This document shows, one piece after another, positions 1 to 64,000 of a stretch of 64,000 bases of DNA (position 1 is the stretch's first letter; each line of letters begins with the position of its first letter). Under the pieces are notes generated by a model. That model was not told the origin of the DNA and made no database searches. It saw only the letters and a program-made list of their open reading frames with translations. The position numbers were made by a program, and so were the translations under genes. Location of the stretch: NCBI GenBank assembly GCA_030295235.1, contig AP026123.1, positions 1,054,001 through 1,118,000 of the forward strand, in the 5' to 3' direction. Source of the stretch: Fistulifera solaris (lineage: Eukaryota).

Positions 1-2452
1 CGAAGATCGAGATGCGGTGCGAAAGCGTCACGAGGAGCAGAACATTCCGTTCTATGAAGTCTTTCTGGACGTGCCGGTGGATGAACTTAAGAAGCGTGAT
101 CCGAAGGGTCAGTACGCGCGAGTTGAGTCGGGAGAGCTGAAACACTTCACCTGCATTGATGATCGCTATGATCCTCCGGTCAAACCAGAAATCACTCTCA
201 AAACACATCAATTAGCGATTGAAGAGTCAGTCAATATTTTGTTGCGACGTCTCGAGCGGGATGGTATTCTCATGGGAGCACCGAAACTAGCTCCTCCTGG
301 GTTGCCGAATCCGGATGGTGATGTCATTGTCGATCTACATGTCCCGGAACATTTGCGAGAACAGCGTCGAGCGGAGGCGGAGACTTTACCAAAGGTTCTT
401 ATCACAGACATTGATCTCAATTGGTTGCAAACGGTTGGAGAAGGTTGGGCAAGTCCTCTCAAAGGTTTCATGAGAGAAGGAACCTTATTGGAAACGCTGC
501 ATTTCAACTCGATCTTGACAGATCCCTTCAACGTGACAGGCAACATCGATCGCCATGAGAAAAAGACAAATTTTGATCAGTTCCCCGAGCATCTGCCGCA
601 CAACCGTGTCAGCATGCCCATTCCGATCACTTTGGCCTGTACTGCTTTTACCAAGGCTGCTATTGAAAACTCCGGCAAGTCGGCTGTGGCGCTTGTCACA
701 CAAATGGGTGACACGGTTGCTATTTTGCGTGATCCGGAAATATACAACAACCGCAAAGAGGAGATTGTGACGCGAATGTACGGTGTAATCGACTTTGATC
801 ATCCATACGTGAAGCACATTTATTCTGGTGGAGACTATCTAATCGGAGGAGAGGTTGAACTACTTGATCGCATTCGGTACAATGATGGCCTCGATCAGTG
901 GCGCAAAACGGCTTCGGAGCTCCTAAAAGAATTTCAAGACAAAGGTGCGGATACGGTGTACGCCTTTCAAACTCGTAACCCGACACACTCGGGACACGCT
1001 TATCTGATGCGTTCGGCTGGGGAAGATCTTCGAAAGAAGGGTTACCAGAAACCTGTTTTGTGGCTTAGCCCTCTCGGTGGATGGACAAAGGAAGATGACG
1101 TTCCTCTTGATGTCCGCGTCAAGCAACACGAACATGTTCTAAAAGCCGGAACGTCCCACCCTGGAGGGCTTGACCCGGAAACAACCGTCATGGCTATTTG
1201 GCCTGCTCCTATGGTGTATGCTGGACCAACTGAAGTTCAATTTCATGCCAAATCACGCCGTAGCGCTGGTGCCTCTTACTTTGTTGTCGGTCGCGACCCA
1301 GCTGGTATGAAGGGTTCGCCCAATGCCCTCGCTCATCCTAATGATGATCTGTACGACGGCGACCACGGACGCTATGTGCTACAATACTCTCCAGGTCTCC
1401 AAGGAATGCAAATGCTCAGTTTTGTCAAAGTCATGTACGACATTTCTGACAATGTCATGAAAGTACCCGACCCAAGTCGAATGCAAGATTTCATTAGCAT
1501 TAGTGGGACGAAGATGCGTCTCTTAGCGCGCAATGGTGCAACACCTTGCAGTCCAACCAACATACCAACTGATCTTGTCGCGGCAAACTGTATTCCGAGT
1601 GGATTCATGGTTCCAGATGGATGGGAAACTGTCGTCGATTATTATCGAAACATTGATGTGCCTGGTCGCTGGACGCCATGGTCAAAACCAATTGTTAACC
1701 CTCCCGCAGACGCGCAAACCAAGTACAAAGGAAAGCTGGGATTCAATTCTTTCATGCTTAGAAGTACGGCGGTTGACTCGTATTGGCATGACGTACCGGT
1801 TCGTTCGGAGAAGGGCAACTTTGTCATTAACATGGTAACAGAGATCCCAATGCACATGACGGCCAAATTGGAACTCAACAAAGAGCTACCGCACAATCCT
1901 ATCATGCAGGATGCCAACGATGATGGCTCGACTCGATACTACACATACGGAACTCCGTTTTTCAACTATGGTTTGATTCCTCAGACATGGGAAGATCCAT
2001 CTTTGAAGTCGCTTGATGGTTTTGGTGGAGACAACGATCCTCTGGATGTCATGGAAATCGGAACGCATCCATTGAAAATGGGCGGCATTGTCCCTTGTCG
2101 TGTCATTGGCTCGTTGGAATTGATTGACGAAGGCGAGACAGACCACAAAATTCTTTGCATTGCCCTCTCCGACCCCGACGCTAATCGAATCAACTCGATT
2201 GAAGATTTAGAGAAAGTAAAGCCCGGTCATGTTGATCGTTTGGTGGACTGGTTGAAGATGTACAAGACGAGCGATGGCAAACCCGAAAACAAATTGGCGT
2301 CCGAAACACCTCGCTCTGCGAAGGATGCCATGATGGTAGTCAAGGAAATGCACGAACGCTGGAAAGCACTGTGTGGCAAGGGTGGCGATTTCACGCACAC
2401 CGAGAAAACGAAGAGCCTGTGGTTGAACAGCCCGGGTTGCCGGGGCAAGTAA
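1..2452 (+). CDS. APS kinase (C-terminal part) - ATP sulfurylase - inorganic pyrophosphatase fusion (PAPS synthase-like); 5' end lies outside the window
   Basis: APS kinase-like RDPKGQY..FTCIDDRY; ATP sulfurylase motifs AFQTRNPTHSGH and VVGRDPAG; PPase motifs NYGLIPQTWEDP, GDNDPLDV, LIDEGETDHK. Confidence 0.93.
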   Translation, partial: EDRDAVRKRHEEQNIPFYEVFLDVPVDELKKRDPKGQYARVESGELKHFTCIDDRYDPPVKPEITLKTHQLAIEESVNILLRRLERDGILMGAPKLAPPGLPNPDGDVIVDLHVPEHLREQRRAEAETLPKVLITDIDLNWLQTVGEGWASPLKGFMREGTLLETLHFNSILTDPFNVTGNIDRHEKKTNFDQFPEHLPHNRVSMPIPITLACTAFTKAAIENSGKSAVALVTQMGDTVAILRDPEIYNNRKEEIVTRMYGVIDFDHPYVKHIYSGGDYLIGGEVELLDRIRYNDGLDQWRKTASELLKEFQDKGADTVYAFQTRNPTHSGHAYLMRSAGEDLRKKGYQKPVLWLSPLGGWTKEDDVPLDVRVKQHEHVLKAGTSHPGGLDPETTVMAIWPAPMVYAGPTEVQFHAKSRRSAGASYFVVGRDPAGMKGSPNALAHPNDDLYDGDHGRYVLQYSPGLQGMQMLSFVKVMYDISDNVMKVPDPSRMQDFISISGTKMRLLARNGATPCSPTNIPTDLVAANCIPSGFMVPDGWETVVDYYRNIDVPGRWTPWSKPIVNPPADAQTKYKGKLGFNSFMLRSTAVDSYWHDVPVRSEKGNFVINMVTEIPMHMTAKLELNKELPHNPIMQDANDDGSTRYYTYGTPFFNYGLIPQTWEDPSLKSLDGFGGDNDPLDVMEIGTHPLKMGGIVPCRVIGSLELIDEGETDHKILCIALSDPDANRINSIEDLEKVKPGHVDRLVDWLKMYKTSDGKPENKLASETPRSAKDAMMVVKEMHERWKALCGKGGDFTHTEKTKSLWLNSPGCRGK

Positions 2453-2514
2453 GCGCTACATGTCTACCTTTTTTAAAATATGATCTTTCAAATGTATGCA
2501 TGTTATTTAAGATT

Positions 2515-3384
2515 CTATATTCTTGGAAACAAGACTTCATTCAGAACTCTTTGCGTCCATTCCTCTCCGTACAACGACTTGAGCATAGGTTTCGCCGGAT
2601 CGTTTGCCAGCCTGTACTCAATGTAATTCGTCTGTCGATTGGGCGATTTTGTTGCTGGCTGTGAAAGTAACTGAACGTAAATATTCAAGTGCTCTCGAGC
2701 GGCTTCGAATAAGTGACTTTGTATTCGTTCAACCGGGTCTTTCACGTCTTCTCCGAACCTAGTCCACAGGGAATACTTCGAAACATATTGTTGCACAGCT
2801 TCTGGTATATCTCCTCCCCATGGGAATCGCGAAGCTATTTGTTGGTTTTCGTACCAATCACGCCAATGCTCGGCATAATCATCCGACCCATTCATAGGCT
2901 GAGCATCGAGCAGTAACAAGTGCCGCCCGCCCGGCAAACTCACAAAATCACAACTCCACACGGGCCAATCCGACGATTGGTCAGGGAACACGACCAGATT
3001 GAGCACTTGCGGCACTTCGGGTGCCTCCAGTAACGCCAGACGCGCGTAACGGACGGGACCCGTTGTGGCACTCAAAGCTCTGGTTTCGATGTGGACATTT
3101 TTGGCAAAGTTTGTGGATAATATTTCGTCGTATTGAACCTCGGATAATTCGGGGAATGAAGTGGAAATAACCTTCCAAGCCATCTCTGCAATCGGTCTAT
3201 AGAGTCCTTCCACCTTGTTCTCTTCTGCTCTGATATCATTCGAATTGTTGGATGTTACTCGAATTTGTGACCGAGTTGTAGATCGACGAGGAAGAAAAGA
3301 AGATGCAAATCGGCCCATCACAATCGCGACAATGAATATGTAAAAAGAAAATGACGATCCTTTAACGTTCCGCTGCGTCATCAC
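2515..3384 (-). CDS. Ferredoxin-dependent bilin reductase (PebB/HY2-like) with probable plastid-targeting leader
   Basis: QVLNLVVFP, DFVSLPG, PWGGDIP..YVSKYSLWTR and C-terminal YRLANDPAKPMLKSLYGEEW..EVLF resemble FDBR family motifs; start codon uncertain. Confidence 0.8.
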   Translation of the reverse strand: MMTQRNVKGSSFSFYIFIVAIVMGRFASSFLPRRSTTRSQIRVTSNNSNDIRAEENKVEGLYRPIAEMAWKVISTSFPELSEVQYDEILSTNFAKNVHIETRALSATTGPVRYARLALLEAPEVPQVLNLVVFPDQSSDWPVWSCDFVSLPGGRHLLLLDAQPMNGSDDYAEHWRDWYENQQIASRFPWGGDIPEAVQQYVSKYSLWTRFGEDVKDPVERIQSHLFEAAREHLNIYVQLLSQPATKSPNRQTNYIEYRLANDPAKPMLKSLYGEEWTQRVLNEVLFPRI

Positions 3385-3960
3385 TACTGTCTTTAGTCTC
3401 TATTAATCTGCTGGCCTTGTTATGTAATAGATCCGTTGTTCGGTAACTGGCAATCGAGTGGAGGGCTGCTAACAAATGATAACAACCTCATTCATCTTTC
3501 ATTCTTCGTCGCGTCGCAAACAAAAAAGTGACACGTGACTAAATCAGTCTTGGTATCCGGTCTGATAGCCGCCCGCCCGCCCGCCCGTATCCGGCGCGCG
3601 ATGATGCACGACGCAAGGCACGACGATGATGACGGCGGCCAATGCAACGGAGCAACGTCGACACAACTAAAACGCAATAGAGAAAACAGTGGGAAGTCGT
3701 GTCGCACCGACTATTCATTTTCTCCACCGCCTGCACGCTCCTACTTAATTTCAGACAGTGCAAAACTGCAACGTGCCGATGAAAAAACGCAACCTCGTCT
3801 TTTCGCCCTTTTCCGATGACCACGGAACCGAGGAAAGGCAAAACGTGGCCGGGTTCATCCGAATCATTTATTTACACAATACTTGTAAGCGAAAGACATC
3901 GTCATTGTGTCTTTCCCGTGCTCCGCTTCGTATTCCCTATATTTCAAAAACCGAGTAACG

Positions 3961-5250
3961 ATGTGCCGCAAACCGGTAGAATTATCTCCTAAACCTTCTG
4001 CTCCTCTCGCCGAGCACGATGCGTGGCTCGCCAAGTTCGATTATGAAGGTTTTACGACCGAAATACGCGCTTTGGGCAAGCGGCTGGAAGCCGAGCAAGG
4101 AGAGAAGGACGTAAATCACTTGAACAAGATGATCTTCTGGTCAAACAGCTTTGCTACTATCGGCTTTCTGACTGCTGGTTTCAGCGTCAATGCCATTACA
4201 ATCTTCTGCATCTCTACATTCATTTTCACTCGTTGGGCTTGCATTGCTCATCACACGTGCCATGGAGGTTATCAAAACTGCCATCCGAATTTGAATCGCT
4301 GGTCTCGTTTCAAATTTGGTCTCGGTACATTTTGGAGGCGTTACAACGACTTCTTCGATTGGATGCTTCCGGAAGCCTGGAATGTGGAGCACAACAATCG
4401 CCACCACTACAATCTTTCTGAACTCACCGATCCGGATTTGGTCGAGAACAACACCAAACTGCTGCGCGAACTTAATGTCCCTACTTTCATGAAGTACCCC
4501 ATGGTAGTCTTCTTCATGTGCACTTGGAAATGGTTTTATTACAGTGCCAACACGTTCAAGGAACTGAAACTAGCGCAGTGGCGCCGCGAAGGACGCAAGA
4601 TTCCTGAGGGTATCGTCCCGGAGGACCAGATTACCGTCAAGTCCGTCATCTTCGGTCAGAATCCTTTCTATTCTCTTGCCGAGTACTTCACTGTCGTCTT
4701 TGGTCCTTATTTCATTATGCACTTCCTCGTAGGTCCTATTCCCTGGTACTTCCTCGGTGAGTATCTGGACGGATACACGGGACGACAAATGTTCATGACG
4801 GCCTTGACAAACCTTGTCTTAGCCGACGTTCTATCGAACATGCACGCTTTCTTGTGCGTGGTAACAAATCACGCCGGAGACGACATGTACCGCTTCCGTA
4901 ACGCATGCCGTCCTTACTCGGGGTCATTCTTTTTGCGTCAAGTCTTGGCGTCCGCCAATTACGACATGGGTACCGATTTGATCGACTTTTTTCATGCGTA
5001 CCTGAACTATCAGGTGGAGCACCACTTGTGGCCGAGCTTGAGCATGAAGAGTTACCAACTTGCGGCACCGGAGGTTCAAGAGATTTGCAAGAAGTACGGA
5101 GTCCCCTACACGAAGCACAATGTATTCTGGCGTCTAAAGAAAACTGTTGATATTATGGTGGGAAACACGAGTATGCGTTGGTTTCCGGAGGAGTATGAGG
5201 CTTTGCTTCTCGAAAAGGACGCTAAAATGGAAGAAATCAAAACCAAGTAA
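3961..5250 (+). CDS. Membrane fatty acid desaturase (front-end-type His boxes, no cytochrome b5 domain)
   Basis: His boxes HHTCH, HNNRHH, QVEHH; hydrophobic segments; first ATG at 3961. Confidence 0.85.
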   Translation: MCRKPVELSPKPSAPLAEHDAWLAKFDYEGFTTEIRALGKRLEAEQGEKDVNHLNKMIFWSNSFATIGFLTAGFSVNAITIFCISTFIFTRWACIAHHTCHGGYQNCHPNLNRWSRFKFGLGTFWRRYNDFFDWMLPEAWNVEHNNRHHYNLSELTDPDLVENNTKLLRELNVPTFMKYPMVVFFMCTWKWFYYSANTFKELKLAQWRREGRKIPEGIVPEDQITVKSVIFGQNPFYSLAEYFTVVFGPYFIMHFLVGPIPWYFLGEYLDGYTGRQMFMTALTNLVLADVLSNMHAFLCVVTNHAGDDMYRFRNACRPYSGSFFLRQVLASANYDMGTDLIDFFHAYLNYQVEHHLWPSLSMKSYQLAAPEVQEICKKYGVPYTKHNVFWRLKKTVDIMVGNTSMRWFPEEYEALLLEKDAKMEEIKTK

Positions 5251-5410
5251 AGCTCTCACTCTTTATGTATGCATCAGAGCTAATGAATTAAAAAGAATAA
5301 CAACCAGATAACTGACTTTAGTGAAATAGACAAAAGTAGTAGAAAGTCGTTGTCGCATGTAGATTGGTGCCCTGGACTGCTCAAATTGCAGAATGTTGGT
5401 TCGCTACATC

Positions 5411-5991
5411 TCACTGACTACACTGGACGGCATCCAAGTCGATCTCTTCATCTCCATCATCATTGTTCTCGTTTTCTTCACCGTCTTCTATTTGTTTTGC
5501 GATTTCTATTGTAGGGCACATATTCTCGTCGCCGTCGCTGTATTTCCACCATTCGGGCTCGGCCTGCGCGAGGGTTGTACAAATAATCTTGAAGCTATCC
5601 ATTACAGTCTGTAACGTGGCGTGGACTTTTTCAAAGCTCCCTTTCGCCATGTTGACCGGCAACCCACATTCTTAAATTGATAGTTAAAAGCTGTAGTTCA
5701 GGACGGAATTAATGCTCACACACTTACCAGGACAATGGGCGTTGTCGCAGTTGTGATTTTCAATACATTTTCGACAAAAGAGTGACCGCAAGCTGCCAAG
5801 CTGACAGGATCAACGTATATACACTTGCAAAGTGAACACTTTAATAGCTCCTTCATTTCTAATAAAGCTTTTCTCATTTCCGGCGTCCCTTGACTGGCCT
5901 GGCTCAGTACGGCATCAATGGTCGATTCCAAAATCGCCTGTTCGGTCTCCTGTTCAAGCCATTCCTTTCGTTTGGATGCTCGACTTGTCAT
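5411..5991 (-). CDS. C3HC4 RING finger protein; intron 5671-5727; one homopolymer frameshift near 5777
   Basis: CSLC...ACGHSF; adding one T gives CRKC..HCP, and splicing joins it to ECGLP, completing the RING; 3' end uncertain. Confidence 0.7.
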
Positions 5992-6361
5992 GATGTTTGT
6001 AACACAAGATGATGTGTTATGATTGTGGTGTAAACACAAAGTAAAGCTAACGAAGGTATACCCTGTTCATAGGCAAAGAATGACACACGGCGCTTCTTTT
6101 ATGCGCAATCTCAAAAATCGCGACAAAGTCAGTCACGAGCTTATACAGGTACTCCGTATTATATTGTATAAAATATACTTTCATACCTACTTCTACATTA
6201 TATATACGCGGTATTATACCAGTGTAAAGGTTTCGCGGTATTATACCTCCCTCTCGCAAAAAGCGCAGTGGAACATTTCGCCTTTTATGGAGCGCAATGA
6301 TAATCATGAATCATGATGCATTCTGCGATGATCCATTTTGTTGCAACAGGATTAACTGAAA

Positions 6362-7351
6362 ATGATATCCACATCAAAATTGAATGAAGGATCACTTCTT
6401 GCCCGCGTGGTCAAAAATTTAGTGACCAAGGAAGATCCGTTGCATTTGCACAAGTCTCTCGGAATGGCGTGTTTGACGTCGTTTCTTTGGCGTTTTTCCT
6501 ACATAACAGACCCTTCTGCCGATCTTGCTTTCGCTTATTTTCCACAATTCACTCTCGTCACCATTTTGCTGCACCTGTTTTTGAATTTAAGTAGTTTCGA
6601 GTTCCATTTACCCGAAAAACGAATCTCCAGTGGCTATCGTATTTGGCCAGAATATCGCCTTCATTCTTTGGTTTTTCTGTTTCGGTCTCTTCTTCTCATG
6701 ACAATCTACTGGCACGAGAACTTGTTTGATATAGAACCGAACTATTGGTTGAACGGACTAGTCGTCTTGGGCAGTATGGCAGCCGCAGACCTCGCCAGCG
6801 CATCGTGCAAGCACCAATCTTCCACCATTCGAGCTCTACAAGCGCCGAATATTGTCAAATACTACTTCTCTGTCATGCAGTTCTGTGCGACAGCAACCTG
6901 TTTGTACGGATTGAGACGATTCACGGTGCAATTCTATTTCGTCATGATCATCCAATGCAACGCCTTTCTCATGACACTCCGAAGAAAAAACTTGATGCCT
7001 CATCAAGTGGGGGTTGTTCTGTACGGCATCGGTCTCGTCATGGGCTTAGCGCTGGCTATTATCGAATATGAGCGGGCCGGGGGTCTGGATTGTGTACGCA
7101 GTGTGACCTTGGTGGCCTGCTCTGCTGCATTTTGGAGAATGGGTCCGTGGAGCGAACGGTTGAAGAACAAGTACTTGATTTGGGCGGCGGAATGCTTATT
7201 CTTGAACCTCATTATTCGACCTTCCCTTGAGAGCGACTACCTGTTGTCACGATCACAGCTAGGTCGGCTGGCAGACACATCGATGTTACTGGTCGTTCTG
7301 TACGGTATCTTCACCAGCCTCCCTAACAAGATGAAGAGGAAGGTCACATGA
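6362..7351 (+). CDS. Multi-pass membrane protein of unknown function
   Basis: 329 aa ATG-initiated ORF with several hydrophobic helices and His-containing motifs (HLHK, RIWPEYRLH). Confidence 0.7.
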   Translation: MISTSKLNEGSLLARVVKNLVTKEDPLHLHKSLGMACLTSFLWRFSYITDPSADLAFAYFPQFTLVTILLHLFLNLSSFEFHLPEKRISSGYRIWPEYRLHSLVFLFRSLLLMTIYWHENLFDIEPNYWLNGLVVLGSMAAADLASASCKHQSSTIRALQAPNIVKYYFSVMQFCATATCLYGLRRFTVQFYFVMIIQCNAFLMTLRRKNLMPHQVGVVLYGIGLVMGLALAIIEYERAGGLDCVRSVTLVACSAAFWRMGPWSERLKNKYLIWAAECLFLNLIIRPSLESDYLLSRSQLGRLADTSMLLVVLYGIFTSLPNKMKRKVT

Positions 7352-7590
7352 AGGGTCTTCTGCTCAAAACATACTTCCGCTGCAAATAGACTACATGCTA
7401 CCTTCCCATGTCATGAACGCTTTTATGCTTTACGTTGCAGTGATGGTTTACTTGCAGAAGCGATCCTGGTTGTGCATGACACACTTTCGTCGTAGTGTAT
7501 CTCAGGGACGATCGCAATCTCAACACACCTAGAGACTCTGATAAAGGAATGATACGAAGTAAAAGCCGACTTTTATAGTTTTTAGGTTTC

Positions 7591-8505
7591 TTAATTTTTG
7601 CGAAAAATAACAGAGAGATTGTTGGCTGGCATCTCAACAGACTCAACCAGCTGTAGCCCATTTAGTTCAGCGAGTTTCGTAACTTCTTCCAGATCTCGTA
7701 CACCCCAAGAAGGATTTCGACTTTTCAACGATTGGTCAAACATACTGTGATAAAGACAAAAGTGAGAGATGAAGGCTGTCCTTTTCATTTGCAAGCGTCC
7801 AACCGAATTACGGAGTACTCACAGATTCGACTCCACACAGGAACCTCCGACTTTGTATGGGCCGTAGAGGAAAAGTACCCCATTTGTTTTTAATTTTGAG
7901 CCAGCGACTCGCATCAGACCTTCCGTTGCCGACCAGGGTGCAATGTGGATCATATTGATAGCCATCATAATATCAAGTGAGTCTGGTAACAATTGCTGCG
8001 TTTCTTTCTCGCAAATCCCGCCAGAATCTAATGTGAGCGGAGCCGCTGGAGAGACCAACGGTAAAAGATCTTGCTCAACTTTCAATCGAGCTTCTATAGA
8101 CTGTCGCGAGGGTTCATCTGGGTCTGTAGGGATCCATCGAAAGCCGACACCGGCTGCTTTCAACATTCGGGCAAAGTGAATTGTATGCACTCCTGATCCT
8201 GCCGCGATTTCCAGAATTTGCAAGGGCCTCTGGGAATCTGTGCTAGATTTGAATACCTTGGATTGCAAGATTTCCCATATTGGAGTTTTGTTGCGCTCTG
8301 CAGATGGTGATTCCAATATATTCTCTGATGAGAACATGTCATGCAAAAATGAAGGCGACACCGTAAGTTGCCGAGCCTTAAAAAACACAGTCGGTTGTGA
8401 CAAGAACCCTGCTCTTGCCCGTCCAACGGCTAGCGATAAGCAAGTAATTTTTAATACAAAGGATAATGAGAAAGTCTTCCCTCGAAAGTTATTAAACCAA
8501 AGCAT
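7591..8505 (-). CDS. DUF938 / METTL26-like SAM-dependent methyltransferase; intron 7745-7822
   Basis: PSAERNKTPI, LEIAAGSGVH, INMIHIAPW, LYGPY, then after splicing FDQSLKSRNPSWGVRD and EMPANNL. Confidence 0.85.
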
Positions 8506-8574
8506 TTCCCTTACGTTTACTTTTGTCGTCGAATAAAAAAACGGGGGAGAACAAAGCACAGAAACTTTTAATGA

Positions 8575-9546
8575 GGACCGTTCCTAACCGCGGTTTCGTA
8601 CCGTAGGGCTTCGTACATTTTTGACGTACGAAACTTTTTCTACGAAGCAACTTCCTAACGGAAATCGCCTTTTTCGTAAATTTCGTACGATTCACGAGAA
8701 TTCGGGTCTCATTGATCACAAGCATATCAACATGATAATTTTCATTGGAAAACAATCGCTATGAAATAAATAAAGCTTATTTAGCATTGTTCTACATAAT
8801 CCGGACCGCGATGATATCAAAGGATGTTCATTGCACAATGAAATTTGCTTGAATAAGCGACGGAGACGACGACGATGCGGCGACGACGCCCCCATTTGCA
8901 TTTTTAATTGACTATTAAACGTATCCTTTGATAAAACATTTCAACCTTACAAAATAAAATTGTATTGAAGTGGTTTGGTGTATTTTTGAAGGGATAAGGG
9001 GCGCAAAACATTGTTTTAACGAGTGAAAATTGATAGCACATCCAGAATACCGCAGCATTCACCGCCATTCTCGTGCAACCGTTTCATTTTTTCTGCATTT
9101 TCCTTTCCGCACTACTACGTTGCTTCTTTGTCAATGTTTGTTGATGAGCAGTTCCTTATTCTCTCGCTTCCTTTAACGAAAACATGGTGCCGTCGACACG
9201 TGTTTCTCCTCGACTGCTCGTTTTTCCCTAAAGAGGGCTCTACTGGTCCTCCCTCTCGTCACCAAAGGGCGACAACGACGATCCAATACATCTAGTTGCT
9301 ATAAGTTGTATTTAATTGAATCATTGTTTTGAAAACGAAGGTAAAATGCTTAATGAAGCAATGGATATTGTTGACGTATTAATGTTCGAGTTTATTTTTG
9401 TGGTACGAAGGAATCCCTTCGTACCATTTTTGCGAAGTGGTACGAAGAGATTCCTTCGTACTTTTTTAGGGGAACCCGGAAATCGAGAGAAAAAGTACGA
9501 AACTTGTGTTAGGGTTACGGTACGAAAGCCCGGTTAGGAACGGTCC
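8575..9546. mobile_element. Non-autonomous MITE, PIF/Harbinger (Tourist)-like
   Basis: 31 bp terminal inverted repeats GGACCGTTCCTAACCG.G.TTTCGTACCGTA (2 mismatches); TGA on both flanks (8572-8574, 9547-9549); subterminal GTACGAA repeats; no coding capacity. Confidence 0.8.
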
Positions 9547-10344
9547 TGAGGGTTGGGGTTACGTACAACGTACACGGTACACGAATCAATGAAGTCAATC
9601 ATCGTTCGTACTTCGTGCGTCGTCGCACTGGGTCATTTCGCAGGGATGGGGGCAGTTCGAGGACTGCTCGGAGTCTCTGAGCCAAAGTGTAGGGGGCGGA
9701 CCGTTGAATTCTGGTCACATAGGCTCTTTTCTCGCCACTCCGTCACATAAGACTCAAGCTACTTGAAGAGCAATACTGTTAGCGTCTATCAAGAAACAAG
9801 TACTTCTACTTGTTAGAGGATACATCTATCTTGATAATGATTCAGAAACTCGCTTAACAAATAATCTAACGGATACTTGTCGCGCAAGCCGGCCTTTACT
9901 ATGACATTTTGACGCAAACGGATCCACGTATTCTTGTGTAGTAAATCTACTTGCAAGCTGGCTTTGCTGTGTGGACGAGAGACTTTGTCGCCGTCATCGT
10001 CGTTCATCTTCATCTCTCGTCCACGCGGGGCAGAAACGAAACAGAACAGAGATACCGTGGGAATATTCTAACGTCTGAAGCCCTTGTTATCAGACTTTGA
10101 TTATTCATCACAACAGCTAATTGACTTGACTTCTGCTTTGGGTCCGTTGCGATAGCGCGAGGAGCGACAAAGCCAAACTTCACACCGTTGTCGAACGAAA
10201 GTCGGGAGGATCTTTTGGCCGTTGCAGGTCCTCGAACTTCAACCGAGACGCGCTTGAGTCATTCTTCTGATTGTATTACTTCTCGCAAAGTGATAAGTGA
10301 CGACTCGGTGTGGCCTGCAGATAATTTAAAAAAGCCTCAGCAAC

Positions 10345-13300
10345 ATGGAAGCAGGTGCATTTGTGTGGGCACGCGACAATGAGGGCGACGAAGCCTGGAT
10401 CTTGTGCGAAGTAGTCAAGAAAACAGACACCGAATTGCGATTGAAACAGAAAGACAAGCCAAGCAATGAGTTCTCTCGTGGAATTGAAACTCTTAATGAG
10501 GAGACAGGCGAACGAAAATTTGAGGGAGTCGAATTAGCCAACACTCCGTTGTCGCAAGAAGAGAAAGAGGAAGGGCGAGATAATGATTTGATTGCCTTGC
10601 CTCACTTGCATGAGCCTGCTATACTACACGCTCTGTCAGATCGCTTTTTTCGCGGTAAAATTTACACGTGGACGGGACCGGTTTTGATTGCCGTCAATCC
10701 ATTTCAACGTCTTCCTCTCTACACGGACGACATTCTCGAAGTCTACCGACGAGATGGTCTGTTGAAAGCGCAGGGCATGCAAAGTGGCGATGAGCTCGAG
10801 CCCCATGTCTTCGCCATTGCAGATCACTCCTATCGTCAGATGATGGGAGAAAAACGACGATCCCAGGCCATTCTTATTTCGGGCGAATCAGGAGCTGGGA
10901 AAACCGAGTCGACCAAGATTGTCATGCTGTACTTGACCACCCTGGGATCTGGTAGCGGAGAAGTCGTAAAAGAAAACGCGAGTGATGAAAGTGGAGAGCT
11001 TTCTGTCATGCAGAGGGTTTTACAGTCCAACCCTGTACTAGAAGCCTTTGGAAATGCTAGAACCCTTCGAAACGACAACTCATCGCGTTTCGGGAAGTTC
11101 ATTGAGCTTGGTTTCTCCCGAGCTGGTCATCTTCTTGGTGCTAAAGTTCAGACCTATCTTTTAGAAAAGGTCCGACTTGCTTTTCATGCTGCGGGTGAAC
11201 GAAACTATCATATCTTTTATCAGCTCTTGCGCGGCTGCTCTGAAGAAGACCATATGAAGTACGAGTTTCACGACGGTGTTACAGGAGGCTTAGATCTTCC
11301 CAACTATTTTCACTACACTGGACAAGGTGGTGCACCGCACTTGCGAGAATTCACGGATGAGTCTGGGTTTGAATATACACTCAAAGCCATGCGAAGGTTG
11401 GGATGGTCGCAAGAAACGATTGATGCCGTTTTGTCGATCATTGCTGGCCTTTTACACCTTGGTCAAATATCGTTTGAGTCCGTGGAGGTTGATGGAGTAG
11501 AGACAGCAAAAGTCGCGTCAGAGAAGACACTCGAATATGCAGCTCGTCTCCTCGGCGTGGATATTGATAAACTCCGCGCTGCTTTGACGGAACGCATCAT
11601 TCTGGCACGTGACCAAGAAATCAAGACTCTTCTGACTCCTGATAAAGCCATGGATGCCCGCGATGCATTGGCGAAAACCATTTACGGAGCACTCTTCCTA
11701 TGGGTAGTAGATCAGGTAAACCAGTCGATTTGCTGGGCCGACGACAACGAAGTGCGTTCTTCGTGCGGTGTCCTAGATATCTTTGGTTTCGAATGTTTCG
11801 CTGTGAACTCTTTCGAACAATTGTGTATCAATTACACAAACGAAGCTCTTCAACAGCAGTTCAACCAGTTTATTTTCAAACTAGAGCAAGCGGAATACGA
11901 AGCAGAAAACATCGAATGGGCTTTCATTGAATTCCCTGACAACCAAGATTGCCTCGACACCATTCAAGCCCCCAAAGTTGGTATCTTGTCCATGCTGGAC
12001 GATGAGTGCAAGCTACCAAAAGGAAGTGATCGCAACTGGGCGAAGCGCATGTATGAACAATATCTGCCGGAGAAAAATCAAGTAGTCTCGGCAAATACCA
12101 GATTCCACGCTACTAAGGTTCAGCAGGGTAAATCACTCTTTGCGTCCGACATTTTGCAGGTCTTGTCACATACACTGTGGAGACGAACTTCATGGAGAAG
12201 AATAAAGATGAAATTCCGATTACTGCTCAAACATTGCTGGAAACGGCGCCAAGTCAGCTCATCAAAGATACCTACGAAATCCAAAAGCGAGAGAATCTAG
12301 GTCGCGCCGATGCCGGCAGTAATGCCCGTGCAGCCAAACCCAAAACAGTTGGCCAGCAGTTCAAGGAGCAATTGACGGCCTTAATTGAAAGCGTGCAGAA
12401 AACGGACCCGCACTACATTCGTTGTATCAAACCGAACGACGCGGCTAAGCCTCTTTTGATGACTCGTAAGCGTACAACTGAACAACTTCGTTACGGAGGT
12501 GTCTTGGAAGCGGTCAGAGTTGCTCGAGCCGGCTACCCAGTCCGAATGGTCCATTCTGGTTTCTTCCAGCGCTATCGGATGTTGCTTCCGACGACACCGG
12601 ACGATGTTCTTCCTTGGAGCATGGATGGTCATGTGGCTCAAGATCTGTGTGTGAAATTAGTTCAGATTGTGTTGGAAGAAGGAAAGAAACACAGAGAGGC
12701 TACCAAAGATGGTCCGCTTGATCCCCATGAGCCTGGAATCACTCGATCGGAGAAGATCAGGCGTATGCAAAATCAGCCTATACCCATGGCATTTCCAATA
12801 ACTGATGTGCAACTAGGAAAGACCAAGGTTTTCATGCGCAAGCATCCTCACGATTGCATGGAGGCACATCGCGTTTTTCACCAGCATGCTAGTGCTACTG
12901 TGATGCAAAGTTGGGCTAGAGGCTTGGCGCAACAACGGAAGTACCTCATCGTTGGAGATGCTGCTCTTACCATTCAGCGTTGTTACCGTGGATACAAGGG
13001 CCGTGAAAGGTATGTGACATGGTGCTTTATTGTGTCAATTGGCATTTTATGTCCTTGTATTCTTACCCATGTCTATCTTCAGATGGTGGAACCTACGGAA
13101 AGCAGATGCTGGAATGCTACTCACCAAGGTATTCCGTATGCTTATTGCATGGCGAAAGTTCAATCGGGTCAGAAAAGGAACTGTTCGCTTGCAAGCTCAC
13201 ATCCGTGGTCGCACCGTTCGTCGTGAGCAAGCTAGTATCGAAGTTCAACGATACTATCGCCGTTTCATTGCTTTCAAGCACTACCATATGCTCAAGTCGG

Positions 13301-15642
13301 CTGTTCTTTCGCTGCAGTGCCGTCTACGTGGAAAGCTTGCTACGCGTGCTCTGAACGAACTCAAGAAGGAGCAGAAAGACGTTGGCAAGCTCAAGAATAT
13401 CAACGTGAAATTGAAGGAAGAGATGGCGAGTCTACGCGCGATGCTTGCTGCCCAGGCAAAAGAAGGAGCTGCCAACGAGGAACACAAGCAAGCTTTGGCA
13501 GAGAAAGAGAAGCAGATAGCAGAACTAGAAAAACGAATAGCTGTCCTAGAGAAAGAACTTGCAGAGGCAAAGGCCACAGTCGAGAAGCTGGAGAAGAATT
13601 TGGCACAATCGCAAAAGAGATTGCCCACGAACGAGACAGAGTTCTGACTTTGGAGAAGCGAAAACCGACGCACGAAGTATCGGGATCGCCACGTTCGCAT
13701 CGGAAAACACCGTCAAAAGACACAGAAGACTTTTTTCAGGCGTAGACCTTCTGCTGATATTCCGACCAACAGCAGCTCAGCAGCTAGCTTCATTAGTCCG
13801 GATATTCTAGCCGACCATCTCGCAAGGGTTGCTATTCTTGAGCAAGAACTGGAGGAGGAAAAGAAACTTCGTCGAGAGGCTGATGGCGAAATCATTAGAA
13901 TGAGAGCCGCTGCAAATGGGGTGAAACTTGATTCAGAGATGGTGAACGACTTACTTTCTCCGCAACTAGACAGCAAGTCGGAAGAAAGTTCCATGACGGG
14001 AACAGACACCCCTACAAAGCCAAGGTACGTAAATTACTCGTTTGCTGCTTGGTCAATACAATTGCTGATATCAACTGTGTGCGAAATTTGTTGTTTATCT
14101 TGCTAGGTACATTTTCTTGCTTGCTGCGTTGCTTTTGATGACATTTGTGACTGCTATTCTGCTGCTTCGTCGGCGCGCGTCTGCTAGAATTCTTCTTCAT
14201 GTTCTGAAGTCGATTGAGCGTGTCCAGGACACACGTGCGTCCCCCATGCTTAATATGTCTATCTTTGAACTTGAGTCTGCTGAAATGGCCATGTTTGCCA
14301 AATCTTTTCATGCATCGCCGTCCATCGAATGCTATTGAGCACAGAGTTCGGCCCCCTGTTTTTCTAGATTCGTCATCTTTTAGTTTATTAGTTTTCGAGT
14401 TTTACTGTCTTCAGCTGCAATAAGACTCTGACATGTGTTTTTAATCCCGCAGTCAAGAAGAACGTTCTGAGGATCTACAGAGAGCATTATCGAAATTGGG
14501 TATCAAGGATGAAGCGAAGGAAAGGGAACAGAAATCTTTGCTATTGTCTCCATTCAAGGTCGGAGCGGACTTCATTCCCATGATCAAACGTGGTCTTACA
14601 AGTATCGGCGAAGATAAAGAAGAAGATGTTGCCGTTGGCTGGAAAGTAAATGCAACGACTCGACGAGAACAAGAGGAGGCACTTCGAAATGAGGTACACA
14701 GATTTGAAACTAAGTTGAAGAAGTACACGCACATGTTGGAAGAGGGTTTTGGAAGTAGTGATGTGGCAACTAAATAGAGGCGAGGGAGAGGTCGCCGGAG
14801 CAGAGGCGTCGGAAGAGTTTGCATTGAAAAATTCCAACGTGACTCTGCAGCTTCACCGCCGCGGTGATATGTTTGTTCAATCTGTGTTGACGTTCGTCCT
14901 CAAAGGTGGCTATCTTAGTAAAGCTATCGGTCGAAATCGAAATGTTGACAAAACAGCATTGGAGCCTCTTTCCATTCATGACATTCTTGAAGTACAGGCT
15001 GGCTGCCAGGGTTATGATCACAACGATTTGCCTACGGCGGCCTCTTCATCAAAAACCAAGACCAAGAAGAAACCCGACAAAAAGACCGAAAACGTTCAAG
15101 GCCACCTATTTCTCACCATCAAGGCGACTCCAACTCCAGTAGCACACTCTCGATCGTATATTTTTCGCTTTAAATCGCGCTCGGCGAGAAATGACGTCCT
15201 ATACGGACTCCGAAGTGTGCTCTCGGATATGCAAATCAAAGAAGGCGTAAGTATATCTGGCCTTCAAACAGCAAGTGGCAATGATACAGACGATGTTGAC
15301 GAAGAGGAGATTATGGTTCCGCTTGAAGCGGTCCATCAGGCCATTAATCGGGAGCGCGAAAGCTACGACAAGATTTTGCTTCTGCTGCAGCAAGGCACGG
15401 ACGACTTGAAGCAGAAAGAAGATGAATTACAAACGTTGCACGGCAAGCTCGATCACGCCTTGCAGCAATCTAAGGAGAAGGATCGTATCCAAGCAAACGA
15501 TTCAAAGCTCATCATGCAACTCAGCAAGAAGCTCGAAACACTTCTGATGGACAACGAAGACCTTCGAGACAAAAATGATAGGCTCAACACTCGATTGGTT
15601 TCCGTAGAAGCTGAACTGATGAATCTTCCTGGTAGACGTTAA
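10345..15642 (+). CDS. Myosin heavy chain (motor, IQ motifs, coiled coil, PH-like domain, coiled coil); introns 13010-13082 and 14025-14452; homopolymer frameshifts near 12140, 13615, 13735, 14748
   Basis: P-loop GESGAGKTES, NPVLEAFGNART.RNDNSSRFGK, DIFGFE, PHYIRCIKPN, IQRCYRGY-type IQ motifs; frames join when single-base indels are corrected. Confidence 0.93.
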
Positions 15643-15678
15643 ATAAAAATAACACAGTACTTCATTAAGGAAACATTC

Positions 15679-17226
15679 TTAGTTACGAAACCTAGTAGGA
15701 TCGAAAGCAAACGTGGATTTCCCGTCGACGTATGCATTTTTTCTCCTCGTTAGACCCGCTGCGAACCCAGAAATAGAATCACCTAAAGCATTCACTCCTT
15801 CCGCGTCTTCGTCTTCCTCGGGTAAGCAGCAAGCGCAGCCTTGCTTTACCGCGGCTTTGAGAGTCCAATGTTCAGCTGGAAGTACTGTATCGAACAATGT
15901 TTTATTTTCGATTAATACCAACTTGTGACGAAAAACAGCATTCTCAATGTTGGCGTTCTTGAAATGAGGAGCCGACACTCTGGCGTTTACGCATGATACA
16001 GCAAGCTCCATTTGTGACACCGTCACATCCCCACGAGAGCGACTTCCGGTGATGTATTGAAGCAGTGACCGAAGGGCCCAATAGGACGAAGTACGTGGAC
16101 CAGAGGTAGAAATTGGTTGGGCGTTGAGGAAGTCTAATTTGCAGCAATATGGAAGGAAAGTCTTGTCTTCTTTTTTCTGGACCAAATAAGAATCGACGGC
16201 TGTCAACCAAGTCTCGACAACATCAGCTTGTGATACAGGTAGCCTGGCTAAAGCTTCCCCGAAGGCAGGTTCCATGACATTTGTTGAGGATGAAATCGAC
16301 AATAAAGGCGTGGTAGAAACCGTAGGATCTGCAAAATTTAATGCCTCTTGAGTATCAGTCGGGACGACGGAAGGATTCTTGGCTGACTTGCGAAGTGCAA
16401 CGGCGTTTGCTACAGTTTTCAAGCAACCTGTGTAGCAAAATACGTGCCTATCATCGGGGAAAACCCTTTGAAGCAATGGCAGTAGCGACGAAACAATACT
16501 CTGTCCAGGAAGCGTAATGAGCAAGGTCGATGTCTTACACCGAAGGGCTTCGACACGACATAGCGCATATAAAAGACGCTCCAGACGTTGTCGGGTGTAA
16601 ACGCGTTGCTGGATTAATACAGCGAGACACACCATCCAATATGGTTGTTGAATCACATGTATATCATCTTTATACACGCTTTCCACCAGGTCAACGATTA
16701 AATGTGAACCCTCATGCGCACTCGCGTCGCTGACAAAACAGAAAGTGGTCGTAGATATTTTGATCTCCATTTGATCTGCAACTTGTGTTGCGACCGCTGA
16801 CAGAGGCAAGCGATGCACCGTGTTTCCTTGCAAGAACCAAACAAAATGCTCTTTTGAAAATTCTTTTTGAGCCCATTCTGATGAACTCTCCTCGGATCCT
16901 ATACGGATCACTTGAATGTCCTGATAGCCGCCCGAAACCAGCTCTGAGCAAAATTTGTCGATTTGTTCGGAATCATCCCAGGACTTCGTAATTAATCCAA
17001 GTTTGTCCGCTACATATTGGAAACGAAAGACCGCTCGAGCAAGCGCTTGCTTCCATCGGTACTGGTACTCAGCAGCTCGTTTCGCTTGTAGCTGCTTCGG
17101 TGAAAGTAGGAAACGACGGCCTACCTCATCGCTCTGTAAAGCAACGAGGGTAAGGGCCAGAAGGGTCGCTGCGCCTGCTGAACCCAAAAGAATCGGAGAT
17201 ATGGGACTACCACTTGACAGAACCAT
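15679..17226 (-). CDS. Hypothetical protein with N-terminal membrane anchor
   Basis: 515 aa ORF with hydrophobic LLGSAGAATLLALTLVAL; convergent with the myosin; no family recognised. Confidence 0.65.
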   Translation of the reverse strand: MVLSSGSPISPILLGSAGAATLLALTLVALQSDEVGRRFLLSPKQLQAKRAAEYQYRWKQALARAVFRFQYVADKLGLITKSWDDSEQIDKFCSELVSGGYQDIQVIRIGSEESSSEWAQKEFSKEHFVWFLQGNTVHRLPLSAVATQVADQMEIKISTTTFCFVSDASAHEGSHLIVDLVESVYKDDIHVIQQPYWMVCLAVLIQQRVYTRQRLERLLYALCRVEALRCKTSTLLITLPGQSIVSSLLPLLQRVFPDDRHVFCYTGCLKTVANAVALRKSAKNPSVVPTDTQEALNFADPTVSTTPLLSISSSTNVMEPAFGEALARLPVSQADVVETWLTAVDSYLVQKKEDKTFLPYCCKLDFLNAQPISTSGPRTSSYWALRSLLQYITGSRSRGDVTVSQMELAVSCVNARVSAPHFKNANIENAVFRHKLVLIENKTLFDTVLPAEHWTLKAAVKQGCACCLPEEDEDAEGVNALGDSISGFAAGLTRRKNAYVDGKSTFAFDPTRFRN

Positions 17227-17815
17227 CAAATTCCGAAGCAGGCAAGTCGATCAACACGGAATGAATCAGGAAACAGAATAGATACGTCGTCTTAGCTCAA
17301 ACTTATAATACGTAGTCAAAGTTTCATGGCAGCAAATTATTTTATTTCGTGTTGTTGCGCTTCTGCGTTTTTGTTGCGTTCGCGAAGGATGGGGCGATGG
17401 AGGATGGAGAGTAATCATCGTCTGTCGTCTGTCCATTCTGAGGAAAATCACTATGGATTATAATGTAGTATCGAGGCCTAAAGGTAAACGAGAATGATGG
17501 AAAAGTACGAAATTCAGAAATGAGAGAAGACAAATGCCTAAGTAATATTCGGCACTATCTGAAAAATGTACGATCTCTGTCTAAGTATTTATAATTCAAT
17601 AAATTGATACTCATATCAACAGTACAATTCATATCTGCTTCATGTTTTCTTCCAAGGACGAGCGATTTCATAGCGATCGGAAAACGAGGTCACAAAATGC
17701 ACCTCAAATGGCAAAGTTGCGATGGACCTTCTCAATTGCTATACTCCCTTCCATTCAGAACAAAAAATCATCAAAATTCAAAAGGAAACGAGCACGAGGG
17801 TGAGACGGATGGAGG

Positions 17816-19250
17816 ATGGAAAACATAAGTAAGATTCTGATGCATCGTGTGCTACTGCCGGACATCAGCAATTATCTCAGACGAGATCAACACAGAGAGG
17901 AAACGCCGGAAGATGTAGGCTCTGAGATACCTGGTTCCTGTAGCAGCAAGCTTCCCACAGATACGGAACATCAGTCCATAGTCACCTCAGATGTGCATGA
18001 AACGGAGGCCGTGAGTATGCAATTGGAAGAGACATCACATTCAGGGAAACAAATCATGCTCTCCCCAAAGAAAAAATCGCGATAAGCAAACTCCTTTGAC
18101 AGAAAGCGATAACTGGCTCTCTTTTGATGAACCAGATACACTTGGATTGGATATGGACGCGGATTTATGGTCAAAAGATACGAGTCATCAATGGCGGTCG
18201 ACTCCAAGGCCGTCAGGAAGTTCGATGCTTTTTGAAAGCGACATCTTTCATATTGAGGATCAAGAAATGATTGCTTTCCCCGAGACGCCGCTGGGTAGTG
18301 TTCACGATGACGACAACGAAAGTGCTACTGTTTCATCGGATGATGATTCACGAATTCCAAAGTCTGTTCGCGAACGACTGAACACCTTTACACCTTTTAA
18401 ATTTTTATCCTCTCGATCAGGTAAAGCACCGATCGATCACGAACTACCTCTGTCCCGAAAAACATCTTTCTTCACCAAATCGACATCTGAAGACGGGTTA
18501 GAACTTTTGGGGGACTGGAAACAATCCACGGCAAGTCATCTCGCCTTTGACATTGATTCCTTTAAGGCAGATGATTTTATTCTCGAGGAAACTGAGGCAC
18601 CGTCTCTATGGAATATTCCTGGTGACGAAACATCCCCTATTTTCGGCAGCCGACTATCACTCCCCCTTGTCAATCACAGATTTTTCGAACGAGAACAAAG
18701 AGACGATAGTGATGTCCAAGGAAGCTTCTTATACGATGACTGCAATCAAAGAATACCGCGTCCTCCCCTAAGTAGCGAAGACACAAGCTATGGGGCCAGG
18801 CTTTGTTTCAGTTTCTTGGATTCATTTACGTGTCAGTCGGAATTAATGCACCCGTACCGAGAATTTGATAAAATTGAGAATCGCCAGCGCCGAAGACAAA
18901 GCTATTCTCGTCGAACAAGAAAGAAGATATCGAAGAAGAAGAGAAAGAAAAGGCTTCGAGAACAACGTGAAGGATCACATCGAGCAAGCAACTTCCAGTG
19001 TAATCTATCTACTATAGTCGAGCATTCTGACGAAGACAATGACAGCGACCACACCTCTCTCCAAGTTATGTCTGCGGTGGACAGTGATGATACGCAGTCA
19101 TTCAGTCTTCAAAGTTCTAGTACGGGCGATGGATCTGTAAACAGCTACGAAGATACACCGTACTCCGATGGATTATACAATCCACGGGACCTGTTCCTTG
19201 TTGCTAGCAAGATAGGAGATTGGGAACTACAAGAGATGCAAGAAATATAG
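17816..19250 (+). CDS. Hypothetical Ser/Asp-rich, probably disordered protein with a basic NLS-like stretch; probable frameshift in the A-run near 18075
   Basis: Adjacent ORFs 17816-18085 and 18096-19250; RRTRKKISKKKRKKR. Confidence 0.5.
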
Positions 19251-19441
19251 CAAGACGTTGCTCGTGCTACCTAGCTATTATAACATAAATCCAAGCTATC
19301 ATATCTTCAACTAGCTCGCGTCGTTGTCCTTCTAGTTAGATATTAATTAGTCTCTTCGCAGCGCGGCTAATCAGCACGTATCTCTACTTCAAGCAAATAG
19401 CTAAAAGTGCTATACGGAGTCATCCGATCGACTCCCTCTAA

Positions 19442-20069
19442 TCACTTCGACCCTGGTATACGGAGCTGGTCAACGTATCTCCAAAGAATCTCTGGGGATA
19501 CGAGAGAATCAACTTCGTGGATAACACCCGCACCGAACTGAAAGGACTGAACAATTTTTGCATTGCTTCCTATCACAACACCTCCATCGTCTTTCGCGCC
19601 TATTCCAAAAAAATCCTCCAGACTGACTTGGCCCCACGCGTACTTCGCCGCCCATGGTCAAAACACCTCCAATGTTATCACCTAAGAGAACGTCAAGAGG
19701 AACCGTTTCCTCTCCGATGGTATGATAATCGCTAATCTTGGAAGCGGTCTCTAGATTTCGAGCATCTTTTAGTTGATTGATTCTCTTCTCACCGAGCTTG
19801 CCGAAAGCAGCCTCATTCGGAACAAAGAGGGTGAAACCAAAACTCGCATTCTTCCGAAGGGTCTTGACTACCTTCTCGTTCGGTTTCAGAACTAGCTGGT
19901 AAAATGACGGATATCTGTCGGCCAGAAATAGTTCCAATTCACTCTGATTTCCTTGCGGCTCAGTGCTCATTGCGAGCCGAGACCGAGGAAGACTGAGCAA
20001 TTGTGCTCGGCTTGTAAAGCCACAAACAACGCCAACCGCTGTCAGCAAAACGAAAGTTAGCCTTTGCAT
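19442..20069 (-). CDS. Fasciclin (FAS1) domain protein with leader peptide; frameshift in T-run near 19610
   Basis: FTLFVPNEAAF (H1); after correcting the frame, GVIHEVDSLVSP (H2) and a stop at 19442. Confidence 0.8.
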
Positions 20070-20698
20070 GTTTAGGAGTTCAGTGTGTGCTGTCTCTGGG
20101 CTAAGATAACAAGTCTGGGAGCTTTGCGTTAATAGGAAGAGCCTCGACTTGGCACACGTTTTAAGAAATGTGCCACATCACACTGTCGGTGTCAAGCAAT
20201 GGGAAAGTTGTTGATGATGTCAAAAAATCTACAAGCACGCACAATACCGAACGGTACACCCACTATGGCTGTTAATGTGCGTAGATCACGACTGGGTTTC
20301 AGTCGTGAAAAATTTGTTGCTGCGATCAACTAAATCTACCTCTCAAGTACAGTCCTGAGTTTCTATTAACGCGGTGATGCGATGGACCTTAGCTTTCAAA
20401 TGCACATTAACAATCAAGAGGTTATCGATCTTTGGGCCCAATCATGCTATTTCACCAAGAAGAACACCCATAAATGGATCTAGGAATGTCTTGGATGGAT
20501 TTTTTTCCATCTCGTGAGACACTTGCTAAACCTCCCTACCTGCATTTCGATAGGATCTCTTCGTCCCTTTTTGGGCGTTTTCACAACCACCGCTGAGACT
20601 GGATTACAGGACTGTATATCACCGACTCACAAGAGCTAGGTATTATTCAATAATTTAAGTGCGTTATGATGTACTCCGTACGTTGTAGCTAGTTTCTT

Positions 20699-22458
20699 TT
20701 ATTCGGCTTTTTCGCCTTGACGACAAACCCATTTTGTTACAAGTTTCGTCCCGTAGCCAGTTGCCATACTTTCTTTGTCCGACCAAACAGGACCAGCAAT
20801 ATCAATGTGGGCGAAAGGCTTCTTTTGCTGACAAACTTCTGCAAAAACAAAGCTGCAGTAATGGCGCCTCCATATCTTCCTCCAATGTTTTTCATGTCCG
20901 CAAATTTGCTTTCCAATTGGTCGTTGTATTCCATTGCCATCGGCATTCGCCAAGACTTGTCGCCAGTGACTTTAGAGATGTTAGCGATTTCCTCAGCAAG
21001 ACCATCGTTCAAGGTCCAAACACCGGCAAGGCTCTTTCCTAGAGAAATCATACATGCTCCGGTCAGCGTGGACAATTCGATAATCTTCTCGCACCCGATT
21101 TCTTTGTCTGCATAGACGAGAGCATCCGCCAAAGTCAGTCGGCCTTCGGCGTCCGTGTTCATGACTTCAATTGTTTTACCGTTAGAAGCAGTGAGAATGT
21201 CGCTTGGAACTGCAGCTCTGTCACTAATCATGTTTTCACAAGCCGCGACACAAAAGTGAGCTTCGACTCCTTCTGGCTGTAGAGCCCCAATCGCACGCGC
21301 GGCACCCAGGACAGCAGCAGCGCCTCCACAATCAAATTTCATCATTTCCATCATTGCCGTTTTGATATTGTAGCCGCCCGTATCGAACAAAAGACCTTTT
21401 CCAATGACACCAACTTTGCTTTTGACCTCTCCCTTCGGCTTGTAAGTAATATGGATGAATTGCGGTTCGGTTTCGGATCCTCTCGCTACACCCAAGAAGC
21501 TGCCCATGCCTCTTGCTTCACATTCATCCTTATTCAATATTTTGCACTGCAACGAACCACCACTTTCTTCGGCGATGCGACGGGCTGTATCAGCCAAGGA
21601 AAGGGAGTTCAAAACATTGTGCGGGGCGTTTACAATATCCTTGCATAGGAAAATTCCACGTGCAATCGAACGTCCTTGCTCAATCGCTGCAGCATCGGCA
21701 ACTGCGTCACTGCCATCGGTAGTCAATGTGATGGATTTCAGATCTTCAGCGACCTTTTTGACGTTAGATCCCGACTTGTAGCGATTATCAGCATAGAGAG
21801 TCTGATAGAATGCCGTTGAAAAGTCCCGAACAGTGGTGGCGTTACCAGTGACTGCTTCTGGAAGAATAACACGACACGAAGCCACTTTCGGTTCTGCCTT
21901 GCATTTGGCTGCGACTGCGTTTCCCAAAGCCATGCCCGCATTCGTCCAGTCTTTGTCATCTTTCTCGGGTCCCAAACCCATCAGAACAATTCGTTTTGCC
22001 GTTGAAGATGCAACACGTAAAGTTGGAGTAGTACCTCCTACCGTCGCTCCGTTCTTGAATGATTTGGCATGATCTTTCAGCATGTCAGTGAGAGCTCCAC
22101 TCAAGTCGTCGTCCAACGATTTTGCAGACCCAGTGAGAGTGATCGGCTCTGGTTCCTTATCGGTAGCCTCTTCTTCTTCTTCGTCGTCGTCTTCTTCTTT
22201 CTCGGCTTTGGCAGGAGGAGAAACACCAATCACTAACAAGTCGACGGCTTCACTCGAACTTCCCGATGACATCGTCACATCCAGCACATCGTTCCATTCC
22301 ATAGCCGCGTTTGGCTTATCAAAAGACCAAGTGGGAAAAGTAGCTGAAGCCATGTTGCGAGCGGTCAAACTTTGGCCAAGGATACTTCGTTGTGGAACGG
22401 AAAAAGCCGAGATAGGCGCAATCAGAACGCTCGCAGTGAACGCTGTTCGAAATTTCAT
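20699..22458 (-). CDS. Leucyl aminopeptidase (M17), plastid-targeted; frameshift near 20825
   Basis: GKGLLFDTGG, MKFDCGG, NTDAEGRL, then FAHIDIAGP in the shifted frame; leader ending ISA-FSV. Confidence 0.92.
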
Positions 22459-23124
22459 AGGATAGATGATGATCTTCTGCACTCCTTTCCTGATGGATCG
22501 GTTCATGAACGACGCTTTAACGAAAGAGGCTTACAGTGATGGAGGAAGTATCGATGAGTCAACAACCTCTGTTGACAAGAACATGAAGTTGTTGCGACGA
22601 TGCTGACAGATTTTTGCCGATGGCGCCTTTTTCTTTTGCCATCGGAAACGATCTGATGACGTTTTTCGTTGACGCGGCGTGTGACCTTGCATTCATGACT
22701 GAATGCAGTCCTGACAAACGTTATCTACACTTGGAGTTTATAGTCAAAACTGGATTGATCGATTTTCGAATCTATTTGACGTAAATGAACAATGAGATCA
22801 TTGTAAAGAGTGCTACAAATGACTGAGGCGAGGTACAAGCAAATAATGCTGCTCAACAAAATAGGAGAACATTCAAAGCTTAGCATGCAGTCTGGCTCAA
22901 AAGAATACCGATTCATGACTAAAATATTGCAGTCGTGGTATTTGTAATGAAAAGTACACTCTAACTCTAAGGGGTTATAGTAACTTCCGAAAGCAACAAT
23001 CGCCATTGCAGCTTGCACGATGAAATAATAGAAAGAAAACGATGCGTCTTCTATTTTTTATCCGCAAGCGCGATGTTTCGACTTTTCTTCTTCTTATTGA
23101 GTAGTTTTTGATTGTTCATTTATC

Positions 23125-23624
23125 ATGGAGGCAGCGGTGCAAGCCAGTGCCGTGGCATCGAAGAGAGTCGTTTTTGTGGGTGGCTTGGCGGAAGCCGCGA
23201 ATGTGTCCTTGTTGCGAGCCGCTATGATTCCGTTTGGGCCCATTGCGAGTGTTGATATGGTAAGTAAAAATAGAATTCAGATCAACTTAGAATCAATAAA
23301 GAGTTAGATTTGAAGCTAATAATGTTCGCTTGGTGACAGCCAATGGATTACGTGGAAGGCAAGCACAGAGGCTTTGGATTTGTCGAATACGAGGATGCCG
23401 AAGATGCGGAAGAAGCCGTTTTCAACATGGACGGCGGCGAGCTTTTAGGAAAAACACTCAAAGTGAGTCTGGCCCAAGCCAATCAGCTACACAAACTTTC
23501 GGATGGTAAATCAGAAGCGATATGGAAATCAGACGAGTGGTTTCAACAGAATGTGGCTGGCACTGATCAAAACACTGAGTTACTAAAGAATCAAGAAGAT
23601 GCAAAGGCTCTGCTAGGTTTATAG
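23125..23624 (+). CDS. RRM protein resembling the RRM of cyclophilin E/Cyp33, without a PPIase domain; intron 23260-23339
   Basis: VFVGGLAE (RNP2), KHRGFGFVEY (RNP1), AIWKSDEW. Confidence 0.8.
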
Positions 23625-23745
23625 CACAAGCGATGCCTACGCATTATAAAGAAGCTGTCGCAAAAATTCTTTCATCTTGTCTGTTGATAATTAGCTTTTT
23701 ATATTGAGCTCTTTCTTTGCTTTCCGTCACTTACAGTTTGATCAT

Positions 23746-25687
23746 TTAGTCTCCATCATCAGTGTCGACCTCGTCTTCGTCATCTTCACCTCTGCGATTC
23801 TCAGCGATGGCTTCAAATGTCGATACCGAAGAACGAATACTAGCACGTGAATTGGTGCGTCTATCCGTTTTGACGCGATCGCTCTCCACATCGCCGTCGT
23901 CTTCTAGCTCCATGTCATGAACGTTCGACATGCTGGCGATATCTACCGACGATCGTCTTCCTTGCGACAATCGGTAGTTTGGATCATCTGTATGGACATC
24001 AGGAGTGTGACTTGCTTCATCTTCCGTATCACTAACAAAATCTTCCCACTCGTCTACGTCTTCATCATCGTCATCTTCATTGGCGTACGTCGAATAGTCC
24101 ATCTGTGGAGCAGTAACAAGGCCTAAATTCATGCGCTGCTGAATCTCTTTCTCCGACAAAGTTGCCAGACTGACAGAGTCACGGCGATGGACGTACTGGT
24201 TCTTGTCTGAATGAAAGTAACAAGATTATGAGCACTTGTCCATCCTACATCACTCCTGGTAACGAGAAAAGCTGTACTTACAAGCTGGACTTCGGTTGAT
24301 CACCTGTAGCTGATCGTTATCGACTAGAATACAACCTGCCATTGCGTCTTGGCCCTGGTTGTGATCCTGACTCGTCGAGAAAACGGTAAAGACGCGGGCT
24401 CCCTTAGAGACGGCAACTCCCTCGGCATGAGCTTCGTGTGCTCGCATAATGTACGAAAAATCCTGCTGCTGTAAAAAGTCAGTTACAGCTTTGTTACCAA
24501 AACAAATAGCCCCGCCACCTCGAAGGGAATCGCCATATCCGGTCTCTGGGTTGACACTGCGAATTTCTTGTTCTTCCGAAGCAGGATCACTCCATATACC
24601 TATAATGCCGGTTTAAAACAGCCCAACGGTTTAGACAACAAAAGAACAGAATGAAAGTGAGAGTTCCCTACTTACAATCGGAAGCAACTTGTTGATATTC
24701 GTCCTGCTCGTGCTCATAAGGCGGATTGATTCCAGCAACCTTCGTGACGGTCAAAATGTCTTGTATGCGCGTTGTGTCACGAGATATCGGACGGGGAATA
24801 CCACCGTGAACGCAGAAGATATCTTGATCAATCACAGCGGCCAAGGGCAAGCGATCAAACACTTGGTTGCAGGCTTCCCAGATTCTGTATCCAATGTCAT
24901 CTCCGAAGCGCTGCCGGCACTGCCAAATGAAGGCACGTTCTCCGTAATGTTCTTCCCAGCCGTTGACATCACGCGTTTCGTGATTTCCTCGCAATAGGAA
25001 CACTTTGTGAGGAAGACAGACCTTCATCGCTAACAAGTATGCTACTGTCTCCAAGCAAGACAAACCACGGTCGACGTAGTCGCCTAGGAACAAAAAATTC
25101 CCAGCGGTGAGGCTCATCCCAAGACGCCAGATATTGTCTGAGAAAAAGTGCAAGTCTTCCAGGTTTCCGTGAATATCACCAAACACGTAGACAGGCGACT
25201 GAATAAAGACAACTCTCGGTTCGCGCTCAAAGACATGTCGAGCCTTGCTCGCAACCTTCAGCAAGTCTTTGCAAAATACGGATGAATTAAGATACTCCAT
25301 GTGCTGAGAGGGATTACTGAACATTTCAAGAATTCTCTGAACACTGGGGTGATCTTGATATGGCTTTGACGATTGTTGCATTGCTGCGATGGAGTCCAAA
25401 ACTTGACGAGTAGCAATACTGGCCGTCCGACCCATTCGTTGCTTTTGTGCGGTGACCATGCTTCGTTTAGCGCCCGTTCCGTTCTTGACCTCACGCACAT
25501 TAAACTGATGAGGACTCAAGTTTTGATATCGGCGACGCTTATCGGCGCTCTGACCGCCTCCGGAATTTGCTTCCAAGGATTCTTGGAGCTGCTTCGAGAG
25601 ACTTTTGACCCTCTGTCGCAGTGTCTCAATTTCGAGCTCTTGCTCTTGCAGACGGAGCTGTGCTTCAGCCGCTTGAGCAGAATTCAT
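23746..25687 (-). CDS. PPP-family Ser/Thr protein phosphatase with N-terminal coiled coil and acidic tail; introns 24600-24675 and 24207-24281
   Basis: [26 protein letters not shown] (across the splice), RAHE motifs. Confidence 0.88.
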
Positions 25688-26092
25688 TGTTGCGCCGCCC
25701 GTATGGAAAGCGAATTCTAATAGCAAATAAGAGAGATTGTAAAGTGAACGACAAACACTTTTACCACATCATAGCTTCGCAATAATGGCCCATGGTTGGT
25801 TGCGCGGTGGGGAGACAACTTTTATAATTGAATGAATTTTTAGTCAGTGTCATTGGGCACTAAATTTTTCTCACTCACCAATTGAAGCTATACAGAAAAC
25901 TAGTTATTCTACTGATGTATACCGAACCCTTGTTGACTATAACTTTCGAAGTAGAGTTACGGCCCAGTGAATACCAGGTACGGTACTGTACTGTGCCGGC
26001 ACAAACATAGGGCATTTGGGCCGCAAACTAGGGGGTCTAGAATTAATACGTAGCCGTATTATTTTTTCTAGCGCAAAAAGTCACAACTCAAA

Positions 26093-26155
26093 ACTAGGGC
26101 TGGCTAGGGCTATTATTAGGGCTGGCTAGGGCTAGTGCTAGGGCTGGCTAGGATT
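26093..26155. repeat. Short tandem cluster of CTAGGGCT(GG)-like units
   Basis: About six imperfect TAGGGCT units in a row. Confidence 0.6.
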
Positions 26156-26648
26156 ACTAAAGTCGGGCCGAAAACGCTGGCCAACGCTTGTCAGGAATAG
26201 ACCTAGCGTCCATGTCATCCAGTTTTGCAACGATATCAATGGTTCGAGACGATTGTGTAGAGTCTCGAATAAGCAACGTTTAGGATGTTCGAAGTGGAAG
26301 GAATCATAACACTCGTACACGTAGTCGGTGGTTTTGCTATGATGCGAAAGCAAATACAAGTTGAAAACTGCAAGCTAAGCAATCACTAACTTCGAGCGTT
26401 CATTCGAAGACCGATCCAGAATTCCGAATTTCATCACTAGTCTAGGCTTAAAGGCTAGTCAGCATCCTTCAAACTACGACCCATGGTTTGTATTGACGAG
26501 TTTCAAACCTTCTTTGCACGAGGACGGACATGACAACGAAGAAATCAACGATTGATTTCGAGTGAAACCATTCCATTGACGAGAGCAGCACAACGACAAT
26601 TTGTAGAATCGAATAGCGAGACATTGGCCTGTAAGAAAGTTTCCTAGT

Positions 26649-26858
26649 TTAGATGGTGATTCTTTGCAAACCAGGGGGGAGACTTTGCGTCAACTTTTCA
26701 GCCTTCTCGCCATCGGTGACAACCAGTGTGTACAAGTTTCGCGAGCATCGGATCTTAAATTTGGTCTGCGTAGGTCTTTTGCGGATTTTCACAAGCTTGG
26801 CATCAGCCCGGCGAGCCTTTTGCAGGAAATCGCGAATGTCTGTAATTTGCTTCGGCAT
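26649..26858 (-). CDS. RPL38: 60S ribosomal protein eL38
   Basis: [46 protein letters not shown]. Confidence 0.96.
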
Positions 26859-27464
26859 GGTATATAAAATTCAGTCTTCAGTAGAGAGAAAGAAAAAACG
26901 GATGTTAGCGGATGTTATAGCAATAATAAAGAATCCAATTGGAACGTAATGAAGTATTCTTGGGAAACAACAAGATAGTAAAAAGCTCAAATCCTTGAAA
27001 AGGAACCCAATGAAAATATTGCTTGCCGTTGCCTATCTAATACGTGCCAGCTGATCGTCTCGGTTTCTCTCCTTTCTACTTAATAAACAAACGTGCGCTA
27101 GTGCAGAATATCGTCTTTACAAAAGCTTTCTTCCACATACCTTGATCAAAATGATAAAGATGCAAACGCGACAGATCGGGACGATGGTCTTCGTCGTCAC
27201 GGGGAGAGAGAGCATTGCGGAAAAAGTAAAGCGGTAAGGTGGTAAATGGTCACAGACTAAAGTTAAGGTTTACAAGTTATTCTTTTCCGACGTTTGCTTT
27301 ACCTGGTACGGGTGGATGACGGACCCGAGACCAAGACTGAGCTTCCTTTACGTAGTGACGTCATTCGTCACAAAACTCGTCCGCTCGCGCTTTTGACTTT
27401 GATCTTTGATTGCCCCGTCCTATCTTCATTTTCGACGATCTTTATTGACAAAGACGCGGTCATC

Positions 27465-28503
27465 ATGAAATCCTTCATTCTCTTTCTTCTTTTCGCAAAT
27501 ACCTCAACACAAGCGTGGGTGACAGACAAATCGGTAGGGTGGATTACGCGTTCCCAAAATATCGCGCTGAGTGCATCCCGAGCTGCCTCGAAGAACGAGA
27601 ACAAGCAACGTTGGTTGCAGCAACGAGGACTTGGCGCTGAATCAACAATGAATTCCAGCATGGGCCGGGCCGAAATCATAGGCGGTGGTCGCATCGGTTC
27701 GTTGTTAGCCGCAGCGGGTGATTGCGTTTTGTTGGGCAGGGGAGACAAAATCGACCCGAATGGATCCGGTCCGATCTTAATCGCAACACGGAATGACGCT
27801 TTGGATGGCATTGTCGATAACTGTCCCGAAAATCGCAAGAAAGATCTTGTGTTCTTACAAAATGGGTATCTGGACGATTTCCTGACTTCCAAGGGATTGC
27901 TCGATAATACACAGGCTTTGCTTTACTTCTCTGTGACGGCAAAGGGGTAGACCCTGTCGATGGTGTAACGACCGTTAACCCTGAAGGTCTCACTGCCGTC
28001 ACTGGTCTGCACAGCAAAGCCTTTGCGGATCGTCTAGCGTCGCTGAATCTGAAATGCAACGTCGTTACACCTGAGCAATACCGACCCGCCATGTTCGAAA
28101 AGCTGATGTAAGTAGATCTAAATCGAAACCAGATGAATTGATTACGCATCAACAACTCTCACATTTCTCGCGTAGCTGGATCTCCACATACATGCTTGTG
28201 GGTACAGCCAAAGGATGTTCGTCGGTAGGTCAAGCGGGCAGCGAACATGGAGATCTCGTCAGGCAAGTAATTAACGAACTTGTGGTCGCCGTCAGCAACA
28301 AAGAAGGAATAGTCTTCCCCGAAGGCACTTTAGAACGTTTGGCTGCATACACGGATGTGGTTGCCGATTTCCCGTGCGGCGTAAAGGAGTTTGAGTGGCG
28401 AAACCAATATTTTTATAATCTTGGCGATGAAGCCTGTCCCATTCACAACAGATTGCTGCGAGAATGTGCGGAAAACGGCAAGCTAAGCTTTCAATTTCCA
28501 TAA
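27465..28503 (+). CDS. Rossmann-fold protein, distantly ketopantoate-reductase-like, with signal/plastid leader; frameshift in G-run near 27945; intron 28108-28175
   Basis: IIGGGRIG nucleotide-binding motif, LVFLQNG, MFEKLIWIS, KEFEWRN. Confidence 0.65.
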
Positions 28504-29769
28504 TGCTATTTCAAATTCAAATTTTTAATAAAAAATTATTACGAAGGAATTGATTACTTAACATTTGTGGGTTGCCGACGGCGTAGTCAGCGCCTTGCAA
28601 TCCAACTTAATTCCTGATACTCTCTAACTTGGTGTGCTCTGCTTGTTCAAGCATTTTGCTATCCACAATATCATCGTAGGGTTACATATCACCTTCGCGT
28701 TCTAAAGATTCGACGAGAAGTTCGGGTTGGGTGGTTCAGTTTTGATTTGCGTACACAAGCAACTTCGACCACTTAAGAAAGGAAGCTAGGAAGTATTTTA
28801 GAAGAAAAGGGAAAGAAGCACGAAGACAAGACAAGTCGACTATTAGGAAGTTCTGGTAGCCCGACCGTGTCTATTAATACACGCCTGAAACAATATTTCG
28901 TTTCTTCTTTGGGTGATTCTTTGCTTGTCATAGAATTTTGAACCGTTATGTTTTTCAGTTGTGCGTGACATTTTTGAAGTCGTATTCCGTGGTACTTCTA
29001 GCATGCGCAATTATTAGGTGAAAAAATAGAAGACCGAACGGAATTGACGAAAAGACGAGAATGGCCGATGATTGACAAATGATCATTCGAATCATTGTCG
29101 AACGACTCTGTCGACGGGTGTCATGTCACCGGAGCCCCACGTTTCAATCAGGCCTAAACGCAGCGCTGCGCCATGAGAAGCTTTGTGATGTGCGGTAACC
29201 GTGCACACGTTTTTACTGCGCTTGTTCCATGCCGCTGAAGGAGTCGCTTCCACAACAACCAGAAACAATCTGTCTCATGTTGGATCAAGCCGTGATCGCA
29301 AGACTTTGGTATACTTTGATGTGTTAGAGCATGCATAATCCATTCCTGGTTCCTAATGAGAATACTTCAAGAGAGTGTTGGCATTGCATTCAAGTGGTGA
29401 CCCAAAAAAATCACCAGGCTTCCATCGAATGCGCTTAGCAGGGTGCAGAAAATTAATGCAAATGAAAACTCTGACTTCAGTTTTTCTAAACTTTAATGTC
29501 TTTGATCAGAGTGTTGAAAGATTGCATGAAGAAACGCGAGAATCAGCAAGGTTCGCTCAATTGGTCGAACGCTCGGGAGAAGGTTCAACGAAACACGAAA
29601 CGGGTCAGTCTCATTATAATGAGAATAACACCTTTAGTAAGACGAATTTCCATGCGCGATTTCGCCGAGTTCTCTGTGCTACTAATTTTGTCATGAGTGC
29701 AAGGAAATTGGAGGTTGAGATCGTCAACACATTCAAAAAGTGGCTCAATGGCAAGAAATAATGAAGGTG

Positions 29770-30000
29770 AAAAGCAAATGGGCCGAAAAAATCCTGTGCT
29801 ATGCCCTTGCATTTTTTGGCCCAAAAGCACGTTTTGAACACACTACGTCGTTGGAGTACTTGAAAATTTAATGTAGTATTTATTGTATGATACTTTTCGG
29901 AACGGTATTCGGTTTTTTTCCAACGTCGCAGTGCCTCTGAAAAATGTCGCAGAGGACGCACGGACAGACTGGACCCTCTTCAAGACTCGTGACTAAATGA
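29770..30000 (+). mobile_element. Diverged solitary copy of part of the long inverted repeat at 45152-45762
   Basis: aaaatgtc..aggacgcacggacagactggaccctctt..agactcgtga (29941-29993) matches 45611-45662; 29775-29840 resembles 45448-45512. Confidence 0.75.
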
Positions 30001-30481
30001 TGTGAAAACATCTCCGGTCTCCGGGACTAAGCACCTTGGTACACCAAATGCGATAGTCAATTAAGGGATTCCTGTTGACGGGCTGACGTTAGACATGTTG
30101 AACTACTTATTGTTAGAGAGTGAAAACGCACTTGATGGGCTCGGCCGTCGCGATCGGCGTGATAAGCTGCTCTTCAACGTCATCCAATCCAGCATCGCTC
30201 GAGACCGCGAAGAAGGACGAATACGACGACGAGCATTCACCTTCAACAAATGCTTCAAATAGCATAAAGAAAGAGGCTACACGTGTTTGATATAGTGTTT
30301 GGAGGGACGCAAAACACACCCCAGAGGTTCCTTGGCTTCATTCCGATTCAAGCACACAATCTGGTGTAGAAAGAATTGCTATTTACCTGCATATCATTTG
30401 ACTGCCCATCATCCCTAAGCGGTCCTTTCAAATTTCTGATTTTGATAAAGGTGTACAAAAGGAATCTTTAAATCCTTCAAC

Positions 30482-31948
30482 ATGCAACTGAAAAAATTTC
30501 CGCGCTGGTTTCTTGTACTAACGGTGGTTACAGCTTGGCAGTCGCAAGTTCCGTATACACGCCACTCCACGCTTCTACAATCACTGGCTGCACCCAACAA
30601 CGACATTAATGAAGAAATACAATCAGGTCGCCTACTTGAAGGAGGAGCCGTGATTGATTTTAGTTCGGTGAAGGCTAGTTCGAAAGCTGAGGCTGCCCTC
30701 GCTAAAGCAAGAGAAGCCTTGACGGGAAGACCACCGTTGGCGCATTCCACTATTTTAGGCATTAATGACGATGTTGTGCGAGAAGTCGGTCATCCGCTAG
30801 GTCAATTTGCTAGTCAAGAAGATATACAGTCATGTGCCGCTTATTTAAGGTCCATCGCTCCCAAAGACTTGTTTGTGAAACGGAATAATGCTTCACCAGA
30901 GCAGTCATTCACCAGTGAGCAAATCGCAGAATTCCAGACCTTATTGTCGAAAGCGTTTGAAGAGGCCGGGGAAGTTACAAGTGCCTTCGCCAAAACTTTT
31001 TATTTGGGAACTAAAGTAATGGGCAGTGAAGCCCAGCGAGCAATTTGGGCTGTCTACGTATGGTGTCGACGAACGGATGAAATTGTCGATGCTCCTAGGG
31101 ACAACAATGAAGACATGCTGCATGATTTGTCATTGTGGGAGCTGCGCTTGGAGAATCTATGGATGTACGGTGAAGTGGTCGATGTCTACGATTTGTGTCT
31201 ATTGGATAGTTTGGTACGGTATCCCAATCTAGATATAACGCCTTTTCTCGATATGATTCGAGGAATGCTAATGGATGTCCCAGGTCTCGGTCAAGACCGT
31301 TACGAAAAGTTTGACGAGTTACATTTGTACTGCTACCGAGTAGCTGGAACTGTCGGCTTGATGAGTCTTCCAATCTTTGGATGTGCCCCTGATTACAATG
31401 ATGAAGTAGCTAGGTACGTGATCAAGCGGAGCGATGCTCATCCGCAATGACGGACGTAGATCATCTCACAATTCACGAATTACAGAGAACCGGCCCTTTC
31501 GCTGGGTGTCGCTTTTCAACTTACGAACATTCTTCGTGATGTAGGTGAAGACGCCGTGCAACGTAAACGTGTTTACTTGCCTCAGGAAGATTTAAAGCGG
31601 TTTGGGGTGACGGAGGAACAAATTATGGCACAGCGAGTCGACGAAAATTACATTGAGTTAATGAAGTTTCAAATAGCCCGCGCGCGTAAGTATTATGAAA
31701 GAGCTCGACGGGGAGTTTTCATGTTAGCCGAAGAGAGCCGTTTACCGGTACAAGTTTCAATAGATGCATACGGCAAGATCTTGGACAAGATCGAGGAAAA
31801 CGGTTACGATTCGCTCACGAAACGTGCTTACGTCGATAAATGGGAAAAGCTATCCATAGTGCCATTATCGTGGTATCGAACGCTTGATGTTTCAAGAACA
31901 TGGCCTTTGCCCGGTGATAAACCTGTACAGTCGCTGGCGGAAGTTTGA
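30482..31948 (+). CDS. PSY: Phytoene synthase; intron 31414-31485
   Basis: AKTFYLGT, YVWCRRTDEIVD, LYCYRVAGTVGLM, LGVAFQLTNILRDVGED, RVYLPQED; leader peptide. Confidence 0.94.
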
Positions 31949-32445
31949 AGTGTCGCGGGGGTCAACAGTTAGGCATTCAGTTGACATCTTCAACCATTTG
32001 CAAATAAAATGATCTATACAAAAGTATAAAAGCATTCTTTCACTACTCAAATCATGCTATTACTGGAATTATCTTAGCACAAGGACTGAAACGCATAGTT
32101 ATCCGACCATTAAGAGCAAGGACCCAATGGGAGCCATCAACTAAGTCAGTATGCTGCGCAAGACGGATAAAATTTCCTTTCTTACGTAGTCACAAAGAAA
32201 CGAGTCCGAATTCGTCTCAATCTTCTAAAGCAAATCGGAATGCCTTCATAGGTCGTCATAGCATGATGAAGCTTGGCTAGAGAACAACAACGAGCGGAAT
32301 GTTTTGCGAAGATCAGTACGATTGGGGAAGGCTCACGTGTCGTCTAGCGCGACCATTCGGCAGCCCCAACATCCACTGTGGATAAGCAAGCAAGACGTTG
32401 AAACTGGTCATTTATTTTGCCGACCCAATCGAGCTACAGAGATCC

Positions 32446-32897
32446 TCACGACGACTCATCGCCATTCACCTTCAACAACTCAATTCGGTACATCAAAGTA
32501 GCATCCGGCGGTATCCGCGGTGGAAAGCCAACTGCACCGTAAGCGTAAAGCGGGGGTATCGTTACTTCCGCGATGGTTCCGACAGACATTTTCGTTAGGG
32601 CAACATCCCACCCGGCAACCACTTGTCCCTCTCCGACACGAAACTGAAAGGGCAACTTTCGATCGTAAGAACTATCAATCTTCGTTCCGTCTTCTAGAAA
32701 AGCTTCAAAGTGAACCTTTGAAATAATGGATGCGTTTAGAGAAAATACTATGAACAACTAGAATGCAGAGCGCGGATGATCTGACCTACCAAACAACGGT
32801 CTCCAATTTTGGCAAATGTCTTATTATCTCCTTTTATTACAGTTCGTAGCAGTACTCCAGGACCTTGCAGTCTTGCCGGTATATGTGAGTTGTTCAT
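32446..32897 (-). CDS. FKBP12-like peptidyl-prolyl isomerase; intron 32716-32789
   Basis: DGTKIDSSYDR..PFQFRVGEGQVVAGWD, YAYGAVGFPPRIPPDATL. Confidence 0.9.
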
Positions 32898-33228
32898 TGC
32901 GCGCCGAACGACAGGAAAAAGTTGATTGTTTTGTACATGATCCTCTCTGCTGTTGCATTTTGACTTAAAAAAAAAATGGATGCGATGGGGATGGGGGATG
33001 GGGTACAGTATCTCGTATCTCGATCTCGCAGCTCGCAGCGCACACAACACACAATACACAGCAATAAAACCCTCATTCACGATCCGGGACTGCAGTTTGG
33101 TTGAGTCGCGTTGACTTCGATGATCGCCGTCATTTCTCAAAAGTAAACCGCATGTTCAATTCATCCATCGCTTATTAATAAAATTACTTTATTCCAATTT
33201 ATTTGCACTCAAATATCTCTTATCAATC

Positions 33229-33654
33229 ATGTCGTCCATGGAAGAACCGCAGCCGAAGAAAGCTAAGACTGCCGTCAAAGAGGAACAGGATGACGAGGAA
33301 GGCAATCGTGACGGCGGGTCGTTCGGGGAGAACAAAGAGGAAGAACAACTTCAAATGCAACGAAACGAAAACGGAGAATCATTTTGTGACCTATCCAGAA
33401 CTCGCCGCTTGACCGTGCGCAAATTCAAGAGCGCTGTTTTGGTGGATATTCGTGAGGTACGTAGAGAGATATAAGGGAAAAACTATGCCTTTAGACGGGA
33501 TTCTCATCATGGAATTTACTTGATGTAGTATTATGAAAAAGATGATAAGATGTTACCGGGAAAGAAAGGCATTAGTTTGTCACTTCAGCAGTACGAAGTG
33601 CTAAAGAAGGCAATCTTAAATGGGACAATCGACCAAGCAATTCGGGAGCTATGA
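33229..33654 (+). CDS. PC4/Sub1 transcriptional coactivator; intron 33457-33528
   Basis: RRLTVRKFKSAVLVDIRE|YYEKDDKMLPGKKGISL. Confidence 0.9.
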
Positions 33655-33979
33655 GCTTTTATCCAAAAGCAGATTTCTGATACCGTACAACCCGTCTTTT
33701 TCTTGGAATTATTTGTAAATGAAGACGAACAAAGGTGCCAGACATCGATCGAATGACATTTTTTGTACTGTAACCCTTTATGTGATCTCCTAGACCTTGT
33801 TCTTGTCCCTTCAATCAACCATTTACGAAATAGCTAAGGAAAAGCATCTTTACGGTCACTTTGTTTTCTTTTTGTTACTTTTCGACTAGAGGCTAGCCTA
33901 GATATAGCTATAAATCATAGATTATAGAGCTTTCTCAGTAATCCTTGACACAAAAAAAGCGTGACAGGAATTTCGAGTT

Positions 33980-36800
33980 AAGAGATTTTGTGGACTTTTT
34001 CCAGAAATTCTGGAATTGGTGCTTTCAGTCACACAGAGATTTATTCACGTTCCAGAAAGAATTGTTGGTTTGGGTTAGACAGAGATTTTGTGGGCGTTCC
34101 AAAAATTCAGGAAACGGTGCTTTGAGTCATACATAGATATTTTCACATTGGTTTACGGGAACCACGACAGCATCATTTCAGTCATGAACATTATTCTAAA
34201 ATCTACACGAAAGCCAATTTGCACGAATTTCGTCCTTCTTTTTAGCTACGTAGGCCTCAATTAATTTTCATTAAAATGTAGAAAAGCATTGGCAATGCAG
34301 AGTTCGTATTCACTCGTTCTAGATGCATGCTGGTCGCTTCTCGCATTTGTACTGTAGGCCAAAGTGTTGGTTTACGGGAACCACGACAGCATCATTTCAG
34401 TCATGAACATTATTCTAAAATCTACACGAAAGCCCATTTGCACGAATTTCGTCCTTCTTTTTAGCTTCGTAGGCCTCAATTAACTTTCATTAAAATGTAG
34501 AATAGCATTGGCAATGCAGAGTTCGTATTCACTCGTTCTAGATGCATGCTGGTCGCTTCTCGCATTTGTACTGTAGGCCAAAGTGTTGGTTTACGGGAAC
34601 CACGACAGCATCATTTCAGTCATGAACATTATTCTAAAGTCTACACGAAAGCCCATTTGCACGAATTTCGTCCTTCTTTTTTAGCTACGTAGGCCTCAAT
34701 TAATTTTCATTAAAATGTAGAAAAGCATTGGCAATGCAGAGTTCGTATTCACTCGTTCTAGATGCATGCTGGTCGCTTCTCGCATTTGTACTGTAGGCCA
34801 AAGTGTTGGTTTACGGGAACCACGACAGCATCATTTCAGTCATGAACATTATTCTAAAGTCTACACGAAAGCCCATTTGCACGAATTTCGTCCTTCTTTT
34901 TAGCTTCGAAGGCCTCAATTAATTTTCATTAAAACTAGAAAAGCATTGGCAATGCAGAATTCGTATTCACTCGTTCTAGATGCGTGCTGGTCGCTTCTCG
35001 CATTTTGTACTGTAGGCCAATCTGTTGGTTTACGAGAACCACGACTGCATTTCCTTTTGGGTAAGGTCCGCAGTAAATAAGTCAAATTTTTACTTCCCCC
35101 AACATAGGCTACGCACATCCACAAGCGATAATTCGGTTCGAGTTTCACTGGAAACGTAGCAATCAGGAGCGATGCAATGATTTGAAAGTCTACGTGTTGT
35201 TACGTAGCCTCCATACGAGTAGGAACGATACTTATTATTTTTTTGTGTAGATGTACACGGACATCGTGTATTTTGCCGTCTCGCTTTTTCGAGCCAAATA
35301 TGCATCAAGGACTTTTTACTTGCCCCGACATAAGTAACAATTACTTGTAAGCAATCCCAAACAGAAATTTTGTGGGCGTTCCAGATATTCTGGAATCGGT
35401 GTTTTGGGTCAAACAGAGATTTTGTCAGCGTTCCAGAAATGTTGGAACCAGTGTTTGGTGTCATGCAGAGATTCTGCCTGAATCCATAATCCTGGAATTA
35501 ACATTAAAAAAAAAATACTTTTCTTTCCCAGATTGTGTAATGTAGTCTAAAAAGCATGTTTTGAACATAGCGGTGAAAAATGTCACCCAAAAATAAATCA
35601 GCAGATTTTAGATTTTAAACAGATATAAGTACAGAGAAATACTCAATCGGCGATCAATTAACAGAATTTCTGTAAGACCAGAAACGACTCATCCAGAATT
35701 CCAGATTTTCTGGAATGTGCACTATCTTTCGTTATCATCAAAACACCGTGTCCAGAAAATCTTGAGCGTGCACCGCATTTCGGTAGGATCCCAAACACCG
35801 TGTCCAGACTATTTCCAAAACGTATTTAGCATTTCGGTACGATCGAAGAAATCTGGTCCAGAATTTCTGGACCACTACAGAATATCTGTATGACCAGAAA
35901 TGAATCATCCATAATTCATTCCAGATTTTCTGGAATGTCCACTTTCTTTTCGTTATCATCAAAACACCGCGTCCAGAAAATCTTGAGCGTGCACAGCATT
36001 TTGGTACGATTCCAAACACCGTGTCCAGACTACTGTATTTCCAAAACGTTTTTAGCATTTCCGTAGGATCGAAAAAATCTGGTCCAGAATTTCTGGACAA
36101 ATACAGAATTTCTGTATGACCAGAATTGACTCATCAAGAATTCCAGAATATCTGGAACGTGCACTTTCTTTCCTTATTATCAAAACACCGCGTCCAGAAG
36201 TTCTTGAACGTGCACAGCATTTCGGTAGGATCCCAAACACTGTATCCAGACCATTTCTAAAACGTTTTTTTGCATTTCGGTAGGATCGAAAAATCTGGTC
36301 CAGAATTTCTGGACCACTACCGAATTTCTGGTTTGGGTCGGACAGAGATTATGTGGACGTTCCTGAAATTCTGGATTAGGTGCTTTCAGTCATACCAGTA
36401 CAGAGATTGATTTCCGTTAAAGTTCTAGACCACGCCAGGGACTCAAATTGCAGAGAAGAATCCCGGCGGGCAGCTCGGCGATGGCTTTATCGCTTTTCGC
36501 TTATTATCCAATTTCCCGCATCCTCCAGAGATGTGTGGACATTCCAGAAATTCTGGAATCGGTGTTTTGAGTCACACAGAGATTTATTCAAGTTCCAGAA
36601 ATTCTGCAATAATTGGGTTGGGTCAGACAGAGATTCTGTGGAAGTTCCAGAAATTCTGGAATCGGTGCTTTTGAGTCAGACAGAGATTTTTTGGACGTTC
36701 CAGAAATTCTGGAATTGCTGGTTTGGGTCACACAGATATTTATTTACGTTCCAGAAATTCTGGAAAGAATTATTGGTTTGGGTCAAACAGAGATTTGTCA
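33980..36800. repeat. Satellite-like block with a ~43 bp unit containing the palindrome TTCCAGAAATTCTGGAA, in both orientations, plus ~3 longer units at 35660-36325
   Basis: Units (cagagat..ttccagaaattctggaa..gtca) at 33980-34140, 35360-35470 and 36330-36800; reversed versions at 35660-36325. Confidence 0.85.
34148..35050. repeat. Tandem repeat, about 4 near-identical units of 219-220 bp
   Basis: TTGGTTTACG(G/A)GAACCACGAC starts at 34148, 34367, 34586, 34806, 35025. Confidence 0.95.
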
Positions 36801-36959
36801 TGGGGTCATGGGGTCATGGGTATTTTATTGAAAAAATGAGACAGCGCTGCGATCATCGGATGACATCATTGTTTGCTCTCCTGTTCATCTTGATATTATG
36901 AAACATAAGATGTGCAGCCGTTACGTGTAACAACTGCAAGTGTTTCTTCATTGTTTCTC

Positions 36960-38536
36960 ATGTCGGCTGCGCTGTCACTTCCTCCGATTATCAGCGATAG
37001 ACGAAAACGTCTCCGAATTATTTTTTGGGTATTTTTGATCTGCACCTCCTGCAAAGTGCTTTTGTTTCCCAGCTATCGATCGACGGACTTTGATGTTCAT
37101 CGTCATTGGAAGGCGGTCACACGGCATTTACCTGTCGGGGAGTGGTACTGGGATGATCAATACGTTGATACGCGGCACACTCTGGATTATCCACCCGGCT
37201 TTGCTTGGCTCGAGTACGCCTGGACGAATAACTACGTAGTGTCGGCTTTACTGAAACATGGCTGGGTCGATGAAGATTGCTTTGCATTGTTGTCTGACTC
37301 AAGGGATGGACTACTGCAACCTGTAACTAATTCGTGTATCGCATTTATGCGCTCGACCGTCATTGTCGGTGACATGATTTTCTGGGTCGGTGCGTATGCG
37401 GTGGCGCATGTTGTGGAGTCGACGTTTTCATGGCCAACTTTTCTAGGGTTGGTACTCTATCCAGGTCTCTTGTGGTTAGATCATGTGCACTTTCAGTACA
37501 ATGCCCTCATGATTGGCGTTTGGCTCTTGTCGATTGCTGCTTTGTTGCGAGCGAATATAACCGATCGTGAGCACATCGCTTCATATTCACTGCTGGGGGC
37601 GGCATTTCTCTATTCGTTGCTTTCAACAATGAAGCATTTGTACTTGATGTTCGCACCATGGTATACAATCTATTTGCTTCGAAGATATTGTCACAATCCT
37701 GGAAAGGGTCCCTCTTTTGTATTTTCATTTCCAAAATTCATCATCTTGGGGTCAATGACTGTGACAACTCTTTCGATACCTTTGATCCCAATGACCACTT
37801 TATCGGTGCATCCTGTGAAAAAATGATGCAACAATTACATCTTCGTCTCTTCCCTTTCGGTAGAGGTCTTGTTCATGACTACTGGGCGGGCAATCTTTGG
37901 GCTTTCTACGCAGCTGCCTCTAGAATAGTTCAACTGCCGGAAGTAACACCTAAACAGACAGCCATACTGCTGCTGCTTTGTCAGTCGCCTAGCTATTGGT
38001 ATTGCTGGAAAGCCGCTGCAACACGCGACAATTCTCTTCTGCTGCTCTCCATGTCCCTGTGCGGGGCCGCATCTTTCTTTGTGTCCTACCATGTCCACGA
38101 GAAAGCCATTTTGAACGTTTTGGTACCCCTAACTTTGTGGGGCGTGCAAAAATTCGATCGATTTGATTTTTGGTGGGAGTGTACCGCTTGGGGGACCATG
38201 GGTCTCGTTCCGCTATTGTATGAACCGCGCGAGCTATTACTCAAGGGCATCACATTCACCTGCTATCTTTGTGCCTTCTATGGATATCACAAGACGCATC
38301 ATCAGCCAGTGCCCTTTTATACAAGGTACAGAAAAATGATGATGTATGTTCCATATCGGTTTCATGGCTTCTTACTGGCAGCGGTCTGGATAATGGTCGA
38401 TCTGATACCCATTCGAGCATTTGGTCGATTCGAATTTGCACCGCTCGCACTGACAAGTCTATTCTGTGCCTTTGGTCTCACTATCGCCTTTATTCGTTTA
38501 TTGTACTTTATCGTTACTGATAAGGTTATTTTATGA
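36960..38536 (+). CDS. ALG8: Dolichyl-P-glucose alpha-1,3-glucosyltransferase (ALG6/ALG8 family); frameshift in A-run near 37820
   Basis: YRSTDFDVHRHW, TLDYPP, DHVHFQYN, RLFPFGRGLVHDYWAGNLW, HVHEKAIL. Confidence 0.9.
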
Positions 38537-38888
38537 TGTTATTTAAGCTTTAAAAATCCGTCTAGCTATAAATGATTTCCGATGTTAGATTTGTGGCGGA
38601 CGTTTGGTAGAGGTGCGATCCCAACAAAGGATTGAACTTAGACAATGCAGCTATAGTGAATAGCCGCTCGAACGAAAGCCTCCATTACAACTTCTTATGC
38701 AACAGTCGGTCTTCCTCTACTTGCTACGTCAGTTCGCGATTACTCCGTCGGTACCTTGTAACTAACCTCCCCGGAAAATAATAGAGTAGTGATTCGTGAC
38801 TCAAATGCAGTCGTGCCGAAATACGGACAACACTCTGGATACAACGATTCAGAATTATGAACGAATCCTGTGTTGAAACCGATGCCTA

Positions 38889-39066
38889 TCTATCTATTTA
38901 TCTATTTATCTATTTATAGCGCGCTGTCCGTGTGTGTATGTGTGTGTCACGTCGGTCCCGGTTGTTCAGTCCCGGGTGTGACGCTATCCCCGGGGATCGA
39001 GCCCCCGCTTGCGGGAAGGGCGAGAACGAAAAAAGCCCTGCAGGGCTAGACGCCGCAGGCGGCTAG
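38889..39066 (+). mobile_element. Short non-autonomous Helitron-like element
   Basis: 5' TC after an A, (TCTA/TTTA) and TG microsatellites, GC-rich 3' hairpins AGCCCTGCAGGGCT and GCCGC-AG-GCGGC, terminal CTAG followed by T. Confidence 0.55.
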
Positions 39067-39487
39067 TAATAATTATAATACCGTAAGATATACTAGTAAG
39101 TTTTCACAAATTAGCAGAACGGATGAAGGGTAGGTAGCAATCTGGCTCGGTAGAATACAGATTCACGACTCACTTGCAGTCTTGTATAATTAATCTTACG
39201 CTTTGGGGCTATAGTAATTCGGAGGATATCACTACGGTACTGCAAATACATTATAGCTGATACTAGATCTCACCCGGTACTTACTGTCGTGCTGGACCTC
39301 ACTCCATTCATTCACACGCAAAAATCTTTTCCACCGCGTGACCTTACGATGATGCGCAGCAGCAAAAAAGGTCGGCGTGTTGCTCATCAAAAGTTGTAGC
39401 AGCAATACTGGTACTACCTGAACGAACAAAAAGAACGTTTACCATTTACCAATAAATTCACGTTTAAAAGGGTGACATTTAAAGACT

Positions 39488-42400
39488 ATGAAGACAGGCA
39501 CTTTGAAACGACGAGCATCGCAGGCACTGTCTGACGATGCGTCTTCGCGTCACGCGGAGGATTCTGTACGCAAAAGTCCTTCCAAGAGCGCAGACAGGAA
39601 AGATCGTAGCTTATTACCAGCGGGGAAGAAACGAGGGGGGATTCGTCGCAAAAGTAATCCCGATGGTACACCGAGGCGTCGAGGGCGGCCCCCGAAAAGT
39701 CAAAAGTCGTGTGTCAGCACCAAGCGGCCAACCGTGAAACGTCAAAATTCAATGCCCGCGACTTCAGTGGTCGTAAAATCAGACGATGCGCCGACAAGAT
39801 TAGTCAATCCGCTGATCGAATGGCCTCCAGCCGTAAAGGATCCCTATATCGATCCGAACAAGAGGCAACGGTTGTCGGTGGATACTCCGGCGCCGACAGT
39901 TCTAGAGAGAAGCGCAAGTTGTTCCAGCGAGGCTGCTCCGACTGAACCTTCTTCGAAAGCAAGTATAAGTGACATGGATGTAGCTAGTGTCAAACACACG
40001 GGGCGCGTAGGGGATATGGTGCAAATGTTGGATTTAGAACGACCGGATACATTCCCGTTGGCCTGGCAGGCTCAACTCTTGGGGCTCTCTTTGCCAGAAG
40101 TGATTCGGGTAGACGACGACATCCTACAACAAATTCGTGATGCGAATCCAATTGATGAATTTGTAGAGTTTGAGGAAGTAACTCCGGTGCAAACAAACTT
40201 CCAGTGGTCGTGGAGGAAGGAAGAAGAGGATGAGACTAAATTACTGTCAGAACGTGATCCTGTTTATGTGAGTTTACTGGATACCTCACCACAAAAGGAA
40301 TCGTTTTTCCACCCCGTATCTACCGCGCAATTCAATAAACTTCATCAATCGGTTGTCCTTGATACTTCGCCGATCCTCGCTCTGGCGCAAGAATGCGGCC
40401 TATGGACGCCAGGCAGTTGTTCCTTTTCGCTCATGCCATCATCGTCCGGTTGCTTTGGTTGGGACGTTTTGTCGAAGGATGGTCCGCCGGGCTTTATCAA
40501 AACACAACTTGAATGGTATTCTTCACCAGATCTTGAGCGGAACGAACTCGTGAGCCGATGGCAGTCATTTCAAATCGGCACTCATCACTGGATCGACGAT
40601 TCCATGGAACTGGACAATCGCAAGAGAAAAAAAAGTCGAACGGTCTTCCGGCTTGACTAGCTTGGCAGCGACAGCATCGGTTTCGGGTGACGAAAAAGAT
40701 GAACTTTTGGTGAGGAAGACAGCGGTCGCGGTAAAGCGCACACACTCGGCGATGGATGAGACCTTGGCAGACACTACCGAAGCACCAGCGGAAGGCCTAA
40801 TGATTCTCTTGTTTACCATGGCCTTGGAGCACGCCCGCGCTTGTGGAATCAGCTATATTTCGATTGAGAACATGTCTCTGGAGTGGAAGACTCTGTTCAC
40901 GACTTATTTCAGGATGACTGTCAAGCACGAGATGGTGGAGTCGAAAACGGCGTCCCTTGTTTGTGACCTGACCAAGATAAGCCACCGTTATACGTTTCTA
41001 TTATTCCAACAGCGGATGAAAAGTCTTACTGGTCAACCCATGAAGGAATCAGATTTCTCCGTACAAGACCAATCAAGTTGTATCCGCTGTATTGCGTCGA
41101 TTGCTCGCGCAGTAATATATTCTGAGGATAGAAGCGGAGAGATTTGCGGAGCCGAAGAGGATTTACACTCTCGGCGTGCGGTCTTTCGTGCCTCTCTTAA
41201 CTCGTCAGTTGATTTCGTTAGTCTTCGAGATGACGGAAAGAATGGTGATAAAATTGATCATGTGGTCGGTGAGCCCGAAACATCTTTTCATCTCATACGG
41301 TCATTCCAGCGACAACCTGAACAAATTATTGCCACTTCTGAAGTCTGTGATGAGATCAATTCCAGAGGAAAAGAGTTAGTTGTACTGGAGAGCAATCTGC
41401 AGCCGAAGTTGCACGACTTGATGGCTAGTTCAATTCGAGAGCGGATTAATTTTGAACGATTCCGCGAGAAAAGGGAGAAAGAGCGCGACACCCTTGAAGA
41501 GAGTTTGAGACTTATCGAACGGCGAAGAGAGCAAGATTTGGCTTTTCAGAGACAGCAAGAGCAGGACATGGAAGCAGTTTGCGTAATATGCGGGGATGGA
41601 GAAGTGACACCTGACAACCAAATGGTTTTCTGCGAATCATGTGATGTGGCTGTCCATCAAATCTGTTACGGGATCGAGAAAGTACCCGAGGGTGATTATT
41701 ACTGCTACGCCTGCACGCGTCTTCAGAGAGAGACCGTAGATCACGGGGCCGATACGGTAGGATCAACTCAGCCGCGTGGCGTCTGTTGTGAACTCTGCCC
41801 GTTGAAAACCGGGGCCTTTATTGAAACTGCTACAAAAGCTGATATCGATACCGCACCCTTTGGAAAGTGGATACATGTTGTCTGTGCGAAATGGCAAGGT
41901 TTGCGGTTCGAACGTTCTCCTGACGTAATCGAAGATGTGACAGATCTCAAAATAAGATTTCGTCAATACGGCATAAAGTGTTCTTTATGCAATGGAGAAC
42001 GAGGAGCCATGATTAAATGTAGGCACGAGGAATGCAAGATGTGGGTTCATGTCACCTGTGCCAGAGCCGTGGGTAACTGCGTGGTCGTACATGGAGAAAA
42101 TGCCTTAGGCGACATAGAAACAAACCCGTGGACATTGCTTTGCCCTAAACACTCCCAAATTCCGACGAAAGATATTCCAGCAGGATCATTGACAGTCGAA
42201 AAGCTTACACTCCTAGCAAAAGAATTTCCTCCTGAACCTCAGCCTCCTCCTGTCGATGTAGTTCCTCGGCCGTTCAATACGATAGGTGGAGACGAGCGTG
42301 AGATGCTTTTACAAAACGAAGAATACGAGAGAGCATTGTTGGTGGAACTCACGACGAAACGTCTAAATGGATATCGATGCGAAGTATGCGACACGGTGGA

Positions 42401-44389
42401 AGTAGACGGAAAGAATATGCTTCGGTGTCCTTCATGTTTGACAATATGTTGTGTGTCATGTAAATTTGATTCGGATGATTCGGACAGTGGATACAAATGT
42501 CAGTCGTGCAGATATCTTGAAAAGAATAAGAAAAGTGACGAGGAAAGCGAAGTTCCGGCTTGCCTTCTTTGCTGCCAGAAAGGTGGAGTTCTACGTCCCG
42601 CTACTGCGAAGACTATAGGGAGAAAGTCATACTGGAAGAACAATCCGGATGAATACCATAAATCTTTCTTTGGAAAGAACATTTGGGTTCACTCTGTCTG
42701 CGGCTTGTAAGTTGTTTCTTTCCTTTGTCGATTCTTGTGTTTTTATTAGTTTGTAACACGTCTAAGCGTGCGCTAACTTTCTCTTCACCATAGTTGGATT
42801 CCCAAGGTGGAAGTAACTTACTCTGGGGTTGTCAATTGCTCCGATGTTGTCATGGCCAACGGCAAAGGGGCTTATTTTGGCACAAAGTCGTTGTTTTCTG
42901 TGTGGACAGTCAGATGGACTCAAAATTCGGTGCAGCGACGATTGTTGCGCGAGACAAAGAAACAGCGAACAAAGTTTTTATCATGTCACTTGCGCGCGTC
43001 AAGCTGGTCTTGAAGTAAACGTTTCGGGTGATGACGATTTGGTTTTTTACAGTGAGTCAAATATTTGAATTGAATGTTTTATCTCCATTCTTCTCATTTT
43101 TTGTCGTCAGTGAAATGCTACAAGCATTGTGGTAATGATTATAATTTCAGGGCGAAAATCGAAGATCTTCTTGAAATCGAAAAGAGACGATCAGGGAAAT
43201 TGCTATCAAAATATCACATGCCGATGACGTTCTCACATGCCCAGAGACTTTTGAATTCTGCTATTCAAGTCATGCGAACGCTCGGATGGGCTTGGCGTTG
43301 GGCTGAGTGGTGGGTTGACTATGATTCATCCTGGGAGCCTCTTCTTGAGCCTGGGCAGATCGAGTCTAAGATGACGAAAGAGGAGCTAAAAATCGTCGAA
43401 AGTACGAGAGCGTCTAGGTGCGAGGATGCTCGCAGATGTCGACTGGCGGCGTTTAGTGTTGCTCTTCGTGAAAGGCTTTATGACGAAGGAAATTACTTCG
43501 ACCGGGCTTCATTTGATCGCGCCATGCATGCGTTATTGGCGACTACGAGTCTTGTCGGACCTCTGGAAAGCTTCGAGAAAGACTTTCTAGTGCAATGGCT
43601 CGGCCGGGCATATCGGTCAAAATCAGCGCTGTTGGGTTACGGTGACGAAAAAATAGAGCCTTTCCACGGTGTTTGGTGTCTTCACAAAAAGACAACTCAG
43701 CAAAGTTTTCTCTTGGGGGAAGGATTGTGCCAGGAAAACAGGAATTGAGAAAAGGATGCCTTTTCGAGAGTGTTGAAGAAGTTGACGATTTCTTGATGAC
43801 GGAGCTTGATGAGCCCTTAGATCCTGTTGCGACCGTCGCTCCGACAATACCAATACCAAAGCGATCTCCGGGTAGACCCCGAACAGCTGCAAAACACAAG
43901 GAATGCGATCCTCGCAGCCATGAAGTCAAATCGCCGCCTTCTAGACGCAGTTCAAGTAGATCTCGAGGAAGAGCGAATCGAGCCCAAAAGGACTCTGACA
44001 GACAAAGAGATGTTCCCGTCGCGAAAAAACGCTCTCCTGGACGACCAAAAGCGTCCCGGATCGAATCACCAGAAATATCTCAGGATTTAACAACAACGAT
44101 AGTTCCGGATAGGCCATCAAAACGATCTCCAGGTCGACCTGCAAAGCGATCTCCAGCTAAATCGCGCAGCCGCTCTACAGGTAGAGCTCGCCATGTCGAG
44201 CAAGGCGTGGATGATACAAACATTCTACGACCGAGGCGAGGCCGACCAAGTCGAGTACCCCAAATCGCAGGGAATGATGGGGATACAGGCCAGAATATCC
44301 CGTCAGGTACAGCTAGTGTCTCGACTCGACGTACCAGATCTTCGCGGAGCAATGATGGGAGCGGGGAATCAAATCAAAGCGGTACTTAG
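39488..44389 (+). CDS. Large chromatin-reader protein with PZP (PHD-Zn knuckle-ePHD, BRPF/JADE-like) module, further PHD/ePHD fingers and AT-hooks; introns 42707-42793 and 43052-43110; frameshifts near 40630, 42870, 43688
   Basis: CVICGDG..MVFCESCDVAVHQICYG, WIHVVCA, HVTCAR (twice), CPKH; RRRGRPPK, KRSPGRP and RRGRP AT-hooks. Confidence 0.85.
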
Positions 44390-45151
44390 AGCAATTTAAG
44401 TGATGAACAAAGACGGCGACAACGAAGGGTTTTGGAAGCCAGATCCAATCTGCTGTTGAACAAGTTGGTCGACCAGGCGGATGATTCTTTGAATACACCT
44501 TTGCTGCAGCTGCCGCCGTGGGTGTGATGTCTTCTTTGTCGTCGAATCCTTTTGCTGTCGCAACTGCGGTGAGCAGCTTGAACTGGAAGCAAATGATAGT
44601 ACCCACTAGTACTTCGTTACCCACGCGGTTTCCCTTGAATTACCAATGGCCACCCAACAACAGAGAGAAAGTCGGTTTACTCGCCTGCAAAAGCGCCGAT
44701 TCACATCGAATATTCTTTCGTATATCATCATGGAGCACCCAATGAAGTACCAAATGGGTGGAGCCACGCGCTGCCACTTCTTGTACATGATTTTCGCAAT
44801 TTGGGTACTGCTATGGTTATCTCATGGCAAAACGGATTGTCGGATGTGGTCAAGCGTGATTCCTGTTGCACTTTGCTTTGCCCATTGGTCGACTTAGTCC
44901 TTTTAGTAATCGATATAGAATCTTTCCGTGTTCATTCTTTGATCCGATTCGCTTGTTGTAAACTCCCTTGCCAATCCCATTTACTATTCATCTAAAATAT
45001 TATCAAGAAACGGATACTCGGTTAACGTGTTGTCTGTGGGGTGGTCTCGACGTAAACGACAAGCACCAATTCGTGAGGATTTGGAATTTCGTTGATCTAT
45101 CGATGATTAACCAATTGCCAATGACGGCCACCTTTACGTAGATGGTGAAAG

Positions 45152-48100
45152 CGAAAACATGTCTGGGGAATCTAGAATATCGATGATTTTTGATTGATGA
45201 TGGACCACGCAATTCGACTTTAATTCGTGCGATCTTTGTCACAACAACGGGCCTCAGTGGACGTGTATTGACGGCAGGAGTGTCAACTTATGCAATACTT
45301 GATAATAAATTGAACGCCCTTCGCGTCAATTCCGTCGTTATACCATTTTATAGATAAAGAGTGATAATATTCACCAGAGAAATGTCATGAAATGAAAGGT
45401 TTTCTGTCCCAAAATCGATTGTTGCGATCGAATGAGGTCGTTGCAAAAGAATGGGCCAAAATCATGGGCAATCCCCTTGCATTTTTGAGCAAAAATTCAC
45501 GGTTTGGCACACTAGCTTTTTAAAGTAGGTTTACAGGCAATGTAGCTCAAATAAGTAGTCCCGTGTTCGGAGCGGTACTTCTCGAATGCGACATGTCGGA
45601 GCGTGTATCGAAAATGTCCCTCAGGACGCACGGACAGACTGGACCCTCTTTTAGACTCGTGATCAAAATGAGAGACCGTGACTCGCAGTTCTCGTACTAC
45701 ATTTCCTATAGTCGACGTCAGCATGGAGATGAACATTCGGCGTTCGAGGAAAGACGACAATGAGTGCGGTCGGTGTTGACCTCAGTCGAAACAAACATTA
45801 ATCGCAAAACAATTAACTGCAATTTGATTCGTTCGAAACACTTCGACGGGGAGTACGGTAGCCATACAGGATAAAGATAGCGCAATGGTCTCTAACGATG
45901 CGAAACCGAGTGTTCTCGTCTTAGTCCGGCCTTCTACCTGATGACGGATCGCTTTTTCTTTTCTCTAGCCTTGGGTTGTCTTGCGAAACACTCGACGAAA
46001 GCGACCCATTGGAAACATTACTTAGCAAAGCTTTCGACGAATCCGCGTTTCGATATGTCTTTCCAATCGAGCGAATATCTGCAGATGCTTATACACGTCG
46101 CATAATTTTCCTCGCGCGCTAAGGAGGAGGCGTACTTTATGGAACATTCTCGTTTTGGCGTGCGCTCGGCTTTGAAAATGCAAAATTGTTCGCGCCGTCC
46201 GTTCGCTTCTCGCGACTGAATACTTTTTACGAAGTTGGCCGTCGTCGTTGGGCAGATCTTACTTCTGTCAGCAGACGTGCATACTCTTACACTCTTACCG
46301 CTGGTTCATCAATCACGCCATTGAAGCACGGAGCGATGCATTACGTGGAAGACGACACACGAGTCATACTGACACACCGCATCACCTATTGTGTTTCATC
46401 CGCTATAATTGTGTCCGTGTCCGGAGCACCAGAAGCCGGTCAACATGAGATTGTGTTCCCAATGGGCCGATCTCGGGTGTGAATCGAATCCAGGTTACAT
46501 TTCAATCGACTGCGCAACAAGCTGTGCTGCCGTGAGCTGACAGCAAGAAACAATTGCCGCTTCTCTTTGCGACTTATCTGCCAAAGATATTCAGGGAAAT
46601 CTCATTCCCTTTTCTCAATTCGCCGGCAAAGTTGTCGTGAAAACGAATTAAGCGAGATATTGTGGATACACCGTGTCACATTACCGTGGCTTGGTGCAAT
46701 TGTAGGAGACCGTCAAACATCAGTACGTCGAAACTCTGGCATTTCCCTGCAATAAGAACCGAAAAGTTCTCCCGAAATCCTGCAGTTTGCGACGAACAAG
46801 GGTGTCGAATTCCGAATGATGGATTAAATTCAAGTGAATGGGCCTCAAAAGCATCTAATGTATCAATACGTCAAGCACAGGACGGCCGGGTGTGAAAGCC
46901 ATAACATGGAATTTCGCCACTTAGTTAGTCGTTGGACCGGATGGAAGCAGCGTCAATGCGTCATCGGGTGTTCAACCGATGGTGCTACAACCGATCATCG
47001 AAGTCCTCTTACCGGAAGACGAAACTGGTGAAGAGATTTAATATGGATAGCAATCGATAGGTAGCTACTCATAGCAGGTTTACTTTCGTTTTTAAAAATA
47101 TATTAGTCTCGTTGTTTACCGACTTTGATTAACACAAAACAGTGGCCTCTTCCGACAGAATTTTTGTCAGCAATGTTATCAAGACATGGCCGCAGTTATT
47201 GTCAGTTTTATGAGATAAAGAACAAAGTCAGCGCTATGAAAAGGCTAGCAGGTTCGACGTACCAGGTATAGGATTCTGATGGATCCAGCCGGCCGTGCGA
47301 TCGTTGTGAATGATTGTGTCCAATGAGTCTAGTTTTACAGATTCGCTTCCGCTAAAGTCTTTCCTGTTTTAGTTTGCGGTGATGGTAAAGGAGCCACGAC
47401 TAAAACGTTACTCCAGTACCCCATTCGATAACGAGTCGATGGAAAGGCGTATTCCAGTAAAAAATCATTCGCAATACTCTTACAGGCCGTACAGGGGACG
47501 ATACGCCGCCAAAGACTGCCAACCACACGGTGCTGCGGAATCTGCCATAACCGGTAACGCATACAATGTGTAATTTAGAGCAAGAAATCTTCCAGCATTT
47601 CGCCTCCTATGCATTCGTCGGGTGTGCCGGCCGATAATTCGATCCCGCGCGGCCAATTATTCCGTCAAAGAGGACGTATCGATTCCTATGCTGCGCCAAG
47701 CTTTCCGTCAAACGTCCAAACCCGAACACAATATAATTCAATTGCATGGTCGATACTTCAATGACTTGAAGACTGGTATCATTGTGTACCTGTTGCTCCG
47801 CCGTAGCCCAGTCGTGCCCTTCTACTTGAACTCCTTTTCCCTGCGCGGAAAACGAGATACGGAACCACCTCTTCACTGGTACCTCCCGCCGCACTTTGAT
47901 ACAAATTAATCCGTTGTTGAAGACCGGCCGACAATTTGGCAATTATTCCTGACTTTCGACGCACTGAGAGAAATCCGGAGACGGTCAGACACAGTGGACT
48001 TCGTAAGCCGCTTTAGCTGCATTGATACAATGCGTAGCACGGTGCATACCCACTTCCATCACGATTCCTGTCGACTGTCCTTTTGATACTTCTACTCGTG

Positions 48101-49944
48101 GGTCGTTTCCTTGAGCCCCTTCGACTAGAACTATCATTATTCTTTCAAAAGAATGCTTCCCTTTCGGTCCACGTCCACTTCTCGAGTACACCATTGCATC
48201 AAAACGGTCTTGGCGTTTCCGCCTACCAATCCGACAACGATTTATGGTCGTTCATCGTTTGGAACAAACTGCTGTATCATCAGGCGGACGCCATTTTCGT
48301 AGCAAACTTTCCGCAGCCACTTGCGGTAAGAATTTTACGTGATCTATTAGAACCAAAGCTCCATAAATTTCGTCTGTGTGATTCTTGGTCGCAACCTTGT
48401 CCTCGTGCCTTACACTTTCATGTTTGCCGGAGAAGTGCTTCCAGTCCAACCTCGCGACAATGATTTGCCACAAAAGACATAAACTACCGCTTGCGCTTTT
48501 TCTAATTCCTTGAACTTCTTCTGCATTTCTCCACGTACCACTAGATACTGCCACGACCAACGATTGATGCCATCGTCAAACTATTGTCAAAGTTCTTCAC
48601 TTCCTTCTACGATGATGACACCTGGCCTTCCACTTATCCTGCTAAACTCAGTTGACGAGCTAATCCAGAACCTCCGCTAGCTTGCGCTTGGAAATGATGT
48701 GAAGCGAGTAGATGAGTTTGCGACCCAAACAAACTTGAAACTTGAGCTTTGGTGTAATTTGTCCATCCTCGTCGCTCGCTCTTCTGTTCGCATTTCCGTT
48801 CGCGATATTTTCTTCGTTCTCGTGTATCCATTGCTCGGTAGCTTTCCAACAGCATAGAAAGCCTGGTGACGACTTTGCGAAGTGCTGACACATTTTCATA
48901 GAGCAGGTTGTTGCTGAAAAGTAACTTTGCGGTTGCATGCATTGTTTCTTCATCCACTTTCTCTTCAACGTTCGAAGATCTCTCCTCCACCGGATAGTGC
49001 TCCCGGCAATGATACACAGTACGCAAGAATGACGCGAGAGGCCTAGAGGAAAGTTATATGGTAGGAAATCCTCGCTCATTCGAAAATCGAACGCCAGGCT
49101 TTGATCGGCTCGTAAGCGGCTTTGACAAACTCGAGGTCATATTATTCTTGTCGATGGTTTAGTGCGATAATGGCGCGTTGACGCCGAAAGAAACGCCTTT
49201 CATGGCAGCAGCACTGTACCTGGTAACTATGATATGCAATGTCATGACGAGGTCGATGTTATTTGCGGCTACCAGGAGCATCGCACGATGAAAATGCCTG
49301 TTTTCCGTACACCGCCGCACCATCGTCATGTCGTCGTCTTTTTCCTCGAACGCCGATAACGCTCGCATCTCCATGCTGACGTCGACTATAAGAAATGTAG
49401 TACCAGAAGTACGAGTCACGGTCTCTCATTTTGATCACGAGTCTAAAAGAGGGTCCAGTCTGTCCGTGCGTCCTGAGGGACATTTTCGATACACGCTCCG
49501 ACATGTCGCATTCGAGAGGTACCGCTCCGAAAACAAGACTACTTTTCGATACAGATTGTTGTACAACCTACTTTACAAAGCTACTGTGCCAAACCGTGAA
49601 TTTTTGCTCAAAAATGCAAGGGGGTTGCCCATGATTTTGGCCCACACTTTTGCAACAAACTCATTCGATCGCCACAATCGATTTGGGACGGAAAACCTTT
49701 CATTTCATGACATTTCTCCGATGATGTATTATCACTCTTTACCAATAAGACGGTATAACGACGGAATTGACGCGAAGGGCGTTCAATTTATTATCAAGTA
49801 TTGCATAAGTTGACACTCCTGCCGTCAATACACGTCGATCGAGGCCCGTTGTTGTGACAAAGATCGCACGAATTTAAGTCGAATTGCGTGGTCCATCATC
49901 AATCAACAATCATCGGTATTCTAGATTCCCAAGACATGGTTTCG
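45152..49944. mobile_element. ~4.8 kb element bounded by ~600 bp inverted repeats (45152-45762 and ~49330-49944); Pack-MULE/foldback-like; no intact transposase seen
   Basis: Long reverse-complement match, e.g. gatgatggaccacgcaattcgactt vs aagtcgaattgcgtggtccatcatc; the same pseudo-ORF MSERVSKMSLRTHGQTGPSF occurs on opposite strands. Confidence 0.85.
47990..49080 (-). pseudogene. Decayed RWD-family (RWDD2/DUF1115- and RWDD3-like) gene inside the inverted-repeat element
   Basis: Fragments in shifting frames with stops: GRKLIYSLHIISKRK, RPGVIIVEGSEE, RWSWQYLVVRGE, YGALVLIDH, YRKWLRK, TREVDVD. Confidence 0.6.
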
Positions 49945-50160
49945 AACGACTCCGCGAGAGAAAGGAGAACGAGCGCGGCACACTTGACGAGAGTGTGAAA
50001 CTCATCTAACGGCGCGAAGACTTAGACAACAGGAACAGGTCGTGGAAGCAGTTTGTGTAATATGTGGGGATGGAGATGTGAAGCCTGCCAACCAAATGAT
50101 ATCTGCGATTTGTGTGTTGCAGCTATTATTATCAACCTGGTAACGGGGTCGAGAAAATAC
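49941..50160 (+). pseudogene. Degenerate duplicate of the PHD gene segment at ~41452-41690
   Basis: gaacgactccgcgaga..ggaagcagtttgtgtaatatgtggggatggagatgtga..caaccaaatg matches gaacgattccgcgaga..ggaagcagtttgcgtaatatgcggggatggagaagtga..caaccaaatg; contains stops and deletions. Confidence 0.85.
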
Positions 50161-50240
50161 AGAAGTCGAAACAGATACTTCGATTACCTTCGTGATAGAA
50201 TCTTCCACGCGTAACAAGATATCAAAAATTAGTGTTACAT

Positions 50241-52850
50241 TTAATTCAAAACAGCTCGTTCGGAATCTGCAATTGATTCTAAATAATCCAAAAGTTGCCC
50301 AGACTTGGATCGCTTAGCTTCATCAAAAATAGAATTCCCCCATCTGTCTTTAACGGATAGATCAGCGCCGTGTTCCACCAACAGTTTCGTTGCCACTACA
50401 TTCCCTTCTGAACAAGCAATGTGCAACGCTGTACGATTATCATAATCCCCAGCGTTCACTTGAATCTTTGCCTTTAGTAGTCTTTTTCATCGTGACAATA
50501 TCGCCATTCGATACTACTTGACAAAGCGTGGAAGCTGCTATGTTGTCTTCCATACACAACGATGCTCCATGTTCAATGAGAACTTCTATGACGCCGTCGT
50601 GAGCACCTTTTACGGCTTCGTATAAGGCAGAATTTCCATGTATGTCAACTTTGTTAGGATCCGTCCCCTCATAAGAGAACAGCTTTCTCACGATTCCTGT
50701 GTTCCCTTGGACTGCCGATATCATCAGAGCCGTCCTGTTGTCGTAATCAGCCTCATTAGGATCAAAACCTTGATCGCACATCAACGTGATGACTTTCACG
50801 TCGCCACGGGAGGCAGCAAACAAAAAGCGCGTTGTATGATCATCATTCACTTTTTCCATGTGCATTCGTACCAGATCACGCACCGTTGCCAGTGTACTCT
50901 CTGTCTGAACGGACACAATGGCATGATTTACGTCTCCACAGAGGGAATCATCGCCCTTCCCGGACATGTCGAAAACGGATCCAGCCTGAAGGACGGGCAA
51001 CGATTTTGGCAAATTGACGCGCTGTTCGTAGTCAAGCTGGTTCGCAATGGTCTCGACCTTCGTCAATAGATTCCTCAAGATTTTCATTGCAGTCCCAGGA
51101 TGATCGTCTGAAATCATCTTGTAAGCAGCTCGACTGATTGTTAGCGTTTTCGAAATGACGACGGTACGAATGGTATCGATTTGAGGAGTGCCGGTGAAAA
51201 AGCTTATCTCGTTAATGAAATCGCCAGGTCCGATGCGTGATATTGAGCCTGACCTGCTACGGTGCATTTCACTATCACCGATGCTACTGTGATAGGTAGA
51301 ACCAGTCCTCTTCGTGCCTTCTTCACCATTATTGGCATCATGTAGGTAACTGATCAGCTCAATCTGTCCACCCACCAAGAGATACAAGTCGGTCGCAACG
51401 CTGCCACGCTGAAGAAGCTCCTCTCCTGGTCCAAACATTTCTACCTTACAGGAAGACAAAAACTCATCTAAGAACTGAATCCGCACACCTTCTAGAAGAC
51501 TCGTCTTCATAAGAGATGACATGTACAATTGACGGAGGATCTTTCGACGCATGGAGCTCGGAAAGTGTGACAAGACGACTTCGTCAGCAATACCCTGGTT
51601 GTTGAAATTCAGTTTGAGCTGGGTTTTCAAACGCTTTCTAAGTTCAGGTTTGAAGCTGTTCAACCTGGCATAGTCGTCGACGGCGCTCAGTAACTCTCGA
51701 TAGGCACCCGTCTTTTGATCACCCTTAACAACCAACAAGGTGATGCTACCGATAATCCACGCCATGAACAAGATATTCAAGAACATGTAAACCATGCTGA
51801 ACACTTGCTCCGTTGCGTTCATAGGCGTAATGTCCCCGTATCTTCATCAGCCATTACCGAGGAACAAGAGAGAAAGCGTTAGTTACGACGATGTCAACGA
51901 CGGTGGAGTGATAATACCCGTTCCTTAAATGCTTAAACTTACCCAGTCGTCGTAAAAGTGACGATTGTGTAATACAAAACTAGGATGTATCGCTCAGCGA
52001 TGGTCATGCCGGGTACATCAGGTCCAATCGCTGTCCGATCCGGGTCAAAATCGTACTCCCTCGCAATGAAATACATGACGCACGCCCAAAAGTGCACCCA
52101 AACAAAAGTAAAGAAAAAGTTTCTCAAAAGCGTCAAAAACGAGAGACTGATTTTCGAATTGAATTGCAAGATTTCAAAGAGGAGCTTGAGTCGATGCAAT
52201 GTAATCATGCGGACGAGTCGCACCAAACTGAGATACCGCGAGGTCTTACTGTCAGAACCCATTTCACCAGTGATCGCCAAGAGAACAGCATAGAATGGAA
52301 AGACACCTAGAATATCCTTCCAGAACTTGGTGCGAATGTAGTGCTTGGCAATTCCTCGGCGATCGTAAATGAGTTCCTCACGTTGATTGTAATAGGCCAG
52401 ATTGAAGTTGACAACGATATCAATGGTGTATATAGCCATAATGGCGCACTCCACGGCCGCTGAACCATCGTTGTACGGAGCCAGACCCGGTTCCGCAAAT
52501 GCGACCATGAAAGTTTCGAAAAGAGAGTGAACACAGCAGCAAGCACCGTGAAACTCCAGAAGATCTTGTATTTGCGTGTCCAAGGAAAGACGATATAAGG
52601 GTGCGCCGCCGCCACATGCATGTCACGAACGGTTTCCCACTCCGCCACCAAACATGGCGGCTTTCGTGGAGTGACGTGATCTGACTTTTTCTTGGGGTTG
52701 TTGGAGTTCTTCCTCCTCCTCATCGTCATCTTCGTCAAGCTTGGACAAGTTGCGTGTACTCTCACGAAACTGAACCGTCTTCACAGGGTTGGCTAGATTG
52801 CTGAATGAGATTTCCGAGGCCAGCTGTCTTTTCTCCATGTTTTTCCTCAT
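50241..52850 (-). CDS. AKT/Shaker-like K+ channel with cyclic-nucleotide-binding domain and ankyrin repeats; intron 51842-51942; frameshifts near 52686, 52520, 50485
   Basis: Selectivity filter TTTG|YGD split by the intron; S4-like RLVRMITLHRL; cNMP domain LYLLVGGQ..GDFINEISFF; ankyrin DYDNRTAL repeats. Confidence 0.9.
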
Positions 52851-53387
52851 CAATCTTCAATAAGAGTCGAACTGAAGTAAATGCAATGGAGAAGAGAATA
52901 AGGAAGGAAGGATCGATGTAAATGATGTAAGAAAATAAAAACTTCTGAGGAAACGACGGCATCTTGAAAGACAAATTTCTGGATCTCCCCCTGTTTCAGT
53001 ACCGGACCGATACCAGTATGGCTATCAGTCTAAGTGTAGATTACTTTTTTCACGACTGGATTTCAGTCATCGAAGATACTGTACGAAAATAAAAAATGAG
53101 CGTCGACGACTATTATTTTAGATTTTAGACTACTTGCATATTATCAACCTAGACCTTTGTTGATTGCTATTTAAAGGACAGCTTTTACTCGTGATCAATG
53201 ACAAAGTCGACGAAAGTAGCGTTGTTACATAGACAGAAACAGTTCGTTCCCCTGACATCCGAGAACTACTCGCTCAGATTATTTCTTCCGAGTCATCAGC
53301 ATCGTCCTGCAAAACTAACTCTACCAAACGATCTGTGATCGACATATCAATCAATTGAGCCAGTCTCCTTGCGTTATTCCATATCAT

Positions 53388-53968
53388 ATGCCTACTTTTT
53401 GAACACGAGATAAGAACAAGCCAGGCACTCACCAATACAAATCGGAGACGTCAACTACTCTGGGGATTCATTACCGCTGCTCCGCTTGCCGCGTCCCCAG
53501 CACATGCCGTTTGCACCTGGGGCGAAATTTCGGAAGATTGCATCGGCGTGTACAAAATGCCAGCCAGCAGCGCCCCTGCTTCAATGGATGTTGCCGCCGC
53601 CCGGTCTAGTCTAATCGAACAGCGGCAACGAATCGATACCGTAAAAAAGCAGCATAGTGTCGGGCAATCTTGTGCAAGGAGGACTGGAGCTGCTGAAAGT
53701 GGTACCGAAAATCAACAAGGCAGGCAAATCGCTTATTCCTCTGGACATGGGCGGAAGTTCGGCAGTGTCCGGGTTAATCATCCAGCGCATGGAAGCGCAA
53801 TTAGAAGAAATCAACGGTTTGTTAGGTCAAGCGGATGTATCAATCGGGCAAGGAATGCGCGGGGAAATGGGTTTTGTCACGATGGCTCAGTTGACGATTA
53901 TTCGAGATTTACAAGATGCTCAGAATCTGCTAGACGATTTTTTGGCACTTGCTTCAAAACAAAAATGA
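53388..53968 (+). CDS. Probable small plastid/thylakoid-lumen protein, frameshifted; start uncertain
   Basis: RRQLLWGFITAAPLAASPAHA twin-arginine-like signal followed by CTWGEISEDCIGVYK; helical C-terminus in ORF 53657-53968. Confidence 0.45.
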
Positions 53969-54127
53969 AGTGACTACGAGCTAAATCAATTACTGAAACA
54001 CGTTCGCTACTGGATATTCACGCAGGCTTTCCAGCCCCGCACGGTGTGATTGGTCATGTCGTCCCCTTGTGAGTTGAAACACATCATTCGATAGCCGCAA
54101 CACAATAATTTACTATCATTTCTTCAA

Positions 54128-54992
54128 TCACTCTAGCTCTTCATTCAACTTCGACTCCAGTGAAATGATCTTTTTCTTCTTCGATTCTTCTTGATCCATC
54201 TTGCTTAAAGCTAGCTGCATTTCTCTATCGCTTGCCAACTTGTCGCGCAATACGGCATTATCTCTAGAACGCGTAAGACCTTCCTTGATATTATCCACGT
54301 TCCGTGAAAACTCATCCGTCCCCAGAAGGCTCCCCTCGCGGTCTGGATCCCAGCTTGTCGACATGACCGAATACGTAATGCCCTTTATAGAGGAGGCACA
54401 AGGATTAGTGTTAACAGGAATAACAGTAAACAAAAGCTATCCATTTTTCGTCACGCACATGCTCTCAACTTACCAACAAGCCTAGCACTAAAATGAGAAT
54501 TGTTGACGCTGCTACAAGCGATGGCTCAAATGACATGTCCCGGTACGTCGCCATGTACCAAAATCCGACGAATGCACCCATACTGAGGAAGAGGGGAATT
54601 CCCACAAACGGAATCATTCGCTGTCCCATCCGCTGAGCCACCTTTTCTGGAATAGCCGCCGCTGCTTGCTGTACTTGCTTGTCTTGTTGTAAGACTTCAC
54701 GAGCTCGTTGCAGCTCGGCATTTTTCTGCTCCGCTCGTTCTCGGCGAATTTTCTCTAGCGCCCTTTGACCAGCATTCATTGCGGGGGCTGCGGGTTCTTC
54801 CACCATGGGTTGGGTAATTGGTGATGGTGTCTCTATTTGAAGGTTTTTCTCCCTTGTTTGCTTCGATTTCTTCTCTCCGGTGTTGCCAAAGCCTTTCGCA
54901 GCGTTACAGAGAGTAGACGGCGTGGGAAGAGGAGACGGAGAAAGAAAAGAGTCGACCGTCACAATTAAGACTGTAACCGCCAAAATCCTCAT
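54128..54992 (-). CDS. PAM68-like (DUF3464) photosystem II assembly factor; intron 54383-54473
   Basis: AAKGFG, IPEKVAQRMGQRMIPFVGIP, two TM helices, GITYSVMSTSWDPDREGSLLG. Confidence 0.85.
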
Positions 54993-55856
54993 TTTGGTTG
55001 ACTTTCCCTGTTTGGTACGATATCACTGAAACGCAAAGCTGCTTTTGCTCTAGCTTCACGAAGCCGATGTCATTTAAGATAATGATGTCAGGGTTTGCCT
55101 CCCAATAGATTTACTTATTCACCTTGCAGCGAACCTGAAAGCCGTCAAAAGACGAAGTTCAACGTCCAAAACCGCGCTGGTACTCCGGTACCGGTACCGG
55201 TAGTGAGAAGAGCAGATGATGACAGACGAAAACAAAAACGTGAAGCATCCCCATCCCTATCCCAAGGTTCTACTGTACTGGTTATCTTCTTACCGGTAAG
55301 TAACTGGTAAGAAGTGGTGACGGTTGGCGTTCGTCCCACTACCAGTGCTGTACAGTTCTTACTATACTGTCATTTTCAAATTTCTCCGCCTACCCCGCGC
55401 TACACAATCTACGATGTACTATGTGCCGAGAGCTGGTAGATATATAGAGATCCGTTTTACTTTGTATTTGACTGTAGAGTTTTATTGTAGATTATTCTTT
55501 TAAATAGTTTGTTAGTATCGTATTTAAAATAGGTCTTTACCGGACATTGGACGGAGTTGCTTGTTCAATTGGCACAACGGAAAATTACTTAAAATGAGCT
55601 TCTCTAAATAACCTTACCAAATTTTCGATACGGTTTTAAATCCAAGATTCTACTTACAAATTTAGCCACGTGGTTGCATCGGATCGATTTTTTGCTCTCT
55701 TTTTAGGTCTCTTCAGACTTCAGAGTCATTGTCATTGATCTCTCGTGGTTCGAGGTTGTCTCGCAATACAATTTGCTAAAGGTATGTTCATGTTTCCCTT
55801 CTTGGTGTCATCAGCTTAGCAATTTTTTGCTTACACTCGATTGCTTCTACCTTTAG

Positions 55857-56921
55857 ATGAAGTACACAGCCCTCAAAACCGCTGCTCTTTCGCTGGTCGT
55901 CTGCGCCATCATCGGAGGATCCCTCCATGCAGCTGGAAAGTTTCACACCGCCCCGGACAGCCTCGCTAATGAAGCTTCTTTCGTTGAGCGTGACTTGAGC
56001 CGTGTTGCCGATCGCGTTCGTCACAATCGCCACAACCGTCACAATCGTCATGACCGCGATCACGGACACGATGATGAAGAGCCCGTTGTTAGCTCCGGAA
56101 AGGGAAAGAAGAGCGGCAAGGGAAAGCGAAGCCTCGAGGAAGAGGAACGTGACTTGAGTCGTGTTGCCGATCGCGTTCGTCACAATCGCCACAACCGTCA
56201 CAATCGTCATGATCGTGATCACGGACACGATGATGAAGAGCCCGTTGTTAGCTCCGGAAAGGGAAAGAAGAGCGGCAAGGGAAAGCGAAGCCTCGAGGAA
56301 GAGGAACGTGACTTGAGTCGTGTTGCCGATCGCGTTCGTCACAATCGCCACAACCGTCACAATCGTCATGATCGTGATCACGGACACGACGACGAAGAGC
56401 CCGTTGTTAGCTCCGGAAAGGGAAAGAAGAGCGGCAAGGGAAAGCGAAGCCTCGAAGAAAAGGATCGTGATTTGAGCCGTGTTGCCGATCGCGTTCGTCA
56501 CAATCGCCACAACCGTCACAATCGTCATGATCGTGATCACGGACACGACGATGAAGAGCCCGTTGTGAGCTCCGGAAAGGGAAAGAAGAGCGGCAAGGGA
56601 AAGCGAAGCCTCGAAGAACAGGATCGTGATTTGAGCCGTGTTGCCGATCGCGTTCGTCACAATCGCCACAACCGTCACAATCGTCATGATCGTGGTCACG
56701 GACACGATGACGAGGAGCCCGTTGTGAGCTCCGGAAAGGGAAAGAAGAGCGGCAAGGGAAAGCGAAGCCTCGAAGAACAGGATCGTGATTTGAGCCGTGT
56801 TGCCGATCGCGTTCGTCACAATCGACACAATCGTCATGACCGCGATCACGGACACGACGACGAAGAGCCCGTTGTTAGCTCCGGAAAGGGAAAGAAGAGC
56901 GGCAAGGGCAAAAGAGACTAG
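55857..56921 (+). CDS. Secreted repeat polyprotein 1 (silaffin-like RXL/KXXK precursor), 6 units of 53 aa (159 bp)
   Basis: Signal peptide MKYTALKTAALSLVVCAIIGGSLHA; unit RDL-SRVADRVR(HNR)3HDRDHGHDDEEPVVSSGKGKKSGKGK-RSL-EEEE. Confidence 0.85.
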   Translation: MKYTALKTAALSLVVCAIIGGSLHAAGKFHTAPDSLANEASFVERDLSRVADRVRHNRHNRHNRHDRDHGHDDEEPVVSSGKGKKSGKGKRSLEEEERDLSRVADRVRHNRHNRHNRHDRDHGHDDEEPVVSSGKGKKSGKGKRSLEEEERDLSRVADRVRHNRHNRHNRHDRDHGHDDEEPVVSSGKGKKSGKGKRSLEEKDRDLSRVADRVRHNRHNRHNRHDRDHGHDDEEPVVSSGKGKKSGKGKRSLEEQDRDLSRVADRVRHNRHNRHNRHDRGHGHDDEEPVVSSGKGKKSGKGKRSLEEQDRDLSRVADRVRHNRHNRHDRDHGHDDEEPVVSSGKGKKSGKGKRD

Positions 56922-57564
56922 TGTTATATCTGTGGCGCGTTTGCATTAGGCACTATGAATAGATAACTATTCATAATGATACATTCTGATTTGATGTTCT
57001 TATTTTTGGCGCCATTGAAAACATTCATAGATGGTTATATTGAGTCTTGTTGAAATAGAGATTGCTCGAACTACCAGGTAGATAAATCGGAGTATTTGGA
57101 CCAGAATCTGCCTGTCGTATTATTGCTTGTTGTTGATGTTAAGGACGTATATACGTCCTTAGTTGATGTAAGACCGCAAAAATTGATTTTTGGTTGTTTT
57201 AGTTGGTCTCTAGTAAACTTAACACACGTCTTACTCTTTAAGTCTAATGGCTCCACTGCTCCCGGATAGAAGGGGCTCCCTAGCTAGGGAGTCCGGAGTT
57301 CGTCAAACCATCACCTAGCACCTAGCCGTATTTTTTCCAGCCATCACAATCACGCGTCCAGATCGAGGGTCAAATAGGTCAACGTCAAATTGCATGTCAT
57401 CGGCAAACAAGTCAGTCATCAGCCGTCAGTCAATCGTCATTCAGCATTTCCGCTTTCATGCCGCTTTTTTTGTTTTTGTTTTGGTTTCTTGTGTTCGCGA
57501 ACCGCGAACTCGTAGGTTCTAGGTTCTAGGTCTCTAGTCTCTAGACTCTAGAGGGTCTAGCTAG

Positions 57565-57840
57565 TATAGTTCGACACACTCTAAAATACTCCGTAACAAA
57601 TACTCGAGTAACGAATATCGATATTTGTGTTATAATAGCGTATTATATTAGGACCATTTTCGGCAATATCGAAATTTATCGATATTCGTACGCCTGACAG
57701 ACGGATTTGAGGCTTTTTACGGTAAAATTAATGTAATTTGCGGACGAAAACATACGGTTGCGAGTATTAATATCGGTTATTATATCGTATTATACGATAT
57801 TGATATTCGTTAGAATATCGATATTATTTGTCGAACTATA
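57565..57840. mobile_element. Small hAT-like MITE
   Basis: Perfect inverted ends TATAGTTCGACA/TGTCGAACTATA flanked on both sides by CTAGCTAG (8 bp); AT-rich interior with repeated ATATCG. Confidence 0.7.
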
Positions 57841-58535
57841 CTAGCTAGTAGCTAGTGTCTAGTCTACTGTACAGCCTAACTGTACACAACTACACAACAC
57901 ACAACTACCAGTACTACTACTTCAACTTTCAGCCCAGAGAAGATTGAAGGTGACCAGTGACCACAGTCAATCGACATTCGGCACTCGGCACTCTAGGTTT
58001 TCGAGTAGAGTTGTACGTCATAGTCATAGTCACGGGTCACGGTCATGCGTCATGCGTCATGCATCATCAACATCCTCTCGGAATTCAGAAACAGAAACCG
58101 AATCTTGAATCAGTCTTACACTAAAACGCAGTGTGTCTGAATTCTGAATAAAATTGGGGTAGACTGCGACAAATTGAGTGGAGTATTAACATTCTAACGG
58201 AAATTTATGCATGTGGCAACATAATTGTTCATCGTGTGTGTCGTGTTTTGAAAGTCAATTGGGAATTTTTACACAATATTGGCAGGTTTGCTGCCTAACG
58301 GTTCGAATTATTGGCGTATCGATGATTCGTGCACATTTTGCTGTTCAACACAATCTTCTCGTTTGCAATCGTTTGCTCACAATTCACAATTTTTCGATCA
58401 GATACGAAGAAGGTCTATCACCGCAACTTTCTCATTCCATTGAAAGAATCGGAGGTAGGTAATCGAATCAGTGCTAAATGTTCATGGGATATCTTTCCTA
58501 ACAATGCAATGTCCTCTTTTCTACTTATATGAAAG

Positions 58536-60012
58536 ATGAAATACATTGCTACAAAAACTGCTGTTGGGTCGCTTGTGCTGCTGGCTATCATTGGTGGATC
58601 TATCCGCGCAAGTAACAGGTTCAGTTTGTCTTCACCACAAAAAAGTAAGCGATAAGTCAGGTCGTACACTTAGCCGCCTTGGAAGTCGCTTTCACAATCG
58701 TCATCACGGACACCACGATGAAGAGCCGGAGGTTAGTTCGGGCAAGGGCAAGAAGAGCGGAAAGGCCGGAAAGGGAAAGCGCAGTCTTGAGGAAGAGGAC
58801 CGCGATCTAGGCCGCCTGAAGGACTTTATGCACCGCGACCATGGTGACCACGGCGATCACGGACACCACGACGAAGAGCCGGAGGTCAGTTCGGGCAAGG
58901 GCAAGAAGAGCGGAAAGGCCGGAAAGGGAAAGCGCAGTCTTGAGGAAGAGGACCGCGATCTAGGCCGTCTCAAGGACTTTATGCACCGCGACCATGGTGA
59001 CCACGGCGATCACGGACACCACGACGAAGAGCCGGAGGTCAGCTCGGGCAAGGGCAAGAAGAGCGGAAAGGCCGGAAAGGGAAAGCGCAGTCTTGAGGAA
59101 GAGGACCGCGATCTAGGCCGTCTGAAGGACTTTATGCACAGCGACCATGGTGACCACGGCGATCACGGACACCACGACGAAGAGCCGGAGGTCAGTTCGG
59201 GCAAGGGCAAGAAGAGCGGAAAGGCCGGAAAGGGAAAGCGCAGTCTTGAGGAAGAGGACCGCGATCTAGGCCGTCTCAAGGACTTTATGCACCGCGACCA
59301 TGGTGACCACGGCGATCACGGACACCACGACGAAGAGCCGGAGGTCAGCTCGGGCAAGGGCAAGAAGAGCGGAAAGGCCGGAAAGGGAAAGCGCAGTCTT
59401 GAGGAAGAGGACCGCGATCTAGGCCGTCTGAAGGACTTTATGCACCGCGACCATGGTGACCACGGCGATCACGGACACCACGACGAAGAGCCGGAGGTCA
59501 GTTCGGGCAAGGGCAAGAAGAGCGGAAAGGCCGGAAAGGGAAAGCGCAGTCTTGAGGAAGAGGACCGCGATCTAGGCCGTCTCAAGGACTTTATGCACCG
59601 CGACCATGGTGACCACGGCGATCACGGACACCACGATGAGGAGCCGGAGGTCAGTTCGGGCAAGGGCAAGAAGAGCGGAAAGGCCGGAAAGGGAAAGCGC
59701 AGTCTTGAGGAAGAGGACCGCGATCTAGGCCGTCTGAAGGACTTTATGCACCGCGACCATGGTGACCACGGCGATCACGGACACCACGATGAGGAGCCGG
59801 AGGTTAGCTCGGGCAAGGGCAAGAAGAGCGGAAAGGCCGGAAAGGGAAAGCGCAGTCTTGAGGAAGAGGACCGCGATCTAGGCCGTCTGAAGGACTTTAT
59901 GCACCGCGACCATGGTGACCACGGCGATCACGGACACCACGACGAAGAGCCGGAGGTCAGTTCGGGCAAGGGCAAGAAGAGCGGAAAGGCTGGAAAGGGC
60001 AAAAGAGACTAA
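58536..60012 (+). CDS. Secreted repeat polyprotein 2 (paralog), 1 variant unit plus 8 units of 51 aa (153 bp); frameshift in A-run near 58640
   Basis: ATG 58536 gives MKYIATKTAVGSLVLLAIIGGSIRA, homologous to gene 1; unit RDL-GRLKDFMHRDHGDHGDHGHHDEEPEVSSGKGKKSGKAGKGK-RSL-EEED. Confidence 0.85.
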
Positions 60013-60628
60013 GATGACTAGACCAGCGACTTGCTAGAGTGACGATCACTTGCATAACAATGGCAGTGCGATTACGGTACCTTGTCCATCAGTTGAGATA
60101 CATCTCATCCCACAATAGTAATGATAATAAATGTTTTACGTGCTTCATTATACTGTGTGCTTCAAAATCCTGCTTTTTGATTAGTTAACACATGGCTTTC
60201 ACGGTTTTGGTGGAGGCACTGCAACACTTTTATTGCAACCTTCAATAAACCCCAATAGCGATTCCTCTTACTATTTGCACTCTATGATATGAATTGCCTT
60301 TCAAGTAATAAGAACCTGTTCTTTGTTTTGCCATTTACCGCAAGCACTTGGAGATGGAGCCACAAGCTATGCAAGAACAATAACGTAGTAAAATACTAGG
60401 TTCCTTTTAAAACCGGTACGATGACGGACAATACAGGGATGAGTACGAAATTAACCGTTCTGGCGATTGCGTCATTTTGTCGTGCTGAAAACAGTCGTTG
60501 AAAATATGAACTCAACAACATAAACAACCATGGGCTTCGGTCATTGAAATAGGAAAGCGAGTCCTTTCAGAAAGCTGATTATATCCATTCTTTCTCTGAG
60601 AACTGATTTTTGCTGACAATTGGAGATC

Positions 60629-62278
60629 ATGGCACTCGCTTCGAAGCGCAACAATGCTTCAAGCATGGAGAGAATCGTAGGACTGTCTTTGCTGACATTG
60701 CTCGGTCTTTATTGCATGCTGACTGTCTTTGCGTATTACAAAGTATCACAATCGGACCATGGTTTACCTCTAGTGCAATCTACTATTGTAACTGCCGCTT
60801 CCGCAAACGAAGTGCCTTATCAACGGCAAATGGTTGCGGATACGGATAAAATTTCCAGCATCAGCGAACTGCAGAATGCTTTTCCGATATACGTCGGCAA
60901 GGACGTGGAAACGATCATTCATCCCGGAGTACAAGTATTGTCACCCACCGCCATCACAAAGTGGCCCGACGATCTCCCGAAAAATATGTCGGTACCGCAG
61001 TTTTTTGACGATTCTCATGGTCACTTGTACGGTGGGTCTATTCGCGAATTCTTGGGGAATAATGGCGAAAAACTCATCACACCGGAACAAGCCGCAAAGA
61101 TAGGCAGTAAAATTACTGTCAGAGGTAAAGAAGTGGAAACGATCTATTGTTCCGTGGCTTCATATCGTGATCCGGAATGCTCAGGGACTGTGGCGGATGT
61201 TTTTGAACGAGCGGAATACCCGGAACGAATTCGTGTTGCCATTTTGGACCAGCGAGCCGAAGGTGACCCAGTATGCGGCGCTGCCGATTGCGACGCCGAC
61301 CCGAATCAGACACTATGCAAGTATGCCCATCTGATCGAACACACGTCCTTGGACGCTCGTCTCTCGTGCGGTCCGGTATTTGCTCGTCATTTGGCTCACC
61401 GTCACTATCGAGGGGAATATTTCGCTATGCAGATCGACTCACATGTACGCTTCATTGAACACTGGGACAGCAAGATTGTCGGATTTTGGCATTCTGCGAA
61501 CAACGAAATGGCTGTTCTCACTACGTATCTCTCTGATATAAATGGCTCGATCGACCCGATTACACACGAATCCCTGCACAAAACTCGCCCCATCATGTGC
61601 GCATCCGATTACGAAGGCAATGGAGAATACAGACATTTGCGACACGGCCAACAGCCTGAAGGGATTCCTATGATCAAAGGAGAACCGACTTTAGAGCCTT
61701 TCTGGGCGGCTGGGTTTTCATTTTCTCGCGGTCATTTTGTCATCCAAGTCCCTTACGATATGTATTTGCCCATGGTATTTCAAGGCGAAGAGATCAGCAT
61801 CGGGCTGCGTGGATTTACTTACGGATACGATTATTACACCCCTGAGGAAGGTGTTTGCTTCCATATGTACGCCATCAAAGAAAATGAAGCGAAGAGGAAG
61901 AAAGTTCCTCTGTTCTGGGAAAATAGTTCAATGTACACCGGAGTCGGCATGAAAGCGATGCGTCGATTAAACACAATAATTGGGATGGAGAACTACCCAC
62001 GAGATCAATGGCAGACTGACGAAGAAGAGAAGTACGGTCTGGGAAAAGTACGGACCACGCAGAAATTCTTCGACGTGTTTGGCATTCATCCCGAGAAGCA
62101 CACGGTTGAGCAACACTTATGTCGATTTGTGGGCCAGCCAATGATGAAGGAATTGAAACCGCATTTACGTTCAGATCGCATGGGTATCGACTACAATTCT
62201 GTCACGTATCGCTACGTGGACACCGGTTCAGTCAACAACAAACACATTCCAGTAGGGGTGAAGAAGGCTGTGGCGTAG
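60629..62278 (+). CDS. GT60-family (Gnt1-like) polypeptide/hydroxyproline N-acetylglucosaminyltransferase, type II membrane protein
   Basis: N-terminal TM helix; SVASYRDPEC, GPVFARH, QIDSHVRF, FWAAGFSFSRG, VFQGEE. Confidence 0.85.
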   Translation: MALASKRNNASSMERIVGLSLLTLLGLYCMLTVFAYYKVSQSDHGLPLVQSTIVTAASANEVPYQRQMVADTDKISSISELQNAFPIYVGKDVETIIHPGVQVLSPTAITKWPDDLPKNMSVPQFFDDSHGHLYGGSIREFLGNNGEKLITPEQAAKIGSKITVRGKEVETIYCSVASYRDPECSGTVADVFERAEYPERIRVAILDQRAEGDPVCGAADCDADPNQTLCKYAHLIEHTSLDARLSCGPVFARHLAHRHYRGEYFAMQIDSHVRFIEHWDSKIVGFWHSANNEMAVLTTYLSDINGSIDPITHESLHKTRPIMCASDYEGNGEYRHLRHGQQPEGIPMIKGEPTLEPFWAAGFSFSRGHFVIQVPYDMYLPMVFQGEEISIGLRGFTYGYDYYTPEEGVCFHMYAIKENEAKRKKVPLFWENSSMYTGVGMKAMRRLNTIIGMENYPRDQWQTDEEEKYGLGKVRTTQKFFDVFGIHPEKHTVEQHLCRFVGQPMMKELKPHLRSDRMGIDYNSVTYRYVDTGSVNNKHIPVGVKKAVA

Positions 62279-62313
62279 CAACGGAGCTTTGTAAAAATAT
62301 AACCGTCTTAAAG

Positions 62314-63818
62314 TTAGTCGGCAGGTCGTAATGTTTTCCATATTCCTGTTTTGCTTTCATACCGCATCATGCCTAATGCAACTTGAACCCCCATAAAGGC
62401 CGCCAGAGCGTACCATATTTGTCCAAGGCTCACAGTTGCTCCATTGGCCGCATATAAAGTAATCATTCCAACACAAACAACATTCGCCGCCCACATTGCT
62501 GTCATGCTGAAGACCCAGTCCAGCCCTCCCATAAGGATTCCGTTTACGGGGTACGCAAGCCCTTTTAAGACCTGTGTCAATAACACGGCTGGGAAAACAG
62601 CCAGGGCTGCTTGCTGAACGGCAACGTTCGTGGTCAGGCCCTTGATAACGTTAGCACGTCCAAACCAAGTGAATAGAGATAATGTGGTGGCCACGACGCC
62701 TCCAAAGATTGTTGAAGAGTTGATCAAATGTCGTACGAGTTCTCGCTTCGGTTTCTTCTGGGAAATTTGACGAGCCATGAGCGTTTGAACAGCTACCGCC
62801 ACGGCTTCACATATCTGGGTGGTAGCAAAGCCCAACTGAAACGTAAGATTGTAAGCCGCGGCCGGTACCGTACCCAACAAGGCAGCCTGACGCGAGCAAA
62901 CGGAATAGGCCAAGACTTTCGCAACCGTACGGAACATAACGAGTCCACCGGCTCTCAAGTATTGTTGCAAAGACGTCTTGAGCTGTGCAAATTGTTTGAC
63001 AATGTTGATTGGTACTTTTCGATTGAGCGAAAGCATGAGCGGCACCAAGGCAATGTATTGAGCTAGCGCCGTCCCTGCTGCAGCCCCTGCCGCTCCCCAA
63101 CCAGCAACAAATATAAAGAACGGATCGAAAACAACATTGAGGAGCGTGAAGAGTAGGCTGTAAATCAGAGGCGTCCGTGTATCCCCCAACCCACGAAAGA
63201 TTCCATTGGTGACGAGCCAGAGTGTCGCGGCGGGTGTTCCCAAAGCCCGCACTTGTAAATACGAGACTGCCGAGAACCACATGGGGATGCTGGACCAACG
63301 CCCATACCTTGCGTGATGGCTCGAGCAAAGACGAAGAAAACTAACATTTGAATGATCCCGACACTCCCAGCCAGCAACAACGCACTGCTAACGGCCAAAG
63401 TTTGATCCTCATCTTCGGATGACGCCGCTACCAAGCTAATACTAGTGCGAAGTAAGGGATCGTTGTAAAGTTTGCTGACGGCATATTGCGCACTAACGGC
63501 GACCCCGGCTCCTCCCAAAACCGCTGGACTCAATCGGCCCAGATAAGCCGTGTCCACAATGGCCGCCAAGGGCTCTGCGGCAAGTTGCAGTAAAGCAGGT
63601 ACACCGATTTTGAGAAAATCTTTTGTCAATTCTTTCTTTTCTTGAGCAACGGAATCTGAATCGTCTTGAGCGGTTGCAGTCGGGGTGGCCAAGAGACGCC
63701 TGGACGACAAAGGCGTGTGCAAGCTCTTGTAACGGATCAGAGCCGTTCTTCTCAAGGAGGGCACATACGATTGCTGCAGCGATGGTAATAACAGAAAGAT
63801 CAAAGAAAAGAACAACAT
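62314..63818 (-). CDS. MATE (DinF-like) transporter with N-terminal targeting leader; frameshift near 63285
   Basis: PALLQLAAEPLAAIVDTAYLGRL, GIFRGLGDTRTPL, LNVVFDPFFIF..GWGAAGAA. Confidence 0.9.
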
Positions 63819-64000
63819 TTTTGCTGCAACTAAATAATTTTGCTCGCTAATTGTATTCTATTATTGTCATTCATCTATTGCTTTCATTTATTTGTTTCAC
63901 ATCCGATCTTTCATTCCAATGCATTCATGACTGGACAAGCAGTCGTGCGGGCGTAGAACATACACTTGGGTGTATAGTAATTTTTGAACAAGCACCTTCG

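Follow-up and report, generated by a model that had tools for sequence, protein, structure and literature searches.

A myosin gene on the + strand of Fistulifera solaris contig AP026123.1, at 10345-15642 of the 64,000-nt stretch that we analysed (the window, within which all positions are given), probably makes two motors through two in-phase acceptors: a soluble one with a PH/coiled-coil tail and a minor, tail-anchored one. We put the probability of this reading at about 0.75. The far acceptor is used in RNA and gives the main motor of 1,597 residues, with a predicted PH domain and a coiled coil in its tail; the near acceptor would open an exon hidden in the same intron and give a minor motor of 1,278 residues ending in a predicted single membrane-spanning helix, with its motor domain, IQ neck and coiled coil remaining cytosolic. 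For F. solaris we infer the use of the near acceptor, and with it membrane insertion, topology, target membrane and function. It is nearly certain that the hidden exon is real and conserved, very likely that it is translated as a membrane anchor of some kind, and likely that this anchor is a true span.

The window gene is a myosin heavy chain, in which a motor domain with P-loop and switch motifs is followed by an IQ neck; Pfam matched IQ with an E value of 3.2e-05, and about six IQ motifs were counted by eye. Its features, several of which are taken up below, are as follows.

10345..13009, + strand: first exon, with the myosin motor domain and the first of the IQ motifs (Pfam Myosin_head, E 7.9e-166; in the homeolog the frame is open across 887 aa)
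13010..13082, + strand: intron 1, constitutive, 73 nt (GT..AG skip of 73 in runs X2-X4)
13083..14024, + strand: exon 2, more IQ motifs, coiled coil, conserved READGEII helix and acidic linker, ending in phase 2
14025..14030, + strand: common 5' splice site GTACGT, at the same position in every ortholog with DNA
14025..14106, + strand: putative proximal intron, 82 nt, with a CTGAT branch-like motif at 14065-14069 and a TAG acceptor
14107..14167, + strand: hidden exon, 20-residue helix, hydrophobic (GRAVY 2.69) and predicted to span a membrane
14168..14206, + strand: hidden exon, RRR cluster and amphipathic helix, hydrophobic moment 0.72
14207..14338, + strand: hidden exon, tail that appears unconstrained in the homeolog comparison, and TGA (14336-14338)
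14339..14452, + strand: post-stop spacer of 114 nt, possible 3' UTR, with a CTGAC branch-like motif at 14428-14432 and the distal CAG acceptor
14453..15642, + strand: third exon, used in the major soluble isoform; predicted PH domain at about 14694-15252, then a C-terminal coiled coil; junction present in RNA

Over the stretch compared in the supplementary alignment of PMC11420354, the window head is that of F. solaris fso78610 and the homeolog head that of fso161770, and the closest P. tricornutum entry seen there, judged by eye, is PtMyo47. A P-loop motif is common to 17 entries of that alignment, including PtMyo47, CaMyoI, Sro1732_g294170 and those of the centric Corethron, Chaetoceros and Attheya, which have the same head stretch; the araphid Asterionellopsis also has an ortholog. 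Within PMC11420354 the labels conflict, as the table gives the name CaMyo47 to the very different CaMyoH and the alignment contains PtMyo47; because of this disagreement the membership of the window myosin in class 47, based on the by-eye head match, is uncertain.

A second copy of the gene lies on contig C4 of the same genome (G000:C4:988500-998000, L003) and is 92% identical over this kilobase. The homeolog is collinear, with an exon identity of about 95% and the adjoining gene also kept, a layout consistent with an allodiploid genome. Both myosin copies are expressed in the RNA runs, and both occur among the listed pieces of run X2. Four one-base indels, near 12139, 13612, 13731 and 14751, break the frame of the window myosin, whereas the homeolog frame is intact. 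The one near 12139 is a one-base deletion relative to the homeolog and lies outside the stretch compared with reads. The reads correct the other three, and thus the assembly has homopolymer-type errors able to mimic pseudogenes.

The first-pass annotation had placed a donor with two in-phase acceptors here, and its coordinates, phases and both readings were borne out by the sequence. The donor CCAAG/GTACGT begins at 14025 in phase 2, and AGs in its phase end at 14106, for an intron of 82 nt, and at 14452, for one of 428 nt. From the near acceptor the reading is R-YIFLLAALLLMTFVTAILLL-RRR..., which comprises 77 residues and ends with the TGA at 14338, and from the far acceptor it is S-QEERSEDLQ..., leading into the long soluble tail. 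The 428-nt intron contains 18 AGs, and the other in-phase ones open no hydrophobic run above 1.3. A YTRAY motif was found within 60 nt of 5 of 11 near acceptors versus 8 of 10 far acceptors, a motif too loose to discriminate between them.

Four sequencing runs cover the region; X1 retains introns and behaves as DNA, and X2, X3 and X4 behave as RNA. A GT..AG skip of 428 nt was present in all three spliced runs, at depths of 30.5, 93.1 and 21.8, and the far acceptor is the main one of the window myosin. Of the two junctions named in the first-pass annotation, 14024-14453 was thus recovered in 3/3 spliced runs and 14024-14107 in none of the contigs of X2-X4, which come from one study and, being contigs, drop rare forms; an RNA-contig gap at 14036-14390 was not counted as absence. 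All 10 transcript-like loci found in a metagenome scan (below) also carry the soluble form, which indicates that the anchored form is minor or conditional.

Within the hidden exon the best 19-residue Kyte-Doolittle mean is 2.9, and together with the 20-residue helix of GRAVY 2.69 this agrees with the transmembrane segment suggested earlier; a Pfam search matched no family in the exon. The score was reached by none of 300 dinucleotide shuffles of the window intron. The metagenome scan yielded 24 loci, of which 12 were genomic and reached the intron, two ended before it and the remaining 10 were the spliced-transcript-like ones; the genome-contig and viral-contig collections scanned contained no relatives. 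As L006 and L007 equal L005 in this region and L024 equals L023, nine distinct genomic introns were compared. In all nine, an in-phase YAG lies no more than three codons from a hydrophobic run whose best 19-mer scores 2.39-3.16; basic residues come next, and a stop is reached 44-98 residues after the junction. Conservation of the intronic exon in orthologous diatom myosins, a check proposed with the original observation, was accordingly found in every distinct intron. The orthologous introns are 351-634 nt long (L021 was cut at 760), and the post-stop spacer measures 114-175 nt in the 10 loci having both ends.

A chance hydrophobic frame in a T-rich intron has to be considered here, since the 428-nt intron is 38% T and such a composition favours F, L, I and V codons. 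It is effectively refuted by the phase-specific occurrence of the pattern: with the window included, the rule held in 10/10 introns in the right phase, as compared with 1/20 in the wrong phases and 0/30 on the reverse strand. Dinucleotide shuffles satisfied it in only 0-7 of 300 per orthologous intron, and the substitutions between the homeologs show a synonymous bias. Because the scoring rule was chosen once the data had been inspected, more weight rests on the controls for phase and strand than on the shuffles. In the 11 aligned exons R22 is invariant and R23 nearly so after the helix, with little else in common. Exon DNA identity in three ortholog pairs is 0.61-0.64, no higher than that of introns, and it is therefore the protein pattern and not the bases that is kept. 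The carriers fall into the window group, a Nitzschia/Fragilariopsis group, a Seminavis group and a fourth group (L022, L023), which a tree of 43 neck/coiled-coil pieces, with 13 of 40 inner branches open, places neither as araphid nor as centric.

Comparison with the homeolog points in the same direction. Substitution rates are 3.8-5.6% in the exons, 11% in the first intron and 12.4% in the post-stop spacer, and the 82-nt proximal intron, with 13.4% substitutions and one indel, diverges like an intron. In the opening 100 nt of the hidden exon (14107-14206) the rate is 4%, versus 13% in the flanking intron (Fisher p 0.02). All four substitutions in this block are synonymous in the helix frame (three of three within 14107-14167), for which site counts give a p of about 0.007, 28.6% of possible changes being synonymous; in the other five frames the same four changes are mostly non-synonymous or stop-creating. 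The remaining 44 codons carry 13 non-synonymous and 5 synonymous changes, with no indel and with frame and stop kept. By this comparison only the first 33 or so codons of the hidden exon appear to be under constraint. The border of the constrained block is marked, in the window and in the homeolog alike, by an in-frame GT at 14209.

That GT could serve as the donor of an internal cassette exon, 14107-14208, which would place the helix inside the full-length protein, and it does sit where constraint ends. We regard this as very unlikely, as the donor AA/GTCGAT is weak, the helix of L004 and L022 is followed by no in-frame GT, the positions of such a GT disagree in the other orthologs, and such an exon would put the PH domain and the motor on opposite sides of the membrane. 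No downstream donor is conserved among the orthologs, which argues that the exon ends the protein and is not a cassette. The exon thus has the features of an alternative last exon, namely an in-phase acceptor, an in-frame stop and no conserved downstream donor. Its description as terminal holds for the protein and is unproven for the RNA, no poly(A) site having been seen in the contigs, which do not show RNA ends; the only diatom poly(A) signal described in PMC6413133, as far as that source goes, is UAA.

The same data bear on whether the near acceptor yields protein at all. A conserved, unproductive 'poison' splice product, through which nonsense-mediated decay would tune the myosin level with little protein made, would account for the premature stop in every ortholog, the absence of the near-acceptor junction from the RNA sets examined and the existence of intron-retaining transcripts (P0044, possibly P0056, P0061 and P0068). 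Such a product has no need of a conserved hydrophobic and RRR pattern, yet the pattern is kept at intron-level DNA identity, and the synonymous-only change between homeologs in the constrained block places the constraint on amino acids and not on bases. We therefore consider this explanation quite improbable.

Protein relatives were examined for the junctions that they contain. The 31 long relatives divide into 17 with the soluble junction and 14 that extend into the intron, one of which (P0038) continues as far as the helix; a direct join to the helix occurs in none. The spliced full-length proteins are thus all of the soluble form (17/17). A HMMER search gave 75 hits, all of which were screened for junction type. 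In three of these (P0082, P0089 and P0090) the upstream exon runs straight into R-Y-helix-RRR-stop, and five (P0074, P0081, P0087, P0098 and P0122) reach the helix by reading through the proximal intron. The three direct-junction proteins are encoded on contigs of 4,029, 17,597 and 16,086 nt, and P0090 begins just after the position of intron 1. At least two of them are probably genomic DNA that has lost the proximal intron, and a starred branch (100/98) separating P0089 from P0082 and P0090 suggests that the intron was lost more than once. Either origin, spliced mRNA or precise intron loss, would mean that the direct junction exists in nature. A word search using an 11-exon profile, a weak search, returned only the known read-through P0038. 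P0015, P0005 and P0137 were not counted, as their hydrophobic runs lack a basic cluster or they are unrelated.

A 1,263-aa myosin encoded by MMETSP Transcript_15366 of Nitzschia RCC80 continues across the proximal intron and ends in the helix and RRR. The same transcript also encodes the downstream 371-aa piece, so the whole intron is retained, and it could be unspliced pre-mRNA. P0056, P0061 and P0068, a Fragilariopsis-like cluster, are 1,208-aa products from a start codon that end inside the hidden-exon intron; their contigs (5,728, 4,216 and 4,267 nt) look like mRNAs retaining only that intron, and the two short ones may end near the stop of the hidden exon. The proximal intron is stop-free and in frame at L008:4930-5127 and in P0038, P0044, P0074, P0081, P0087, P0098 and P0122. 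Plain intron retention would also yield an anchored myosin, although the frequency of stop-free introns may be no more than chance.

The claim that one motor makes both a membrane and a soluble isoform is thus strongly supported by selection between the homeologs, the nine of nine introns, the three direct-junction proteins and the PH fold described next.

A model of the soluble tail, based on the homeolog and using 19 sequences, reached a mean pLDDT of 62. For residues 48-233 of the tail model, PH domains filled the top of both fold searches: by Foldseek, PLC-beta3 ranked first (E 2.9e-4) and TgAPH next, and the best Z was 12.4 to the PLC-gamma1 PH domain (rmsd 3.2, 124 aligned). The fold thus ranks with the PH domains of phospholipase C, apicomplexan APH and the glideosome connector, and a long coiled coil follows it. 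Pfam matched no PH family in the soluble tail. A PH-like/coiled-coil tail had been read from the letters by the first-pass annotation, and the model agrees with it in predicting a PH fold; lipid binding by this predicted domain may follow.

In the minor motor the 20-residue helix would insert as a tail anchor, the RRR cluster and amphipathic helix would form a stop-transfer or targeting flank, and the rest of the anchor tail would be free to drift. The hallmark of a tail-anchored protein is present, namely a single hydrophobic helix near the C-terminus and no signal peptide, the N-terminus being the motor. In the 20 anchor tails compared, the helix is 19-23 aa long with a GRAVY of 2.06-3.33 in every case, the 12 residues after it have a charge of at least +3 in 18, and whole tails range in charge from -4 to +6. 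The tail after the helix has 56 residues in the window and 22-77 across the set, with 30 or fewer in six of the 20. A typical tail anchor has about 30 aa or fewer after its helix, so the tails of the window and its relatives tend to be long for one, which speaks against the model. A further conflict is with the positive-inside rule, by which the basic cluster after the helix does not fit a cytosolic N-terminus.

The latter difficulty would disappear if the translated helix did not cross the bilayer. The helix, RRR and amphipathic helix would then form a monotopic or hairpin anchor at the surface of a lipid droplet or organelle, with both ends cytosolic: the invariant basic residues would satisfy the positive-inside rule, and an unconstrained tail with no conserved lumenal motif would be expected. 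Lipid droplet signals can themselves be of a hydrophobic-plus-basic kind. We hold this to be unlikely, as a run of 19-23 residues has the length of one span, there is no conserved central proline or glycine, and the structure model gives one continuous helix over exon residues 2-40 (weak evidence, being modelled without a membrane).

If the tail-anchored reading is correct, the choice of splice site would decide whether the motor binds reversibly, through lipids or adaptors, or is permanently attached to an organelle, and the attached motor would drag or tether an organelle membrane along actin. An ER-type membrane (ER, nuclear envelope or chloroplast ER) is the likeliest target at about even odds, given the high hydrophobicity of the helix and the low charge of the tail as a whole. 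The analogy is with mammalian tail anchors, for which high hydrophobicity and low tail charge favour the ER and high charge favours peroxisomes, as described in PMC5450235; being a mammalian rule, it may not be that of diatoms. The local arginine cluster is also compatible with mitochondria, peroxisomes or a monotopic anchor.

For the role of the motor, organelle positioning or tethering seems a better guess than gliding. The proposed connection with raphid gliding proved weak, since the head differs from that of the raphid-specific class 51 myosins CaMyo51A-D, and orthologs in centric and araphid diatoms indicate that the window gene is not a raphid gliding myosin. CaMyo51A-D are likewise diatom myosins with an IQ neck and a coiled coil, but they are confined to raphid species and their tails are short (276-417 aa) and without further domains, unlike the window tail with its predicted PH domain. 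CaMyo51B-D are described in PMC11420354 as moving during gliding. The closest known counterpart is the myosin labelled PtMyo47/CaMyoI/Sro1732_g294170/fso78610, and the annotated orthologs retrieved are soluble forms. In the main text of PMC11420354, 'transmembrane' and 'splic' have no occurrences.

Myosins, to our knowledge, reach membranes nearly always through adaptors or lipid-binding tails. The transmembrane myosins treated in two classification papers, in the portions relevant here, are fusions with chitin synthase: fungal class XVII and mollusc/annelid class 36, in which a motor is joined to transmembrane segments (PMC3942036, PMC5583752). Those are multi-pass enzyme fusions, whereas the window myosin would have one helix, no enzyme and an anchor that is optional by splicing; the tail pieces match no chitin synthase Pfam family and contain one hydrophobic run, then the stop. 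The best functional analogue may be Dictyostelium Kif9, a kinesin-13 with its own single C-terminal transmembrane anchor of about 23 residues, at the nuclear envelope (PMC11816917). It differs in being a microtubule motor of unrelated sequence, and PMC11816917, in its accessible part, describes no splice switch. Tail-anchored proteins of the SLMAP type resemble the minor motor in having a coiled coil and then a C-terminal anchor, with several isoforms located at the ER, mitochondria or perinuclear region (PMC11461071). SLMAP has no motor domain, unlike the window myosin. Spliced 3' exons are reportedly present in SLMAP and similar proteins.

PMC9724779 gives a list of the myosin clades of diatoms and suggests that a separate transmembrane linker exists. 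Literature searches on diatom or membrane-anchored myosins and splicing returned no report of an anchored isoform in the text that they covered. Within the same sources a single-pass myosin has no prior example in the family, and alternative last exons and tail-anchored motors are already known. We think it fairly probable that diatoms keep this splice switch across raphid lineages, possibly back to araphid/centric ancestors, which would give a single-pass, enzyme-free, tail-anchored myosin missed by the retrieved gene models. If true, the conserved isoform would add a new architecture to the myosins and be for actin what Dictyostelium Kif9 is for microtubules. It would further offer a direct candidate for the link between actin and an organelle, be it the ER, the nucleus, the plastid envelope or the silica deposition vesicle. 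The hidden exon would also be a case of conserved protein-changing alternative splicing concealed in annotated diatom introns.

The near splice would create the junction AAG/GTACAT (window 14022-14112), which is itself donor-like. The exon starts with GT in 5 of 10 lineages, and the R-Y-I/M start of all three direct-junction proteins would leave a donor in place once the proximal intron was lost. As a general mechanism, recursive splicing via the re-formed AG/GTACAT was set aside, since a GT exon start is found in only those five lineages. The neighbours of the myosin gene are open frames: on one side, one for a putative multi-pass membrane protein at 6356-7351 (+ strand) and one that looks methyltransferase-like by eye at 7819-8583 (- strand). 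On the other are a frame of 523 codons at 15679-17250 (- strand), which converges on the myosin gene, and an acidic frame of low complexity at 18015-19250 (+ strand).

Follow-up and report, generated by a model that had tools for sequence, protein, structure and literature searches.

Two adjacent, tandemly duplicated genes of the diatom Fistulifera solaris encode paralogous precursors that consist of a leader, a short pro-region and a tandem array of histidine- and lysine-rich units. The pair may supply silaffin-type components of the silica-forming matrix by way of secreted, cleaved polyproteins, a reading to which we assign a probability of about 45%. The architecture appears to match that of silaffin-type precursors, featuring a putative signal peptide, an RXL pro-domain, K..K clusters and RXL sequences after each unit. 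Both genes lie in the 64-kb window, i.e., the whole stretch of DNA that was analysed, and their features are listed in Table 1.

Structure and transcription of the genes

A first-pass annotation of the window had described two paralogs with homologous leaders, six and nine units and GKGKRD-stop ends. Translation of the open reading frames (ORFs) and Tandem Repeats Finder (TRF) reproduced this layout. TRF assigned a period of 159 nt to the gene 1 array (5.8 copies, 95% matches, score 1595) and a period of 153 nt to the gene 2 array (8.5 copies, 97% matches, score 2482). As judged from hydropathy, both leaders combine a basic N-end with a hydrophobic core of 15 residues, after which small residues follow. 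In gene 1, lysines occupy positions 2 and 7, core residues 8–22 have a mean Kyte-Doolittle value of 1.99, and no further hydrophobic stretch is found beyond residue 30 (best 15-residue window, −0.15). The pro-region of gene 2, of approximately 20 residues, ends in RTL.

Table 1 Features of the two genes and of the intergenic region.
Feature	Position	Strand	Details and evidence
Gene 1 predicted 5'-UTR intron	55782-55856	+	75 nt; GT at 55782, AG at 55855-55856, ATG next; analogy with gene 2
Gene 1 CDS	55857-56921	+	354 aa + stop; ORF list, translation
Gene 1 putative signal peptide	55857-55931	+	~residues 1-25; cleavage site placed by eye
Gene 1 pro-region ("RXL domain")	55932-55997	+	22 aa, RDL at end; translation; layout as in PMC5525289
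Gene 1 repeat array	55998-56918	+	6 units; TRF, translation
Gene 1 unit starts	55998, 56157, 56316, 56475, 56634; 56793	+	53-aa units; sixth (56793) of 42 aa with GKGKRD end
Intergenic element	57557-57848		perfect 20-nt terminal inverted repeats (arms 57557-57576, 57829-57848); between the paralogs, outside the genes
Gene 2 5'-UTR exon, portion present in RNA contig	58382-58454	+	one X3 contig
Gene 2 5'-UTR intron	58455-58535	+	81 nt, GT..AG, abuts ATG; one spliced X3 contig
Gene 2	ATG 58536, stop 60010-60012	+	shortened first unit + 8 further units
Gene 2 start codon and putative signal peptide	58536-58610	+	~residues 1-25; core mean Kyte-Doolittle 1.93
A6 run, frame-breaking in window	58639-58644	+	one A fewer in public contigs
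Gene 2 remaining pro-region, repeat frame	58645-58671	+	RTL at end; translation
Gene 2 shortened first unit	58672-58809	+	46 aa; His block gene 1-like (HNRHHGHH)
Gene 2 units 2-9 including stop	58810-60012	+	TRF, translation
Gene 2 unit starts	58810, 58963, 59116, 59269, 59422, 59575, 59728; 59881	+	51-aa units; last (59881) of 43 aa with GKGKRD end

As written in the window, the leader of gene 2 (ATG at 58536) is out of frame with the repeats and reaches a stop codon at 58653. One base (58637 or 58639) is missing in all five public contigs that cover the A6 run (2/2 in run X1, 2/2 in X2 and 1/1 in X3), which account for all of the depth. Since the loss of this base restores the frame in 5/5 contigs from three public runs, the break is either an error in the window or a strain difference, and the notion that gene 2 is a pseudogene was rejected.

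Gene 2 is transcribed and spliced, as the reading in the first-pass annotation requires. A single X3 contig (depth 100.5) joins 58452 to 58534 with GT..AG borders once the cut is shifted by +2, the shorter side of the joint measuring 71 letters. X3 depth ranges from 29 to 1246 over both genes and is 0 over the intergenic positions 57041–58381; in gene 1, cover is found on parts of the repeats and at the 3' end. The index only guesses that X3 is an RNA run, a guess supported here by the spliced contig and by the absence of intergenic cover. A metatranscriptome library (X7) yielded two error-free contigs of 195 and 172 nt. Upstream of the two genes, the donor GGTA(T/G)GT and the acceptor AG|ATGAA coincide in the alignment. 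By analogy with gene 2, a 5'-UTR intron is predicted in gene 1, in a region (55700–55997) where X3 depth is 0.

Organization of the repeat units

Translation also reproduced the unit anatomy proposed earlier. Each unit consists of a His block, an acidic DEEP hinge, an SSGKGKKSGK(AGK)GK tail, and an RSL sequence followed by an acidic 4-mer and RDL. Histidine accounts for 10.5–11.6% of the two proteins and occupies every third position in the N-terminal block, where it adjoins aspartate. The His/Asp block of gene 2 reads HRDHGDHGDHGHHD. The spacer 4-mer is EEED throughout gene 2 and varies in gene 1 (EEEE in two units, EEKD in one, EEQD in two).

Potential cleavage sites are regularly arranged. 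Gene 1 carries 11 RXL sites and gene 2 carries 17, with RSL and RDL present after every internal unit. KR dipeptides (6 in gene 1, 9 in gene 2) precede every spacer and recur at the C-terminus. Two RXL and one KR are retained in all 13 full inter-unit junctions, five of which lie in gene 1 and eight in gene 2, so that the dipeptide is as conserved as the RXL sites. Each unit has two overlapping K..K motifs in gene 1, making 12 in total, and three in gene 2, making 27. The tails carry 5–6 lysines per 9–12 residues, and at least five lysines fall within 14 residues in every unit; overall lysine content is 9.6% in gene 1 and 13.8% in gene 2. The K..K tetrapeptides and the SS preceding the tail are candidate modification sites.

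Computed net charges vary markedly with pH. The gene 1 peptide would shift from +4.5 at pH 8 to +11 at pH 5, and the gene 2 peptide from +0.5 to +7, while the spacers have calculated charges of −3.5 to −4.5. In a single-sequence AlphaFold model, the spacer, RDL and the Arg/His block are predicted to form one continuous helix (residues 93–120 and equivalents, pLDDT ~70–80), and the tail is unstructured (pLDDT <50). With an overall pLDDT of 55.6 and a pTM of 0.21, the model is weak evidence.

Relation of the paralogs and genomic context

In the leaders of gene 1, gene 2 and one database fragment, 15 of the first 25 positions are invariant. Codon comparison indicates that tail and spacer are under purifying selection between the paralogs. 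Of 28 codons of the unit consensuses, spanning hinge, tail and spacer, 12 are identical, 15 differ by synonymous changes and one by a non-synonymous change. The His blocks have diverged, sharing approximately 8 of 25 aligned positions. Within the arrays, variable codon columns are synonymous in 9 cases and non-synonymous in 3 across the five full units of gene 1, and synonymous in 6 and non-synonymous in 1 across the seven full units of gene 2. The codons of the terminal GKGKRD-stop are unlike those of internal units, yet are common to both genes.

No further copy of the leader or unit motifs is present in the 64-kb window. The inverted-repeat element found between the genes shows a DNA-run depth of 76–143, compared with ~12–19 in its flanks. 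The diatom setting assumed by the first-pass annotation is confirmed by the adjacent gene, the product of which matches the hypothetical protein FisN_5Lh460 of Fistulifera solaris with 98% identity along 100% of its own length; the next matches do not exceed 67% identity, and the named ones are from other diatoms. The host is thus a raphid (pennate) diatom.

Homology searches and silaffin screens

Two short unnamed fragments were the sole matches in a HMMER search of 1.84 billion protein representatives, and the pro-region of one of them (P0002) ends in RRL. Searches of Pfam, PDB and Atlas found no relatives. In keeping with the first-pass annotation, database searches revealed no full-length match to any characterised family. 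The gene pair thus appears to be without described relatives in the databases searched. A frustule-associated protein outside that comparison, G7408, has been described from F. solaris (Nemoto et al. 2014, as referenced by PMC4712521). Pfam DUF4599 (PF15371) scored 27.9 bits with gene 2, against a gathering cut-off of 34, and gave nothing with gene 1; no stretch of gene 2 passes alone, and the match is regarded as a low-complexity chance match.

Several published descriptions of silica proteins apply to both genes. The leader is followed by the short pro-region that characterises the "RXL domain" (PMC5525289), and individual repeats have RXL at their C-terminal end, as set out in PMC4557024. 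At least two K..K occur within 10 residues, the looser silica-targeting rule as outlined in 10.1101/2021.09.18.460806. Likewise, the looser form of the pentalysine cluster, five lysines in 12–14 residues (PMC9650480), is found in every unit, though two of these lysines are adjacent.

In contrast, neither protein is retrieved by any of the three published silaffin-like sequence screens. The strict pentalysine pattern K..K..K.{1,2}K..K (10.1101/2021.09.18.460806) has 0 matches in both proteins, the last position being Arg and not Lys. K[SG][SG]K repeats spaced 1–6 residues apart (PMC5501833) have 0 paired matches, as each unit carries one KSGK. The Scheffel screen, as relayed in PMC3478156, sets minima of 18% Ser and 10% Lys per 100 residues and also calls for a signal peptide; the best 100-residue windows contain 10 Ser in gene 1 and 12 in gene 2, against the required 18. 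The silaffin-like label given to the pair earlier thus stands for the leader, the RXL domain, the repeat layout and the K..K tails, but not for these screens.

Proposed function and alternative explanations

From the sequence we infer that the precursors are secreted, cleaved and modified, and that they take part in silica formation. The chains would enter the ER and lose first the leader and afterwards the short RXL-terminated pro-region. Cleavage at RSL/RDL (or KR) after every unit and trimming of C-termini would follow; the equally conserved KR would suit a kexin-type protease of the kind present in any eukaryote. The predicted products are an Arg/His-rich peptide of 43 residues in six copies, a His/Asp-rich peptide of ~38–41 residues in nine copies, and seven-residue acidic spacers. 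The computed lengths once RSL is lost, 43 and 41 residues, agree with the ~41–43 residues anticipated by the first-pass annotation. Each peptide would be a block polyampholyte composed of a His block, the acidic DEEP hinge and a Ser/Gly/Lys K..K tail. The lysine tail may bind or precipitate silica, and the His block may act as a pH (possibly metal) switch.

We consider, tentatively and with more doubt than conviction, that these are two-part silica peptides missed by published screens, in which a glassin-like His block is fused to a silaffin-like tail and the paralogs are complementary partners. The His block would be neutral at sea or pond pH and turn polycationic at the acidity of the silica deposition vesicle. 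The Arg/His-rich gene 1 partner would be strongly cationic and the His/Asp-rich gene 2 partner nearly neutral. Together with the acidic spacers that are released, the partners may co-assemble or phase-separate and so template silica.

Histidine- and lysine-rich secreted peptides elsewhere serve in metal binding, adhesion or antimicrobial action. The products may be secreted metal-binding or adhesive/mucilage peptides and not silica components, which we judge unlikely. The His/Asp and His/Arg blocks could serve as chelators of Zn, Cu, Ni or Fe; alternatively, pH or metals could trigger coacervation of the peptides within the raphe adhesive or organic casing, with the lysine tail adhering to surfaces. 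In mussel byssus, worm jaws and squid beak, His-rich proteins act by such metal- or pH-linked mechanisms. The abundance of His, placed at every third position beside Asp, the strongly pH-dependent charge and the raphid pennate nature of this benthic host are consistent with such a role. However, no adhesion-type domain was found in the proteins, and an RXL pro-domain, per-unit RXL sites and a Ser/Gly/Lys K..K tail form a combination reported for biosilica proteins. Adhesive or metal-binding peptides would still be an unusual multi-copy secreted system for a diatom.

It is less probable still that the products are silica or wall matrix proteins that remain mostly uncut, with cleavage at the post-leader RXL and little or none at internal sites, leaving a long disordered polyampholyte scaffold. 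Cingulins, described as repetitive proteins of the insoluble matrix with alternating K..K regions (PMC4557024, PMC9650480), offer a precedent, and the helix predicted to run through spacer, RDL and Arg/His block would suit a continuous chain, within the limits of that model. Against this, two RXL and a KR persist at every full junction, and a single codon of 28 differs non-synonymously between the paralogs. Furthermore, near-identical units present six and nine times suit the dosage of released peptides, as in Sil1p.

Multi-copy antimicrobial and pheromone precursors of plants, insects and fungi feature KR-cut repeats with neutralising acidic spacers, and kexin-processed precursors of the yeast alpha-factor type similarly have tandem peptides, dibasic KR and then a short acidic spacer. 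Here, a kexin-type protease would release the peptides at KR. A precursor of cationic His-rich antimicrobial peptides is nevertheless improbable. The KR sites ahead of each spacer and at the C-terminal end, peptides of net positive charge and negatively charged spacers fit this scheme, but the gene 2 peptide is near neutral at pH 8 and has no amphipathic hydrophobic face, and both the leader and the RXL pro-domain suggest the wall pathway. We know of no antimicrobial multi-copy precursor system in diatoms. Kexin-type precursors belong to another kingdom and differ in peptides and purpose; each of the present spacers further carries two RXL sites, which are typical of wall proteins of diatoms.

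That the locus holds no functional gene pair, gene 2 being a frame-shifted pseudogene or the coding strand being antisense, is highly improbable: the frame break in the window itself, the open 349-residue antisense ORF over gene 1 (55788–56837) and the synonymous excess of one antisense frame (9:2 and 5:2), which follows from shared wobble positions, are outweighed by the restored frame in the public contigs, the GT..AG splice on the + strand ending at the ATG, the homologous leaders of both + strand ORFs and the absence of any ORF of at least 60 residues opposite the gene 2 repeats.

The diatom silica-forming peptides characterised to date are few, come from just two species and show no sequence similarity to one another (10.1101/2021.09.18.460806), and the search for new ones therefore depends on composition screens. 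The present genes have a full silaffin polyprotein processing layout, yet are passed over by three screens; should they prove silica-associated, the screens are too narrow. In that case, diatom silica chemistry would gain a histidine switch of the sort described to date in glassin of sponges and Slp1 of sorghum, and with it short, genetically encoded, pH-switchable silica peptides of practical use. Since the host is transformable (PMC4712521) and described as editable (PMC13276009), the idea is directly testable.

Comparison with known systems

A leader followed by ~30 residues ending in RXL is typical of diatom biosilica proteins (PMC5525289). A close layout is that of Sil1p of Cylindrotheca fusiformis, described in PMC4557024 as a polyprotein with units R1–R7 that lose a C-terminal RRIL or RRNL; RXL is proposed there as a general processing signal. 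Sil1p and the present genes have in common a signal peptide (putative here), an RXL pro-region, tandem basic Ser/Gly/Lys units and an R-x-L-type sequence after each. A single gene yields several copies of small peptides, a release predicted here, and mature Sil1p peptides do not retain RRIL/RRNL, the counterpart of which is RSL, predicted to be lost. By its description, Sil1p differs in having units of 19–33 residues without a His block, an acidic hinge, or a second RXL and acidic spacer. No sequence relationship to Sil1p was detectable by HMMER among the 1.84 billion representatives, and the two are set apart by description.

In the cingulins of Thalassiosira pseudonana, as portrayed in PMC4557024 and PMC9650480, K..K regions alternate with other blocks. 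Tails of the K..K type are lysine-modified in silaffins and cingulins and direct proteins into silica. Lysine-enriched cingulin regions such as KSGKSGSGKSGK (PMC9650480) resemble the present tails. Cingulins and other K..K proteins (PMC9650480, PMC5501833) likewise combine a signal peptide, RXL sites and repetitive, disordered, alternating blocks. In cingulins these blocks are rich in Trp/Tyr, whereas here they are rich in His, and cingulins have no known multi-copy peptide release.

The His-rich cores, which the first-pass annotation did not recognise from described silaffins, are without relatives in the searches but have precedents in silica biology, where glassin and Siliplant1 pair His/Asp-rich with Lys-rich sequences. 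In glassin, from the glass sponge Euplectella, a zwitterionic domain rich in His and Asp is reported to promote silica polycondensation (PMC11733937). The gene 2 block (HRDHGDHGDHGHHD) has the composition type of this domain. For glassin and Siliplant1 alike, the likeness lies in composition and block order only, and the HMMER search returned nothing that could be either protein. Glassin is an animal protein, and its account in PMC11733937 describes neither a lysine K..K tail nor an RXL polyprotein layout, and reports no homology.

Siliplant1 (Slp1) of sorghum silica cells is described as a secreted protein of seven units, each with a His/Asp-rich domain directly before a Lys-rich one; RXL ends some repeats, and a Lys-rich peptide precipitates silica in vitro (10.1101/518332). 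By this description, secreted repeats, the order of His/Asp and Lys domains and RXL recur in the present genes, while a proline content of 20%, longer units and a Pro/Thr/Tyr domain set Siliplant1 apart. As Siliplant1 is a plant protein, the resemblance is convergent at most. If the present products are indeed two-part silica peptides, one and the same His/Asp-plus-Lys design would have arisen convergently in sponges, grasses and diatoms.

Organization of the tandem repeat genes

Gene 1 and gene 2 are real and expressed. The two + strand ORFs are separated by 1.6 kb, and both contain long in-phase repeats, with a period of 159 nt in gene 1 (5.8 copies, 95% matches) and 153 nt in gene 2 (8.5 copies, 97% matches; Tandem Repeats Finder). 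When the translations are cut after every R(D/T)L, gene 1 consists of a 47-residue head, composed of a signal-peptide-like leader and a short pro-region ending in RXL, followed by five units of 53 residues and a last unit of 42 residues. In gene 2, the head is followed by a shortened unit of 46 residues, seven units of 51 residues and a last unit of 43 residues. The first-pass annotation, which described two tandem secreted-type precursors with 6 and 9 units, is thus borne out by the ORFs, the translations and the repeat analysis. Both proteins terminate with GKGKRD-stop.

Units are modular. A block with a His residue at every third position, reading (HNR)n-HDRDHGH in gene 1 and HRDHGDHGDHGHH in gene 2, is followed by the hinge D(D/H)DEEP(V/E)V, which contains the single conserved Pro of each unit (in DEEP), by the tail SSGKGKKSGK(AGK)GK, and by RSL, four acidic or polar residues and RDL. 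Additional copies of the leader or unit motifs are not found elsewhere in the 64-kb window.

Features of the region and of the surrounding window
Feature	Position	Strand	Size	Remarks
ATP-sulfurylase (PUA-like domain) + inorganic pyrophosphatase	2-2452			one ORF, open at window start
Myosin head	10345-12300; 12192-13226			overlapping ORFs, different frames
ALG6/ALG8 glycosyltransferase	36960-37826; 37658-38536			overlapping ORFs, different frames
Gene 1 donor/acceptor context	GT at 55782; AG/ATG at 55855-55857			upstream of gene 1
Antisense ORF over gene 1	55788-56837	-	349 aa	hydrophobic repeat
Gene 1	55857-56921	+	354 aa	ORF list
Variant-tail contigs	56124-56877; about 56910
Intergenic DNA without X3 cover	57041-58381
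Intergenic element	57557-57848		292 bp	perfect 20-nt terminal inverted repeats
Small ORF	58211-58462		83 aa	overlaps gene 2 5'-UTR exon
Gene 2 5'-UTR intron	58454 linked to 58536	+	81 nt	GT..AG ends
Gene 2 leader frame	ATG 58536; stop reached at 58653	+		as read in the window
Gene 2 repeat frame	58540-60012	+		next frame, open
Excluded GT..AG introns	58645-58660; 58612-58660		16 nt; 49 nt
A run	58639-58644		six A's	overlap of leader and repeat frames
Length difference, gene 2 last unit	59983		9 bases (3 codons)
Glycosyltransferase gene	60629-62278			PF11397, next downstream

Reading frame of gene 2

As read in the window, gene 2 has its leader and its repeats in different frames, which overlap at a run of six A's. 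Contigs of four public runs (X1-X3 and X7) were aligned to the region, setting aside X4-X6, X8 and X9 with their small shares, and all five contigs covering the A run (from three runs) carry one base fewer. These include two contigs each from the DNA runs X1 (depth 10.4 and 6.2 of 16.6) and X2 (17.4 and 18 of 35.4), and one contig from the RNA-like run X3 (100.5 of 100.5). A run of five A's makes the leader continuous with the repeat frame, and the resulting head ends in RTL and is close in length to that of gene 1. The six A's are a homopolymer-length error or a strain difference. Read with six A's, gene 2 falsely appears as two ORFs, one of 39 aa for the leader and one for the repeats without a leader. 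Short introns bridging leader and repeats were excluded, as all contigs are merely one A shorter.

Two of the five contigs represent a diverged second copy, differing at 9 and 14 letters in about 120-155 nt, which is also in frame because its length is the same. Provided that the host is F. solaris, such a copy is expected, since the genome of this species is termed allodiploid in PMC13276009 and PMC5935921. The nine bases at 59983 are absent from one X2 contig and present in an X1 contig, and this difference is a variation in lysine-tail length between copies or strains.

Transcription and coding strand

Lack of transcription had been named beforehand as an outcome that would count against the proposed genes. 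Gene 2 is transcribed: a 301-nt X3 contig omits 81 nt in the + orientation, and gene 2 therefore has a 5'-UTR intron ending exactly at the ATG. The region upstream from gene 1 shares the donor and acceptor context, and by analogy a 5'-UTR intron may be present in gene 1 as well. X3 depth ranges from 29 to 1246 over the repeats and 3' ends of both genes, and X3 cover is absent over the intergenic DNA, which X1 and X2 cover evenly. This is the pattern expected of a cDNA library, the "RNA?" label of the index being only a guess. In X7, a metatranscriptome library, two contigs without errors (195 and 172 nt) span the 3' parts of both genes.

Among units, synonymous vs non-synonymous variable codon columns number 9 vs 3 in gene 1 and 6 vs 1 in gene 2. 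A similar synonymous excess is seen in one antisense frame, whose wobble positions coincide, so that these counts do not decide the strand. The + strand was chosen because the intron is spliced in that orientation, because both genes begin with a homologous ATG and leader, and because the ORF list contains no antisense ORF of at least 60 aa over gene 2. The 349-aa antisense ORF over gene 1 has no counterpart in gene 2; it is open only because the gene 1 repeat is in phase, and was judged an artefact of this phasing. After splicing, the 83-aa ORF and the gene 2 ATG are in different frames; the former is possibly an upstream ORF or simply untranscribed.

Conservation between paralogs and variant copies

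Unit consensuses were compared over the 28 codons that span DEEP to RDL, the extra GKA of gene 2 being disregarded. Twelve codons are identical, 15 differ synonymously and one differs non-synonymously. The hinge, the Lys tail, KR, the two RXL sites and the acidic spacer have therefore remained constant despite extensive drift at silent sites. His blocks can be aligned at only about 8/25 positions, and the His spacing of three is kept. The terminal codons GGC AAA AGA GAC stop are common to both genes and unlike those of internal units, which indicates that the short ...KRD end is ancient and conserved and did not arise by random truncation.

Variant tails, in which an in-frame 32-letter insert reading SSESGKGKGKG precedes the final tail, were identified in X1, X2 and X3 contigs aligned to gene 1 (X3 depth of the variant, 655). 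Loose contig ends in this region run on in similar Ser/Gly/Lys codons. The variant suggests that another copy with a longer tail, either a homoeolog or a paralog, is expressed, though repeat contigs may be chimeric.

Search for relatives

A full-length match to a characterised family, which according to the first-pass annotation would tell against a new family, was not found in Pfam, the PDB or the 1.84 billion representatives (50% clustering, any length) searched with HMMER. No Pfam family scored above threshold for either gene, DUF4599 falling below the cut-off, and the PDB sequence search gave 0 matches at E up to 1. The best ESM Atlas score (0.77), to an unrelated fungal cluster, is meaningless. 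HMMER retrieved two proteins only: a 43-aa fragment identical to the gene 1 end, and a 73-aa fragment encoded on an NCBI contig of 47.7 kb. The latter features a homologous leader, a pro-region ending in RRL, the start of a His/Asp block and then an acidic hinge; the family therefore has at least one further member.

Word-indexed homologue searches gave 0 matches among 8000 scored candidates of near length, and at shorter lengths only the same two fragments (P0001 and P0002). Metagenome contig scans with leader and full-length alignments gave 310 and 547 pattern matches, none of which passed tblastn. This null result is probably due to low-complexity masking and is no evidence of absence; masking probably limits all the homologue searches, and bias filters may hide relatives.

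Genomic context

The gene next downstream encodes a membrane-anchored protein with an N-terminal hydrophobic anchor, GlcNAc-transferase-like and named Skp1-hydroxyproline GlcNAc-transferase in sources. Its best database match, over its whole length, is "hypothetical protein FisN_5Lh460 [Fistulifera solaris]" (98% identity). The next matches do not exceed 67%, and the named ones are from other diatoms (Mayamaea, Amphora, Epithemia, Nitzschia and Cylindrotheca). The source of the window is therefore F. solaris, a raphid pennate diatom, or a species very closely related to it. Unlike the peptide genes, the glycosyltransferase gene is conserved among diatoms (50-67% identity), and its position beside them is therefore probably coincidental. 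On the opposite strand, the gene next upstream encodes a PAM68-type photosynthesis protein, and the remainder of the window carries ordinary eukaryotic and plastid-related genes; no obvious partner gene was found in these surroundings.

The element located between the two genes looks like a multi-copy miniature transposon, as DNA-run depth over it is 4-8 times that of the flanks and several variant contigs were found. The split myosin and ALG6/ALG8 ORFs may reflect short introns, or single-base length errors like that in gene 2. The ATP-sulfurylase/inorganic pyrophosphatase fusion is typical of stramenopiles.

Putative processing and function

A silaffin-type precursor is the best available reading, to which the layout, the motifs and the host point; we give it somewhat less than even odds (about 45%). 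The chain would enter the ER co-translationally and lose the leader and the RXL pro-region, and would then be cleaved on the C-terminal side of RSL and RDL, or of KR. Once R-S-L (in the last unit, R-D) had been trimmed off the C-termini, every copy would end in the lysine tail. Predicted products are six copies of a 43-mer, eight copies of a 41-mer and one shorter first copy, with heptapeptide spacers (charge about -4) as by-products. Alternatively, the chain may persist as an uncut matrix protein, or its units may serve as adhesive or metal-binding peptides, or as defence peptides.

From pH 8 to pH 5, the calculated net charge rises from +4.5 to +11.1 (gene 1 peptide) and from +0.5 to +7.2 (gene 2 peptide). 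The peptides could therefore be activated by their His block in an acidic compartment; the silica deposition vesicle is acidic. A single-sequence AlphaFold model (pLDDT 55.6, mostly low confidence) weakly hints at a helix over the spacer, RDL and His/Arg block, and at a disordered tail.

Comparison with known silica proteins

According to PMC4557024, the Sil1p precursor of Cylindrotheca fusiformis comprises a signal peptide, an acidic part and the basic repeat units R1-R7, and mature silaffins are devoid of the C-terminal RRIL/RRNL of each unit. The same text also reports RXL at repeat ends in frustulins, cingulins and silacidins, where it is proposed as a general processing signal, and K..K clusters are proposed to be recognised by lysine-modifying enzymes. 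Typical of diatom biosilica proteins, according to PMC5525289, is a leader with a stretch of about 30 residues behind it that ends in RXL, and cingulins feature lysine-enriched regions such as KSGKSGSGKSGK and similar (PMC9650480). All these layout features are present in gene 1 and gene 2.

Both proteins fail the strict pentalysine expression quoted in 10.1101/2021.09.18.460806, the repeated K[SG][SG]K screen (PMC5501833), and a screen cited in PMC3478156 that requires Ser and Lys contents of no less than 18% and 10%, respectively. "Silaffin" is itself a biochemical label.

The His cores had been regarded as unfamiliar from silaffins. For diatom wall proteins, no description of such blocks was found in a literature search that covered a minority of the subscription journals. 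Nothing comparable among His-rich diatom silica proteins appears in the papers listed, the word "histidine" has 0 occurrences in the main texts of PMC5501833 and 10.1101/2021.09.18.460806, and a full-text search for the peptide strings gave one irrelevant match. Outside diatoms, however, functional precedents for the His blocks exist. According to PMC11733937, His and Asp make up over 30% of glassin, whose His/Asp parts are the drivers of silica formation. In the seven repeats of sorghum Siliplant1 (10.1101/518332), a Lys-rich domain comes immediately after a His/Asp domain, and some of the repeats are followed by RXL.
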